A program made the translations under genes and the position numbers. A stretch of DNA of 63,990 nt, filler included, from Octopus bimaculoides (Eukaryota), in the NCBI RefSeq assembly GCF_001194135.2. It is 5 parts of 5 records of this genome, joined end to end, with 100 filler letters (N's around TTAATTAATTAA, not from the genome) between each part and the next. Parts side by side here need not be neighbours in the genome. Positions count along the whole stretch, not along the records: positions 13,592 to 43,429 come from NC_069007.1; 4 more parts are not named here. The stretch is one strand, 5' to 3'. Below the pieces are notes generated by a model. That model worked only from the letters and a program-made list of their open reading frames with translations. It was not told the DNA's origin and did not search any database. This document shows positions 1-63,990 of the stretch, one piece after another. Each line of letters starts with the position of its first letter. Positions within the stretch are counted from its first letter, which is position 1.

Positions 1-2
1 AG

Positions 3-221
3 ACAAATACTTTCCTCGTCGGTCATGCCCTCATCGACTTTTTCAAGTTCCTCTTGAAAAGTAACGTGACGGTGGGGAAGAAAGAACTGAGCGTAGTGTT
101 TTCGTTGAAAGGTTAGTGAATGTGCAGAGGAGGGCCCGTGTGAATGTGCAGAGGAGGGCCCGTGTGAATGTGCAGAGGAGGGCCCGTGTGAATGTGCAGA
201 GGAGGGCCCGTGTGAATGGGC
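3..221 (-). CDS. Candidate coding exon or decayed ORF with (AHSHGPSS)x4 repeat, runs off window start
   Basis: 73 stop-free codons: AHSHGPSS x4 then AHSLTFQRKHYAQFFLPHRHVTFQEELEKVDEGMTDEESIC. Preceded by TAG (possible acceptor AG at 223-222). No homology recognised. Confidence 0.2.
116..217. repeat. 24-bp perfect tandem repeat x4 plus partial
   Basis: Unit gtgaatgtgcagaggagggcccgt read directly. Confidence 0.95.
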
Positions 222-685
222 CTACTCTGAACATCCGCTTGTAAGTCGAAGGAGTTGAGAACGATAAAGGCACTTGCTGAGGTGCCCTTGATGGACGGGG
301 TAACCAGGATGTGTGGAGACCCTTGATTGTCCCTGAGTGCAACACCACTTTTGGGGAATTTTATTCTTCTATTTTCGCTGTCAACTCTTCCTGTTTCATT
401 TTTATGCACAATGATGTGTACTAAGCTCCACTTGTCCCTTATGCTATACTCTCCCCTTTCCGCTTTGGATTCGGCCCCCTTTGCCCAATAATAAAGAAAG
501 GATTCTGATTATCATCATTAGTGTCTTATCTTTTAAGTTGGATTATTTTCAGTGTTTTATTATATATGATTAGATTTTTATTTATTGTAATTAATAAGGG
601 GGGTGCATGTGTGTGCGTGTGTGTGTGTGCATTCTTGTATTCTTTTAGTTGTTTCAGTATATGTTTGTGTGTGTTTGCGGGAGTG

Positions 686-750
<65 letters not shown>

Positions 751-753
<3 letters not shown>

Positions 754-1100
754 GGCACATAGCTCAGTGGCTGGAGCGTCGAGCTTACGATCATGGGGTA
801 GTGAGTTCGATTCCCAGACAGTACTGCGTGTTGTGCCCTTGAGCAGGACACTTTTTTTCCCGTTGCTCCAGTTCACTCAGCTGTAGAAACGAGTTGCGAC
901 GTCACTGGTGCCAAGCTGTATCGGCCCCTTTGCCTTTCCCTTGGATAACATCGGTGGTGTGGAGAGGAGAGGCCGATATGCATCAGCGACTGCTGGTCGT
1001 CCATAAAAACAACCATAAGTTGTGCGTTCGCCGACGGGGCGACTTTCCCCAAAGGGGAGCCTCTTAGGTGCACCCGTAGTCATTCGTGACTGACGGAGAC
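751..1100 (+). mobile_element. tRNA-derived SINE, family E
   Basis: A-box-like tagctcagtgg, B-box gttcgattcc, core gttgtgcccttgagcaggacac. The 3' part recurs inverted at about 28335-28522. Confidence 0.8.
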
Positions 1101-1114
1101 GAGTTAATATATAT

Positions 1115-1160
<46 letters not shown>

Positions 1161-1401
1161 ATATACGCACACGTATGCTCAGAGAAACACACCACTAGGT
1201 ATAAAATTTTCACGTGTTAACCGTGGATAATTGGATGAGTTTCCTCTTTAAAATTTCTCTTTTGTTTTATAAATTCTTTCGAATAATCGTTATTTTTAAA
1301 TACTTATTCTTTTATCAGATTTATATTCATTTTTTAATTTATTTTATAATTAGTACTTCTAATACTACTGTTACATATGTAGTCCACCCTCATCGTATTC
1401 T

Positions 1402-1483
<82 letters not shown>

Positions 1484-1831
1484 NNNNNNNNNNNNNNNNN
1501 NNNNNNNNNNNNNNNNNNNNNNNNNNNNNNNNNNNNNNNNNNNNNNNNNNNNNNNNNNNNNNNNNNNNNNNNNNNNNNNNNNNNNNNNNNNNNNNNNNNN
1601 NNNNNNNNNNNNNNNNNNNNNNNNNNNNNNNNNNNNNNNNNNNNNNNNNNNNNNNNNNNNNNNNNNNNNNNNNNNNNNNNNNNNNNNNNNNNNNNNNNNN
1701 NNNNNNNNNNNNNNNNNNNNNNNNNNNNNNNNNNNNNNNNNNNNNNNNNNNNNNNNNNNNNNNNNNNNNNNNNNNNNNNNNNNNNNNNNNNNNNNNNNNN
1801 NNNNNNNNGTGGTGGTGGTGGTGGTGGTGGT

Positions 1832-2044
1832 GCGAGCTGACAGAATCGTTAGAACGCTGGGTGAAACGCTTAGCCGTATTTCGTCCGCCGTTAGGTTTTG
1901 AGTTCAAATTCCGCCGAGGTTGACTTTGCCTTTCATCCTTTCGGGGGTCGATAAATTAAGTACCAGTTACGTACTGGGGTCGACCTAATCAAGTAGCCCC
2001 CTCCCCCAAATTTTCGGGACTTGTGCCTAGAGTAAAAAAGGATA
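1832..2044 (+). mobile_element. tRNA-derived SINE, family A
   Basis: gcgagctgacagaatcgttag head, gttcaaattcc B box, central gactttgcctttcatcctttcggggtcgataaattaagtacc. More than 15 related copies in the window. Confidence 0.9.
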
Positions 2045-2292
2045 GTGGCGGTGGTGGTCGTCGTGGTCGTGGTGGACATAGGGATGACGTAGGTCGTCGT
2101 GGTGGAGATAAATTCCATTCTGACGGTAATAGTTATCGTTGTCGATGTTGTGTTGAGCATTTCATACCTGTTTTCTTCGTGATAACTGCTGTCATTCTTG
2201 TAATCTCTGCCGTCACTGTTTCACCCCCAGGGACAGCCCTGATCGATACCACAGCTGATATCGCGCATCATCCCATCTATTACATTGAGTAA

Positions 2293-2712
2293 CACGACTT
2301 TTGTCCTGGGGTAGCAACAGTTATTTCTTGTTTGCTTATCCCTAGAAAGTATGAAAAATGGCTAATGTTTCCTTCAAACTTTGCTTTTGTTGCAATATTT
2401 ATTCAAACCCCAAAGAATCCCTCTCAACACATGGCTATGATTCCGCAATCCACCCACCCCCGCCCACTACTCAAAGATGCATGTGCATATTGTCAACCAC
2501 TAAGGGACAGGCTGATGTGGATAAAGTCAAGCAATTAACAAGCAAATCAGTGGTATTGAGCAGAATGGATTGCTATAACGATATTTCTGCTTCAGCAACT
2601 CAGCGTTGAATCTGTCTGAAATGTAATGGAGAATAGGTCAGCTTCACGACATTGATGTCCAGGACACAAAAGCAATTTGAAGGGAAAAGTAACCATTTTC
2701 TTTGATCTGTAG
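2293..2712 (+). mobile_element. Interspersed repeat with internal inverted repeats (MITE-like), family G
   Basis: Inverted pair aatggctaatgtttccttcaaactttgctttt / aaaagcaatttgaagggaaaagtaaccatt. Second copy inverted at 36410-36795. Confidence 0.55.
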
Positions 2713-4085
2713 ATAGAACCAAATATGAAACAACATTTATTGACAAAAGATAACAAAAACAAAAATTTGCTACAGTGTTATTCAGGCAGAACGTATCCCG
2801 GACGACATTCGCCAATGCGCCATTTTTTCCATTATTTCAATGCAATTTCAGGGTGATTTAGCTACTATTTTAGTACGTCAAGTCATCCCATACATACTTA
2901 NNNNNNNNNNNNNNNNNNNNNNNNNNNNNNNNNNNNNNNNNNNNNNNNNNNNNNNNNNNNNNNNNNNNNNNNNNNNNNNNNNNNNNNNNNNNNNNNNNNN
3001 NNNNNNNNNNNNNNNNNNNNNNNNNNNNNNNNNNNNNNNNNNNNNNNNNNNNNNNNNNNNNNNNNNNNNNNNNNNNNNNNNNNNNNNNNNNNNNNNNNNN
3101 NNNNNNNNNNNNNNNNNNNNNNNNNNNNNNNNNNNNNNNNNNNNNNNNNNNNNNNNNNNNNNNNNNNNNNNNNNNNNNNNNNNNNNNNNNNNNNNNNNNN
3201 NNNNNNNNNNNNNNNNNNNNNNNNNNNNNNNNNNNNNNNNNNNNNNNNNNNNNNNNNNNNNNNNNNNNNNNNNNNNNNNNNNNNNNNNNNNNNNNNNNNN
3301 NNNNNNNNNNNNNNNNNNNNNNNNNNNNNNNNNNNNNNNNNNNNNNNNNNNNNNNNNNNNNNNNNNNNNNNNNNNNNNNNNNNNNNNNNNNNNNNNNNNN
3401 NNNNNNNNNNNNNNNNNNNNNNNNNNNNNNNNNNNNNNNNNNNNNNNNNNNNNNNNNNNNNNNNNNNNNNNNNNNNNNNNNNNNNNNNNNNNNNNNNNNN
3501 NNNNNNNNNNNNNNNNNNNNNNNNNNNNNNNNNNNNNNNNNNNNNNNNNNNNNNNNNNNNNNNNNNNNNNNNNNNNNNNNNNNNNNNNNNNNNNNNNNNN
3601 NNNNNNNNNNNNNNNNNNNNNNNNNNNNNNNNNNNNNNNNNNNNNNNNNNNNNNNNNNNNNNNNNNNNNNNNNNNNNNNNNNNNNNNNNNNNNNNNNNNN
3701 NNNNNNNNNNNNNNNNNNNNNNNNNNNNNNNNNNNNNNNNNNNNNNNNNNNNNNNNNNNNNNNNNNNNNNNNNNNNNNNNNNNNNNNNNNNNNNNNNNNN
3801 NNNNNNNNNNNNNNNNNNNNNNNNATATATATATATATATATACATAGATGCATTTATAAACATTTATGTGCATATACACACACATATATAAATGTGTGC
3901 GTGTATTAAATACACATAAACACACACACACAGTGGCACATACATGAATATACATGTGTGTGTGTGTATGTATACAAACATGCAAGTATCCATGTGCACA
4001 TACTGACACGCATACTCATATATCAATATATATAAATATACATATATATACATACATACATACACACACACATACATACATACAT

Positions 4086-4134
<49 letters not shown>

Positions 4135-4234
4135 NNNNNNNNNNNNNNNNNNNNNNNNNNNNNNNNNNNNNNNNNNNNTTAATTAATTAANNNNNNNNNN
4201 NNNNNNNNNNNNNNNNNNNNNNNNNNNNNNNNNN
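4135..4234. other. Artificial scaffold linker 44N-TTAATTAATTAA-44N
   Basis: Exactly 100 bp with six-frame stop linker. Same structure at 13492-13591, 43430-43529 and 62179-62278. Confidence 0.95.
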
Positions 4235-5237
4235 ATATATATGACCACTCCTGACTATCCCTGACACATAGGCTGGGTCTTGTGACGCTGTGTCACATGA
4301 TTCTATCTCAGTACAAAGTTAAAGTATAATTGCTATTTATAATGGTGTTATAACGATAGTGTTGTGGAGGCGAGGAAACTGCATTGGTAGTGAGATCTTG
4401 CCGCTGATGATGATAACGAAGATGGCAGTATGATAGTCATGGCGAGGTGGGGGGGGGGAGTGAGGGAATTCGTGATGTGATTACAATAGTAGTTGTAATG
4501 GTTGGTGGTGGTACATGCGGTGGTGACGATGACGGTGGCGCGGTGGTGATGGTAAGGTGGTTCTAACTCTGATGGTGGGGAACGACGGTGGTGGCAGTGG
4601 TAGTGAAGTAGCAGTAGTGGTCGCAGTGTATGACGGTTATGAATAATGATATCAAGGAGGTGATGGTGATGGTGATGGCAATGATGGCCGCGTATTGGTT
4701 CCCTTGCTGACGATGGCGTTTGCGCGATATGAATGATGATGCCGGTAACGGCAAGGATGATGATGATGATGATGATGACGATTGTGGTGGCTGTGGTCTG
4801 AAGTTGAAGATGTTGGTGTTACGGTGATAGTGATGGTGATGATTATGACTGTTGTGTCATAGAGATAGTGACGGTATAGGTGATGGTGGTGGTGGTGGAG
4901 GCATTGGTGGTTGTTATTAATTAAAAAGAACAACACACCAGATTCGAACTGCTGTACAGGAAAGACTTCGTTGACCTAAGGTCACAGAAACTGTTCACAT
5001 CAAACATATTGGATGAAAAGATGAGAAAAGAAAACAAAAGTAAAAAAAAAAAAAAAACTGTAAAGAACATAAAATGAAAACAAACATGAAGATAACAACC
5101 AATAAAACATCAGCTATAATAATAATAATAATGACTTCTTTATTCATTTATTGATTAATATTTAATTTCTACAACAACAATAATAAGGATACTATTGATA
5201 TTGATGATTATTATTATTAATATCATCAATATTCATA

Positions 5238-5400
5238 TAATAATAAGAAGAAGAAGGAGAAGAAGGAGAAGAAGAAGAAGGAGAAGAAGGAGAAGAAGAA
5301 GAAGGTGAAGAAGGAGAAGAAGGAGAAGAAGGAGAAGAAGGAGAAGAAGGAGAAGAAGGAGAAGAAGAAGAAGAAAAAGAAGAAGATGAAGAAGAAGAAT
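5238..5400. repeat. (GAA)/(GGA) compound microsatellite
   Basis: Direct reading; source of poly-L and poly-K/E ORFs. Confidence 0.95.
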
Positions 5401-5712
5401 TATAAATATAATAGCATCAATATTAACATCAAAAATAAAAATATTAATAATTGCATTAATAATAATAATGATGATGATAATAATAATAACGGAGATCCAA
5501 ATAACAGCAACAACAACAGCAACAATAATGATAATAATAATAATAATGAAACTAGGTGGGGATAAAGAACAAAAAAGAAAGGGTGACGGGTGGATGGCGC
5601 GAAAAATCAACAAAAATGAAAGCTGATTGACTTTAATACCGCAAAAGTAATTACAATTAGTAATTAAACATTCCAATGAAAAAAGGGATGTTAACGCAAG
5701 CACGAGAATAAC

Positions 5713-5759
<47 letters not shown>

Positions 5760-6156
5760 CATACATACAGAGAGAGAGAGAGAGAAAAAAAAAAGAGAGG
5801 GAGACAGACAGAAGAGGGAGGGAGAGATTTGTTTGTACGAATGTATGTGTATATATATGCATATATATATATGTATGTATACATATATATGCACACACAT
5901 GTATATACATGTACATATGTATGCATATATATGCACACACACATATATATGTATATATATATATGCACACACATATATATATGCATATATATGTATATAT
6001 ATATATGCACACACATATGTATATACATGTACATATGTATGCATATATATGCACATATATATATATATATACACGCAGAAAAAAAGCATGGTAGAAGTGA
6101 AAGTAGGATAAGAAGAGCAATCAATGCAACAACTATAGCAGCGTTCGGGGATAATA

Positions 6157-6189
<33 letters not shown>

Positions 6190-7147
6190 ACTATTATTAT
6201 TATTATTATTATCATCATAATAACAGCAACAACAACGAAATGCAACATCCATACCAACAACAAACACAACTATAGTTGCTTGAACAATAACAACAACAAC
6301 AATAATCACATCATCAACATGAAGCATAACGATAACCTCGTCGACAACAACATGATCAGAAATACATCGAGCACACAACCACAACAACAACAACCTTATC
6401 GATAAATATTACGACATCATCAATAACAAGAACATAACGATATGATTGTGAACATCAAGAATACAGAAAACGACAACTACTACTGCATAGACGAACATCA
6501 TCAACAATAATAATATTGATATCAACATCATCGATAGCTACTACTACTACTACTACGTTAACAACACCAACAACGTCATGGTCATCATCATTAACATCAA
6601 TATCATCATCATCATTATCATCATCATCATCACCACCAAGATCATCGTCGGTATCAGCAATATCTACATCGTTATCATCATTAGCAACGTCAACTGAAAC
6701 ATCATCACCATCACTATCAACGCCAAGAAGCAAACGTAATCCACAACAACAACAGCAGCAGCAGCACCACCAACTACAACAACCAACCAACAACAACAAC
6801 AGCAACTACTACTACTACAACAATAACATCGGCTTTGCAATCAACAACAACAATCCGCCGCATTGATCCCAACTCAAAGGAACATCTGAATGAAGACTTT
6901 GGTTTATTCTAATTAGCATTAATTATCATCAAAGACATTATCTTCTCTTTCCCTCACCTCTCCCCCCTTTCACTCTCCTCCTATCTCCCTTCCGACATCT
7001 TTCTCTCCACCTTACACACATACTCCTATCTCCCTCTATTTTTACCCTTTCCTCTTTTTCCACGTCTACCCATGATTCCTTTCCAACTCTGCCTTTCTGT
7101 TTCTTTCTACCCTTGCTCTTTCTCTCTGCCTTTCACCCTCACCACCC

Positions 7148-7178
<31 letters not shown>

Positions 7179-7460
7179 ACATACATACACACTCACACGT
7201 ATACCCAACATTCACTGATGCGTGCGCTTAAATACATACATATATGTGTAGAGGGGTTAGGTGTAATGATATGTATATATAATGATAGAAATAAGTTAAC
7301 CAGACCCGTTATCTCTATGGACAAAAACCGAAGTTAGTGCCGCCATCATAACATTGGGGGTGGGAAACAAACGAACCGGTTAATAATACTAAGAGAAGCC
7401 ATGGAAATTTTGAAAGCTATTTTGAAAGCTCTCAGATGGTTGGAAGTGTAAGGAGGACCA

Positions 7461-7505
<45 letters not shown>

Positions 7506-8384
7506 GTTTTGTTGGATACATCTGATACAAGGGGTGATATAAAAAGNNNNNNNNNNNNNNNNNNNNNNNNNNNNNNNNNNNNNNNNNNNNNNNNNNNNNN
7601 NNNNNNNNNNNNNNNNNNNNNNNNNNNNNNNNNNNNNNNNNNNNNNNNNNNNNNNNNNNNNNNNNNNNNNNNNNNNNNNNNNNNNNNNNNNNNNNNNNNN
7701 NNNNNNNNNNNNNNNNNNNNNNNNNNNNNNNNNNNNNNNNNNNNNNNNNNNNNNNNNNNNNNNNNNNNNNNNNNNNNNNNNNNNNNNNNNNNNNNNNNNN
7801 NNNNNNNNNNNNNNNNNNNNNNNNNNNNNNNNNNNNNNNNNNNNNNNNNNNNNNNNNNNNNNNNNNNNNNNNNNNNNNNNNNNNNNNNNNNNNNNNNNNN
7901 NNNNNNNNNNNNNNNNNNNNNNNNNNNNNNNNNNNNNNNNNNNNNNNNNNNNNNNNNNNNNNNNNNNNNNNNNNNNNNNNNNNNNNNNNNNNNNNNNNNN
8001 NNNNNNNNNNNNNNNNNNNNNNNNNNNNNNNNNNNNNNNNNNNNNNNNNNNNNNNNNNNNNNNNNNNNNNNNNNNNNNNNNNNNNNNNNNNNNNNNNNNN
8101 NNNNNNNNNNNNNNNNNNNNNNNNNNNNNNNNNNNNNNNNNNNNNNNNNNNNNNNNNNNNNNNNNNNNNNNNNNNNNNNNNNNNNNNNNNNNNNNNNNNN
8201 NNNNNNNNNNNNNNNNNNNNNNNNNNNNNNNNNNNNNNNNNNNNNNNNNNNNNNNNNNNNNNNNNNNNNNNNNNNNNNNNNNNNNNNNNNNNNNNNNNNN
8301 NNNNNNNNNNNNNNNNNNNNNNNNNNNNNNNNNNNNNNNNNNNNNNNNNNNNNNNNNNNNNNGTTACTGTAAGGCTGTATTAAA

Positions 8385-8560
8385 CCTTTTACTTGTTTCA
8401 GTCATTGAACTGTGGCCATGCTGAGATACCGCCTTGAAGAATAAATCGACCCTAGTATTTATTTTTTAAAACCCGGTACTTATTCTATCGGTCTCTTTTG
8501 CCGTCCCTCTAAGTTACGGAAACAATACCAACACCGGTTGTAAAGCGGCGCGAGCGAGCA

Positions 8561-8601
<41 letters not shown>

Positions 8602-8625
8602 ACGACGGACTTCTTTCAGTTTCCG
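8385..8625 (-). mobile_element. SINE family D, 3' part with internal (CA)n
   Basis: cttgtttcagtcattgaactgtggccatgctg tail matches the reverse complement of 57600-57720. Confidence 0.8.
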
Positions 8626-8996
8626 TCTGCCATAATATAGGTTCAAGCACGGGCTTTATGGTTCGAAAGTTCGTTTCGTAATTATATGGTTGTGGGTTAG
8701 ATCTCAGTTCGTAGCACTTTGGGGCAGTGTCTTCTAGTACAGCGCCCAGTTAATTAATGGCCTGAGTGGATGGTGGTAGACGAAAACAGCTTGTAAGCCT
8801 ATCACGCGTGCGCGCGTGTGTGTCTTTACCTTTATACTTCTTAAAGATATTCATTGGAGTGAATATATTCGACTAAACACACGAAGATAGTACTCCATCA
8901 TGGCCAGAATTTAATAACTAGGAAATGAATAAAAGAACAAACATATATATATATGTATATGTATATTTCCACTCGTACGGTATTCCACAACTTTAT

Positions 8997-9030
<34 letters not shown>

Positions 9031-10252
9031 CCATACTTAATTTAAACTGTAACAATTTACTTTATATTATTTACAAAATACTAGCAGAATTGCCACCCTC
9101 GGGCTGATTTTCTGCTAGGCTGAATTGAAGAATTCAAATTTGATAACAAATAGTGCAGTATGTATATTGTATTACATTGTAATCAATATATTAAACGAAA
9201 TCGTTATGTTATTTAACAAAAAAACTCAAAGTCGACAACGTAGGCACAGAAGTTAACGAAGCGCTTTCATTATTCAAAGGACCATGCTTCACAAGTGTGT
9301 ATATAACTGAATGAAACTTCAAATGTAAAATTTCTATGTAATTTTGAATTGATATTCATAGTGTGAAAAGTTGCACTAATATTCTCAAAGTATCTCAAAG
9401 AAAATCTTTATCAGTTTTGTTTTTTTATGAAGACAACAAAAAAGCAGTCGAGGAAGGCGGAGAGCGCTTTGCAAGGGGAAAAAACTGAGGATAAGAGTGA
9501 GAAAAGTTATAAAGGTCGAGAAAGAGTAAGACTAATCGAAATAGAGACGGTAAACAAAAAAGAGATAGAAAGAGAGAAAGGAGTAAGGTGTTGAAAAAAC
9601 GCCATGATGGTATAAAACTGAGAGGGGAAAAGTTATACGGACAGAGTGGAAGACAAGGAATATAGGTGGTAAACAAAAACAATAACCTTGTAATCATGTT
9701 TTTAATGATAAAAGTTGAATAGAGGCGGATGAAAGAGAAAGAGGGAGTTGCAAAGAAAGAAACAGAGTAAAAGTGCGAGTGGAAAAGTAAAAAGGATAAA
9801 GAAAGACAAAGACTAACAGGAATAGAAGCAGAGAGGGGGGAAAATGGAAAAGAGAGGGAGTAAGACAAGGAAAACGTTATCTCGCGGTATAAGATGTTAT
9901 CTTGCTGTGAATTCGAATCGAGTCATGTAGTTGATATCTCCTATGATAAAGAATTTTGAAAGCCACTTTTCGAGATATATATATATATTTATATATATAT
10001 ATTTCTCGTCTGGCCGTAAAGCCTTTTCTGTTTGTTTTCCTGTCTTGTTTTTTGTCCGCCACNNNNNNNNNNATACTCATTTACTATTTGTTTATAGATA
10101 GATAGATAGATAGATAGATAGATTACAATTAAAAGGGTAAAGATTTATTAATTCATTAATAAATTAACAATTAATAATTTCTACCAAGCCCTTCGGTATG
10201 TAAACACCATTATCGGTGAAGAACTTATTTAAAAGTTCTTATACATTTATAA

Positions 10253-10511
10253 ACATAATTAAGGGATCAGCAACAGTTGCTTCACCACATACCGAAGTTC
10301 AGAAATAGCAGCTAAAATGCTGAAACTCCAACAGATAGCATTACTTGTAACTCACAAAGGCAAAACTACGACTGGTTAGTTTTCGTTGTTTTTTCTTGTT
10401 TTGCCTTTGTGAGTTACAAGTAATGCTATCTGTTGGAGTTTCAGCATTTTAGCTGCTATTTCTGAACTTCGGTATGTGGTGAAACAACTGTTGCTGATCC
10501 CTTAATTATGT
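10253..10511. repeat. Fold-back inverted repeat, 114-bp arms, 31-nt spacer
   Basis: 10253-10366 is the reverse complement of 10398-10511 with one mismatch. Confidence 0.95.
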
Positions 10512-11409
10512 ATATATAGATAGATATAGATATATAGAAATATATTACATTCAAAATTTTCAAGTATTTTCTGTGCAACGTAGACACTAATAATTGCTTT
10601 AAAAAGTTACATACTCAAAACTAAGCAGCTCTCTTCATAGCATAGATACTTAACGCAACTGTCTTCAAATACAGCTTGTCTCCTGGTTAGCTTTTGCAAA
10701 TGTATATTTAGACACACATATGTAAATAGATACAAACAACCTGACATACATTAATACATATATTCAGAACACCTTAGTATTGTTTCTGTTTATTGAGCAA
10801 ATTGATATTTACACGGGTTAATGGTTTCGACTTTCATCCAAATTACTAGCCTTCTACCTAAATCAGAAACAATTATATCATATTCTAAGCTAAACTTCAA
10901 AAATATTACATGTACACAGAGAAAAAAAGTAATGAGAGAATGACTGAAGCTTCAGCAACATTACAAACTTTGCTTTACATTCTTCATTCTCCCCGTTCCA
11001 TTTCCCGTTAAATCCCCAAGTCACTTTCTCTTGCCTGCTTGCTTTAACTGCCACTTTTCTTCAACATTACACTTCTTAGAATCTTCTGCCTTACTCTCCC
11101 TTTTTTTTCTCCTTTCTTTATTATATAGAAGTATTTCAGATTATCAGGACATTTACTATTTTACACTTTACTAATGCAATGTAAACAGTATCATTTATAA
11201 TATTATTACAAATTTGGGATTTTACCAATAGAACCGTAACTCCTATTTCAAGGATAACATTGTATGGAATACACAAAGAAAGTTATATCCAACAAAATGA
11301 TATAAGCATTTTAAAAAAACCTACTATAAAATACAATAAAATTATTTGAAAAATATATAACTTACCTGTTATTAGTCTGTGGAGAAAGAAGATATTTTTA
11401 ATCAACGCA

Positions 11410-11487
11410 ACAGGTATTTCTGCGCTGGTGGGGTATTTATCAAGGCTATACCTAATACATGAATCCACCAGTGCGTCCTCAGTCTAT
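11410..11487 (-). ncRNA. Degenerate hammerhead-like motif (CUGAGGA, long stem II, GAAA)
   Basis: Minus strand ctgagga-c-gcactggtgg...ccaccagcgc-a-gaaa. Stems I and III are not recoverable. Downstream of a PLE endonuclease relic on the same strand. Confidence 0.35.
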
Positions 11488-11577
11488 CTTATTATTATTA
11501 TTAACAACGGATCAAGGTTAAAAATACATATAAGTCATATTAAATAGTAAAACTAGCAATATGAATATGAATTAAAA

Positions 11578-11870
11578 TATATAAATTACAAATCTTTTTT
11601 TTTTTTTTCAAATTAAAAAAATTAAATTTTAAAAAATTCAAAGACCTGAAATTACAATACCGACATACATAGAAATTACGAATCTTTTTTTTTTTTTTTT
11701 CAAATTAAAAAAAATTAAACAAATTTTAAAAAATTCAAAGACCTGAAATTACAATACCGATATATATAGAAATTACGAATCTTTTTTTTTTTTTCAAATT
11801 AAAAAAATTAAACAAATTTTTAAATTTTTAAAAATTCAAAGACCTGAAATTACAATACCGATATATATAT
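11578..11870. repeat. About 95-bp AT-rich tandem repeat x3
   Basis: Unit contains aaaaaattcaaagacctgaaattacaataccga and poly-T/poly-A tracts of variable length. Confidence 0.9.
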
Positions 11871-12140
11871 AGAAAATGTTAAACCTAAGGAAACCCTCAA
11901 CGACTATATCAAATCCTATCACCTATCTATATAAACATTACGGGAATTAATAATTTGGTGTAAGATTTACCCCTACCTATACAAGTATAAATTGCCATTT
12001 TTTATGTCAGACGTAAGTTAATAGTATTTAAAAATATTATTTAGTAAAAACCACTATATACGTTATAAATTTATTGAATAAAACTAATAAAAAATCTAGT
12101 AAAAAAATTAACAAAGGAAGACTACTTACCGACATAAAGT

Positions 12141-12425
12141 TTACTCCTTCTCGTTCCTGTGCAAATGGCTGCTCCTTCTGTAATGGGAATAAAAAATGAA
12201 ATAAAATTCTCTGAAAAATTCTATTTTATTTCCTCTCTCTTCAATACTGTTCAGTAATACCTCACTCGACTGGAGTATTTTCATAAACTCTTTTGTGTAT
12301 AATAAACACATTTTATTACCTATTCTATATGACTTCGCTCTACAAATGATATTCCAATTGTGGATGTATTCTATTTTATTAGATTTCAACACCCATATGT
12401 ATTTACTTAGACTTGTCGAATTCAT
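12141..12425 (-). pseudogene. Penelope-like element GIY-YIG endonuclease C-terminal relic
   Basis: NSTSLSKYIWVLKSNKIEYIHNWNIICRAKSYRIGNKMCLLYTKEFMKILQSSEVLLN fits the PLE pattern ST.LSKYIW.LK...W.I...A..Y..G.K.C.LC..E...I...LLN. Confidence 0.75.
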
Positions 12426-12437
12426 TAATTTAGGATT

Positions 12438-13010
12438 TTTGAAGGACTGATAAAATTTGAATCGGCCAGGATGAAATTTGAACCTAGAACGTTAAAACTG
12501 ACAAAATGCTGCTGAGCTGTTTGCCCGGTATGCTAACGATTCTGCCAGCTCGCCACCGTATTAATAAATATAATAATAATACACCTTTCTACTAAAGGCG
12601 CAAGGCCTGAAATTTCGGGGGAAGGGACTAGTCGATTACATAGACCCCAATGTTTCACTGGTATTTAATTTATCGACCCCGAAAGGATGAAAAGCAAAGT
12701 CGACTTCGGCGGAATTTAAACTGAGAACTCCAAGACGGACGAAATACTGCTAACAATTGGACCAGCTCACTGCCTTAATATTAAGGATAATAATGGTTTC
12801 ATATTTTACCACAAGGGCAGCCATTTTGTGGGGAGGGAATAAGCCGATTACATCGATACTTAATTTATCCACTGGTACTTAATTAATCGACCCTGAAAGA
12901 ATGAAAGGCAAAGTTGACCTCGGCAGAATTTGAACTCAGAACGTAGCGACGGACGAAATACCGCTATGCATTTCACCCGGCATGCTAACGATTCTGCCAG
13001 CACGCCAACT
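12438..13010 (-). mobile_element. Three head-to-tail SINE family A copies separated by (AAT)n
   Basis: Three reverse-complement heads (tgctaacgattctgccagc or degenerate) at about 12540, 12760 and 12990. Confidence 0.85.
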
Positions 13011-13449
13011 TAATAATAATAATAATAATGCCACTACCACCACCACATGAGCTGCTACTACTATATCCATTTCAACACAGCTCTCCAAGATTCACAGTCT
13101 CCATTTCCATCCCAACACTATAAGGTCCGCCATTCCACCATTTCACACACCCCTCACATCATCCATCATCGCCTCACTATCCAACTGTCCACAGAAGAGA
13201 AGACAGATTCCAAAGGTCTCACATCTTGAAAATACCAACCACCGGCCAATTGACAAGAGATATGGAGCTAAAATTCACCCGATATTCCGCAGAGAGATGT
13301 AAAATACACACACACAGACTGTCACAAAAATGAGTATATCAGCATGTATCCATCTAACTCTCTATCAATCTCCTCTCACACACACACACACGTGTGTGTG
13401 TGTGTGTGTGTATACAGATGTTTATATTTGTAGGTGTGTGTGTGTGTGC

Positions 13450-13491
<42 letters not shown>

Positions 13492-13880
13492 NNNNNNNNN
13501 NNNNNNNNNNNNNNNNNNNNNNNNNNNNNNNNNNNTTAATTAATTAANNNNNNNNNNNNNNNNNNNNNNNNNNNNNNNNNNNNNNNNNNNNTCTTTTTCT
13601 TTTCTTTTTCTTGCCTTTGTACTGGGGTTGATGTAATCGACTATCCCTCCTCCTCCTCCAAATTTCAGTCCTTGTGCTTAAGTAGAAAGGATTATTATTA
13701 TTATTATTATTAAGGTCTGAGTTCAAATTCCGCGAATGTCGACTTTGCCTTTCATACTCTCGGGGTCGATAAATTAAGTACCAGTTGAACGAACACTGGA
13801 GTCGATGTAATCAACTCATCCCACCTTGTGACAAAAAACTGAAATAATAATAATAATGATAATAATAATAATAATAATAA

Positions 13881-14430
13881 ATGCCCTGATGCAGTACCAG
13901 GTAGTGGCTTTCATGGCTTCTGATCTTAACTGATTGGAAGTGTTATCATGTACAAAGTTTTTTTCTTAGTATGGTCTACAGCAAATATTCTGCTTAATTC
14001 CACAGATTTGCTTGTCAATTGTTTGACCTTAACCAATTGAGCATGTCCCTTAGTGGATGACGATATGTGCATCTCTGATCAAGAGCAGAAGTAGTGGAGG
14101 AGTATCATAGCCATGTATTGAGAGGAATTCTTTTGGGACTTGAGTAATTCGCCCCTGGAAACATGGGTGTTTCGTTCAGCATCCTTAAACAACCCTTATT
14201 CAGGAACCTTTTAGAGTGGGATGGGCTACTCGACCTGAGGAAAATTCTAACTGGGCCCCACCTGCAAGGTCATGCACTGTTTATCTTGATATGAGATCAT
14301 CATGTCACACACATATGGTTGTGATGCATGTGCCTGGTGTACCCTTATCAGACGAGTAGTCATGATGGGTATACTGGGCTTCGTATATTTTACCCTAGTG
14401 TCACTTTGATGGCATGCACTGCTCTCTCAC
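13881..14430 (-). mobile_element. About 550-bp non-coding interspersed repeat, family F, embedded in (AAT)n
   Basis: Full copy in opposite orientation at 18078-18628. End-only fragment with (ATT)n at 16790-16870 suggests retroposition with an ATT tail. Confidence 0.8.
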
Positions 14431-14457
14431 TTAATAATAATAATGATAATAATAATG

Positions 14458-14489
<32 letters not shown>

Positions 14490-14503
14490 CATTATTATTA
14501 TTA

Positions 14504-14705
14504 AGGCGGCGAGCTGGCAGAATCGTTAGCACGCTGGGCAAAATGCTTCGCAGCATTTCGTCTATCGCTACGTTCTGAGTTCAAATTTTGCCGAGGTCAA
14601 CTTTGCCTTTCATCGATAAATTAAGTTCCAGTGAAACACTGGTGTCAATGTAATCGTCTAGTCCCCTCACCCAAAATCTCAAACCTTGTGCCTATAGTAG
14701 AAAGG

Positions 14706-14712
<7 letters not shown>
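14504..14712 (+). mobile_element. SINE family A
   Basis: ggcggcgagctggcagaatcgttagc head; ends agaaaggattattatt. Confidence 0.9.
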
Positions 14713-14740
<28 letters not shown>

Positions 14741-15502
14741 CACGAACAGAAATCTTGGCTAATTTGAACCGTGTAACGAAATATGATTAACCGTCGCAGC
14801 AAATTTTGCTATATGTCGTTAATGAGGGCACTAATATACGCTAAGACACACTAATGAACACGTTAAGAAACATGTAAACAAACGCCGGCTTATTACTGAT
14901 TCCGTGAACAGCAAAGAGGCATTAATATTAACCTAATTATATTTCGGTTCTATCAGAGACATTCCTCAATAGCGACATACTCTGTTTTCTCTACCCACAG
15001 AAAGATTTATAACTTATAGCTAATAACTATTTTTAGTGACCAAATCAAGCAGTTACGCTAACCGGGTAGATCCGATTTGCATATATAGTGTCATGCCAGA
15101 CACGTATTCAATTAATTATACCTTAATAGTTTTAAATTACGGCTTTGAATCACTTCAAATGTTTCACAAATGCATTAGATTCTAGCTGTCACTATAGTTA
15201 GTGTTTTTTTTCTTTTAATTTAATGTAAGGATAAAAATAATGAGAAAGAAGAGGTTGATAGGAAAGAATGGACAATTTAAAACAGGAAATATATGGTTTG
15301 GTTGATGTATTACGTATGTATGAACGTATATATGTGTGCGTATATATAATACACACACATATATACATATGAGCATACATAAACATATATATAAATAATC
15401 AAATACATATATAAAAACATATATATACAGGCACATATATTACATATGCGTGCACAGGTATGTATATATGTGTAAATATATATGTATGCATATATATACA
15501 TG

Positions 15503-15539
<37 letters not shown>

Positions 15540-16397
15540 NNNNNNNNNNNNNNNNNNNNNNNNNNNNNNNNNNNNNNNNNNNNNNNNNNNNNNNNNNNNN
15601 NNNNNNNNNNNNNNNNNNNNNNNNNNNNNNNNNNNNNNNNNNNNNNNNNNNNNNNNNNNNNNNNNNNNNNNNNNNNNNNNNNNNNNNNNNNNNNNNNNNN
15701 NNNNNNNNNNNNNNNNNNNNNNNNNNNNNNNNNNNNNNNNNNNNNNNNNNNNNNNNNNNNNNNNNNNNNNNNNNNNNNNNNNNNNNNNNNNNNNNNNNNN
15801 NNNNNNNNNNNNNNNNNNNNNNNNNNNNNNNNNNNNNNNNNNNNNNNNNNNNNNNNNNNNNNNNNNNNNNNNNNNNNNNNNNNNNNNNNNNNNNNNNNNN
15901 NNNNNNNNNNNNNNNNNNNNNNNNNNNNNNNNNNNNNNNNNNNNNNNNNNNNNNNNNNNNNNNNNNNNNNNNNNNNNNNNNNNNNNNNNNNNNNNNNNNN
16001 NNNNNNNNNNNNNNNNNNNNNNNNNNNNNNNNNNNNNNNNNNNNNNNNNNNNNNNNNNNNNNNNNNNNNNNNNNNNNNNNNNNNNNNNNNNNNNNNNNNN
16101 NNNNNNNNNNNNNNNNNNNNNNNNNNNNNNNNNNNNNNNNNNNNNNNNNNNNNNNNNNNNNNNNNNNNNNNNNNNNNNNNNNNNNNNNNNNNNNNNNNNN
16201 NNNNNNNNNNNNNNNNNNNNNNNNNNNNNNNNNNNNNNNNNNNNNNNNNNNNNNNNNNNNNNNNNNNNNNNNNNNNNNNNNNNNNNNNNNNNNNNNTTTC
16301 TTATCCACGTACTTTGGAACACACACGCACACACAAGTGCGCACACAATAATATTTATTGCAAAAGAAAAAAAGAAATGAAAATGGAATTTAAGGGT

Positions 16398-16672
16398 GGT
16401 AAGTAGCTTGCTTACCAACCCACATGGTTCCGGGTTCAGTCCCACTGCGTGGCCCCTTGGGCAAGTGTCTTCTACTATAGCCTTGGGCCGACCAAAGCCT
16501 TGTGAGTGGATTTGGTGTGTTTACGTCCCCGTAACTTAGCGGTTCGGCAAAAGAGACCGATAGAAAAAGTACTAGGCTTACAAAGAATAAGTCCTGGGGT
16601 CGATTTGCTCGACTAAAGGAGGGTGCTCCCGCATGGCCACAGTCAAATGACTGAAACAAATAAAAGAGTAAC
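16398..16672 (+). mobile_element. SINE family D with internal deletion removing the microsatellite module
   Basis: gtgagtggatttggt joined directly to gtgtttacgtcccc; full copies carry about 150-200 bp between these. Confidence 0.85.
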
Positions 16673-16868
16673 AAATGAAACATCCTAATGACTTCGCCAG
16701 CACGCCGCCTTAACTGTCTGTTACGTATTGACGTGTTGTTGCAGAATATTTCTGTAACACATCTTTTACACATAGACAAAAACATATACATGTTAACACT
16801 TTCAATTATTTAAGATCATTATGATCAGAAGCCATGAGAGCCATTACCTGGTACTGCATCAGGGCATA

Positions 16869-16916
<48 letters not shown>

Positions 16917-16920
16917 CATT

Positions 16921-17580
16921 AAGGCTGCGAGTTGGTAGAATCGTTAGAATGTTGAACGAAAGGCTTAGCAGTATTTCGCCCGTCGCTGCGTTCTGAGTTC
17001 AAATTCCGCTGAGGTCGACTTGACCTTTCATCCTTTCGGGGGTCGATGAATTAAGTACCAGTCAAGTACTGGGGTCGATGTAATCGATTAATCCCCACCT
17101 TCCGAATTTTAGGCCCTGTTCCTTAAGTAGAAAGGATTATAAGGCGGTAAACTGGCAGAATCATTAGCACGCAGGGCGAAATACTAAACGGCTACTACGT
17201 TCTGAGTTCAAATTACGCCGAGGTCGACTTTGCCTTTCATCCTTTCGGGGTCGATTGAATAAGTACCAGTTAAATACTGGGTTCGATGGAATCATCTCAC
17301 CTCTTCCCCCCCAAATTGCTGCCCTTGTGGCAAAAATTGAAACTATTATTATTATCATACAATGTGGTGAGCTGGCCGAATCGTTAGCACGCAGGGTGAA
17401 ATACTCAGCGGTATTTCGTCTACTGCTACGTTCTGAGTTCGAATTCCGCCGAGGTCGACTTTGCTTTACATCCTTTCAGGGTCGACGAAACAAGTACCAG
17501 TTACGTCTTGGTTCGATGTAATCGACTTGCCTCGCCCCTCACACTTTCAGGACTTCTTGTACTTATAACAGAAAGGATTC
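16921..17580 (+). mobile_element. Three head-to-tail SINE family A copies
   Basis: Heads at about 16921, 17141 and 17365, each following an att-type tail. Confidence 0.9.
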
Positions 17581-17609
17581 TTCTTCTTCTTCTTCTCATC
17601 ACAATCACT

Positions 17610-17646
<37 letters not shown>

Positions 17647-18046
17647 CCACCACCACCATAATCATCATCATATTATTATTATTATTATTATTGTTGTTGT
17701 TGTTAAGAGCACTTGGCCTCGGTGTTCAGGGAGATCTTGGACACTGGAGTTCCTCGGTTATTCCTACAGGTTACCCTGTATCAGGAGAGCTACATCTCTA
17801 TCAAACCCCTCCCCCGCTTTATCTGTTTTGCTAACCTTCGCATACTATGTATTTTCCCCCTTTCCTTCTCACTGGACACCGTGTATACTTACCCTCCCCC
17901 CTTTTTATTTCATCTTATTTTATCTAATCATTTCATTATATGTAAACCCCCATATTTTATGTCCGTTTTTTTTTGTATTTCCCTCCTCATCCTTCGCCCT
18001 AGTGGCAAAAAAATGAAATCATCAAAATCATCACCATTATTATTAC

Positions 18047-18077
<31 letters not shown>

Positions 18078-18628
18078 GAGTGAGAGAGCAGTGCATGCCA
18101 TCAAAGTGACACTGGGGTAAAATATACGAAGTCCAATATACCCATCATGACTACCCGTCTGATAAGGGTACATCAGGCACATGTATCACAATCATATGTG
18201 CGCGACGTGGTGATCTCATATCAAGATAAACAGCTCATGACGTCGCAGGTGGGGCCCAGTTAGAATTTTCTTCAGGTCGAGTGGCCCATCAAAAGGTCCC
18301 TGAATAAGGTTTGTTTAAGGATGTTGGGCAAAACACCCATGTTTCCAAAGGTGAATTATTCAAACCCCAAAGAATTCCTCTCAACACATGGCTATGATGC
18401 TCCCCCACTACTTCTGCTCATGATCAGAGATGCACATATCGTCAATCACTAAGGGACATGCTCAACTGGTTAAGGTCAAACAACTGACAAGCAACTCTGT
18501 GGTATTGAGCAGAATATTTGCTGTAGACCATCTTTTATACCAAGACAAAACAATGTACATGATAACACTTCCAATCAATTAAGATCAGAAGCCATAAAAG
18601 CCATTGCCTGGTACTGCATCCGGGCATT
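18078..18628 (+). mobile_element. Family F repeat, full length
   Basis: Reverse complement of 13881-14430, flanked by (ATT)n on both sides. Confidence 0.8.
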
Positions 18629-19302
18629 TATTATTATTATCATCATTNNNNNNNNNNNNNNNNNNNNNNNNNNNNNNNNNNNNNNNNNNNNNNNNNNNNN
18701 NNNNNNNNNNNNNNNNNNNNNNNNNNNNNNNNNNNNNNNNNNNNNNNNNNNNNNNNNNNNNNNNNNNNNNNNNNNNNNNNNNNNNNNNNNNNNNNNNNNN
18801 NNNNNNNNNNNNNNNNNNNNNNNNNNNNNNNNNNNNNNNNNNNNNNNNNNNNNNNNNNNNNNNNNNNNNNNNNNNNNNNNNNNNNNNNNNNNNNNNNNNN
18901 NNNNNNNNNNNNNNNNNNNNNNNNNNNNNNNNNNNNNNNNNNNNNNNNNNNNNNNNNNNNNNNNNNNNNNNNNNNNNNNNNNNNNNNNNNNNNNNNNNNN
19001 NNNNNNNNNNNNNNNNNNNNNNNNNNNNNNNNNNNNNNNNNNNNNNNNNNNNNNNNNNNNNNNNNNNNNNNNNNNNNNNNNNNNNNNNNNNNNNNNNNNN
19101 NNNNNNNNNNNNNNNNNNNNNNNNNNNNNNNNNNNNNNNNNNNNNNNNNNNNNNNNNNNNNNNNNNNNNNNNNNNNNNNNNNNNNNNNNNNNNNNNNNNN
19201 NNNNNNNNNNNNNNNNNNNNNNNNNNNNNNNNNNNNNNNNNNNNNNNNNNNNNNNNNNNNNNNNNNNNNNNNNNNNNNNNNNNNNNNNNNNNNNNNNNNN
19301 NN

Positions 19303-19348
<46 letters not shown>

Positions 19349-19559
19349 CATATATATACATATACACACATACATATATAAGTGTATATGTATGTATGTG
19401 CATATATATTACTATATCTATACACGTATGCATGCATGTAAATGTATGTGTGTGCTTGTTCGTGTGTGCATACTTCTTTCCCTCTTTCTGTCTCTCTGCC
19501 AGTCTAACAATATGGAAGCAAAACTGTTCGTCACACACACATTATCATTAATAGGACAG

Positions 19560-19775
19560 CGAGACGTGCTGGCAGAATCATTAGCGCGTCGGACAAACTG
19601 TTTAACAGCATTTCTTTCGGCTCGTTACCTTCTGAGTACAAATCCGCCGTGGCCGGTATTACCCTTTGTCTTTTCGGGGTCGATGAAATAAGTACTAGTT
19701 GAGTACTGGGGTCAATGTAATTGACATAACTTCGCAATTCTAAATTAGTGGCCTTTTGCCAAAATTAGAAATAGT
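19560..19775 (+). mobile_element. SINE family A, diverged
   Basis: gtgctggcagaatcattagc head and ttttcggggtcgatgaaataagtac core. Confidence 0.75.
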
Positions 19776-19936
19776 CATTAATTGAAACAACTAATATTAT
19801 CAGGATACGAGGTAGTTTCATCTATCATTATGTGAAAACATTGTTCTAAACCATTAATATCATGTGCATAGAATACACGTAAACAAGAATATCAGATACT
19901 ATTAGAATTTTAGTGTTGTTGAAAACATGAATGCAT

Positions 19937-20100
19937 AGGCGCAGGAGTGGCTGTGTGGTAAGTAGTTTGCTTACCAACCACATGGTTCTGGGTTCAGTTC
20001 CACTGCGTGGCATCTTGGGCAAGTGTCTTCTACTATAGCCACGAGCCGACCAAAGCCTTGTGAGTGGATTTGGTAGACGGAAACTGGAAGAAGCCCGTCG

Positions 20101-20133
<33 letters not shown>

Positions 20134-20134
20134 C

Positions 20135-20165
<31 letters not shown>

Positions 20166-20521
20166 CTATGTATATATATATATATATATGTATGTGTGTC
20201 TGTNNNNNNNNNNNNNNNNNNNNNNNNNNNNNNNNNNNNNNNNNNNNNNNNNNNNNNNNNNNNNNNNNNNNNNNNNNNNNNNNNNNNNNNNNNNNNNNNN
20301 NNNNNNNNNNNNNNNNNNNNNNNNNNNNNNNNNNNNNNNNNNNNNNNNNNAATGCATAGGCGCAGGAGTGGCTGTGTGGTAAGTAGTTTGCTTACCAACC
20401 ACATGGTTCTGGGTTCAGTTCCACTGCGTGGCATCTTGGGCAAGTGTCTTCTACTATAGCCACGAGCCGACCAAAGCCTTGTGAGTGGATTTGGTAGACG
20501 GAAACTGGAAGAAGCCCGTCG

Positions 20522-20554
<33 letters not shown>

Positions 20555-20790
20555 CTATGTATATATATATATATATATGTATGTGTGTCTGTCTGTGTGT
20601 CTGTGTTTGTCCCCCCCCCAACCGATGCTGGTGTGTTTACATCCCCGTAACCTAGCGGTTCGGCAAAAAGAGACTGATGGAATAAGTACTAGGCTTACAA
20701 AGTATAAGTCCTGGGGTCGATTTGTTCGACTAAAGGCAGTGATCCAGCATGGCCGCAGTCAAATGACTGAAACAAGTAAAACAGTAAAAG
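19937..20790 (+). mobile_element. SINE family D, 5' half duplicated across a gap
   Basis: The non-microsatellite parts of 19930-20203 and 20351 onward are identical; both run into the internal (TA)n/(TG)n tract. Confidence 0.85.
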
Positions 20791-21127
20791 AGAGCAAGAG
20801 CATTTTTCACAATTCTATGACCGCTATTTAGGTAGCAAAGAAACTGTGTTATGCAGCTGATAATTGGAAACTCCTTAATAAAAAGCGATATGTCTTTGAG
20901 GTCCACAAATAACGTTCTTTAGTCCGAAATCGTAAAAGGCTGCAATGGAACGTTTGTACTTCTTTGAGACTCAGACATCACAGCTTCAGAGATCATTACT
21001 GTATAAGGAGGCGTACTTTTTAATTGGTCAATCGATTATATATTTGTCATTATCAAATCCTTTCAATTCCCGGTATATTTGGAGAGTCGCTTTTTACAAG
21101 AGATTTTCTGCATTATCTATCTATCTG

Positions 21128-21511
21128 TGGAGGCGCAATGGCCCAGTGGTTAGGGCAGCGGACTCGCGGTCATTGGATCGCGGTTTCGATTTCCAAACCG
21201 GGCGTTGTGAGTGTTTATTGAGCGAAAACACCTAAAAGCTCCACGAGGCTCCGGCAGGGGATGGTAGCGAACCCTGCTCTACTCTTTCACCACAACTTTC
21301 TCTCACTCTTACTTCCTGCTTCTGTTGTGCCTGTATTTCAAAGGGTCAGCCCTGTCACACTGTGTCACGCTGAATATCCCCGAGAACTACGTTAAGGGTA
21401 CACGTGTCTGTGGAGTGCTCAGCCACTTGCACGTTAAATTCGCGAGCAGGCTGTTCCGTTGATCGGATCAACTGGAACCCTCGACGTCTTTAGCGACGGA
21501 GTGTCAACAAC
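21128..21511 (+). mobile_element. tRNA-derived SINE, family B, full length
   Basis: A box tggcccagtgg, B-box-like gtttcgatttcc. Near-identical copies at 27873-28257 and 53046-53366. Confidence 0.9.
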
Positions 21512-22118
21512 ATGTATGTATGTATGTATGTATCTATCTATCTATCTATCTATCTATTAATCTGCTTGTCTGTCGGTCAGTCTGTCCGGTTGCCTGCCTG
21601 TCTGTTTGTCTGTTTGCTTGTCTGCTTGCAAGTCTTTTCTTTCAGTCTTTCTATCTATCCAGCTGTCTATCTCTCTGACTAGTTTGCTATGTATGCATGT
21701 CTGTCTATTTGTCTGTACGTATGCATGTATGTATCCACAAACAAATGTGTGCGTGCGCATGCATTACAGTGTGCGCGTGCTTGTGTATGCGTGCGCACAT
21801 GCATGCCTGTATGTATGTGTATGTGTGTGTGTACGTGTGTGTGTGCGCATGCGTGCGTGTGAGTATGCCTCTCTATTCCCGTGCGATTGAGTCTTAGAGT
21901 ATGATTGTAGAATACGAAATAATGAAGAAATCGCTTAAAGCAGTTCTGAGGTTTCACAAAACCGACTGTGACAATGACAATGGTTGATTGGTTCCAGCGA
22001 CATCTGTACACGAGGGCTGTCCACATCCCATTGTCGCAGTTTCAATTCCTGACAGAAGCCATACAAGTTAAAAACGTATCGTTATTAACATTCCTATTGC
22101 CGTATTAGTTGCTACCAC

Positions 22119-22151
<33 letters not shown>

Positions 22152-22243
22152 AAACAGTTAATTTTCAATTTAATCCTGGAGCCATTTTCCAGATAATTAA
22201 TGCACACATATTCTCACACACTTAGATATACAACACCACAGAG

Positions 22244-22278
<35 letters not shown>

Positions 22279-22699
22279 TCCTCACACAAACGTATAGACA
22301 CACAAATACAGTACATAAATACATACATACATAAAATACACACGCTCGCATCTCCCCCCCCCCACATATATATTGTACCCTGATATGCATGTATATACAC
22401 ATGTAGATGTAAGTATGTACATATGTGTGTATACATGTATATATATTCTTTGTATTATATATANNNNNNNNNNNNNNNNNNNNNNNNNNNNNNNNNNNNN
22501 NNNNNNNNNNNNNNNNNNNNNNNNNNNNNNNNNNNNNNNNNNNNNNNNNNNNNNNNNNNNNNNNNNNNNNNNNNNNNNNNNNNNNNNNNNNNNNNNNNNN
22601 NNNNNNNNNNNNNNNNNNNNNNNNNNNNNNNNNNNNNNNNNNNNNNNNNNNNNNNNNNNNNNNNNNNNNNNNNNNNNNNNNNNNNNNNNNNNNNNNNNG

Positions 22700-22945
22700 C
22701 GTTTCGAGCGTTGACTCGAATGCCTTGAGCTATTCGTTCCGGCTCTTTGCTATCTGCGTTCAAATCCCAGTGGAGACATCATTGTCTTTCAAGTTGGCGT
22801 AGTTTATAAATAAAGCCGCTGAGGTCGACTTTGCCTTTCATCCTTTCGGGGTCGATAAATCAAGTACCAGTTGCGTACTGGGGGTCGATCTAATCAACTG
22901 GCCCCCTCCTCAAAAATTTCGGGCCTTGTGCCTCGAGTAGAAAAA
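22700..22945 (+). mobile_element. SINE family A, rearranged
   Basis: gaggtcgactttgcctttcatcctttcggggtcgataaatcaagtaccag core at about 22820-22870. Confidence 0.8.
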
Positions 22946-23219
22946 AATAAATAAAGCAGCAATATAGTATAAGGATCGATTTTTAGACTTTCTTATATTC
23001 TGTCTTGCTCTGCAGAAACAAATTCGATTGTGTTTAAACCTTGGAGGGCGAAGGTCTTCGTTATGTTCAAAATACCTTAAACACCGGCATATGGCGCGAG
23101 ATAACCCCTACAATTCCATCAGAAGTTGAGGCCTCAAGAAAGAAAGGAGAGCTCTGATTGACCGTTGACTGAACACTATTCAATTTTTTTTCTCCGTGTT
23201 TTTCTCCTTGTCTCCGTAT

Positions 23220-23256
23220 TCTTTCTGTTGAAGAGCGTAGCTCGAAAGGTCAAAGA
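23220..23256 (+). ncRNA. Minimal hammerhead-like motif in PLE-terminal-like repeat
   Basis: tcttt-CTGTTGA-a-gagc-gta-gctc-GAAA-g-GTC-aaaga. Stem I tcttt/aaaga and stem II gagc/gctc pair; A6 and 15.2 deviate from consensus. Confidence 0.55.
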
Positions 23257-23344
23257 CTTTCCGTATTCCCGAGCGTCATACTAATATATCCTTTTGTTAT
23301 TTACACCACCTGTCCTCGTCTGTTGTTATTATTTGTATATTCTC

Positions 23345-23378
<34 letters not shown>

Positions 23379-24369
23379 NNNNNNNNNNNNNNNNNNNNNN
23401 NNNNNNNNNNNNNNNNNNNNNNNNNNNNNNNNNNNNNNNNNNNNNNNNNNNNNNNNNNNNNNNNNNNNNNNNNNNNNNNNNNNNNNNNNNNNNNNNNNNN
23501 NNNNNNNNNNNNNNNNNNNNNNNNNNNNNNNNNNNNNNNNNNNNNNNNNNNNNNNNNNNNNNNNNNNNNNNNNNNNNNNNNNNNNNNNNNNNNNNNNNNN
23601 NNNNNNNNNNNNNNNNNNNNNNNNNNNNNNNNNNNNNNNNNNNNNNNNNNNNNNNNNNNNNNNNNNNNNNNNNNNNNNNNNNNNNNNNNNNNNNNNNNNN
23701 NNNNNNNNNNNNNNNNNNNNNNNNNNNNNNNNNNNNNNNNNNNNNNNNNNNNNNNNNNNNNNNNNNNNNNNNNNNNNNNNNNNNNNNNNNNNNNNNNNNN
23801 NNNNNNNNNNNNNNNNNNNNNNNNNNNNNNNNNNNNNNNNNNNNNNNNNNNNNNNNNNNNNNNNNNNNNNNNNNNNNNNNNNNNNNNNNNNNNNNNNNNN
23901 NNNNNNNNNNNNNNNNNNNNNNNNNNNNNNNNNNNNNNNNNNNNNNNNNNNNNNNNNNNNNNNNNNNNNNNNNNNNNNNNNNNNNNNNNNNNNNNNNNNN
24001 NNNNNNNNNNNNNNNNNNNNNNNNNNNNNNNNNNNNNNNNNNNNNNNNNNNNNNNNNNNNNNNNNNNNNNNNNNNNNNNNNNNNNNNNNNNNNNNNNNNN
24101 NNNNNNNNNNNNNNNNNNNNNNNNNNNNNNNNNNNNNNNNNNNNNNNNNNNNNNNNNNNNNNNNNNNNNNNNNNNNNNNNNNNNNNNNNNNNNNNNNNNN
24201 NNNNNNNNNNNNNNNNNNNNNNNNNNNNNNNNNNNNNNNNNNNNNNNNNNNNNNNNNNNNNNNNNNNNNNNNNNNNNNNNNNNNNNNNNNNNNNNNNNNN
24301 NNNNNNNNNNNNNNNNNNNNNNNNNNNNNNNNNNNNNNNNNNNNNNNNNNNNNNNNNNNNNNNNNNNNN

Positions 24370-24430
<61 letters not shown>

Positions 24431-24509
24431 ATATATATATATACACACGTATGTATGCATATACACACGTATGTATATGCATACATACATATGTTCTGAC
24501 ATATGCGAG

Positions 24510-25082
24510 CGACATGATGAGGATGATGATGATGGGGATGATGATGATGATGAAGTTATTGACTGATGTTGATAATAAAGCTGATGATGTCGATGACGAC
24601 GTCGACAATGAGGAAGAGAAGGGGAGAATGTTAATGATGATGAGAAGAATTATAATGATGGTGAAGACGATGATGACGATGCTGATGACGAGGACGATGA
24701 TGTTGACGATGACAATAATGGTGATGATGATGATTACGATAACGACGACGATGATGACAAGGAGGAGAAGGGGCTGAAAGAGGAAGAGGAGGCGAGAGGA
24801 TGTTGATAAGGAAGATGATAATAATGAAAATGGGAATAATTATAATGATGACGAAGACGACGGGAATGATGCTGACAACGAGGAAGAGGTTGACGATGAC
24901 GACGACGATGACGATTATGATGAGGGTAGTGGTGCTGATGATGATGGTGATGATGGTAAAGACGATGATGGTGATGATGATGACGACGACGATGACGATG
25001 ATGATGATGATGATGATGACAACGACGGCGACTAGTTATAACGATAGCGATAACAACGTTCAATATGATGATGATGGTGATT
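24510..25082. repeat. Degenerate (GAT/GAC)n low-complexity tract
   Basis: Direct reading; source of poly-M/D/H ORFs. Confidence 0.9.
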
Positions 25083-26378
25083 ATATATTCATATAATTAT
25101 TATTTTTTGTTATTTTTCTTCTGTTTTCTCGATGTTATCAGTTATCAAACCATTCAGTACGTTGCGATGATATCCACGATATACCATACCAATTTATGGT
25201 AAACGTGTTTACATCTGATTTAATATTTTTCGGTCGATCATTACTTTTCCTTTATAAGTTGATGTTGCACACTTTAGTCTATTCACGCAAATACATACAT
25301 ACATATGCATATACATACACACACACTCACAAACACACATACATATATATATATATATATGTACCTATGTATAAATGTATGTATACGTATATGTATAATG
25401 GAAATGATGCGTAAAGCGCATTGATGGCTATTATAAAAATACATTTAAATATATCGTTAAAATAACTTCCACAAAATCTATAACTATTTCGCTGTCTTAA
25501 TTCAGTTAAACATTATAGGGGAGTTTATGTATGTAGTATTTATGTATGTAGTATTTATGTGTATACACACATATATATACATACATACATACATACATAC
25601 ATACTTTGCAGTACATGTACACGCAGTCACGCGTGCACACACACACATACACATATTTGTATGCATATATTTATGTATGTATATATCATATATAGAAATA
25701 TATCTATATCCATAACGACATACACATACATATATACATACATTCTAATATATATGCATAATTATACGCACAGACACATTCACTCACACTTATATACACG
25801 CTTATACACGCACAAATCTTTTGTACTTATCCACAGTACACTTGTAAATTACAAAATATATTGCACCGAGAAATACGTTCGAAAAACAACAACGCCGTTT
25901 TGCAAAACTGCAATGGCGGCTTTCGTTGGGGGTAGTAGGAGAAGAAGGCATTAACTGAAAGGAGGCGTTTTATGTCTCTGCGCTTAATAGGCAAGATTTC
26001 AATTGTTGCGTCTAATACACTTATAAACCGCCATGTTTTATTGGCTTGACAATGTTATGGAACATTTTATATTGAGATTCCTTTGACATTTGTGGTTCAA
26101 ACTCTGGTGTTTTTTGGTGCTAATAACGAATTAATGAATTTTTATGAATTTTTACTTTAAAATCTTTTCAGTGCTTATGTTTTACGGTCGTGATGTTCTT
26201 TGTAGATATGTATGTATGTATGTACGTATGTATGTATGTACGTATGTATGTATGTATGTAGATAGATAGATATGTATATATGTACGTATGTATTTACATA
26301 TATGTATTTATATACACATGTATGCACATACATAAATACACGTCCATAACAATCAATCTATCTAGCCATATATCTACG

Positions 26379-26449
<71 letters not shown>

Positions 26450-26529
26450 TCCATAACTATCTATCTATCTAGCCATCGATCCACATACAATCACGTATAT
26501 AAACAAACTTGCACGAATACACGAATATA

Positions 26530-26575
<46 letters not shown>

Positions 26576-26834
26576 CAGTGCATACACACGTACATTCATA
26601 CACACAACACGCAAACACGTGCACACAAGCACTCACACGCATACACGTGTGTGTGTGTATGTGCATGCATGCTTGTGTTTGCATATGATAAGTTTCACGC
26701 CAATATTTCTTTTGCACAACTGATTCTGTGTATTTTCAATTTATCCCCGTTTTATGTGAAAGTCATCGATTGTGTAACCGAGGTTCGTTTGGTTCGTCAG
26801 CTGAAATGCCTTGTATCAATATCAATACTAATAT

Positions 26835-26865
<31 letters not shown>

Positions 26866-27872
26866 NNNNNNNNNNNNNNNNNNNNNNNNNNNNNNNNNNN
26901 NNNNNNNNNNNNNNNNNNNNNNNNNNNNNNNNNNNNNNNNNNNNNNNNNNNNNNNNNNNNNNNNNNNNNNNNNNNNNNNNNNNNNNNNNNNNNNNNNNNN
27001 NNNNNNNNNNNNNNNNNNNNNNNNNNNNNNNNNNNNNNNNNNNNNNNNNNNNNNNNNNNNNNNNNNNNNNNNNNNNNNNNNNNNNNNNNNNNNNNNNNNN
27101 NNNNNNNNNNNNNNNNNNNNNNNNNNNNNNNNNNNNNNNNNNNNNNNNNNNNNNNNNNNNNNNNNNNNNNNNNNNNNNNNNNNNNNNNNNNNNNNNNNNN
27201 NNNNNNNNNNNNNNNNNNNNNNNNATATATATATATATATATGAATGCAGGGTAAAAATTATTAGATAAATAATTTATACCACTGGTTAGAATGCGTAAT
27301 AACAGTCAGCAGGCATAAATATATTTATAATAAAATAGTGTATAATGATTTATACACAGCGAGGAAGCCACCATGTGGACTTCTTACATATTAGAGAGGG
27401 CAGTTAAAGCCTAGACCACGAAAAAATCATTCTTAGTCATTGCACGTTGCTTGTAAGCGAGCCGGACACTTGAATGCATAAAAATCTCAGTTAACTCTAT
27501 ACCCATGAGTCTCACCATTAATGATCAGCTAAATCGATTAATTAGTCAATTAAATGGTTAATTAACCATCTGTGGGTCGTCAGTAGAGTCGCTGGAAAAT
27601 GCATAATTATGAAACTACAATACGTACCGAAAACATGAAGTAAATACATGAGCATTTAGTTCCATCTTTATACGTCAAGAATTGAAATCGAATGCTGTCA
27701 ACCAACGTGCAGAGTTTGTCATATATATATATATATATGGTAAATGAAAGACAGATGATGGAATATACGAGAATTTATTGTTAATCACGACCATTGTTTC
27801 GACACATCTAGCATCAATTCCTCATGGGCGGGACACTCAACAACTGTGTATGTATGTATGTATGTATGTATG

Positions 27873-28257
27873 TGGAGGCGCAATGGCCCAGTGGTTAAGG
27901 CAGCGGACTCGCGGTCATAGGATCGCGGTTTCGATTCTCAGACCGGGCGTTGTGAGTGTTTATTGAGCGAAAACACCTAAAAGCTCCACGAGGCTCCGGC
28001 AGGAGATGGTGGCGAACCCTGCTGTACTCTTCCACCACAACTTTCTCTCACTGTTTCTTCCTGTTTCTGTTGTACCTATATTTCAAAAGGGCCAGCCTTG
28101 TCACACTGTGTCACGCTGAATATCCCCGAGAACTACGTTAAGGGTACACGTGCCTGTGGAGTGCTCAGCCACTTGCACGTTAATTTCACGAGCAGGCTGT
28201 TCCGTTGATCATATCAGCTAGGACCCTCGACGTCGTAAGCGACGGAGTGCCAACAAC
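27873..28257 (+). mobile_element. SINE family B, full length
   Basis: Co-linear with 21128-21511. Confidence 0.9.
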
Positions 28258-29089
28258 AAAAATATATATATGGCAAATGAATGCATGCATGTATGTATGT
28301 GTGTATGTATGTATGTATTATGTATATTACATATATAAAAGACCCCTTCGCTCATTGACCATGGGATTGAACCTAGAAAGTTCCCCTCCGAGGCACAAGT
28401 CCGGGCAAGGTTGTTTATGGAAGACCAGCAGTCGCCCATGTATACCAGCCTCCACTCTCCACGCCACCGATGTTATTCCATGAAAAGGCAAAGACCGATA
28501 CAGCTTGGCCCCAGCGACGTCTTTGGTCGGCCTGGGGCTATAGCTGAATACTACAGGTGCCACGCAGTGNNNNNNNNNNNNNNNNNNNNNNNNNNNNNNN
28601 NNNNNNNNNNNNNNNNNNNNNNNNNNNNNNNNNNNNNNNNNNNNNNNNNNNNNNNNNNNNNNNNNNNNNNNNNNNNNNNNNNNNNNNNNNNNNNNNNNNN
28701 NNNNNNNNNNNNNNNNNNNNNNNNNNNNNNNNNNNNNNNNNNNNNNNNNNNNNNNNNNNNNNNNNNNNNNNNNNNNNNNNNNNNNNNNNNNNNNNNNNNN
28801 NNNNNNNNNNNNNNNNNNNNNNNNNNNNNNNNNNNNNNNNNNNNNNNNNNNNNNNNNNNNNNNNNNNNNNNNNNNNNNNNNNNNNNNNNNNNNNNNNNNN
28901 NNNNNNNNNNNNNNNNNNNNNNNNNNNNNNNNNNNNNNNNNNNNNNNNNNNNNNNNNNNNNNNNNNNNNNNNNNNNNNNNNNNNNNNNNNNNNNNNNNNN
29001 NNNNNNNNNNNNNNNNNNNNNNNNNNNNNNNNNNNNNNNNNNNNTATATATATACGCTATATATATATATATATATATATATAAACACA

Positions 29090-29129
<40 letters not shown>

Positions 29130-29334
29130 ACACACTATATATACTATGTATACTATATGCACCATATATATATATATATGGTTCTGTGTATATGTTTTAT
29201 ACATATGTATATAAATATGTATGGGTGTGTGTGTATAATTATATATATTCATTAGTATATAAATATATACCAATATATATTTATCTTAATATATATATCT
29301 CTCTATATATACATATATGTGTAATGCACACACA

Positions 29335-30567
29335 CACACACACAATAGAAGGAAATAAACACCTCATAAAACATCGTTTATGTTTATTCTAATTTGTAAT
29401 GGTTTATATCTTTTATTAATTGACATTTTTTTATGTTTCAAGTTCAATATATAACCGTTTAATCACGCCATGTTCAAAAGAAGCCTTGGAACTGTCTGAA
29501 CTTCAAAGAGGCCATATTATGGGTCAATCTGAAGGTGGACATAGTGTAAAATCGCAGAAAACCTTGGGATTCAGCTTTCTCAGTTAACAGAGCGATTGTG
29601 CAATTCATCAGAGAGGGTAAGGAGTCCACATCACCTCGCCCAGGTTGACCAGGGCTCTCTGACAGGACCCTTCTCTTTCTGTTAAGAGAAGCGTGGAGGA
29701 TAATCTTCGTTGCAACGTCTCTGAAATCGCAGAACACGTTGATATGAGAACTGCTGTCAGGTATCTCCACAAACTTGGTTACTATGGCAGAGAAGCAAGA
29801 TGGAAGCTGCTTCTTCGACCAGCCAATATCAAGCGGAGACAAGATTGGGCCAATGAGATGATAGAGAGGCCACTAGCATTTTGGGACACTGTTATATTCT
29901 CCAACGAGTCCAGATTTACCGTATTTTCTGACAGTGGTCGAGTGTGAGCTCGGAGATTCTGTGATCAAGAATTTGATGTGAAAACATTGCAGCCAACAAT
30001 GAAACACGACAGCTATTCCGTGATGGTCTGGAGAGCAATTTGGAGCAATGTTTAGTCAGAGCTGGTGGAGTGTGAGGGAAACATAAACTCAGATAAATAT
30101 ATGTCCATATTGCATAAATGACTCCTTCCAGTCATTCTCCAGGGGTGAAAGGATTAAAGAAGGCTCTTTATTTATGGAAGATGGGGCTCCTTGTCACACA
30201 GCTAAAATGACCCAAGATTTGTTGGATGGGAATAGCATTAAAAAGCTTCCATGGCCAAACCAGTCACCAGATATGAACCCTATTGAACACCTCTGGGACA
30301 TAATGGACAGGACACTTCATTTAAAAGAACAAGAGAGCATCTTTTGAGATTACTGCATGAAACTTGGCAAGAAATTCTGCAAGAGAATATTCGTCATCTG
30401 ATCAGTAAAATGCCTAATAGGGTCCTCGCATTGAAAAATGCAAAGGGCATGTCTACTAAATATCAAATATTCACATTATAATTAATAAATAATTTGAATA
30501 TATAATTTCAGATTTAAATAAATTGCAACGATTATAAAGGTGTTTATTTACTTCTGCCATGTCTGTG
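29335..30567 (+). mobile_element. Tc1 (DD34E) DNA transposon relic
   Basis: TIR remnants agaaggaaataaacacctcataaaacatcgtt (29347-29378) versus aacgattataaaggtgtttatttacttctgccatgtctgtg (30527-30567), followed by TA. Confidence 0.85.
29470..30466 (+). pseudogene. Tc1 transposase pseudogene, DD34E
   Basis: ELSELQRGHIMG..., WDTVIFSNESRF (first D mutated to N), FMEDGAPCH, PWPNQSPDMNPIEHLW with 34 residues between D and E; ends LKNAKGMSTKY. Several stops and frameshifts. Confidence 0.92.
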
Positions 30568-30862
30568 TATATATACAGCAACACCATTGTTATGTTTCCA
30601 TTATTTTGTGTAACGTCTTTTCTTTTTTTATTTCAGATTCTTCAGTTTTTACGAGAACCACGTTTATAACTTTTGAATGAAAATAGCCCATCTAGACATT
30701 TTTATTTCTTTCAGAAATGAAGGGTAATGATACATATTAATGCTTAATATGTATCATTACCCTTCATTAAATATATATTGAGTATATATTCATTAAATAT
30801 ATATTGTGTATATATTTAACAGAAAGCCATAATGATATTATAACATTTATTGACATAATGAA

Positions 30863-31734
30863 TTATTTAACCACATGAGCACCATTTCGATGGATAACTT
30901 AAAAAACCCTATTAGTCATGGAATCTGTCAATTTCTTAATAATAGCAGGTTGGACTGCCTCTGCTGCAGCTTTGATGGTCGTCCAAAAGTCTTCTTTGGA
31001 CGTAAATTGGCGTCCATCGGTGTAAACGTCTTGTTTAATTATGGACCAAAGATTTTCGATAGGTTGAGATCCGGAGATGCTAACAGCCACACCATCAACA
31101 TTTCACCTTGTATACCGTAAGACCCTAGTAATGTTTGGGTGGTCCTGGCAGAGTGGAAGGGACCGTTGGCATGCATGAATACGAGATTCCTTAGAAGTGA
31201 CAGCAGTGTGTCATCTAGCCAGGGATCCAAGACCTCTTTCAGGAGATTGCGGTAGGCGGCTGCGGTCACTTTAACTTCTTCAGGCGCCCAGACTGGGCCA
31301 ACAAGTCTGTCCCCAATGATACCAGCCTACAACATGACTCCACCCTGTTGTTGACGTCGTAAACGTTGGTGACGCTCATCTCCAAATAATACCCAACCAT
31401 TTGCTCAACCGTCAGATTCGTCAAGGGTCGCCCTAGTTTCGTCAGTGAACAGAACACAACTCAAGTCTAACGTCATGTTCTTTTGGGCCCACTGAAGCCT
31501 CAAACTCCTGTGACGGAACGTTCAGGTGTTCTTGCATGGAAGCCATGTTCACGAGGATGCGATTTCAGATGGTTTTCGGTGGTTTTCGGGAAATAAGGAA
31601 GTCTGAAAGCGGTGAAAATGGCTTTGTTTGTTTGTCCAGGTTTCCCAAGTAACTTGCGGCCAATATTTCTTAAATCCCTAGCTGTCACAGTCCTGGAGGC
31701 CCCGCAATCTGATCGGTTCCCCCCTGGCACCCAT
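30863..31734 (-). pseudogene. DD37E transposase pseudogene, N-terminal HTH apparently missing
   Basis: LQWAQKNMTLDLSCVLFTDETRATLDESDG*ANGWV...RLRRQQQGGVML*AGIIGDRLVGP...FMHANGPFH...ASPDLN(P)IENLWSIIK. 37 residues between D and E after repairing a 1-nt deletion. Confidence 0.88.
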
Positions 31735-31754
31735 GTGACTAAATAATTAATTAT

Positions 31755-32210
31755 TACTCTTTTACTCTTTTACTTGTTTCAGTCATTTGACTGCGGCCAT
31801 GCTGGAGCACCGCCTTTTTAGTCGAGCAAATCGACCCCAGGACTTATTCTTTGTAAGCCGAGTACTTATTCTATCGGTCTCTTTTTGCCGAACCGCTAAG
31901 TTACGGGGACGTAAACACACCAGCATCGGTTGTCAAGCNNNNNNNNNNNNNNNNNNNNNNNNNNNNNNNNNNNNNNNNNNNNNNNNNNNNNNNNNNNNNN
32001 NNNNNNNNNNNNNNNNATATATATATATATATATATATACATATATACGACAGGCTTCTTTCAGTTTCTGTCGACCAAATCCACTCACAAGGCTTTGGTC
32101 GGCCCGAGGCTATAGTAGAAGACACTTGCCCAACATGCCACGCAGTGGGAATGAACCCAGAACCATGTGGTTGGTAAACAAGCTACTTACCACACGACCA
32201 CTCCTATGCC
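31755..32210 (-). mobile_element. SINE family D inserted in the right TIR
   Basis: TSD taattat at 31748-31754 and 32211-32217. Confidence 0.9.
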
Positions 32211-32407
32211 TAATTATGTCAATAAATATTATAATATTATTATGGTTTTCTGTTAGATATGCATGCTTAATATGTATCATTACCCTTCGTTTTCTGAAAG
32301 AAATAAAAATGTCTACATGGGCTATTTTCATTCAAAAGTTATTAACGTGGTTCACTCAAAATCTGAGGAATCTGATATAAGAAAGAAAGGACGTTACGCA
32401 GAATAAT

Positions 32408-32629
32408 CCTTTCTACTATAGGCACAAGGCCTGGATCGTTGGGGGAGAGGGATACTCGATTACACCGACTGCAGTGTTTCACTAGTAATTGATTTATCGA
32501 CCACGAAAGGATGAAAGGCACATTCGACCTCGGCAGGATTTGAACTGAAAACGTAAAGACGGATAAAATTGCCGCTTAGCATTTTGCCCGGCATGCTAAC
32601 GATTGTGCCTGCTCGTCGCCTTCGTTCAT
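32408..32629 (-). mobile_element. SINE family A inserted in the right TIR
   Basis: Imperfect TSD agaataat (32400-32407) / agaatgat (32630-32637). Confidence 0.85.
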
Positions 32630-33184
32630 AGAATGATGAAAACATAACAATGGTGTTACCATAGTGAGCAAACCAGCTGGGAAAAGTTTTTATCAAAATA
32701 GTTTCACAGAAAACCGAGAAATCCTAAATTCCACTCCTAAGCCATTAGCGTGGTTCTGGGTGTGTGTATATATATATATATATATATATTTATAATGTAT
32801 GTATAAAACTTTCACTAACCCTAACACTAACAATATATTCACTGTGTACGTCTAATTGACTTTTGTTGCTTTACCGATTTTTAAAAATTATTTTTCATTT
32901 GCCTACATACATACTTACGAAATATATGTACACCCACTTCAAGTAATATACAGACACAAATATATATATATATATACTTGTGCGTGCAATGACACACATA
33001 TTCATATATATTTGTATTTTTATACATAAATATATATGAACATTCTTTGTATGTATGTATGTATGTATGTCTATCTATCTATGAGTATTATATATGCACA
33101 CACATGCATATACACACGCACATATACATACACACACACACTCACTGCCACACACATATACAGAAACTATGAATATACACACAC

Positions 33185-33218
<34 letters not shown>

Positions 33219-33834
33219 NNNNNNNNNNNNNNNNNNNNNNNNNNNNNNNNNNNNNNNNNNNNNNNNNNNNNNNNNNNNNNNNNNNNNNNNNNNNNNNNNN
33301 NNNNNNNNNNNNNNNNNNTATATATATATATATATACATATATACATATACATACATATGTATATATACACATACATATATATATATAAACATATATACA
33401 TATATATATGTATATATATATGTCTCACACCCACACAAATATGCGCTATACATCGAGTGTGACGGGAAGGGGAAGGGACGGGGGTCATCGCGAGAATCTT
33501 TTAAGAACAAAGCAGTTATCTTGTTGTTGTTGTTGTTGAAGAATAATAAAGCACAAGAATCCAATATCGAACGCATATTACTGACCACCCCGAGTGCATC
33601 CCCCGCTCCACCCGCCACCCTTGTGTACTTGACCACACTTATCCGCACCGACTGACCACTTGATCATCAGTTTCATTATGACAGAGCGAAGAAGTTACTT
33701 ATTTCGCATAATTTTTTATAGCCGCCACGACTCCAATCAAAACCAGTGCCATCATCATCATCGTCGTTGTAAATAATCTCCTCGTCATCATGATCATCAT
33801 TGTCATCATCATCATCATCATCATCATCATTGTT

Positions 33835-33865
<31 letters not shown>

Positions 33866-34422
33866 CCATCCTCCTCATCATCATCATCACCACCACCACC
33901 ACCCCAACAACAACGACAGTGAGAACATCGCCACCAGCACCACCTCTGCTATTATCACCACCACCACCACTATAACCCCCACCACCCCAAACACACACCA
34001 CAACCAACAGCGATGACAACGACGACGACTTCTAACTTCAAAGTTTCACTGAAATATTCTTTCGGCTTTCAAATTATTTTTCACACCAATTTGTTTACCG
34101 CCAGCCAGAGAGAAAATAAGATCTAAACACGGGTGGTTGTAAAAATTAGGGGTGGCCCCGCTTCAATTAAGAAATAATTTGGGTGTGTCCCCTTTATTGT
34201 TCTCGCTCTTGTTGTTTAACTTCCAACTTTTAAGAAAATAAAAAACCGATCAAACACATCTATGATCAAAACGACTTTTAAGTATTAACGAGTTTGTTTT
34301 TTGTGTGTGTGTGTTTTATTATTTCTTAATTTTTTTGTGGGGTATCTACCTGTACGAAGGTGTCTAGCTTAGTGGTTAGGATGTTGCACTCACAATCGCA
34401 AGTTCGTGGTTTCGATTCCCGA

Positions 34423-35550
34423 ACCAGGCGCTTGCGTCGTGTTCTTGAGCGAAACACTTCATTTCACGTTGCCTCAGTCCACTCAACTGTAAACGAGTGA
34501 TGATCTCGACAGACTTGCATCTGAGATGGGATGCTATGACCTCAGTGATTCAAACGCGTTGGAAACCATGTAACCGACCCCGACCCTGTAAGTCTGAGGG
34601 CGAGAAGACATTAGTGTTCAAAGGACTTACTTTATATCTGACTACGCTCACATTTTCCCCATCATCCCGTGATACACTTAAACGTAACCTTCAATTCAGT
34701 GATGTTTCCAAAGGTCATTGGATGGGGATTCGGGTCTTTCAACACCAGATACCCTTACCTAGTTAACCCAACCAAAATTGCTCAATACACAATCCCACTC
34801 CTAGCGCTCTCGCATCTGGTTCACAGCCATCTTGAGGCAACTTCGGCTGCCTCCATAGCCAACTGAATGATCTTCAGAGGCCCTCACCTAAGGCACCCAG
34901 GCGCTTACGCTGTGTTCTTGAGCAAAGCACTTCATTTCACGTTGCTCTACTCAACTGTGAGTGAGTGAACCCTGCGAATGACTAGCGTCTGGGATGGGAT
35001 GTTGTGATCTCGGTGATTTAAATGCATTGGAGACTGGGTAACCGACCCAGCGAGTCCCGGAACCAGGAGACAGTAATACTCAATGGATTTATTTTATATT
35101 TTACGACGTATACTTTATTTTTTCCATCGTCCTGTGATACACTTGAGCATATCCTTCAGTTCAGTGATGTTTCCAGAGGTCATTGGGTGGGGATTTCGGG
35201 TCTTTCAACATCAGATACCCTTACCTAGTTGACCTAGCTAGGATTGATCAAAACGCAACTTAGCACTAAGCCCAGTAACACAACCCCTTCTTCGGCTTAT
35301 ATCACCTGGTTCACAGCCCCTAAAGCCAACTGGATGATCTTCAGGGGCCCCCGTCCAAAAGACCCAGGCGCTTGCGTCGTGTTCTTGAGCAAAGCACTTC
35401 ATTTCACGTTGTTCCATTTCCATTCAACTGTAAATGAGTGAGACCTGCGACTAACTAGCATCTGGAGTGGAACGTTGTGATATTGGTCATCTAGATGCCT
35501 TGGAAACTAGGTAACCGACCCAGCGAGTCCTAGAACCAAAGGACTTACTT
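34423..35550 (+). repeat. Old tandem duplication, about 470-bp unit x2.4, starting inside a family C SINE
   Basis: ccaggcgcttgcgtcgtgttcttgagc and variants recur at about 34423, 34897 and 35364; ttcagtgatgtttcca(a/g)aggtcattgg recurs at about 34695 and 35160. Confidence 0.85.
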
Positions 35551-36409
35551 TACATTTTGCTATAAAAAAATATAATAACCAGAATATATTCAGTGCTGAA
35601 TTTTATTCGGCAAAAAAAAAAAAAACACATGTACCGAGATGCAATTCCAAAAAGCCCGCCTCTTACATAGATATATAGTGATAAACAATCTTTTATGTAC
35701 TATGCTGAATACATGAGGTGTTCGTCTGGTATGTTGATTTTTTTTGTTTATTTTTATGTGTCTTGACCATACTATACTGATGAGTAAATGGTGCATATTA
35801 CTGCAATAATTACGAAATTATGATCTATAGTTTAGTCTGTGTTTAGGGGGATAGCTTTAAGAGTTGCATTTCCTCGCGTTCGGTACAAATGTGTTTATTA
35901 TGGTAGTTTGACCTTAGAGTTCCTCTTAGTGTGAGGCATTCATGTATAGTAATACCCTTATATAAATAAATATTTTATATTTATATTTTACCTGGTAGCA
36001 CTCCCGTTTTTAGGGCTGTCAAATCTCCTGATTCACAGCTATCTTAAGGCAACTTTGGCTGCCTCCATAGCCAACTTGATGATCTTCAGAGACCCTCGTC
36101 CAAGGGACCTAGACAGGGTTGATCAAGCCCTATTTTGTGTCCAGGTAGCGCTAACCCAGGTCACACTATCCCTTCCTAAGCTCACAACTTGATTCATAAC
36201 CACATTAAAGCAATCTCAGTTATCTCAATAACCAGCTTGATGGCTCCCTGTGATGCCCTGTCAGTGTCTTGCTCGAAAACATAACGCATTGCTCAGCCCA
36301 GAAATCGAAACTGCAATCTTATGATTATGTGTAACAAAATTATTATTTTTTTTTTTGTCTTTGGTCAGTGAGTGTTATTTTCTATTTGCTTCTATCAGAA
36401 ATCAAAGGA

Positions 36410-36795
36410 AATGAGTAATATTCCCTTCAAACTTTGCTTTTCTGACCTCGATATCAATGTCTATTTTCCATTAAATTATTTTCCATTACATTTCAGACAG
36501 ATTCAGCACTGAGTTGCTGAAGCAGAAATATCATTATAACAAATATTTTGCTCAAATACCACAGTTGCTTCACCTTGACCACTTGGGCATGCCCCTTAGT
36601 GGCTAATAATATGTGCATCTCTGATGATGAGCAGGAGTAATAGGGGAGTACCATAGCCATGCGTTGCGAGAGATTCTTTGGGGTTTGAATAAATGTAAGA
36701 AAAACAAAGTTTGAAGGAAATATTAACCATTTTTCATACTTTCTAAGGGTAAGCATATAGAAAATAACAGTTGCTACCCAAGGACAAAAATCATC
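36410..36795 (-). mobile_element. Family G repeat
   Basis: Reverse complement of 2293-2712, same internal inverted repeats. Confidence 0.6.
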
Positions 36796-37186
36796 TGACA
36801 GTGATATGAGTGCAACACCTTAATTGCAAACTCACTCGTTTCCACACACACACACACCCCATACACCACACATATATAATATATATATACACACATACAT
36901 TAGGGGCTTCTACACAGTTTCCGCGCGTACCAAATCCACGTACAAGGCATTGATCGACCCGATGTTATACAAGAAAATAATTGACAAAAATGATGCGCAC
37001 TGGGACTGAACCCGAAACCATGCGGTTGCCAAACGAGCTTCTTCACCACACCTTTCTCTCTCAGACACACAGGACACACACGTGTATGCACGCCCTCACG
37101 CACACAAGAGGGCGGATAAACGCTTCTCTTGGTGCACTAAACTGTCACCGCATTTAGCAAGGATCGCTAACATTATATTTATATAT

Positions 37187-37254
<68 letters not shown>

Positions 37255-37404
37255 CTGTGGTTGTACATATATATGTGTGTGTGTATATATATATACATAC
37301 ACACATACGCATATATGCATGTATACATATTCGTGTGTATATGTATGAGCATGTGTGTGTGAGTGTATATCTATATATATATATATACATACATACATAT
37401 ATAC

Positions 37405-37449
<45 letters not shown>

Positions 37450-37453
37450 GTTT

Positions 37454-37486
<33 letters not shown>

Positions 37487-37554
37487 CGTATAATACTGCG
37501 ATATTGCGAGAGATAGGTAGACAGATAGACAGATAGATAGATAGATAGATAGAC

Positions 37555-37590
<36 letters not shown>

Positions 37591-37717
37591 CGACAGAGTG
37601 AGGGAGAGAGAGAGAGAGAGAGATGTCCCATTGGGGCTTTTATTTCAGCTAGACACGTACGAAGTGTATCAAGTACTTGGCTCTGTACTTAGATGCTATG
37701 TACCGGATAATCTTGGG

Positions 37718-37756
<39 letters not shown>

Positions 37757-37845
37757 CTTAGTTGTTGTTACACGTCTCAGCAGGGTGGGACGTGGATGAA
37801 AACACTATAGACAAAACATGCACTCACTAATTCATACGCATGCAC

Positions 37846-37879
<34 letters not shown>

Positions 37880-37887
37880 AGGTATGT

Positions 37888-37921
<34 letters not shown>

Positions 37922-38093
37922 CTAAATAGGGAGAGTGAAATTTGCTCGTAAATACGCAAACAGGGATGCACAGACCCACGCGCATACCCATGTGTAAAAT
38001 GTAAACATACGTACGTATATACACCCATTCACACAGACGGCAACTCAAATAATGATGCGTACAAATCGCTAAACAGCCAACTCCACCAAATAC

Positions 38094-38130
<37 letters not shown>

Positions 38131-38224
38131 ACACATTGCCCTCTGTGTACATAAATACGTATATGTGTGAGAGTGTGTGTGCACATACATACATATATGT
38201 ATATATATATATATATACATATAC

Positions 38225-38258
<34 letters not shown>

Positions 38259-40651
38259 NNNNNNNNNNNNNNNNNNNNNNNNNNNNNNNNNNNNNNNNNN
38301 NNNNNNNNNNNNNNNNNNNNNNNNNNNNNNNNNNNNNNNNNNNNNNNNNNNNNNNNNNNNNNNNNNNNNNNNNNNNNNNNNNNNNNNNNNNNNNNNNNNN
38401 NNNNNNNNNNNNNNNNNNNNNNNNNNNNNNNNNNNNNNNNNNNNNNNNNNNNNNNNNNNNNNNNNNNNNNNNNNNNNNNNNNNNNNNNNNNNNNNNNNNN
38501 NNNNNNNNNNNNNNNNNNNNNNNNNNNNNNNNNNNNNNNNNNNNNNNNNNNNNNNNNNNCACACATACACGCATACAGTCGCATACACACACGTACATAC
38601 ACACACACACATGCACATACACACACACACACACAATACACTCACACACACCATACACACACACACACCATACACTCACACACACCACACACTCACACAC
38701 ACCACACACACACACACACACAATACACTCACACACATATATCGTAGATTGTTGTTATTGTTGTTGTAGTAGTAATGGTGATGTTTGCGGTAGTGGTGGT
38801 TGCAGTGGTTGTGGTTGTGGTGGTAGTGGTAGAGGTGGTAATGACTGAAGTGTTGGTGTTGAGGTGGAGTTAGTATTGTTGTTGTAGATGTAAAAGAAAG
38901 GAAGTAACGCATATGTTGCGGTTAGGGGGCACTCATTATCGTAGGATTACGGTTTCGATTCCAGGACTGAACAACGAGTGTTGTTGTTGTTGTTGTTGTT
39001 TTATCCTTTTTTTCCCCCCTTGTTGAGCATAGGCCCGGTTTCCCGGTTTCTATGGCTGATGTGTTCCTCCCTAGCCGGACGGGACGCCAGTCCATCGCAG
39101 CGTTACTCAAGAAACAGAAAGGAAGAGTGAGAGAAAATTGGGGCGAACAAGTTCAACCAGGGGTTGGCACTACCACCTGCCAGAGCCTCATGGAGCTTTA
39201 GGTGTTTTCGCTCAATAAACACACGCAACGCCCGNNNNNNNNNNNNNNNNNNNNNNNNNNNNNNNNNNNNNNNNNNNNNNNNNNNNNNNNNNNNNNNNNN
39301 NNNNNNNNNNNNNNNNNNNNNNNNNNNNNNNNNNNNNNNNNNNNNNNNNNNNNNNNNNNNNNNNNNNNNNNNNNNNNNNNNNNNNNNNNNNNNNNNNNNN
39401 NNNNNNNNNNNNNNNNNNNNNNNNNNNNNNNNNNNNNNNNNNNNNNNNNNNNNNNNNNNNNNNNNNNNNNNNNNNNNNNNNNNNNNNNNNNNNNNNNNNN
39501 NNNNNNNNNNNNNNNNNNNNNNNNNNNNNNNNNNNNNNNNNNNNNNNNNNNNNNNNNNNNNNNNNNNNNNNNNNNNNNNNNNNNNNNNNNNNNNNNNNNN
39601 NNNNNNNNNNNNNNNNNNNNNNNNNNNNNNNNNNNNNNNNNNNNNNNNNNNNNNNNNNNNNNNNNNNNNNNNNNNNNNNNNNNNNNNNNNNNNNNNNNNN
39701 NNNNNNNNNNNNNNNNNNNNNNNNNNNNNNNNNNNNNNNNNNNNNNNNNNNNNNNNNNNNNNNNNNNNNNNNNNNNNNNNNNNNNNNNNNNNNNNNNNNN
39801 NNNNNNNNNNNNNNNNNNNNNNNNNNNNNNNNNNNNNNNNNNNNNNNNNNNNNNNNNNNNNNNNNNNNNNNNNNNNNNNNNNNNNNNNNNNNNNATATTT
39901 AAGAATTTAAGGAATGGAGAAAACGCATGTTATAATTGCATACTTTATTCCTACATATGTTTCAAAGGATTACAACCTGTGTGATCCATAGGGATCTTTG
40001 ATATTAAAATTGTAACCTTCTCATCAGGGAAAGCATGGGAATCATCTTAAACGTAAGACATTATGACCGATTATGAAAACAATAGATGGATAAGGTTATG
40101 ACTTGATTCATTTGAAAAAAACCCGTTAGAGAATTGGACGCTGCCGGATAGTGGGTTGGACAACACATACTTATAAATGTGAGAACGTACATGCATACAT
40201 AAATACACATACACAAACACACACATATATATATATAATATTAGTTATAGAATATAAACGCTGGGTTAACGAGTCAACGTATCACACCCCCTCAATGAAC
40301 ATATAAAGATATACAACATAATCCGTCGAACATAAGGAACAAGAAGAAATAACGCAAGAAAAATAATGTAAGAAGAAATAATAAATAAAAGAAGTAAGAT
40401 GCAAGAGATAGAATATATACTATAAAATATTATACACGAATATATTGTTTCAACCGATAACATAACATATTCTGAGCACTTCTCTTTGCAGCCCTGTATA
40501 AAATCTATTGGTTTCCTAATAAGAAACCATTAATATTATATATATATAAGTTCAAAAAATGGAAAAAGACAAAAAACAATAACAAAAAACAACAACGTGA
40601 GGACGTGATACAGATAGTGTTACTAGACGCTCGGGAAAGGAAAGAGAGAGA

Positions 40652-40686
40652 GTATGACGTTTCGAGCAGAGCTCTTCGTCGGAAAC
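40652..40686 (-). ncRNA. Minimal hammerhead-like motif in PLE-terminal-like repeat
   Basis: Minus strand gttt-CCGACGA-a-gagc-tct-gctc-GAAAC-GTC-atac, followed by ttcccgagcgtc as at 23267-23277. U4 is changed to C. Confidence 0.55.
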
Positions 40687-40910
40687 AAGGAAAGTCCAAA
40701 GAAGGGAAAAACGGAGGAAGAAAAATTCGCCACCGATGTCCACGAGGTTACATTATATATACCTCCTGGTATTCCGTCCATTACGACCATGCGGGTCCCA
40801 ATTGACTCAATCAACAGAACAGCCTGCTTATAAAATTAATATACAAGTGGCTGAGTATTCCGCAGACATGTGTACTATTAACGTATTTTCTCAGGGAGAC
40901 TCAGCGTGAC

Positions 40911-43105
40911 ACAGCTGGACAAAATGCTTACCGGCACTTCATCCGCATTTACGTTTTGGGTTCTAATTCCGCCGAGGTTGATTTTAAATCGGCGAGCTGG
41001 TAGAGCCGTTAGCACGGTGGACAAAACACTTAGCGGCATTTCATACGACTTTACGTTTTGGGTTCTAATTCCGCCGAGGTTGATTTTAAATCGGCGAGTT
41101 GGTAGAGCCGTTAGCACGGTGGACAAAACACTTAGCGGCATTTCATACGACTTCACATTTTGGGTTCAAATTCTGCCGGGATTGATTCTTAAGTAGGTTA
41201 GCTGGCAGAACCGTTAGCAGGCTGAGCAAAATGCTAAGCGGCATCTTTACGTTCTGTGTTCAAATTCCACCGAGGTTGATGTCAGTCGGTGACGTGGCAG
41301 AACCGTTAACAAGCTGAACAAAATGCTTAGCGGGATTCATCCTTTTTAACATTCTGAGTTGGAATTCTGTCAAGGTCGACTTCGCCTTTTATTCTTTCAG
41401 GATCGATAAAATAGGTGTTGCGAGGTTGCATAATTGTTACACCGCCAGACAAAATGCTGAGCGGTTATTAATCCGTCATCACCTTCTGAGTTCAAATTCC
41501 ATCAAGATCGACTGCATCATTCATTCTCTCGGGGTCCATAAAATATATATTGCGGGCTAGCAGGATCGTTACCTGGCCGGGCAAAATGCTAAGCGGCGTT
41601 CATCAGTCATTATGTTCTGATTTCAAATTCCAAGGAGGTTGCTTTTAAGTCGGCGCACTGGAAGAACCGTTAACACGCCGGACAAAATGCATAGCGGCAT
41701 TTATCTGTCTTTACGTAAAAAAATAAATAATAAATGCGCCCTTTTTAAAGCCTAGCCAGGCTCATGGGCCCGGTTTCCCGGTTTTAATGACGTATGTGTT
41801 CCCCAGCTGGACAGGACGCCAGTCCATCACAGCGTTACTCATTTTTGCCAGTTGAGTGGACCGGAGCAACATGTAATAAAGTGTTTTGCTCAAGAACACA
41901 ACGCATCGCCCGGTTCAGGAATTGAAACCAGAATCTTACGATCATGATGCTGACACTTCTAACCACTAAGCCACGCGCCTCCACTTGTCTTTACGTACTG
42001 AGATCAAATTCCACCGAGATCGACTTTGTCTTCCATCTTTTTGGGATCGATAAAATACTTATTGCCAGCTTAGCAGAATCGTTACTTCGCCGAGCAAAAT
42101 GCATAGCGTCATTCATCTATCTTCACGTTCTGAATTCAGAATCCGCCGAGGTTGGTCTCAAGTCGGCGAGCTGGTAGACCCGTTACACGCTGACAAAATG
42201 CTCAGCAATATTTCATCTCTCTCTACATTCTGGGTTCGAATTCCGCCGAGGTTGATTTTTAAGTCGGTTATCTGGAAGAACGGTTAGCACACTGGACAAA
42301 ATGCTTAGCAGGATTCATCCTCCTTTTCGCCCTGCGTTCTAATTCCGCCAAGGTCGACTTCACCTTTCATCATTTCACAGTTGTTAAAATAAGTATCGCA
42401 AGCTAGCAGAGTCGTTCCCGGGCAAAATGCGTAGCGGCATTCATCCGTCTTCACGTTTTGAGTTCAAAATCCGTCGAGATCGACTGTGTCATTCATTCTT
42501 TTGGGGCCGATAAAATATGTATTGTAGGCTCGCAGAATCGTTACCTCGTCAGGAAAATTCCTTAGCGTCATTCATTCATCTTTATGATCTGAGTTCAAAT
42601 TCCACCGTGGTTGGTTTTCAGTCGGCGCACTGGCGAAACTGTTAGCACGCTGGACAAAATGCTTCGAAGCATTCATCCGTCTTTATGTTCTTAGTTCAAA
42701 TTCCGCCGAGGTCGACTTCACCTTTTATCATTTTGGAGTCGATAAAATACCTGTTGCAAGCTAGCAGAATCGTTAGCTCGCCAGGTAAAATGTTTTGCGG
42801 CGTTCATTCGACTTTATGTTCTTAGTTCAAATTCTGCCGAGGCCGGTTTTAAGTCGGCGAACTGGCAGAACCACGCTCGACAAAATGATTAGCGGCATTT
42901 CATCCGTATACGTTCTGAGTTCAAATTCCGCCGAGCTGGATTTTAAGTCGGCGAGTTGGCAGAACCGTTAGCATGCTAGACAAGATGCTTAGCGGCATTC
43001 ATCCGTTTTTCGATAAAATACATATTGCGTGCTAGCAGAAACGTTACGTCACCGTCAGAAACGCTAGCACGCCGGACGAAATGCTTAGCGGTATTTCGTC
43101 TGTGT
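40911..43105 (+). repeat. Tandem array of about 19 SINE family A 5' fragments (short about 95-102 bp, long about 125-138 bp)
   Basis: Typical unit has (t/c)(a/g)gcagaa(t/c)cgttagc...caaaatgcttagcggcatt...gttcaaattcc. Short units end gattttaagtc; long units end gataaaata..ttgc. Confidence 0.92.
41718..41985 (-). mobile_element. SINE family C inserted in the array
   Basis: 12-bp TSD tgtctttacgta at 41706-41717 and 41986-41997. Confidence 0.92.
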
Positions 43106-43429
43106 GACACCGGTTGAGGTGATAAGCGGTGTAGCGACTCCGTGAGATTGGATTGTTACTAGTTATTTGAGTGCGTCTGTACAGTAAGATGGTTACCTGT
43201 AAACTGACAATAGATAAGTTACATAGTCAGGGATCTGGCTACTGGAAACTCAATACGTCCCTTTTGGCGATTGAGGAATACAGAAATCGGATCAAGATGT
43301 TAATTCAGAGGGCATTAACAGGTACCATCATTAATAACAAATGGTGGTACGCCCTAAAAAGAGCCATCAAATATGAGTCTATTAGGTTTAGCATAAGTTT
43401 AGCTAAGAAGGGACGTAGAATAGGAGATG
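43105..43429 (+). pseudogene. L1/Tx1-clade LINE ORF2 fragment (post-endonuclease region)
   Basis: GSGYWKLNTSLLAIEEYRNRIKMLI...KWWYALKRAIKYESIRFS fits the L1/Tx1 motif G.GYWKLN.SLL...WW..LK..IK. Confidence 0.8.
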
Positions 43430-43570
43430 NNNNNNNNNNNNNNNNNNNNNNNNNNNNNNNNNNNNNNNNNNNNTTAATTAATTAANNNNNNNNNNNNNNN
43501 NNNNNNNNNNNNNNNNNNNNNNNNNNNNNCGGTGTAGCACATCCATGTTGTTATTCAGCCCGGTGCTATC

Positions 43571-43632
<62 letters not shown>

Positions 43633-43694
43633 GAAAGGATTCAAGTATCTCCTCCTGAAGATATAGAGTCAAAATTAAAAGAAGAGTGCCATTG

Positions 43695-43929
43695 ATATCT
43701 AGTGAACGATATTTCGACATCTTGTGTGTCTTCAATTGGTTCAAAAAATAAATTTGTCAAACTACTTCATTTTGATTAATATAGAAAGGATTGAGATAAC
43801 TCCTCCTGAAGATATAGAGTCAAAATTAATCAATTCTTTCTATATTAACCAAAATGAAGTAGATTGACAAATTTATTTTTTGAACCAGTTGAAGACACAC
43901 AAGATGTCGAAATATCGTTCACTAGATAT
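43695..43929. repeat. Fold-back inverted repeat, 100-bp arms, 35-nt spacer
   Basis: 43695-43794 versus 43830-43929, 4 mismatches. The spacer region is a direct repeat of 43629-43678. Confidence 0.92.
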
Positions 43930-44927
43930 TATTATTAATATTATTATCATTATTTGGTTTGACTGAGGTTCGGTCTTATTCCTAGTAGAATTTATGTGGA
44001 TAACAGGTTGCTACCTATAACCTTAGGTATCCACAAGTTTTCACCAGTCTTTCAAGTGCTTAGAACCCTCCTGATAATCCTTGTAGACCCTAAGAGACAA
44101 AAACTTGCTGTAGGAGCTCTATAGGGCTTTCAACCATTTGTCTATATCTTTGCTTACTGTTCCCAACGCACCAATTATCATAGGCACGACCTTGACAGTT
44201 GTCATACTCCTTCAAATATTAAGGGATTGTACTTTTTTTTTTTGTCCCCTTTCTTTTCGATCCTGGAATCAAACGAGCATGATGGGTGGATCAGTAAGCA
44301 ACTTCGCTTTCCCTTATCTATAATTGTTATGTCCGGTCTATTATTTTCAAAAGTCTTGTCCGTTTGGATAGGAAAGCCCAACAAAATCTTACATTTCTCA
44401 GACTCCAATACTCTTTCGACTCAATGATGGTACCATGTGTTTTCAGTGTAAAACTTTTACAACTTAGTCATACCTCCATTACTTATATTCTTCCTATGCC
44501 AATCCGGGTCATTCTGCCATAATGTGTGCCACTGTCTCGTTCCAAGTTCCACAGGTTCTACATTTTTCTGACATATTCTCTCCAGATATATTTTTTCTCA
44601 ATTTGTTTCTTTTTATCGCCTGGACTTGAGATGCTACAATTAAGCTTTCTGTCTCTTTTTTTAATTGCCCCTTTTAAAACTAAGCCCAGGATTTTGTTCC
44701 ACATACATCTTCAGTGGCTCTCTAAAATTGTCCATGCAGAGGTTTTTCTTCGATCTGACGTGTCTGATGTGCTCTGTTTGTATTTCATTCTTGTCGTTTT
44801 TTGTTGTTGTTTTTTCTTCTCTCCTATTACACGCATGATCGCCTGTTCTTCATTTACTGTCTTTAGTAGTTTTTCTGTGCTGCTCTGTAAATACTCTACT
44901 AAGCATTTTTTCCATCTTCAGATGGAA
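43930..44927 (-). mobile_element. R4/Dong-clade non-LTR retrotransposon 3' relic
   Basis: KPLHGQF, LKKETESLIVASQVQAI, CCHC knuckle CRTCGTWNETVAHIMAE(C), RLE motif NRPDITIIDK...LLI, VVPMIIGALGTV, CLLGSTRIIRRVL, stop at 44052-44054, then 3' UTR and taa-rich tail. Confidence 0.85.
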
Positions 44928-44950
44928 GCGCTCATAACCACTACGCCCAT

Positions 44951-45021
44951 GGGCATATGGCGTCGTGGTAAAGAGTGCGGGTTACTAACCCCAAGATTCC
45001 GAATTCGATTCCAGGCAGTGA

Positions 45022-45101
<80 letters not shown>

Positions 45102-45290
45102 TCGAAAAATACCTTAGGAATGAGAACCCAGATTGGAAATTTCCCCAAGACACCTGATGAAGGCTGGAGGGTATATCAGCTGAAACGTTGTGTAAACAAC
45201 AAACAAGATGAGGGCAAATATCCTTCAATTGTAAATAATGTAAATAATGTGCATAATTCCTCATCTCTTAAATATAGAACTGAACAAGTA
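44951..45290 (+). mobile_element. Composite element: tRNA-like head, (AAT)n, hammerhead-bearing tail
   Basis: A box tggcgtcgtgg (44958-44968), B-box-like aattcgattcc (45002-45012), (AAT)n to about 45099, hammerhead at 45150-45193. Confidence 0.75.
45150..45193 (+). ncRNA. Minimal type I hammerhead ribozyme motif
   Basis: acac-CTGATGA-a-ggctg-gagggtatat-cagct-GAAAC-GTT-gtgt. Intact core, stem I acac/gtgt, 5-bp stem II, palindromic ACGT stem III. Confidence 0.75.
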
Positions 45291-45796
45291 TATATTTGCA
45301 CACATCACTGCTTAGCGCCTCTAATACATATTAAAAGAGTTATAAAGAATAAAGGTACATAGTGCTTAGCTGGTACTATAATATATTGACATTTAAAGGA
45401 AGAAAAACAAGATGACCTCGGTGGAATTGAAAATCAACGTTTGCTTTTGTGTTTAATTGTTTGTAACAGCCTATCGATTTTTGCCAATCCACCACAGCAG
45501 AAATAGTGACAGAAAAAATTAAACAAGGGAAGTAACTTTTAGCTGTCTTAAAATATCACTTTGCGCCAGTTATTCCACAGTTGTCTCCACTTATAATATT
45601 TAATGTTTTGTTTTTCTTTCTATATTGTAATACATTTGTGTCTAATTTTTCTGTAGCTGTTGTCCTGTATTGTATGTCTTTTAATATATTCTTAATTCCT
45701 ATTTTATTCTCAGTGTTTAAAACATAACAATAATTTTAATACGTTGAAAAAAATTGAAGTTGATTGGTATGGAATGACAAGTCACACAGTTCTCTG

Positions 45797-46045
45797 TGTG
45801 GCTTAGTGGTTAGGGTGTCAGCATCATGATCGTAAGATTGTGGTTTCGATTCCTAGACCGGGCGACGCGATGTTCTCTTGAGTAAAACACTTCATTTCAC
45901 GTTGCTCCAGTTTACCCAGCTGGCAAAAATGAGTAACGCTGCGATGGACTAGCGTCCCATACAGCCGGAGAACACATACGTCATAGAAACGGGAAAATCG
46001 GACCCATGAATCTGGCTAGGCTTTAAAAGAGCGCATTTATTTTTA
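45797..46045 (+). mobile_element. tRNA-derived SINE, family C
   Basis: tggcttagtgg A box, gtttcgattcc B box, core cttgagtaaaacacttcatttcacgttgctccag. Confidence 0.88.
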
Positions 46046-46059
46046 TTTTTTACAATAGG

Positions 46060-46245
46060 TGCAACGTCTGATGTCTTGGGGAAGTGGGTAAGCCGATTAC
46101 ATCGACTCCAGTGCTCAAATGGTACTTATTTCAACGACCTCGAAAGGATGAAAGGCAAAGCTAACCTCAGTGGAATTTGAACTCAGGACGTAAAGGCGGA
46201 CGAAATGCCACGAAGCATTTTGTCAGGTGCGCTAACTATTTTGTC
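46060..46245 (-). mobile_element. SINE family A
   Basis: aaaggatgaaaggcaaag...gaatttgaactcaggacgt. Confidence 0.8.
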
Positions 46246-46716
46246 AAATGTGTTATACGTTTTATGTCACAGAATAGTATTTACAATCTGTAGTAATTAC
46301 ATACGTAGGTGTAATGGCGGATGTAGGATCATCATATGTATATTTACAACAACCATCGCACCAATGCTACTGAAACGAAACACCATAACATAATATGTTG
46401 AGAGATATTTCTCTAACCCACACACACTGTTGACCTTCGTATATCCGAAGGTTCGATTTTTGTCCCCAGTACTTTTCTTCCTATACACCAAACGCCTAGA
46501 CTATCACCACTTCCGACAACAGCCGCTCCTATGTAGACGTTACCATTTTTCATTCTTCCCAAAATCTTCCGCACTCATGTCTCAAACATATACAGTTTAA
46601 ACGCCTCACATCAGACATCGAAAATACGAAAATATCCTCCTATCACTGTGAAACATGTGGGCTCAATGTTGTCTCCAATCACTGCACATATCACAGAAAC
46701 ATTATCGCACTTCAGT

Positions 46717-46971
46717 TAAAGGTAAAGTTACCTTCTCGAGTCATACCGACGCATAAGGACGGTTTCCCGGTTTCATGGCGTATATATTCCCTACTTGGAC
46801 GGGATGCCGGTCCGTCGCACGATTACTAATTTTTGCCAGCTAAGTAGAGTGGATCAATATGAAATGAAGTACTTTGCTCAAGAACACACTGCATCGCCCG
46901 GTCTAGGAATCGAAACCACAATCTTATGATCATGAGTCCAACGCCCTAACCACTAAGCCACGCGCCTCCAC
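46717..46971 (-). mobile_element. SINE family C
   Basis: Ends ccactaagccacgcgcctccac; co-linear with 41718-41985 except at the 3' tail. Confidence 0.88.
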
Positions 46972-48056
46972 AGCCCTTTATAATAAATAGCACTCAACTA
47001 GAGCCCTCAAGATAACTACACTGTTGGACCTCACCATCACTGAGGGTCTCTCGTGACAAAATCGCATCATCATCATAGCAAAGACAAATCCTTCCTTTTC
47101 AGAGCCATTTATTATTTCATCCCCCAAGAACCATTAGTTCTCTACAAAGAGAACTCAGATGCTACCCGCAATAGAGTACTGATCTCTCATTGGGGCGGTG
47201 CTGCTGCCACCTATACACACATCTTAGACGGTATCCAAAGAACGGCCACCTGACTCACTGGTATGATGTCATTCACCAGCACACTACAGCTTTCCACTAG
47301 CCCATATACGTCCTGTGTCCTCTCTACACATTTTCTATCACTACCACAGTGACCACATCTTTTATCTACAGCTTTTGACTTGTAACTGCTCAAAAGGATC
47401 GTTAACTCGGTCGATCTCATACGAAGACACCAGTAGAAACTTCTTTCTCCAGATCCATCCAAGGTAATATGTGTGTATATACATGCGCGCGCGCGTGTGT
47501 GTGTGTGTGTTCGTGTACACATATACTCAGACACATACACATGTATATGACGAATGTGAAGGTACATGTCCTAGTGATTAGGATGTTAGTTTTGTGATCG
47601 CAAGATTGTTGGTTCGATTCCTAGACTGGGCATTGTGATGTGTCTTTGAGCAAGGCATTTCATTTCAAGTTGTTCCATTCTACACAGCTGAAAAGAAGTG
47701 CAGACCTACAGCTGGTGCAATTTTCTATCGTTTTTAAACTGTCATATACTGAATGCTCCGCCGCTGAGTCAAAGGGTGTACATACTTCTCGCGAATATAT
47801 AGGCACCTAAAGCAATTAACGAAAGTGTGTTACAAGCTAACAGGAAGTACTCGCTTGCGAGTGACGGCTAAGCAAAGACATATGAGGGGAACGATCACAA
47901 CAACTGACCACAACCATTCTAACCTTTGTCGGAATCCTAATCAATACCGCGACCATGGCTGCAATGTTCCAACAATAACCACTAAATACAAACAACACTC
48001 ACAATCATATTCGATGTGAAGACCCCGACTGCAAACATAACATTTCCCAAGATTAC

Positions 48057-48189
48057 CAATGTGTACCATCAGTGTCATTAGCTCGATCATTCTCCGAGAG
48101 GAAGCAAGTGACAGAAAGCAAACAGAACCACACTGACCGTAGAAATACCATTTCAACAAAGCAAAAGTTCTTCCATTCCGCCATCTTGT
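48057..48189 (-). CDS. Candidate exon with signal-peptide-like frame
   Basis: Acceptor ttgttaatttcctgcag, CAAGATGGCGG, frame MAEWKNFCFVEMVFLRSVWFCLLSVTCFLSENDRANDTDGTH, donor ttg|gtaatc. No homology recognised. Confidence 0.2.
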
Positions 48190-48436
48190 CTGCAGGAAAT
48201 TAACAAGGGCAATCTGCCATATTTGACATCGTCTCTAAGAAATTATGGTTTTGTTATGGAGCTACTGGCTCGGGAAACTGCTTTCGCCACAATGGATGCA
48301 GGCTTAAGTTACGTTATTTACATATATATTTGTGTGTGTGTGTACGTGTGTATATATGTATGTGTGTGTGTGTGTGTGTGTGTAGCTAGCTAGATAGATA
48401 GATAGACATGTATATGTATATGTATATATATGTATG

Positions 48437-48484
<48 letters not shown>

Positions 48485-48652
48485 TATAAATATAATATAT
48501 ATATGTATATATATACATATATATATAATATATATAAATGTATGTATGCATATATATATATATATATAAATGTATGTATGCATATATATACATATACATA
48601 TATATACTTGCATATATGTGTATACATAAAAATATTCATATATAAATGTATG

Positions 48653-48704
<52 letters not shown>

Positions 48705-48947
48705 CACATATAGATATGTGTGTGTATGTGTGTGTGAGGGTGTGTGTGTGTTTATTTGCGTGGTCATATGATCTAAAGTGTATACGTGTTGACGTATACA
48801 TATGTGCGTATAATTACAAATAATATATTAGAACATGCCTAAACACAAACACACACACAAACACATACGCACGCGCATACACACACACACACAAATACAC
48901 GCACACACGCATACATATACACAGATAAAGATTATCAATGTATGTGC

Positions 48948-48981
<34 letters not shown>

Positions 48982-48986
48982 TGACT

Positions 48987-49024
<38 letters not shown>

Positions 49025-49726
49025 TAGAGAGATAGATATAAATACATGTGTGTGTGTGTGAGTAAGTGTGTATGTGTGTGTGTGTGTGTGCGTGTGTGTG
49101 TGCGCGCGCGCGCGGTTAAGAAATTCGATTCACAATCAGCAGGACCCGGATTCGATCCTACTGCACGATACAGCAACTTGGCCCAATGTCTTTTACTGTT
49201 GCCTCGAGTCGGCCCAAACTTTATGAGTGTAAGCAGATCCACAGAAACTGTACGGAATCCTATCTGATCGACTGTAACTATGATTCAAAAGTCCAGCCAA
49301 GTCGCACTGATGTGTCAAGCTCATTCTGTTTGAGGATTACATTATTCGGACACAACCCCTCGGAATAGTCAGCTTATTAACGTATATAAGTATACGTTAA
49401 TATTTCATAAATCATTTGTGCAGTTGAGTGAACAACTGGATGCTCAACGGTCGTCTTTGATGCAGGCATCCACCTTGGTTCTCCTGATTGTCGTTTTTAA
49501 TTCTTCATTGTATTTAAACCGTATGATTAACGGTTACGCAGAATTCCTCTGGATTCAATATCGGAAATCCAACTTAGAACTTTACATTGGATTATTGTCA
49601 TGATTACTTTTGTATTTTGTACTTCACGTAACCTTCCGCAACCTTCTTATCTCTTTTTATTTTTCTCTTCTTTCTATCATTTTTGTTTTTCCCTTCTCTC
49701 TATGATTCTCTCCACGATTCTCTCTT

Positions 49727-49763
49727 TCTTCTGATGAAGAACTAACATCCGAAATGTTAAAAC
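49727..49763 (+). ncRNA. Degenerate hammerhead-like motif
   Basis: CTGATGA-agaactaacatcc-GAAA-tGTTA after a pyrimidine-rich tract; stem II decayed. Confidence 0.35.
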
Positions 49764-50049
49764 GAATGAACCGATCAAAACAATTATCCATCTGGAAACA
49801 AGTGAGGTAGATTTTAACCAAGTCTTCTAAAACAATAATTTAGTTTGCCTCTACCGTCTCAATCATATAAGACATTATAATACTCGTATTAAGCTAGTTG
49901 CGATCGTAGCAAAAATGCAATGAATTTCAGATCTCAGTAGAGATATAGAAGTTATTGCATCATTGAATATCTCCATGGATATTCCACCTCTGTTTCTGAT
50001 CTAAGTCAAATATTTTTGGTATCTAATATACTGTATTTAATGGTATATA

Positions 50050-50830
50050 AGATGTACTTTTTACAAAAAAAGTGTCTCAAATAAATCACGCCAGGTACTG
50101 CGACGTTGAACTTCCTATAAGCCAATTTTGCGCTTTAATACACTAAAAACAGATTTTCCTGAATATGTACAGCTGTCTAATACGCTTGTGCATCTTTTAT
50201 ACCAGCAAATTCAGTAACTTTCCTAAAATTAACTTCCTTTTACTATATTGCTTGGTGTGTTTGTAACATGTGGAATAGATATGAAAAAGTGCTTTCATGT
50301 TGACTTTTGAGGAGTCCACCAACCATCGCCAGTCATCCATATTACGTTCATGACCAACACTACGTATGGTTGAATTAACATCTTTACAAAGTAAAAGTTC
50401 AATTTTCATGGAAACGCCATTCTTTGAATTCATCATGGCAGCTGCATAAAGCACAAACTTTAATAATCAAGTTACAGTTACAGTAGATTCCAACCTTTTA
50501 AATCAATCAGATTTTCTTGTTACCTAAATTTGCTTCATTGGACGAATGGTTAACCTGGAATATTAGTTCAGAAATCTTATCTTATAACACGTGATATGTT
50601 CCAACTTCGTTTGATTCCTCAACCATAAATGGAAGATATTTGATGAATATTTGATATGGGAAGTTAATAACTGTGAGTCCTTATTCTTGGCTTTATTACC
50701 CACTTTCCATCAGAAATTAAATTCAAAGCATTTTCCTCTCAAGAAGTGTACGGTTTTGAATTTTAAAGTTAGATCACTGCATACCTAACAGAAGAAACAT
50801 GAATGATTCGGGCAGTTCACAACTTGGTAA
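50050..50830 (-). pseudogene. Chapaev-like (CMC) DNA transposase relic
   Basis: N-terminal Cys motif CPNHSCFFC*VCSDLTLK...KCFEFNF*WKVGNKAK and DDWRWLVDSSKVNMKALFH, resembling FCY.CG...AY.LYFG.K.GDQDK and EWRLFIDSSK.SLKAVLLH. Family name assigned from memory of these motifs. Confidence 0.6.
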
Positions 50831-51224
50831 AGTATTTACATAAACACAAAATTGGTGTAAAACCCAACTAAACGCCGCACACACTAGCTGTTAACAGTGG
50901 AGTATTTACAAGAAGACTGATTTGGTGCTGGTTATAGCAGAGACACTAGACCCGTGCCTGAACAAGTCTATAGATATTTCAAACTACACAGTCTCCACAG
51001 TCTCTAAATTCAACCAAATTTATCCGGCTAGCATTGTTAAAACACGGAAATATTAGACACACCCCAGTTTTTGCCTGCACATATTCAGGGAAAATAGTAA
51101 TATTTAAAGAAACTTCAATTACAGAACCTGGGATGCTTTTCTGAGACATTATTTGGAATGTGTCTTATATGCCATCAAAACTGGTGACACCAATTTTGCA
51201 TAAAAATTACTATAACATATACAG

Positions 51225-51647
51225 TAATCTTGGTTTCAAATTTTGACACAAGGTCAGTAATTTCGGGAGATGGCGTAAGTCAATTACATCGATTCCTGTG
51301 CTCAACTTATTTTATCGATCCTGAAAGAATGAAAGGCAAGGTAAACCACAGCGGAATTTGGACTCGGTACGTAAAGACGAACGAAATGTCACTAAGCATT
51401 TCACCCGGCATGCTAACGTTTCTTATTTCTTTATTGCCCACAAGGGGCTAAACATAGAGGGGACAAACAAATGCATTAAGTCAAATACATCGACCCCAGT
51501 GCGTAACTGGTACTTAATTTATCGACCCCGAAAGGATGAAAAGCAAAGTCGACCTCGGCGGAATTTGAACTCAGAACGTAACGGCAGACGAAATACTGCT
51601 AAACATTTCGCCCGGCGTGCTAACGTTTCTGCCAACTCGCCGCCTTA
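51225..51647 (-). mobile_element. Two adjacent SINE family A copies, one with an alternative 3' tail
   Basis: Heads at about 51415 and 51640; tail variant ttattgcccacaaggggctaaacatagagggg. Confidence 0.85.
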
Positions 51648-52445
51648 ATGTCTACAGTAATATTAAAATATTGTAGAGAAAGTAATTAGAATATTATGTG
51701 TTGCTTGTTTTGTTTTTTTTTATCCGGTAATTCTATTAAATGAACGGAAAATGAACAGGTGTCGCAAGAAAACTAAACCTGACAGGAAAAAAAATCTTAT
51801 TTCATATTTTAGATGTACAACACACAAAAACGCACTCAGAAACCCAATAAAATCACATGTGACAAAATCATTTTCGTCAAATATTGTTATTATTGCATTA
51901 TTTAACCAATAAAATCCACCCAGATTTATTCGTGTTGTTACTTAGAAAATAAACAGTAAAAATTACGTACAGACAATTTTTGGTGTTGTATCTACGAACA
52001 ATCTTTTAATTTCCTAAACCCATAAAAATCGTTTACTTCGTAGAGAAATAGAATTGCTTAAACAACTCGCTGCCACTATAATATTGTTTAGTAAAAGAGG
52101 GTGAAAGAAAATTAAGTCAAAACTGGCGAAATATATCTCTTCCTCGAGGGTGATTTACGATCAACTGCTGTTAACGACATATTTGTACAACAAGGAGAGC
52201 AACATAGTCCGGAATTGTGCCGACCGCTACTCTTCGATACACTTCTATGATTCTATCACGACTTGATTGCTTATTCTTCAGATTTTATGTAGCACAATAA
52301 ATATCCAGACATGAGGAAAGAAAGGAAACATATATGCATACGTACATGTACAAACATTCGTGTATATATATGTGTGTGTAGGAAGGGGGCGTGTGTATGT
52401 GAGTGTATGTATGCGTACTCATTTGTATGTGTATATATATGTATG

Positions 52446-52484
<39 letters not shown>

Positions 52485-52533
52485 ATGTATATATGTGTGT
52501 GTGGTATAGATAGATATAGAAATGGATATAATA

Positions 52534-52573
<40 letters not shown>

Positions 52574-53045
52574 GCATATATTATACATATATATATATAC
52601 ATATATTTTACACATGTAAAAAAGGAATGTATAGATAGCTGCTAACCAAGTGTGGCGTCCTACACAGGACAGTGCTACTGACTTTTATATCCCTAAGAAG
52701 ACATCTCTTCCAGCTGGCTAACGACACACATTCTGTGTCCGATTAGTATTTGCGAGGGAAGGTCATCGCTCCCATCTCTAACCTTACGTGATACACACAG
52801 ACTCGATGTAGTTTAATATCTTGCTCACATCAACTCATAAACTTACAACTCACCAATAATTTATGTAAATTTTATCATGCTTACCGTGCTTGAAGACGTA
52901 ACTTAAGATCTCATATCCTGTTTCTGAATTTTGTGCTATTTCAAACTTGTACTTATAAACCAAGCGTTTTGATATTTTTATTGCATTGTTTTACCAATAA
53001 GATCGGAAGATGTCTGTTTTCTGTTCATGTGTGTGTGTGGGGGGG

Positions 53046-53366
53046 GGAGGTGCAATGAGCCAGTGGTTAGGGCAGCGGACTTGCAGTCGTAGGATCGCGG
53101 TTTCGATTCCCAGACCGGACGTTGTAAGTGTTTATTGAGCGAAAGCACCTAAAGCTCCACGAGGCTCTGGCAGGGGGTGGTGGTGAACCTTTCTGTACAT
53201 ATTCACCACAACTTTCTCTCACTCTTTCTTCCTGTTTCTGTTGTACCTGTATTTCAAAGGGCCAGTCTTGTCACTCTGTGTCACGCTGAATTTCCCCGAG
53301 AACTACGTTAAGGGTACACGTGTCTGTGGAGTGCTCAGCTTCTTGCACGTTAATTCCACGAGCAAG
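53046..53366 (+). mobile_element. SINE family B, 3' end missing
   Basis: Co-linear with 21128-21450. Confidence 0.88.
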
Positions 53367-53376
53367 CGTGCCATGA

Positions 53377-53425
<49 letters not shown>

Positions 53426-54501
53426 GGAAATAAAGAATCATTTATAATTTATAATGCTTGTAAACCTTTTAAATTTTCTTTCAGTTTCCTACATACTTCT
53501 CAACCCCTCCATTAGAGATTAACTAAAATATAAGGACCAGGAGTCCATAAGTTCTCTGTTAAGTAATTAGTTTCAAAAGATATCATTATTATCATCATAA
53601 TGAGGGCGAGTTAATAAACTGAGTAAAGTACTATATGTTTTATAGTATGTAGTTTCGCGCTTTACATTTCAAATCTGGATTTTGGTCGACTTTGCTTCTG
53701 GCGGTGAAGGTAGAAAACTTTTAGTCATGTAATGGAATCAATTTAATTGACTGTAACCATTATACTTGCACATATGGCCTTGAAAGAAATGATTTTCATC
53801 ATCGACATTGCCTTGATCATCTTCCTTAATATTATTCGTAGATTCAACATTTTGTTGTTAATAAACATAAAACAACTCAAAGAAAAAGGAAAAAATGCAT
53901 ATACATCCCCCTTCCCACCTGTGTGTATCTTGATACATGCTCCCACCATCACCTAGTTAAACAACAATCATCAAAATACACACTAGCGCCTCCATAACGC
54001 TTCCTATCGACATCTCCACTACTATTTACTTTTACAACAATCATTAACATATACCCTCGTCCCACCCGAACGCCTTCTCCACCACCACCATATTCTTGTG
54101 TTCTTTATTCTTCAGACTCCAATTTTACTTCAGAGCAACTAAAAATTGTAATCAATATTTGTTGATATTTTCAAATCCTGCTGGAATCGCAGAATTTAGA
54201 TCGATTGAAGCAGCTATAGGTTTGGGAAGAAAACTCTCAAAGAATGTCTCTTGATCGATATGAACTATCGATTTCAATAATGTATTGATAAACTTCACCA
54301 TCTGCACTAATTGCAGTACATGTAAGCTGTTTTATATCCTGCCAGATACAATGGTACCATCCAATTATTCCAAGCATCATGTGCATTGATTTAGAATAAG
54401 TTATATACATATTTGAAGAGATCAACATGAATATTTTATGCAAGTTTACACATAAAATATATTCTTCAATCATAATGAGCTAATATATATATACACACAC
54501 A

Positions 54502-54539
<38 letters not shown>

Positions 54540-54592
54540 TGTCTGTACGCGTGAGCGTGTGTATGTATGTATATGTTTAAGATGTATAAGCG

Positions 54593-54623
<31 letters not shown>

Positions 54624-55149
54624 ATATATATATATATGATACGTATGTACATAAATTTGTGTCGCACTTGATAGAAGTAAAAACATTGAAATTATTTGGT
54701 TTAAAATTCGTATGTTTTTTTCTCTCTCTAGCTTTCCAAATTTGAACACAATGCAAACCTTAAAAAGTGTGCAGCCGACAAAATGAAAGATGATTATTTA
54801 TAACAACTAAAAATAACTCGATCTTGAATAGAAGACTTTCAAGAAAACAGTACCGTATACAAAGTAGTAAACTTGAAAAGAATCATCGACCAAGTTGAGA
54901 CACAGAAACTGATAAAGTAATACTTCTAGAATGTACGAAATTGTTTTTCTGTATGTTTGTGTTATACTTTCGTCGTTTTTTATTTTATTTTTTGTGGTGG
55001 AGGGGAATCTTAGTGTTTGCTTTTGTTATATGTTTCTGACTGAAAACTATTTACGGAGAAGTACTTGCCTCCAAGTCATCTGAAATGTTTTCTTCGAGTT
55101 TCTTTGCTCTTATAAAAGCATTCAAAGAGTAAGTTCTTTCAGCCCCAGC

Positions 55150-55480
55150 AAACAGATGCCATTGTACACTGCGATGATCTGACCTCTGAAGACGGGAAAG
55201 AAGCCGATAGGTGGCCAGGGTCCACTCTGTCGAATGTCTTGGACTGATCCAATTGATCAGCGCCCTGTCAATGCCAGATCTATTCTCGACCCTCTCCTAT
55301 TATATATCAGATGAGGTGGAAGTTATCGTGAACAGACGTGTCCAGGATCGCACAGGTTTTGCGTATTCCACTACGCTACCGATAAGAGCCAGCCTTTTGT
55401 TGAGCATCTTTGCTAAACTCTTTAACTTCGTGTTGATCTGAAATTATAGTTCTAAAATTTTCAGTCATGGAATCTTCCTT
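55150..55480 (-). pseudogene. L1/Tx1-clade reverse transcriptase fragment
   Basis: INTKLKSLAKMLNKRL / TCAILDTSVHDNFHLI*YII / LDQSKTFDRVD correspond to N.DYKILAK.L..RL, TC.IPGR.I.DN and LDQ.KAFDRVDH. Confidence 0.8.
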
Positions 55481-55765
55481 AACATTGTCTCCACTCGTCG
55501 ACTCACTCACAGTCTTGGAATGTTCCCAGTCTGTTGCCAGCTGTAGTAGACGGCTACCAAGAGACAGGAGAAAACGAGTCAGGCTTATAGAAATATAGTT
55601 TATAGGACAGATTATCCAATCCTGGCAATTTGCGCCCCATACAGTAACTCAGTATATCCGCCACCGAGGTCGACTTTGCCTTTCATCCTTTCGGGGTCGA
55701 TAAATTAAATGCCAGTGAAACTAGTTCTTCCCTCCAAAATTTCAGGCTTTGTGCTTGGATTATTA

Positions 55766-56148
55766 TTATTCCCTCCGCCTTAGCGAAGGCGGAGGTATTG
55801 TTTCCAGTCGTGTTTGTTTGATTGTTTGTTTGTTTTCCGTGGACAAGATATCTCAAGAACTGCTGGATGGATTCGGATGAAACTTTCAGGGATGTTTGGC
55901 TTTGTGACTGGCATGAACTGATCAGATTTTGGGATCAATACGGTACCAGACAAGGGTTCTGAATTATTTTCCCTGTTTTTTTTTTTACTTAATTTTTGAG
56001 AACGGTCGGGTTCATTTTTAGTATTCTCGTTTGTGAGAGCAGTCGAGTTTATTTCAGATATTCTCGTTTTAAAAATCATCTCTGGCTAATCGTTGAGAGG
56101 ACGTTGGTGTTGCCTTGGCGGAGGTTTGCACTCTCTGAGTGCTCTTGT
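55766..56148 (+). mobile_element. Helentron-associated non-autonomous element (HINE/DINE-1-like)
   Basis: 5' hairpin cctccgccttagcgaaggcggagg, (GTTT)n tract, 3' subterminal ccttggcggagg (56113-56124), terminal stem-loop gcactctctgagtgc (56128-56142). Confidence 0.75.
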
Positions 56149-56158
56149 CATTATTATT

Positions 56159-56197
<39 letters not shown>

Positions 56198-57265
56198 TAA
56201 GGAATTAAACTCAATATAAGCAGTACTTCTATTTTATTTTTAGTTTGTTTTGATTGAGATTATTGCCTGTATAAAATTATAAATATAGAGGCTACTTTAA
56301 TTAAATACAGAATATATATTTTTAATAAACATAGGACACATCTCTAATAGCTTTAGAAAAGTATTTCAAATTGATATAGAACATACATTAAGTACGGATA
56401 GAACACATCTCTAATAACTATAAAATACATTGTAAATTAATGTTTAATTAATTTAAACAAACATGATATCCTATCGAATAGATACAGAACATACTTTAAA
56501 TAAATATGCAAGATATTTTAATACCAATTTCTAAAGCCAGTGGAATGAATGAAATTATACATGCTTGGGGTGAATGCCTTTAAATATTTATTTCGATGTC
56601 ACACTATTCTGTATTCTAAACAGACGTTTTATTCATTTAAATTTTGGTAACGTACCCAGGTACGACGGAACTCATTGCTACTCATTTGTGTCTTTGTGTT
56701 CACATAAGAAGTCAAATAACACCAATTACTATTAATTAAACTCTCTAATGAGAATTTTGAATAGTTTTCGTTAATAAGTTGAACTCGATCAGTAATTAGT
56801 CTTGACATATAAAAGTCATTAAAGATGTTTATGAAATATTATAATTAAGTTTAATTTCCGTGGAGAATCACGTCATCTGAACTTGCTTGATGAGAATTAA
56901 ATATTATTTGTAATAAGATGAAAGCTGTGTATTAATGCGTCTCACAATTTATGATTTTAAAATTAATATTATTAATCATCATTAAGATTAGTTATGAAAA
57001 TTAAAATTCGTTAAGAATTATAGCGCATTTTCATTATAGATATGACGTTTCTGAATATTGGGTAAGGACCGACAGAATACGATCGCAAATAAAAGTCTCT
57101 GACTGGGGTTCCTCCGAGTGGTCTCTAGAGTTACGCCACTCGACAAGGTGAGAAGCTCGGAGGTCAGAGAGTCTTTCCAGGTCGAGCCGCTACTTCTCTG
57201 CGTCGAGTGATCACAGCTCCTGTATTGCGGACATGTGATTAGAATGTCACAGAAACGAATCACAA

Positions 57266-57434
57266 GGCGCAGAAGTGGCTGTGTGGTAAGTAGCTTGCTC
57301 ACCAACCACATGGTTCCGGGTTCATTCTCACTGCGTGGTACCTTGGGCAAGTGTCTTCTACTATAGCCTCGGGCTGACCAAAGCCTTGTGAGTGGATTTG
57401 GTAGACGGAAACTGAAAGAAGCCCGTCGTATATA

Positions 57435-57481
<47 letters not shown>

Positions 57482-57729
57482 TTGTGTGTATATATGTTTG
57501 TGTGTGTATATATGTTTGTGTATCTGTGTTTCCCCCCACCCAACATCACTTGACAACCGATGGTGGTGTGTTTACGTCCCCGTAACTTAGCGGTTAGGCA
57601 AAAGATACCGATAGAATAAGTACTAGGCTTCCAAAGAATAAGTCCTGGGGTCGATTTGCTCGACTAAAGGCGGTGCTCTAGCATGGCCGCAGTCAAATGA
57701 CTGAAACAAGTAAAAGAATAGAAAGAATA
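57266..57729 (+). mobile_element. SINE family D, full length with internal (TG)n
   Basis: tggctgtgtgg head, accttgggcaagt core, internal microsatellite, tail ggccgcagtcaaatgactgaaacaagtaaaaga. Confidence 0.9.
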
Positions 57730-58334
57730 AGGCAGATTCTTTAAGCCGAACCAACCGACAGGTAGCCTATGAGTAGACCAAGAACGAAATGATTGGATAA
57801 TATCCATAGTCTCTGTTGGTCATGCTTGGGAATCCAGCAGGAAATTATAGTACCGGTTGCTTCTAATAGGACCCTGAGGAGGAAGTGGCTGAGGATTATA
57901 CTGCCACGTCTCTAACCAGTAATTGTAGGTGAAGATGGATGGATGTAACGTTTATAACACTTGTAGCACGCTGACAGAAATTCAGGTTTCGCACGTAATC
58001 ATTTGTCATTGCCTTGATTTGTCTTGGGTCCTTAACTCATTGGTGAATTCAAAGAGGTGATATATGGGAACGTCTGAGATATATTAAGACCTTGTGGAAC
58101 CCATCTGTCTCCACGTCTGACCACAACCAATGTTTTTTTTTTTTCCAAAAGAGAAATAGACTGGCAGACAGAAAGAAAAAGTGAGAGAAACAGAAGAGTT
58201 GAGACTCCAGTATACAACTGGTACTTTATGTGTCGACCCTGAAAATAATGAATAGCAAGGTTGGCCTGGGCAGAATTTTTACTCAAACCGTAAAAAGTCT
58301 GAATGATTACTATAAAGTAATTTATACGACGCTC

Positions 58335-58665
58335 TTAAACAGGAACTCCGTCAGTTACGACAAGTGTTCCAGTTAATCTGATCAACGGAACAGCCTGCTC
58401 GATAAATTAACATGTAATTGGCTGAGCACTCCACAGACACTCGTACCTTTAACGTAGTTCTTAAGGAAATTCAGCGTGACACACCGATTGGGACAAGGCT
58501 GGCCTGTTGAAATACAGGTACTACGCATTTTTGCCAGCTGAGTGGACTTAGAGCAACGTGGAATATAGTATCTTGCTCAAAGATACAATGGGCTACCGGA
58601 TATCGAACTCATAACCTTACGATCGTGAGTCGAATATCCCTAACCACCAAGCCACGCGCCTTCAC
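58335..58665 (-). mobile_element. Chimeric SINE: family C head and core, family B tail
   Basis: 58520-58665 matches family C; 58335-58515 matches the family B 3' half. Confidence 0.75.
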
Positions 58666-59184
58666 GCGATGCTCTGACAACTCAAATAAGTGACACTTTC
58701 AATTGTAATTACCTCTGCGTGCGCGAAAATGGTATTTTTGTCACGCAACACCCAGCTCCGTATATTCATGTCAAGGTTTAATGTTGCCTAGTTTTCATTG
58801 CAATAATGGAGGATAATTATACTATCATGAATTATAACGTTCTTTTTTTTATTAGATATTAACTGGATCATAACAAAATACAAATAATAATAGTGCTTCC
58901 TCTTAACCATAATTCGTAAATCATAATCATAACTACTTATATCGTATATGACATATATAGTTAATATCTATCATACAACGTCATTTTAACTTGGTCCATC
59001 CTAAAGTTGGAAGGAACTATCATAAAATATGGGTATGTTTTCAGACAAAAAATAATGGTGTATCAATCCAGTTATATATTTAGGGAGATGAAATATTGTA
59101 TTTACCTTTCCGTGTTGATAAGACATTGATTTCTTATAACCTTCATAAATTCGAATAATTATAGATTTCAAATTTCGGCACGAG

Positions 59185-59377
59185 GCCAGCAATTTCGGTG
59201 GTGGGGTTAAGTCAATTACATCGACCTCGGTGTTCAACTGATACTTACTTTATCAACTATCAGGGATGAATGGCAAAGGCGACCCCGGCGATATTTGAAC
59301 TCAAAACGTAAACTGGGAAGAAATACCGCTAAGCATTTTTTCGGGCACAGTAACGATTCTGCCAAGTCGCCGTCTTA
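59185..59377 (-). mobile_element. SINE family A
   Basis: gatgaatggcaaaggcgacc...tttgaactcaaaacgt...taacgattctgcc. Confidence 0.8.
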
Positions 59378-61202
59378 TAAATTTGAATAGTTATGACTTC
59401 ATACTGTTGTTTCCATTATTGTTTGACCACAGAAGAATAAGCAATGCAGACTTAACTATGCCTTATACTCAAACTCAGGCTACAAATATTCTGCTCCAAA
59501 TAATCATTGTCGTTGTTTTTGCTGATGTTAAAATTGTGAATTTTGTTCATCCTCACGTTAGTCCTGATAGAACAGACTTCTGATCAAAAGCGTTCCAGTC
59601 TGATCATTTTTTTTTTTTCTCAGACATTATCCAACGTGGGTTTTTTTGTTTTTTTTTAAGACGGTAGGATATGATCTGGGGGAGATAACGCTGCTGTTTC
59701 TAACAGATCGGGTGAGCAGACAGAGGCTCACTAATTGGTTTGTTTTGATGATTTACCATAACTTATTAAAATACTTCAACAATAATTTTAATGAATAAAA
59801 TCATAGAAATCTTCAACTGTAACAACAACATCAATGTCGACAACTAAAGCTGGCAAAATAATAATTAACTTTCAAGAAAGCGAATTAGTAGAATTGTTTG
59901 AGCATCTGACAGAATGTTTCATGTTATTTGTTTTGGCTAATTGAATTCTGAGTTCATATCCCGCAGAGATCAAATTTACTTTTCCTTCTTTCGGGATCGA
60001 TGAAAACAGTAGCAATCCGAGGCGGTGGCTTGGAAAAACAGTAAGAATGTCGGAGCGAATGTTTTTCGGTATTTGTTCCCGCATTTAACGTTCTGAGCTT
60101 AGATCCACCCAAACCAATTTAGGAGGTAGACGTAACCCTTTACTCGGTTTAACACTGCCACCACCTGATACGTTGGGTGCCTTTAGCTGAGTCTAGACTG
60201 TCACCGGGTTTCCCGTTTGCAGATAGGTTTCTCCCATCCACCAGTTTTGGAGACCCTCTAACAAGGCATGAGCGCTACCTTCCCAACCTCGACTCAGAGA
60301 TAAAAATGCAACACGACAGCCAAAATGATTCAATCAGTAATAAAGGACAAAATATTCGCTTATAAATAACGGTGTATCAAAACTAAACGCAATCTCATTG
60401 ACTGAACATAGGCATGGTTATATGGTCAAGGTAGCTGTAAGCTTGGCTGCAACGTTAACAAGTTCGATTCATAACAACTTGGCTTCTGATTCGGACACAC
60501 TACGTGGAACCATGAGCAAATGTTTTCTATCACAGTGCTGGATCTTGCCAATGACTTAATAGTGAAATTGGTAAAGGGATACAGGTCGAAGGTCGATCGT
60601 GTGGGGGGTGTAGCATAGACAGGAATAATGGGTTATGTATATTTAATTATTTAGTAGAGGCTTACAGCTATTTCAGATTTGCATTTGGGTACATTCATGG
60701 TTCAATTTTACTAATCGATTGATTGATCCACTGAAAATATACGAAACCGCCTGCACAGTGCTATCTTTCTCAGATCCAAAACAAATCAACTATCAATGAA
60801 ATACAAGAAAAAAAGAAAAGAAAAGAAAAAGGATATAATTTGGTCGGTGGAGCACTTATACAGAATTAGACCACCTGTTTCTAGCCATCAACCTTAAGCT
60901 ATTGTTCTCTTTTACCAAAGGTGAATAGTATCGACATTCATTAGATCAGTGGCAGGCATTTGACGTTTTCTTCTAAATTTCGGAAACAATGTGAGATGGA
61001 AGTATATTTGCAAATATACAAGCCAAAAGGCAGCTATGGTATTGTTAATTATATTAAACCTGACATATCAAAATCTGTCTAATTAATTAAAAGGAATTCA
61101 TATAAGTACAAAATAATTAACAGAAATTGTTAGCACTAGTAATCAGGAATTATAAAATTATGAATAAATAAACTATGTCAGGTAAAGTAATATATATATA
61201 TT

Positions 61203-61383
61203 CCTTTATTCTCTTACCTGTTTCAGTCATTTGACTGCGGCCATGCTGGAGCACCACCTTTAGTCAAAGAAATCTTCCCCAGGACTTATTTTTTGTAAGC
61301 CTAGTACTTATTCCATCGGTCTATTTTGCTGAACCGCTTGTTGACAGGTACGTAAACAAGCCAATATCGGTTGTCACACACTC

Positions 61384-61414
<31 letters not shown>

Positions 61415-61571
61415 ACAGGCTTCTTTCAGTTTCTGTATACCAAATCCATTCACAAGGCTTTGGTCGGACCGAGGTTATAGTAGAAGACACTTGCCCAAGG
61501 CCGAGACTATAGTAGAAGACTGAACCCGGAACCATGCGGTTAGGAATCAAGTTTCTTATTACGCAACCATG

Positions 61572-61575
<4 letters not shown>
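61203..61575 (-). mobile_element. SINE family D
   Basis: gtttcagtcatttgactgcggccatgctggagcacc tail and internal (TG)n. Confidence 0.85.
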
Positions 61576-61614
<39 letters not shown>

Positions 61615-61758
61615 CGTGAGAGAGTTAGGGGTTGGGGGTTCAACCCACTAAGGGATAGTATCTATCCAGTATACTGCTGGGAGGGTACCCAATTATTGCT
61701 ACACTAGTGCTATACTAGGTGCAATCAATGGGAGCGGGTAAAGGTAGAGGTTTTACCC

Positions 61759-62178
61759 AAAATATGTGTAACAATTAGAAAATGGAGGATAATATGCTGA
61801 ACCCAACTACTTGCAGACGGTGTATCCCGTTGAATTCATTAATTTAATTCATAGCAAAAGTGACAAAAAAAGGAAGAAAAGAAAAAGAAAGAAAGAACCA
61901 AAGCACATGTGTCTATGGCAGACTATGTTATTTTGCCAACATGATTTACATATAGAAGTACAAAGTACATAAGGAGTACTTCTATATGTAAACCATGTTG
62001 GCAAAATAACATAGTCTGCCATAGACACATGTGCTTTGGTTCTTTCTTTCTTTTTCTTTTCTTCCTTTTTTTGTCACTTTTGCTATGAATTAAATTAATG
62101 AATTCAACGGGATACACCGTCTGCAAGTAGTTGGGTTCAGCATATTATCCTCCATTTTCTAATTGTTACACAAATTTT
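61759..62178. repeat. Fold-back inverted repeat, 203-bp arms, 14-nt spacer, abutting a scaffold join
   Basis: 61759-61961 versus 61976-62178, 2 mismatches seen. Confidence 0.92.
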
Positions 62179-63101
62179 NNNNNNNNNNNNNNNNNNNNNN
62201 NNNNNNNNNNNNNNNNNNNNNNTTAATTAATTAANNNNNNNNNNNNNNNNNNNNNNNNNNNNNNNNNNNNNNNNNNNNATACATAATGCATGGGAATCAT
62301 CTTATATATATATATATATATACACACACATAAGCAACAGGCTTCTTTCAGTTTCTGTCTCCTGGACCCATTCACAAAAGCTTTGGTTGACCTGCAGCTA
62401 CAGTAGAAGACACTTGCCCAAAGTTCCATGCAGTAGGACTGAACCCCAGACCATGTAGCTGGGAAGCAAATGCCTTACCGCGCAGTCGTACCTGCAGGTG
62501 CAAAAGCAAAAGACAAAACAATGAAATCATTTCAGATTATGACTGCAGCAGTAATCATAGGAAGTACAAAGTGATGGTGTTTAGCCTGAACAGGCTTAGT
62601 GATGCATAATCATTCCTGTACATTATTATGCCATTCATCTGGTGAAACTTCAAGCAGCAGTTCCCATCTTCCCTGTAATCTGTATAAATATTATATATAA
62701 TGTTAGAAACAAATATATGTGTTTGTGTGTCTATCTGTCGGCGTGTTAGTCTGTATTATAATTAAACATATATCACTGTTTTCTTGTGATTTTAAAATTT
62801 TAAGCTACATATTAGCGTAATTTATATATATATTTATATATATGATTCAAATGAAGTTTTTCTTCTTTTTGAATGTTAGTTTTCTTTATCTGTATCAGAA
62901 ATGATTGTGTGATTTCAGTTTTATTCATGCATAAATACAAAGTGTCACTTGTGGAGGGTGTTGGCTAGCAGATGGAAGTTTTAAGAATAGAGTTTTTCAG
63001 TCATAATACCTTAATATATGCGCAGCAACATATTATTTGTAGCTGCACAGGTGGTGTGTAATTTTGAAAATATATAAGCTTAACATTTAAATTTTCAATA
63101 G

Positions 63102-63243
63102 CTGGTACACTGTCAAGATACCACCTATATATCAACAGTGTATTAACATGCATGCAATCAGGTTTCATGATTGTGTTGAAACTAAAGAGGAGGAATTTAT
63201 TAATATGTCTGCATCTGGTGATTATTTCATTTCAAGCTTTTAA
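63102..63243 (+). CDS. Candidate coding exon
   Basis: Acceptor tttaaattttcaatag, then 46 open codons WYTVKIPPIYQQCINMHAIRFHDCVETKEEEFINMSASGDYFISSF*. No homology recognised. Confidence 0.15.
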
Positions 63244-63605
63244 GTAACCAGGTTCAGTTTACAATCTATTTAAAAGGATTTATACATTCATGACACTGAA
63301 CCTGCAAATGGAATAGTAAATCATCCAATTACTCACATCCAAATGAACAATGCTTTATTAAGCTTAAAAATTTGGTCATAAAGAGGCAACAATGTTTTCC
63401 ATCATGTTGCTATAACGACAACAACGATGATGAGGATAATAAAATTATCAACTATACAAAAGATATTGAGCACTAACTGTTATGCTCATGATATGACTTG
63501 CAAACTACTATAATCAAATATCTATATGTGTGCGAGTGTATATATATATATATACACACAAACATGTACAAACATATATGCTTATATATATATATNNNNN
63601 NNNNN

Positions 63606-63640
<35 letters not shown>

Positions 63641-63990
63641 GACACACATATGTACATACATATATATGTTTATATATATTTATATATACACACACATACA
63701 TACATACACATATATATATTTTTTATATTTAAATATGTATAGAGATTCATATATGCGTTTATATATATGTATGTGCGTGTAAACACATACACACATGCAC
63801 ACAATGAATATTATGTATTCATATGACTTTGTGTAGATTTGTAAATATGTGTATATACATGCATATATGAGGTGTGTCTTTATTTGTGTGTGATATGAAG
63901 TGAAGATTAATTTAATTACTACTGCAGATAAGTTAATTACTAATTCTTACTTGATTTAGAAAGAATCCCTAATTATAGAATGGATTAAGA

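What the first reader, a model, noticed from the sequence alone, without database searches (positions are those of the whole stretch)
40911..43105. Higher-order tandem array of about 19 SINE heads: a battery of Pol III promoter boxes
Seen: 2.2 kb of head-to-tail units, most keeping A-box-like and B-box-like (gttcaaattcc) motifs but lacking the SINE 3' end and ATT tail. Short and long unit types alternate. The block of four units at 41288-41716 is repeated at 42266-42760 with shared diagnostic bases (ggattcatcct, gatcgactg..tcattcattct, cgttacct, ggcgcactgg), and 40991-41092 has a recent near-identical neighbour. Inference: not serial retroposition but a SINE-born satellite amplified in several rounds. 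It could act as a TFIIIC/Pol III cluster, an insulator or a multimeric ncRNA source.
Basis: partly seen in the sequence, partly recalled or inferred. Interest (0 to 1): 0.7.

Follow-up and report, generated by a model that had tools for sequence, protein, structure and literature searches.

The report
Old tandem array of octopus SINE heads
This is a real but old and decaying 2.2-kb tandem array built from the front part of a common octopus SINE, an example of a known way that mobile elements seed satellite-like DNA, with nothing here showing that it still has a function.

Summary
Window 40911-43105 carries 18 head-to-tail units on the + strand. All derive from the first 102 or about 136 bases of a SINE that is also dispersed in the window and in Octopus bimaculoides and O. 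sinensis DNA. No unit has the SINE 3' end, an (ATT)n tail or its own target-site duplication.

Only two junction types recur. The short one joins SINE position 102 to the exact SINE 5' end. The long one joins position about 136 to position about 6. Each goes with its own variant of the following head. The units run s S S | S L L S L S | S L L S L S | S L' s, a six-unit block of about 692 bp present 2.4 times at 78.7% identity. Units u02 and u03 are 92% alike.

This means DNA-level amplification in at least three rounds, not serial retroposition. I infer that the two founder junctions came from SINE-into-SINE insertions.

The functional ideas have no support. B boxes are kept no better than in dispersed dead copies, the A-box-like site is among the least conserved stretches, T4 runs are spread through the array, another SINE has split unit 8, and both ends are truncated. 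SINE-derived satellites are already described, so this is a new member of a known kind.

The parts
40911..40985 (+). u01: 5'-truncated short unit (SINE position about 31 to 102). Left end of the array.
40986..41087 (+). u02: short unit (SINE 1-102) with an A-type head.
   Evidence: 92.2% identical to u03
41088..41189 (+). u03: short unit with an A-type head. Young duplicate of u02.
41190..41281 (+). u04: short unit with a 9-bp internal deletion. First unit of block copy 1.
41282..41416 (+). u05: long unit (SINE 1 to about 136) with an A-type head.
   Evidence: shares 9 derived bases with u11
41417..41548 (+). u06: long unit with a B-type head (it follows a long junction).
   Evidence: shares 10 derived bases with u12
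41549..41646 (+). u07: short unit with a B-type head.
41647..42066 (+). u08: long unit with an A-type head, split by the inserted SINE at 41718-41985. It reads through cleanly once the insert and one target-site copy are removed.
41718..41985 (-). Full-length copy of a different tRNA-like SINE family with an A-rich tail at the 41718 side. Flanked by the 12-bp target-site duplication TGTCTTTACGTA (41706-41717 and 41986-41997). It is younger than the array.
   Evidence: sequence; partial relatives at 34367-34489 and 39028-39109
42067..42159 (+). u09: short unit with a B-type head. Last unit of block copy 1.
42160..42260 (+). u10: short unit with an A-type head. First unit of block copy 2.
42261..42395 (+). 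u11: long unit with an A-type head.
42396..42524 (+). u12: long unit with a B-type head.
42525..42619 (+). u13: short unit with a B-type head.
42620..42752 (+). u14: long unit with an A-type head.
42753..42850 (+). u15: short unit with a B-type head. Last unit of block copy 2.
42851..42944 (+). u16: short unit with an A-type head. First unit of partial block copy 3.
42945..43049 (+). u17: long unit with an internal deletion (SINE about 64 to 115 missing). It ends in a long junction.
43050..43105 (+). u18: B-type head cut off at SINE position about 63. Right end of the array.
   Evidence: an extension beyond 43105 is not significant
41190..42159 (+). Higher-order block copy 1 (S L L S L S). It is 690 bp without the insert.
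   Evidence: 78.7% identical to copy 2 over its full length; self-match peak at offset 692
42160..42850 (+). Higher-order block copy 2 (S L L S L S), 691 bp.
40766..40914 (-). Left flank: the 3' part of another SINE family, cut exactly where the array begins. Fuller copies stand at 27880-28260 and 21120-21500.

Best explanation
This is a SINE-derived tandem array, a small satellite-like repeat that was amplified at the DNA level and is now decaying without function.

**Shown.**
- Every unit is the 5' part of one dispersed SINE family.
- Only two junctions exist, each inherited by many units. The short one joins SINE position 102 (GAGGTTGATTTT) to the exact SINE 5' terminus (AAGKCGGCGAG). The long one joins position about 136 (GATAAAATAnnTATT) to position about 6 (GCGAGCT).
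- Each junction is followed by its own head variant.
- A six-unit block of about 692 bp is present 2.4 times.
- One pair of units is younger than the rest.
- A foreign SINE later landed in unit 8.

**Inferred.**
- The two founder junctions arose when two SINE copies retroposed in the same orientation into a resident copy, one full-length at position 102 and one lacking 6 bases at about 136. This would explain the exact 5' terminus, the T-rich base run just upstream of it (as at dispersed copies) and the two head lineages.
- Unequal crossing-over or replication slippage between the homologous heads then multiplied only the head-to-junction segments, which left the tails outside the array.
- Later rounds duplicated the 692-bp block. 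With the octopus clock quoted in PMC13282606 this was very roughly 35 million years ago.
- The u02/u03 pair followed, roughly 12 million years ago.
- The A- and B-box-like words are promoter relics.
For: **Units derive from the SINE.** Units map to SINE 1-102 or 1-136 with no 3' end or tail.

**Junctions are shared and specific.** The junction words are array-specific and recur 7 and 5 times within 5 mismatches, with 0 expected by chance.

**The SINE 5' terminus is well defined.** It was set from 25 dispersed copies. Conservation jumps from at most 0.64 upstream to 0.76-0.96 from AAGG onward, and positions -1 and -2 are mostly T. The short junction reads TTTT|AAG.

**Two head lineages.** The A and B head variants co-vary with the junction type.

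**Block structure.**
- Unit order is S L L S L S, twice.
- Shared derived bases peak at an offset of six units, 4.78 against 1.9-3.4 at other offsets.
- The two block copies are 78.7% identical over 690 bp.
- The self-match peak lies at offset 692.

**Younger pair.** u02 and u03 are 92.2% identical.

**The array predates the insert.** The insert in u08 has a target-site duplication.

**Contrast and parallel cases.**
- A tailed chain of three full copies stands at 16921-17580.
- The same SINE shows other internal tandem duplications in O. bimaculoides at L009 33180-33820, with periods of 60 and 184.

**No sign of function.**
- B-box retention is like that of dispersed copies.
- The A-box-like site is poorly kept.
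- No tRNA or Rfam match falls in the array.

SINE-derived satellites are a described class (PMC10702118).
Against: - Both ends of the array are truncated, at SINE position about 31 on the left and about 63 on the right. The terminal full-length unit with a tail that the nested-insertion model predicts, and that is usual in squamate SINE satellites, is therefore not seen.
- The long junction is too diverged to place to the base. A short microhomology (TTG/GAGC) origin cannot be excluded.
- In-register units are only slightly more alike than out-of-register units of the same type (about 78% against about 77%). The block duplication is therefore nearly as old as the first amplification and rests on unit order and shared derived bases.
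- 14 of 16 array units keep the B box within one mismatch, against 15 of 28 dispersed copies. This is a weak hint in the other direction.
Confidence: 0.78

Rival explanations
1. The array is a working cluster of Pol III promoter elements. Its B boxes recruit TFIIIC, with or without Pol III, and the locus acts as a chromatin boundary or yields short RNAs.
For: - 14 of 16 units keep GTTCAAATTCC within one mismatch, against 15 of 28 dispersed copies.
- The B box is among the best-kept 11-mers of the unit at 0.898.
- Short units run from the SINE 5' end to a T4 run, so each could in principle be a self-contained unit of about 100 nt.
- From established knowledge, tRNA genes and MIR and B2 SINEs can act as insulators through TFIIIC.
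Against: - The B box is equally favoured in dead dispersed copies (0.870 against a mean of 0.822). The array-minus-dispersed difference ranks 25th of 92 windows.
- A segment with no promoter role, ACAAAATGCTTAG, is just as conserved at 0.899.
- The A-box-like site scores 0.78 and is largely lost in B-type heads.
- Only 5 of 16 B boxes are exact.
- There is no tRNA-like match by ARAGORN or Rfam.
- The array is interrupted by a SINE and truncated at both ends.
- No binding or RNA data are available.
Confidence: 0.06
2. The array was built on RNA. A reverse transcriptase jumped from the 5' end of one SINE transcript onto another, which made a concatemer cDNA that integrated as one piece.
For: - The short junction uses the exact SINE 5' terminus.
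- Short units end in a T4 run, where a Pol III transcript would stop.
- In O. bimaculoides, L009 33165-33848 holds a multi-part copy of the same SINE whose 60|1 junction also uses the exact 5' end. The whole of it is flanked by one 17-bp target-site duplication.
- End-to-end template jumping by non-LTR reverse transcriptases is established biochemistry (from my own knowledge).
Against: - Eighteen jumps landing at only two positions are very unlikely.
- The 692-bp block repeat and the young u02/u03 pair need DNA-level duplication anyway.
- The long junction has no terminator.
- No tail or target-site duplication bounds the array.
- In-place duplication inside a single inserted copy would also keep the flanking duplication seen in L009.
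Confidence: 0.08
3. This locus is a secondary copy. It would be a stretch of a larger, dispersed SINE-satellite family, or cargo of a bigger mobile element, that was pasted into another SINE copy, for example by capture of extrachromosomal array DNA at a break.
For: - Both array ends are out of phase with the SINE, at positions about 31 and about 63.
- The array sits between GTGACACAG and TGTGACA, which are contiguous in the flanking SINE family.
Against: - Beyond those 8 bases the right flank is not that SINE family. The local alignment score is 16, below the shuffle mean of about 18.
- No short or long junction was found in about 130 kb of other Octopus DNA. The sample is far too small to exclude a dispersed family.
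Confidence: 0.12
4. The structure comes from serial or nested retroposition of separate SINE copies, or it is an assembly artefact that chained SINE reads together.
For: - This SINE often lands directly behind another copy, as at 16921-17580 and in several tandem pairs in L008 and L009.
- The assembly piece has 11 internal runs of N.
Against: - No unit has a tail or its own target-site duplication.
- The same two truncation junctions recur.
- Units differ by 15-35%, so short reads place them uniquely and a collapse or chaining artefact would not produce them.
- No N run lies within 39895-43429.
Confidence: 0.03

Closest known systems
SINE-derived satellites (sSats) of squamate reptiles (Vassetzky, Kosushkin and Ryskov 2023, PMC10702118)
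   Same: - Tandem head-to-tail units are each a portion of a tRNA-related SINE that is dispersed in the same genome.
- Different junctions arise independently. Short loci with variable units form a 'library', and di- or trimeric alternation of monomer types is reported.
- Homogenisation is weak.
- The origin proposed there is unequal recombination between abundant copies, or insertion into the same locus.
   Different: - The host is an octopus and the SINE family is unrelated.
- Both ends are truncated here, so the usual longer terminal unit that reaches a SINE terminus is missing.
- Two junction types with two head lineages are interleaved in one array.
- Number of loci and chromosomal position are unknown.
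PcH-Sat of the limpet Patella caerulea, proposed to derive from a Nin-SINE (PMC11121367; title and abstract only were seen)
   Same: It is a mollusc tandem repeat traced to a SINE.
   Different: PcH-Sat is an abundant satellite isolated as such. Here only one 2.2-kb locus is known. The SINE family and the class of mollusc both differ.
Amphibian tandem families with tRNA-like Pol III promoters (PolIII/TAN of Cynops, OAX/satellite I of Xenopus, Rana/polIII), as reviewed in PMC10702118
   Same: They are tandem units carrying A/B-box-like tRNA-related sequence.
   Different: For those families no parental SINE is known. Here the parental SINE is evident, but no transcription is shown and the boxes are decayed.
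Tandem multimers of full-length SINEs (for example the Dip/B1 multimers cited in PMC10702118)
   Same: The copies lie head to tail. The same window holds such a chain of this SINE at 16921-17580.
   Different: Multimers keep complete copies with their tails. The array units lack the 3' half and the tail and share their junctions.
Higher-order repeats of classical satellites such as primate alpha satellite (from my own knowledge)
   Same: A fixed order of distinguishable monomers is repeated as a block.
   Different: Classical higher-order copies are nearly identical to each other and number in the hundreds or thousands. Here there are 2.4 copies at 78.7% identity and no sign of ongoing homogenisation.

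Membership tests
SINE-derived satellite (sSat) | Units lie head to tail in one orientation. | tested here: met
   18 units on the + strand. TRF periods are 102, 132 and 232.
SINE-derived satellite (sSat) | Units are homologous to part of a SINE that is dispersed in the same genome. | tested here: met
   Full copies with (ATT)n tails stand at 14503, 16921, 17141, 17366, 19553 and 32400-32622 (minus strand). The same SINE is in O. bimaculoides and O. sinensis loci.
SINE-derived satellite (sSat) | Units share the same SINE breakpoints, which shows DNA-level multiplication of one founder junction. | tested here: met
   There are two junction types only, each recurrent and specific to the array.
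SINE-derived satellite (sSat) | A longer terminal unit reaches a SINE terminus. This is usual but not universal. | tested here: not met
   The first unit starts at SINE position about 31 and the last ends at about 63. An extension to the right is not significant.
SINE-derived satellite (sSat) | Satellite-like abundance, meaning many loci or long arrays. | not testable with these tools
No junction was found in about 130 kb of other Octopus DNA, which is too small a sample to decide.
Higher-order repeat | A fixed order of distinguishable monomers is repeated. | tested here: met
   The order S L L S L S occurs twice plus a partial third copy. The self-match peak is at offset 692. The diagnostic words sit at the same offset.
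Higher-order repeat | Block copies are much more alike than the monomers within a block. | tested here: not met
   In-register pairs are about 78% identical and same-type out-of-register pairs about 77%. Only shared derived bases separate them.
Chain of separately retroposed SINEs | Each copy has its own 3' end, tail and target-site duplication. | tested here: not met
   No unit extends past SINE position about 136 and there is no (ATT)n inside the array. Compare the tailed chain at 16921-17580.
Type 2 Pol III promoter or tRNA-like gene | Recognisable tRNA-like sequence and structure. | tested here: not met
   ARAGORN finds 0 genes in the piece. Rfam finds no match in 40800-43200 at E up to 10.
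Type 2 Pol III promoter or tRNA-like gene | A-box and B-box words at suitable spacing. | tested here: inconclusive
   The B-box-like word GTTCAAATTCC is exact in 5 of 16 units and within one mismatch in 14 of 16. The A-box-like word TAGCACGCTGG is kept mainly in A-type heads and scores 0.78. The consensus boxes themselves are recalled from memory.
Type 2 Pol III promoter or tRNA-like gene | Boxes are preserved beyond the neutral expectation. | tested here: not met
   The array-minus-dispersed difference for the B box ranks 25th of 92 windows.
TFIIIC-bound insulator or ETC-like site | TFIIIC occupancy and boundary activity. | not testable with these tools
   No ChIP or chromatin data could be reached.
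CORE-SINE (octopus OR2 of Ohshima and Okada 1994, cited in PMC4758252) | Presence of the conserved CORE domain after the tRNA-like head. | not tested
   The body (CCTTTCATCCTTTCGGGGTCGATAAATTAAGTACC) recalls the MIR/CORE domain, but only from memory. No reference sequence was available.

The most novel reading that the evidence does not exclude
Each short unit is a complete Pol III transcription unit, running from the exact SINE transcript 5' end to a T4 terminator. On this reading the array began as an RNA-level concatemer made by reverse-transcriptase template jumping. It still binds TFIIIC through its 14 near-intact B boxes and acts as a chromatin boundary or as a battery of genes for RNAs of about 100 nt.
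Probability: 0.05. Interest if true: 0.6.

Novelty: new member of a known kind. Interest (0 to 1): 0.25.

Why it matters
It adds a cephalopod case to the short list of tandem arrays that can be traced base by base to a parental SINE. It also carries an unusually legible record of how such arrays start. One junction coincides with the exact SINE 5' terminus, and two head lineages are tied to two junctions. That pattern points to SINE-into-SINE insertion followed by unequal exchange. SINEs make up about 12% of an octopus genome (PMC13282606). In about 155 kb of Octopus DNA examined here, two loci showed internal tandem duplication of this one family. Such arrays may therefore be a common and under-annotated source of tandem DNA in octopods. 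The locus itself gives no reason to expect a biological function.

Tried and rejected
**Reads and transcripts.** No read depth, long-read check, RNA mapping or copy number was possible, and read laying could not be used.

**Protein-level routes to sister arrays.**
- The 96-aa ORF spanning u01-u03 found no homologues. That ORF is open only because 102 bp equals 34 codons and these units have lost the stop codons of the consensus.
- The LINE-like ORF at 43174-43428 found no homologues and no Pfam family. Calling it a LINE rests on memory alone.

**Public collection scans.**
- The short-junction word had 0 matches in metagenome contigs.
- A 20-mer of the unit core gave 7 matches there, all limited to the word itself, so they are chance matches.

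**Octopus DNA reached indirectly.** I used Tc1-type transposase hits and the look-up of encoding contigs. This gave about 130 kb from two species. It served as a neutral control and yielded one parallel case, but it held no short or long junction. Five ENA loci (L012-L016) hold no copy of the SINE and were set aside.

**RNA family searches.**
- Rfam over the whole piece returned only low-complexity microRNA look-alikes below their gathering scores.
- No tRNA or Rfam match fell in the array.

**Readings rejected.**
- CpG decay as the main cause of uneven conservation. CpG columns are only a little less conserved (0.77 against 0.82), and CpG observed/expected in the array is still 1.35.
- An extension of the array to about 43180. 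The alignment is collinear but no better than shuffles, with 125 of 500 reaching the score.
- The right flank as a continuation of the left-flank SINE. Only 8 bases match.

**Literature.** No paper in the held library describes SINE-derived tandem arrays in cephalopods.
Full report
**What is there.** Window 40911-43105 is a head-to-tail array on the + strand.
- Tandem Repeats Finder reports periods of 102, 132 and 232.
- The repeat finder gives a 47-nt family of 16 copies spaced by about 100 or 130 bp.
- A 20-mer anchor occurs 18 times in the array.
- The same sequence family occurs as ordinary dispersed elements of about 215 bp ending in (ATT)n. They stand at 14503-14735, 16921-17140, 17141-17353, 17366-17580 and 19553-19780 on the + strand and 32400-32622 on the minus strand.
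- BLAST of a consensus of these copies against the array places every unit on SINE positions 1-102 (short, S) or 1 to about 136 (long, L). None reaches the 3' half or a tail.
- I count 18 units, u01 to u18.
- 41718-41985 is not array. It is a full-length copy of a different tRNA-like SINE on the minus strand, flanked by the 12-bp duplication TGTCTTTACGTA. Once it is removed, unit u08 reads through.

**Junctions.** Only two kinds of junction exist.
- The short one reads GAGGTTGATTTT|AAGTCGGCGAGCTGG, joining SINE position 102 to position 1.
- The long one reads GATAAAATAnnTATT|GCGAGCTAGCAGAATCG, joining position about 136 to position about 6.
- Both are specific to the array within the window, with 0 expected by chance.
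- In 25 dispersed copies, conservation jumps from at most 0.64 upstream to 0.76-0.96 starting at AAGG. The two bases just upstream are mostly T.
- The short junction therefore contains the exact 5' terminus of the SINE behind a T run, just like an ordinary insertion junction of this element.
- Heads that follow a short junction share one set of bases (AGAACCGTTAGCACGCTGGAC, type A). Heads that follow a long junction share another (AGAATCGTTACCTCGCCnGG, type B).

**Order and rounds of amplification.**
- The unit order is s S S | S L L S L S | S L L S L S | S L' s.
- The two full six-unit blocks are 41190-42159 (690 bp without the insert) and 42160-42850 (691 bp). They align end to end at 78.7% identity, Jukes-Cantor distance 0.25.
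- Ungapped self-matching of the array is highest at offsets 692 (0.401) and 232 (0.388), against a background of 0.254 with sd 0.019.
- Shared derived bases peak at an offset of six units, 4.78 against 1.9-3.4 at other offsets.
Four occur nowhere else in the piece; CGTTACCT has one further copy at 19623.
- Identity alone barely separates in-register pairs from out-of-register pairs (about 78% against about 77%). The block duplication is therefore almost as old as the first amplification.
- Units u02 and u03 are 92.2% identical and u01 and u02 are 89% identical, a later local duplication.
- The calibration quoted for O. vulgaris is Jukes-Cantor 0.09 for about 25 million years and 0.2 for about 56 million years (PMC13282606). 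With it the block duplication is very roughly 35 million years old and the u02/u03 duplication roughly 12 million years old. These are order-of-magnitude figures, and the species of the window is not known to me.

**Why not serial retroposition or an artefact.**
- Separate insertions would each bring a 3' end, a tail and a target-site duplication, and would not share truncation points.
- The window offers the contrast. At 16921-17580, three full-length copies follow one another, each with its own tail.
- Units differ by 15-35% and no N run lies within 39895-43429.

**How it most likely arose.** The multiplication itself is shown to be DNA-level, because the junctions are shared. My inference for the founders is two same-orientation insertions of the SINE into a resident copy.
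- This explains the exact 5' terminus and the T run at the short junction.
- It explains the near-terminal start (6 bases missing) at the long junction.
- It explains the two head lineages tied to the two junctions.
- Unequal exchange between the host head and the inserted head then multiplies only the segment from head to junction, which is what is seen.
- The model predicts a full 3' end with a tail at the original right end. That end is not visible here, because the last unit stops at SINE position about 63.
- Template jumping by a reverse transcriptase would also give exact 5' ends, and I keep it as a minor rival.

**Related sequence elsewhere.** I reached Octopus DNA indirectly.
- A read-through of a Tc1-type transposase remnant (29.4-30.7 kb of the window) hit annotated O. 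bimaculoides and O. sinensis proteins.
- Their loci gave about 130 kb of Octopus sequence.
- The SINE is present in both species.
- No short or long junction occurs in that sample, which only excludes a very high density.
- L009 33180-33820 (O. bimaculoides) shows the same SINE with other internal tandem duplications. A head fragment 1-60 is joined to the exact 5' end of a further copy, and a 184-bp unit is present 2.6 times at 89% identity. The whole structure is flanked by a 17-bp duplication, TATATTTGATTGCATAT.
- Several tandem pairs of full or partial copies occur in L008 and L009.
- This family therefore seeds tandem structures repeatedly, as described for squamate SINE satellites (PMC10702118).

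**Function.**
- In the array the B-box word GTTCAAATTCC scores 0.898-0.915 against a unit mean of 0.81-0.83. It ties with ACAAAATGCTTAG at 0.899, which has no promoter role.
- In 28 dispersed, presumably dead copies, the same word is also favoured (0.870 against 0.822).
- The array-minus-dispersed difference ranks 25th of 92 windows.
- Exact boxes survive in 5 of 16 array units and 7 of 28 dispersed copies. Boxes within one mismatch survive in 14 of 16 against 15 of 28, a weak hint at most.
- The A-box-like word TAGCACGCTGG scores 0.78 and is largely lost in type B heads.
- ARAGORN and Rfam see no tRNA-like gene.
- Twenty runs of T4 or longer lie on the + strand within the units, including one at most short junctions. 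Pol III could not make a multimeric RNA.
- The array is split by a later SINE and truncated at both ends.
- I therefore regard the boxes as relics. Binding and transcription remain untested.

**Flanks and loose ends.**
- The left flank 40766-40914 is the 3' part of another SINE family on the minus strand, with fuller copies at 27880-28260 and 21120-21500. It is cut exactly at the first array base.
- In that family GTGACACAG is followed directly by TGTGACA. In the window these two words stand on either side of the array. Beyond those 8 bases, however, the right flank is unrelated.
- This could mean that the array, or a piece of a larger one, was pasted into that element. I cannot decide this from the piece.
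- The right flank carries an ORF (43171 to the end of the piece) that I recall as LINE-like. It has no database support here.

**Comparison and verdict.** The closest described class is SINE-derived satellites of squamates (PMC10702118). A limpet satellite attributed to a Nin-SINE is a mollusc parallel (PMC11121367). I found no report for cephalopods in the held library. The locus meets the defining features of the class, which are tandem units, a parental dispersed SINE and shared breakpoints. It lacks the usual extended terminal unit, and its abundance is unknown. It is a new member of a known kind, and the functional reading is unsupported.

Noticed in passing
window 34356-35580: A tRNA-like head of a third SINE family, the same family as the insert in u08, is followed by a 473-bp unit present 2.4 times at 75% identity. 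The third copy ends in an A-rich tail. This is a second SINE-linked tandem structure in the same 30-kb piece.
   Followed up: partly
window 16921-17580: Three full-length copies of the array's parental SINE lie directly head to tail, each with its own short or long tail. This shows the family tends to land right behind an earlier copy.
   Followed up: yes
L009 33165-33848 (O. bimaculoides GCA_001194135.2, CM046610.1): The same SINE shows internal tandem duplications, a head fragment 1-60 repeated twice and a 184-bp unit present 2.6 times. The whole structure is flanked by a 17-bp target-site duplication, TATATTTGATTGCATAT. The 60|1 junction again uses the exact SINE 5' end.
   Followed up: partly
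window 40903-40914 and 43106-43114: The array lies between GTGACACAG and TGTGACA, which are adjacent in the flanking SINE family. The rest of the right flank does not continue that family. The meaning is unexplained.
   Followed up: partly
window 41706-41997: A foreign SINE (41718-41985, minus strand) sits inside unit u08, flanked by the 12-bp target-site duplication TGTCTTTACGTA. It gives a relative date: the array is older than this insertion.
   Followed up: yes
window 29400-31800: Remnants of two Tc1/mariner-type transposase genes lie on opposite strands, with frameshifts and stops. The best named relatives are uncharacterised O. bimaculoides and O. sinensis proteins.
   Followed up: partly
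window 40906-41196 (+) and 40878-41156 (-): ORFs of 96 and 92 aa run through u01-u03 on both strands. They are open only because 102 bp equals 34 codons and these units have lost the consensus stop codons. No homologues were found.
   Followed up: yes
window 43171-43429: An ORF that runs off the piece contains GSGYWKLNTSLL, which I recall as typical of the region after a LINE endonuclease domain. No protein or Pfam match was found.
   Followed up: partly
window 13592-43429: The piece holds 11 internal runs of N (78-991 bases) and very many micro- and minisatellites, including an imperfect (ATG)n of about 169 copies at 24514-25019. The many Rfam microRNA matches all fall on such low-complexity DNA and lie below their gathering scores.
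   Followed up: no
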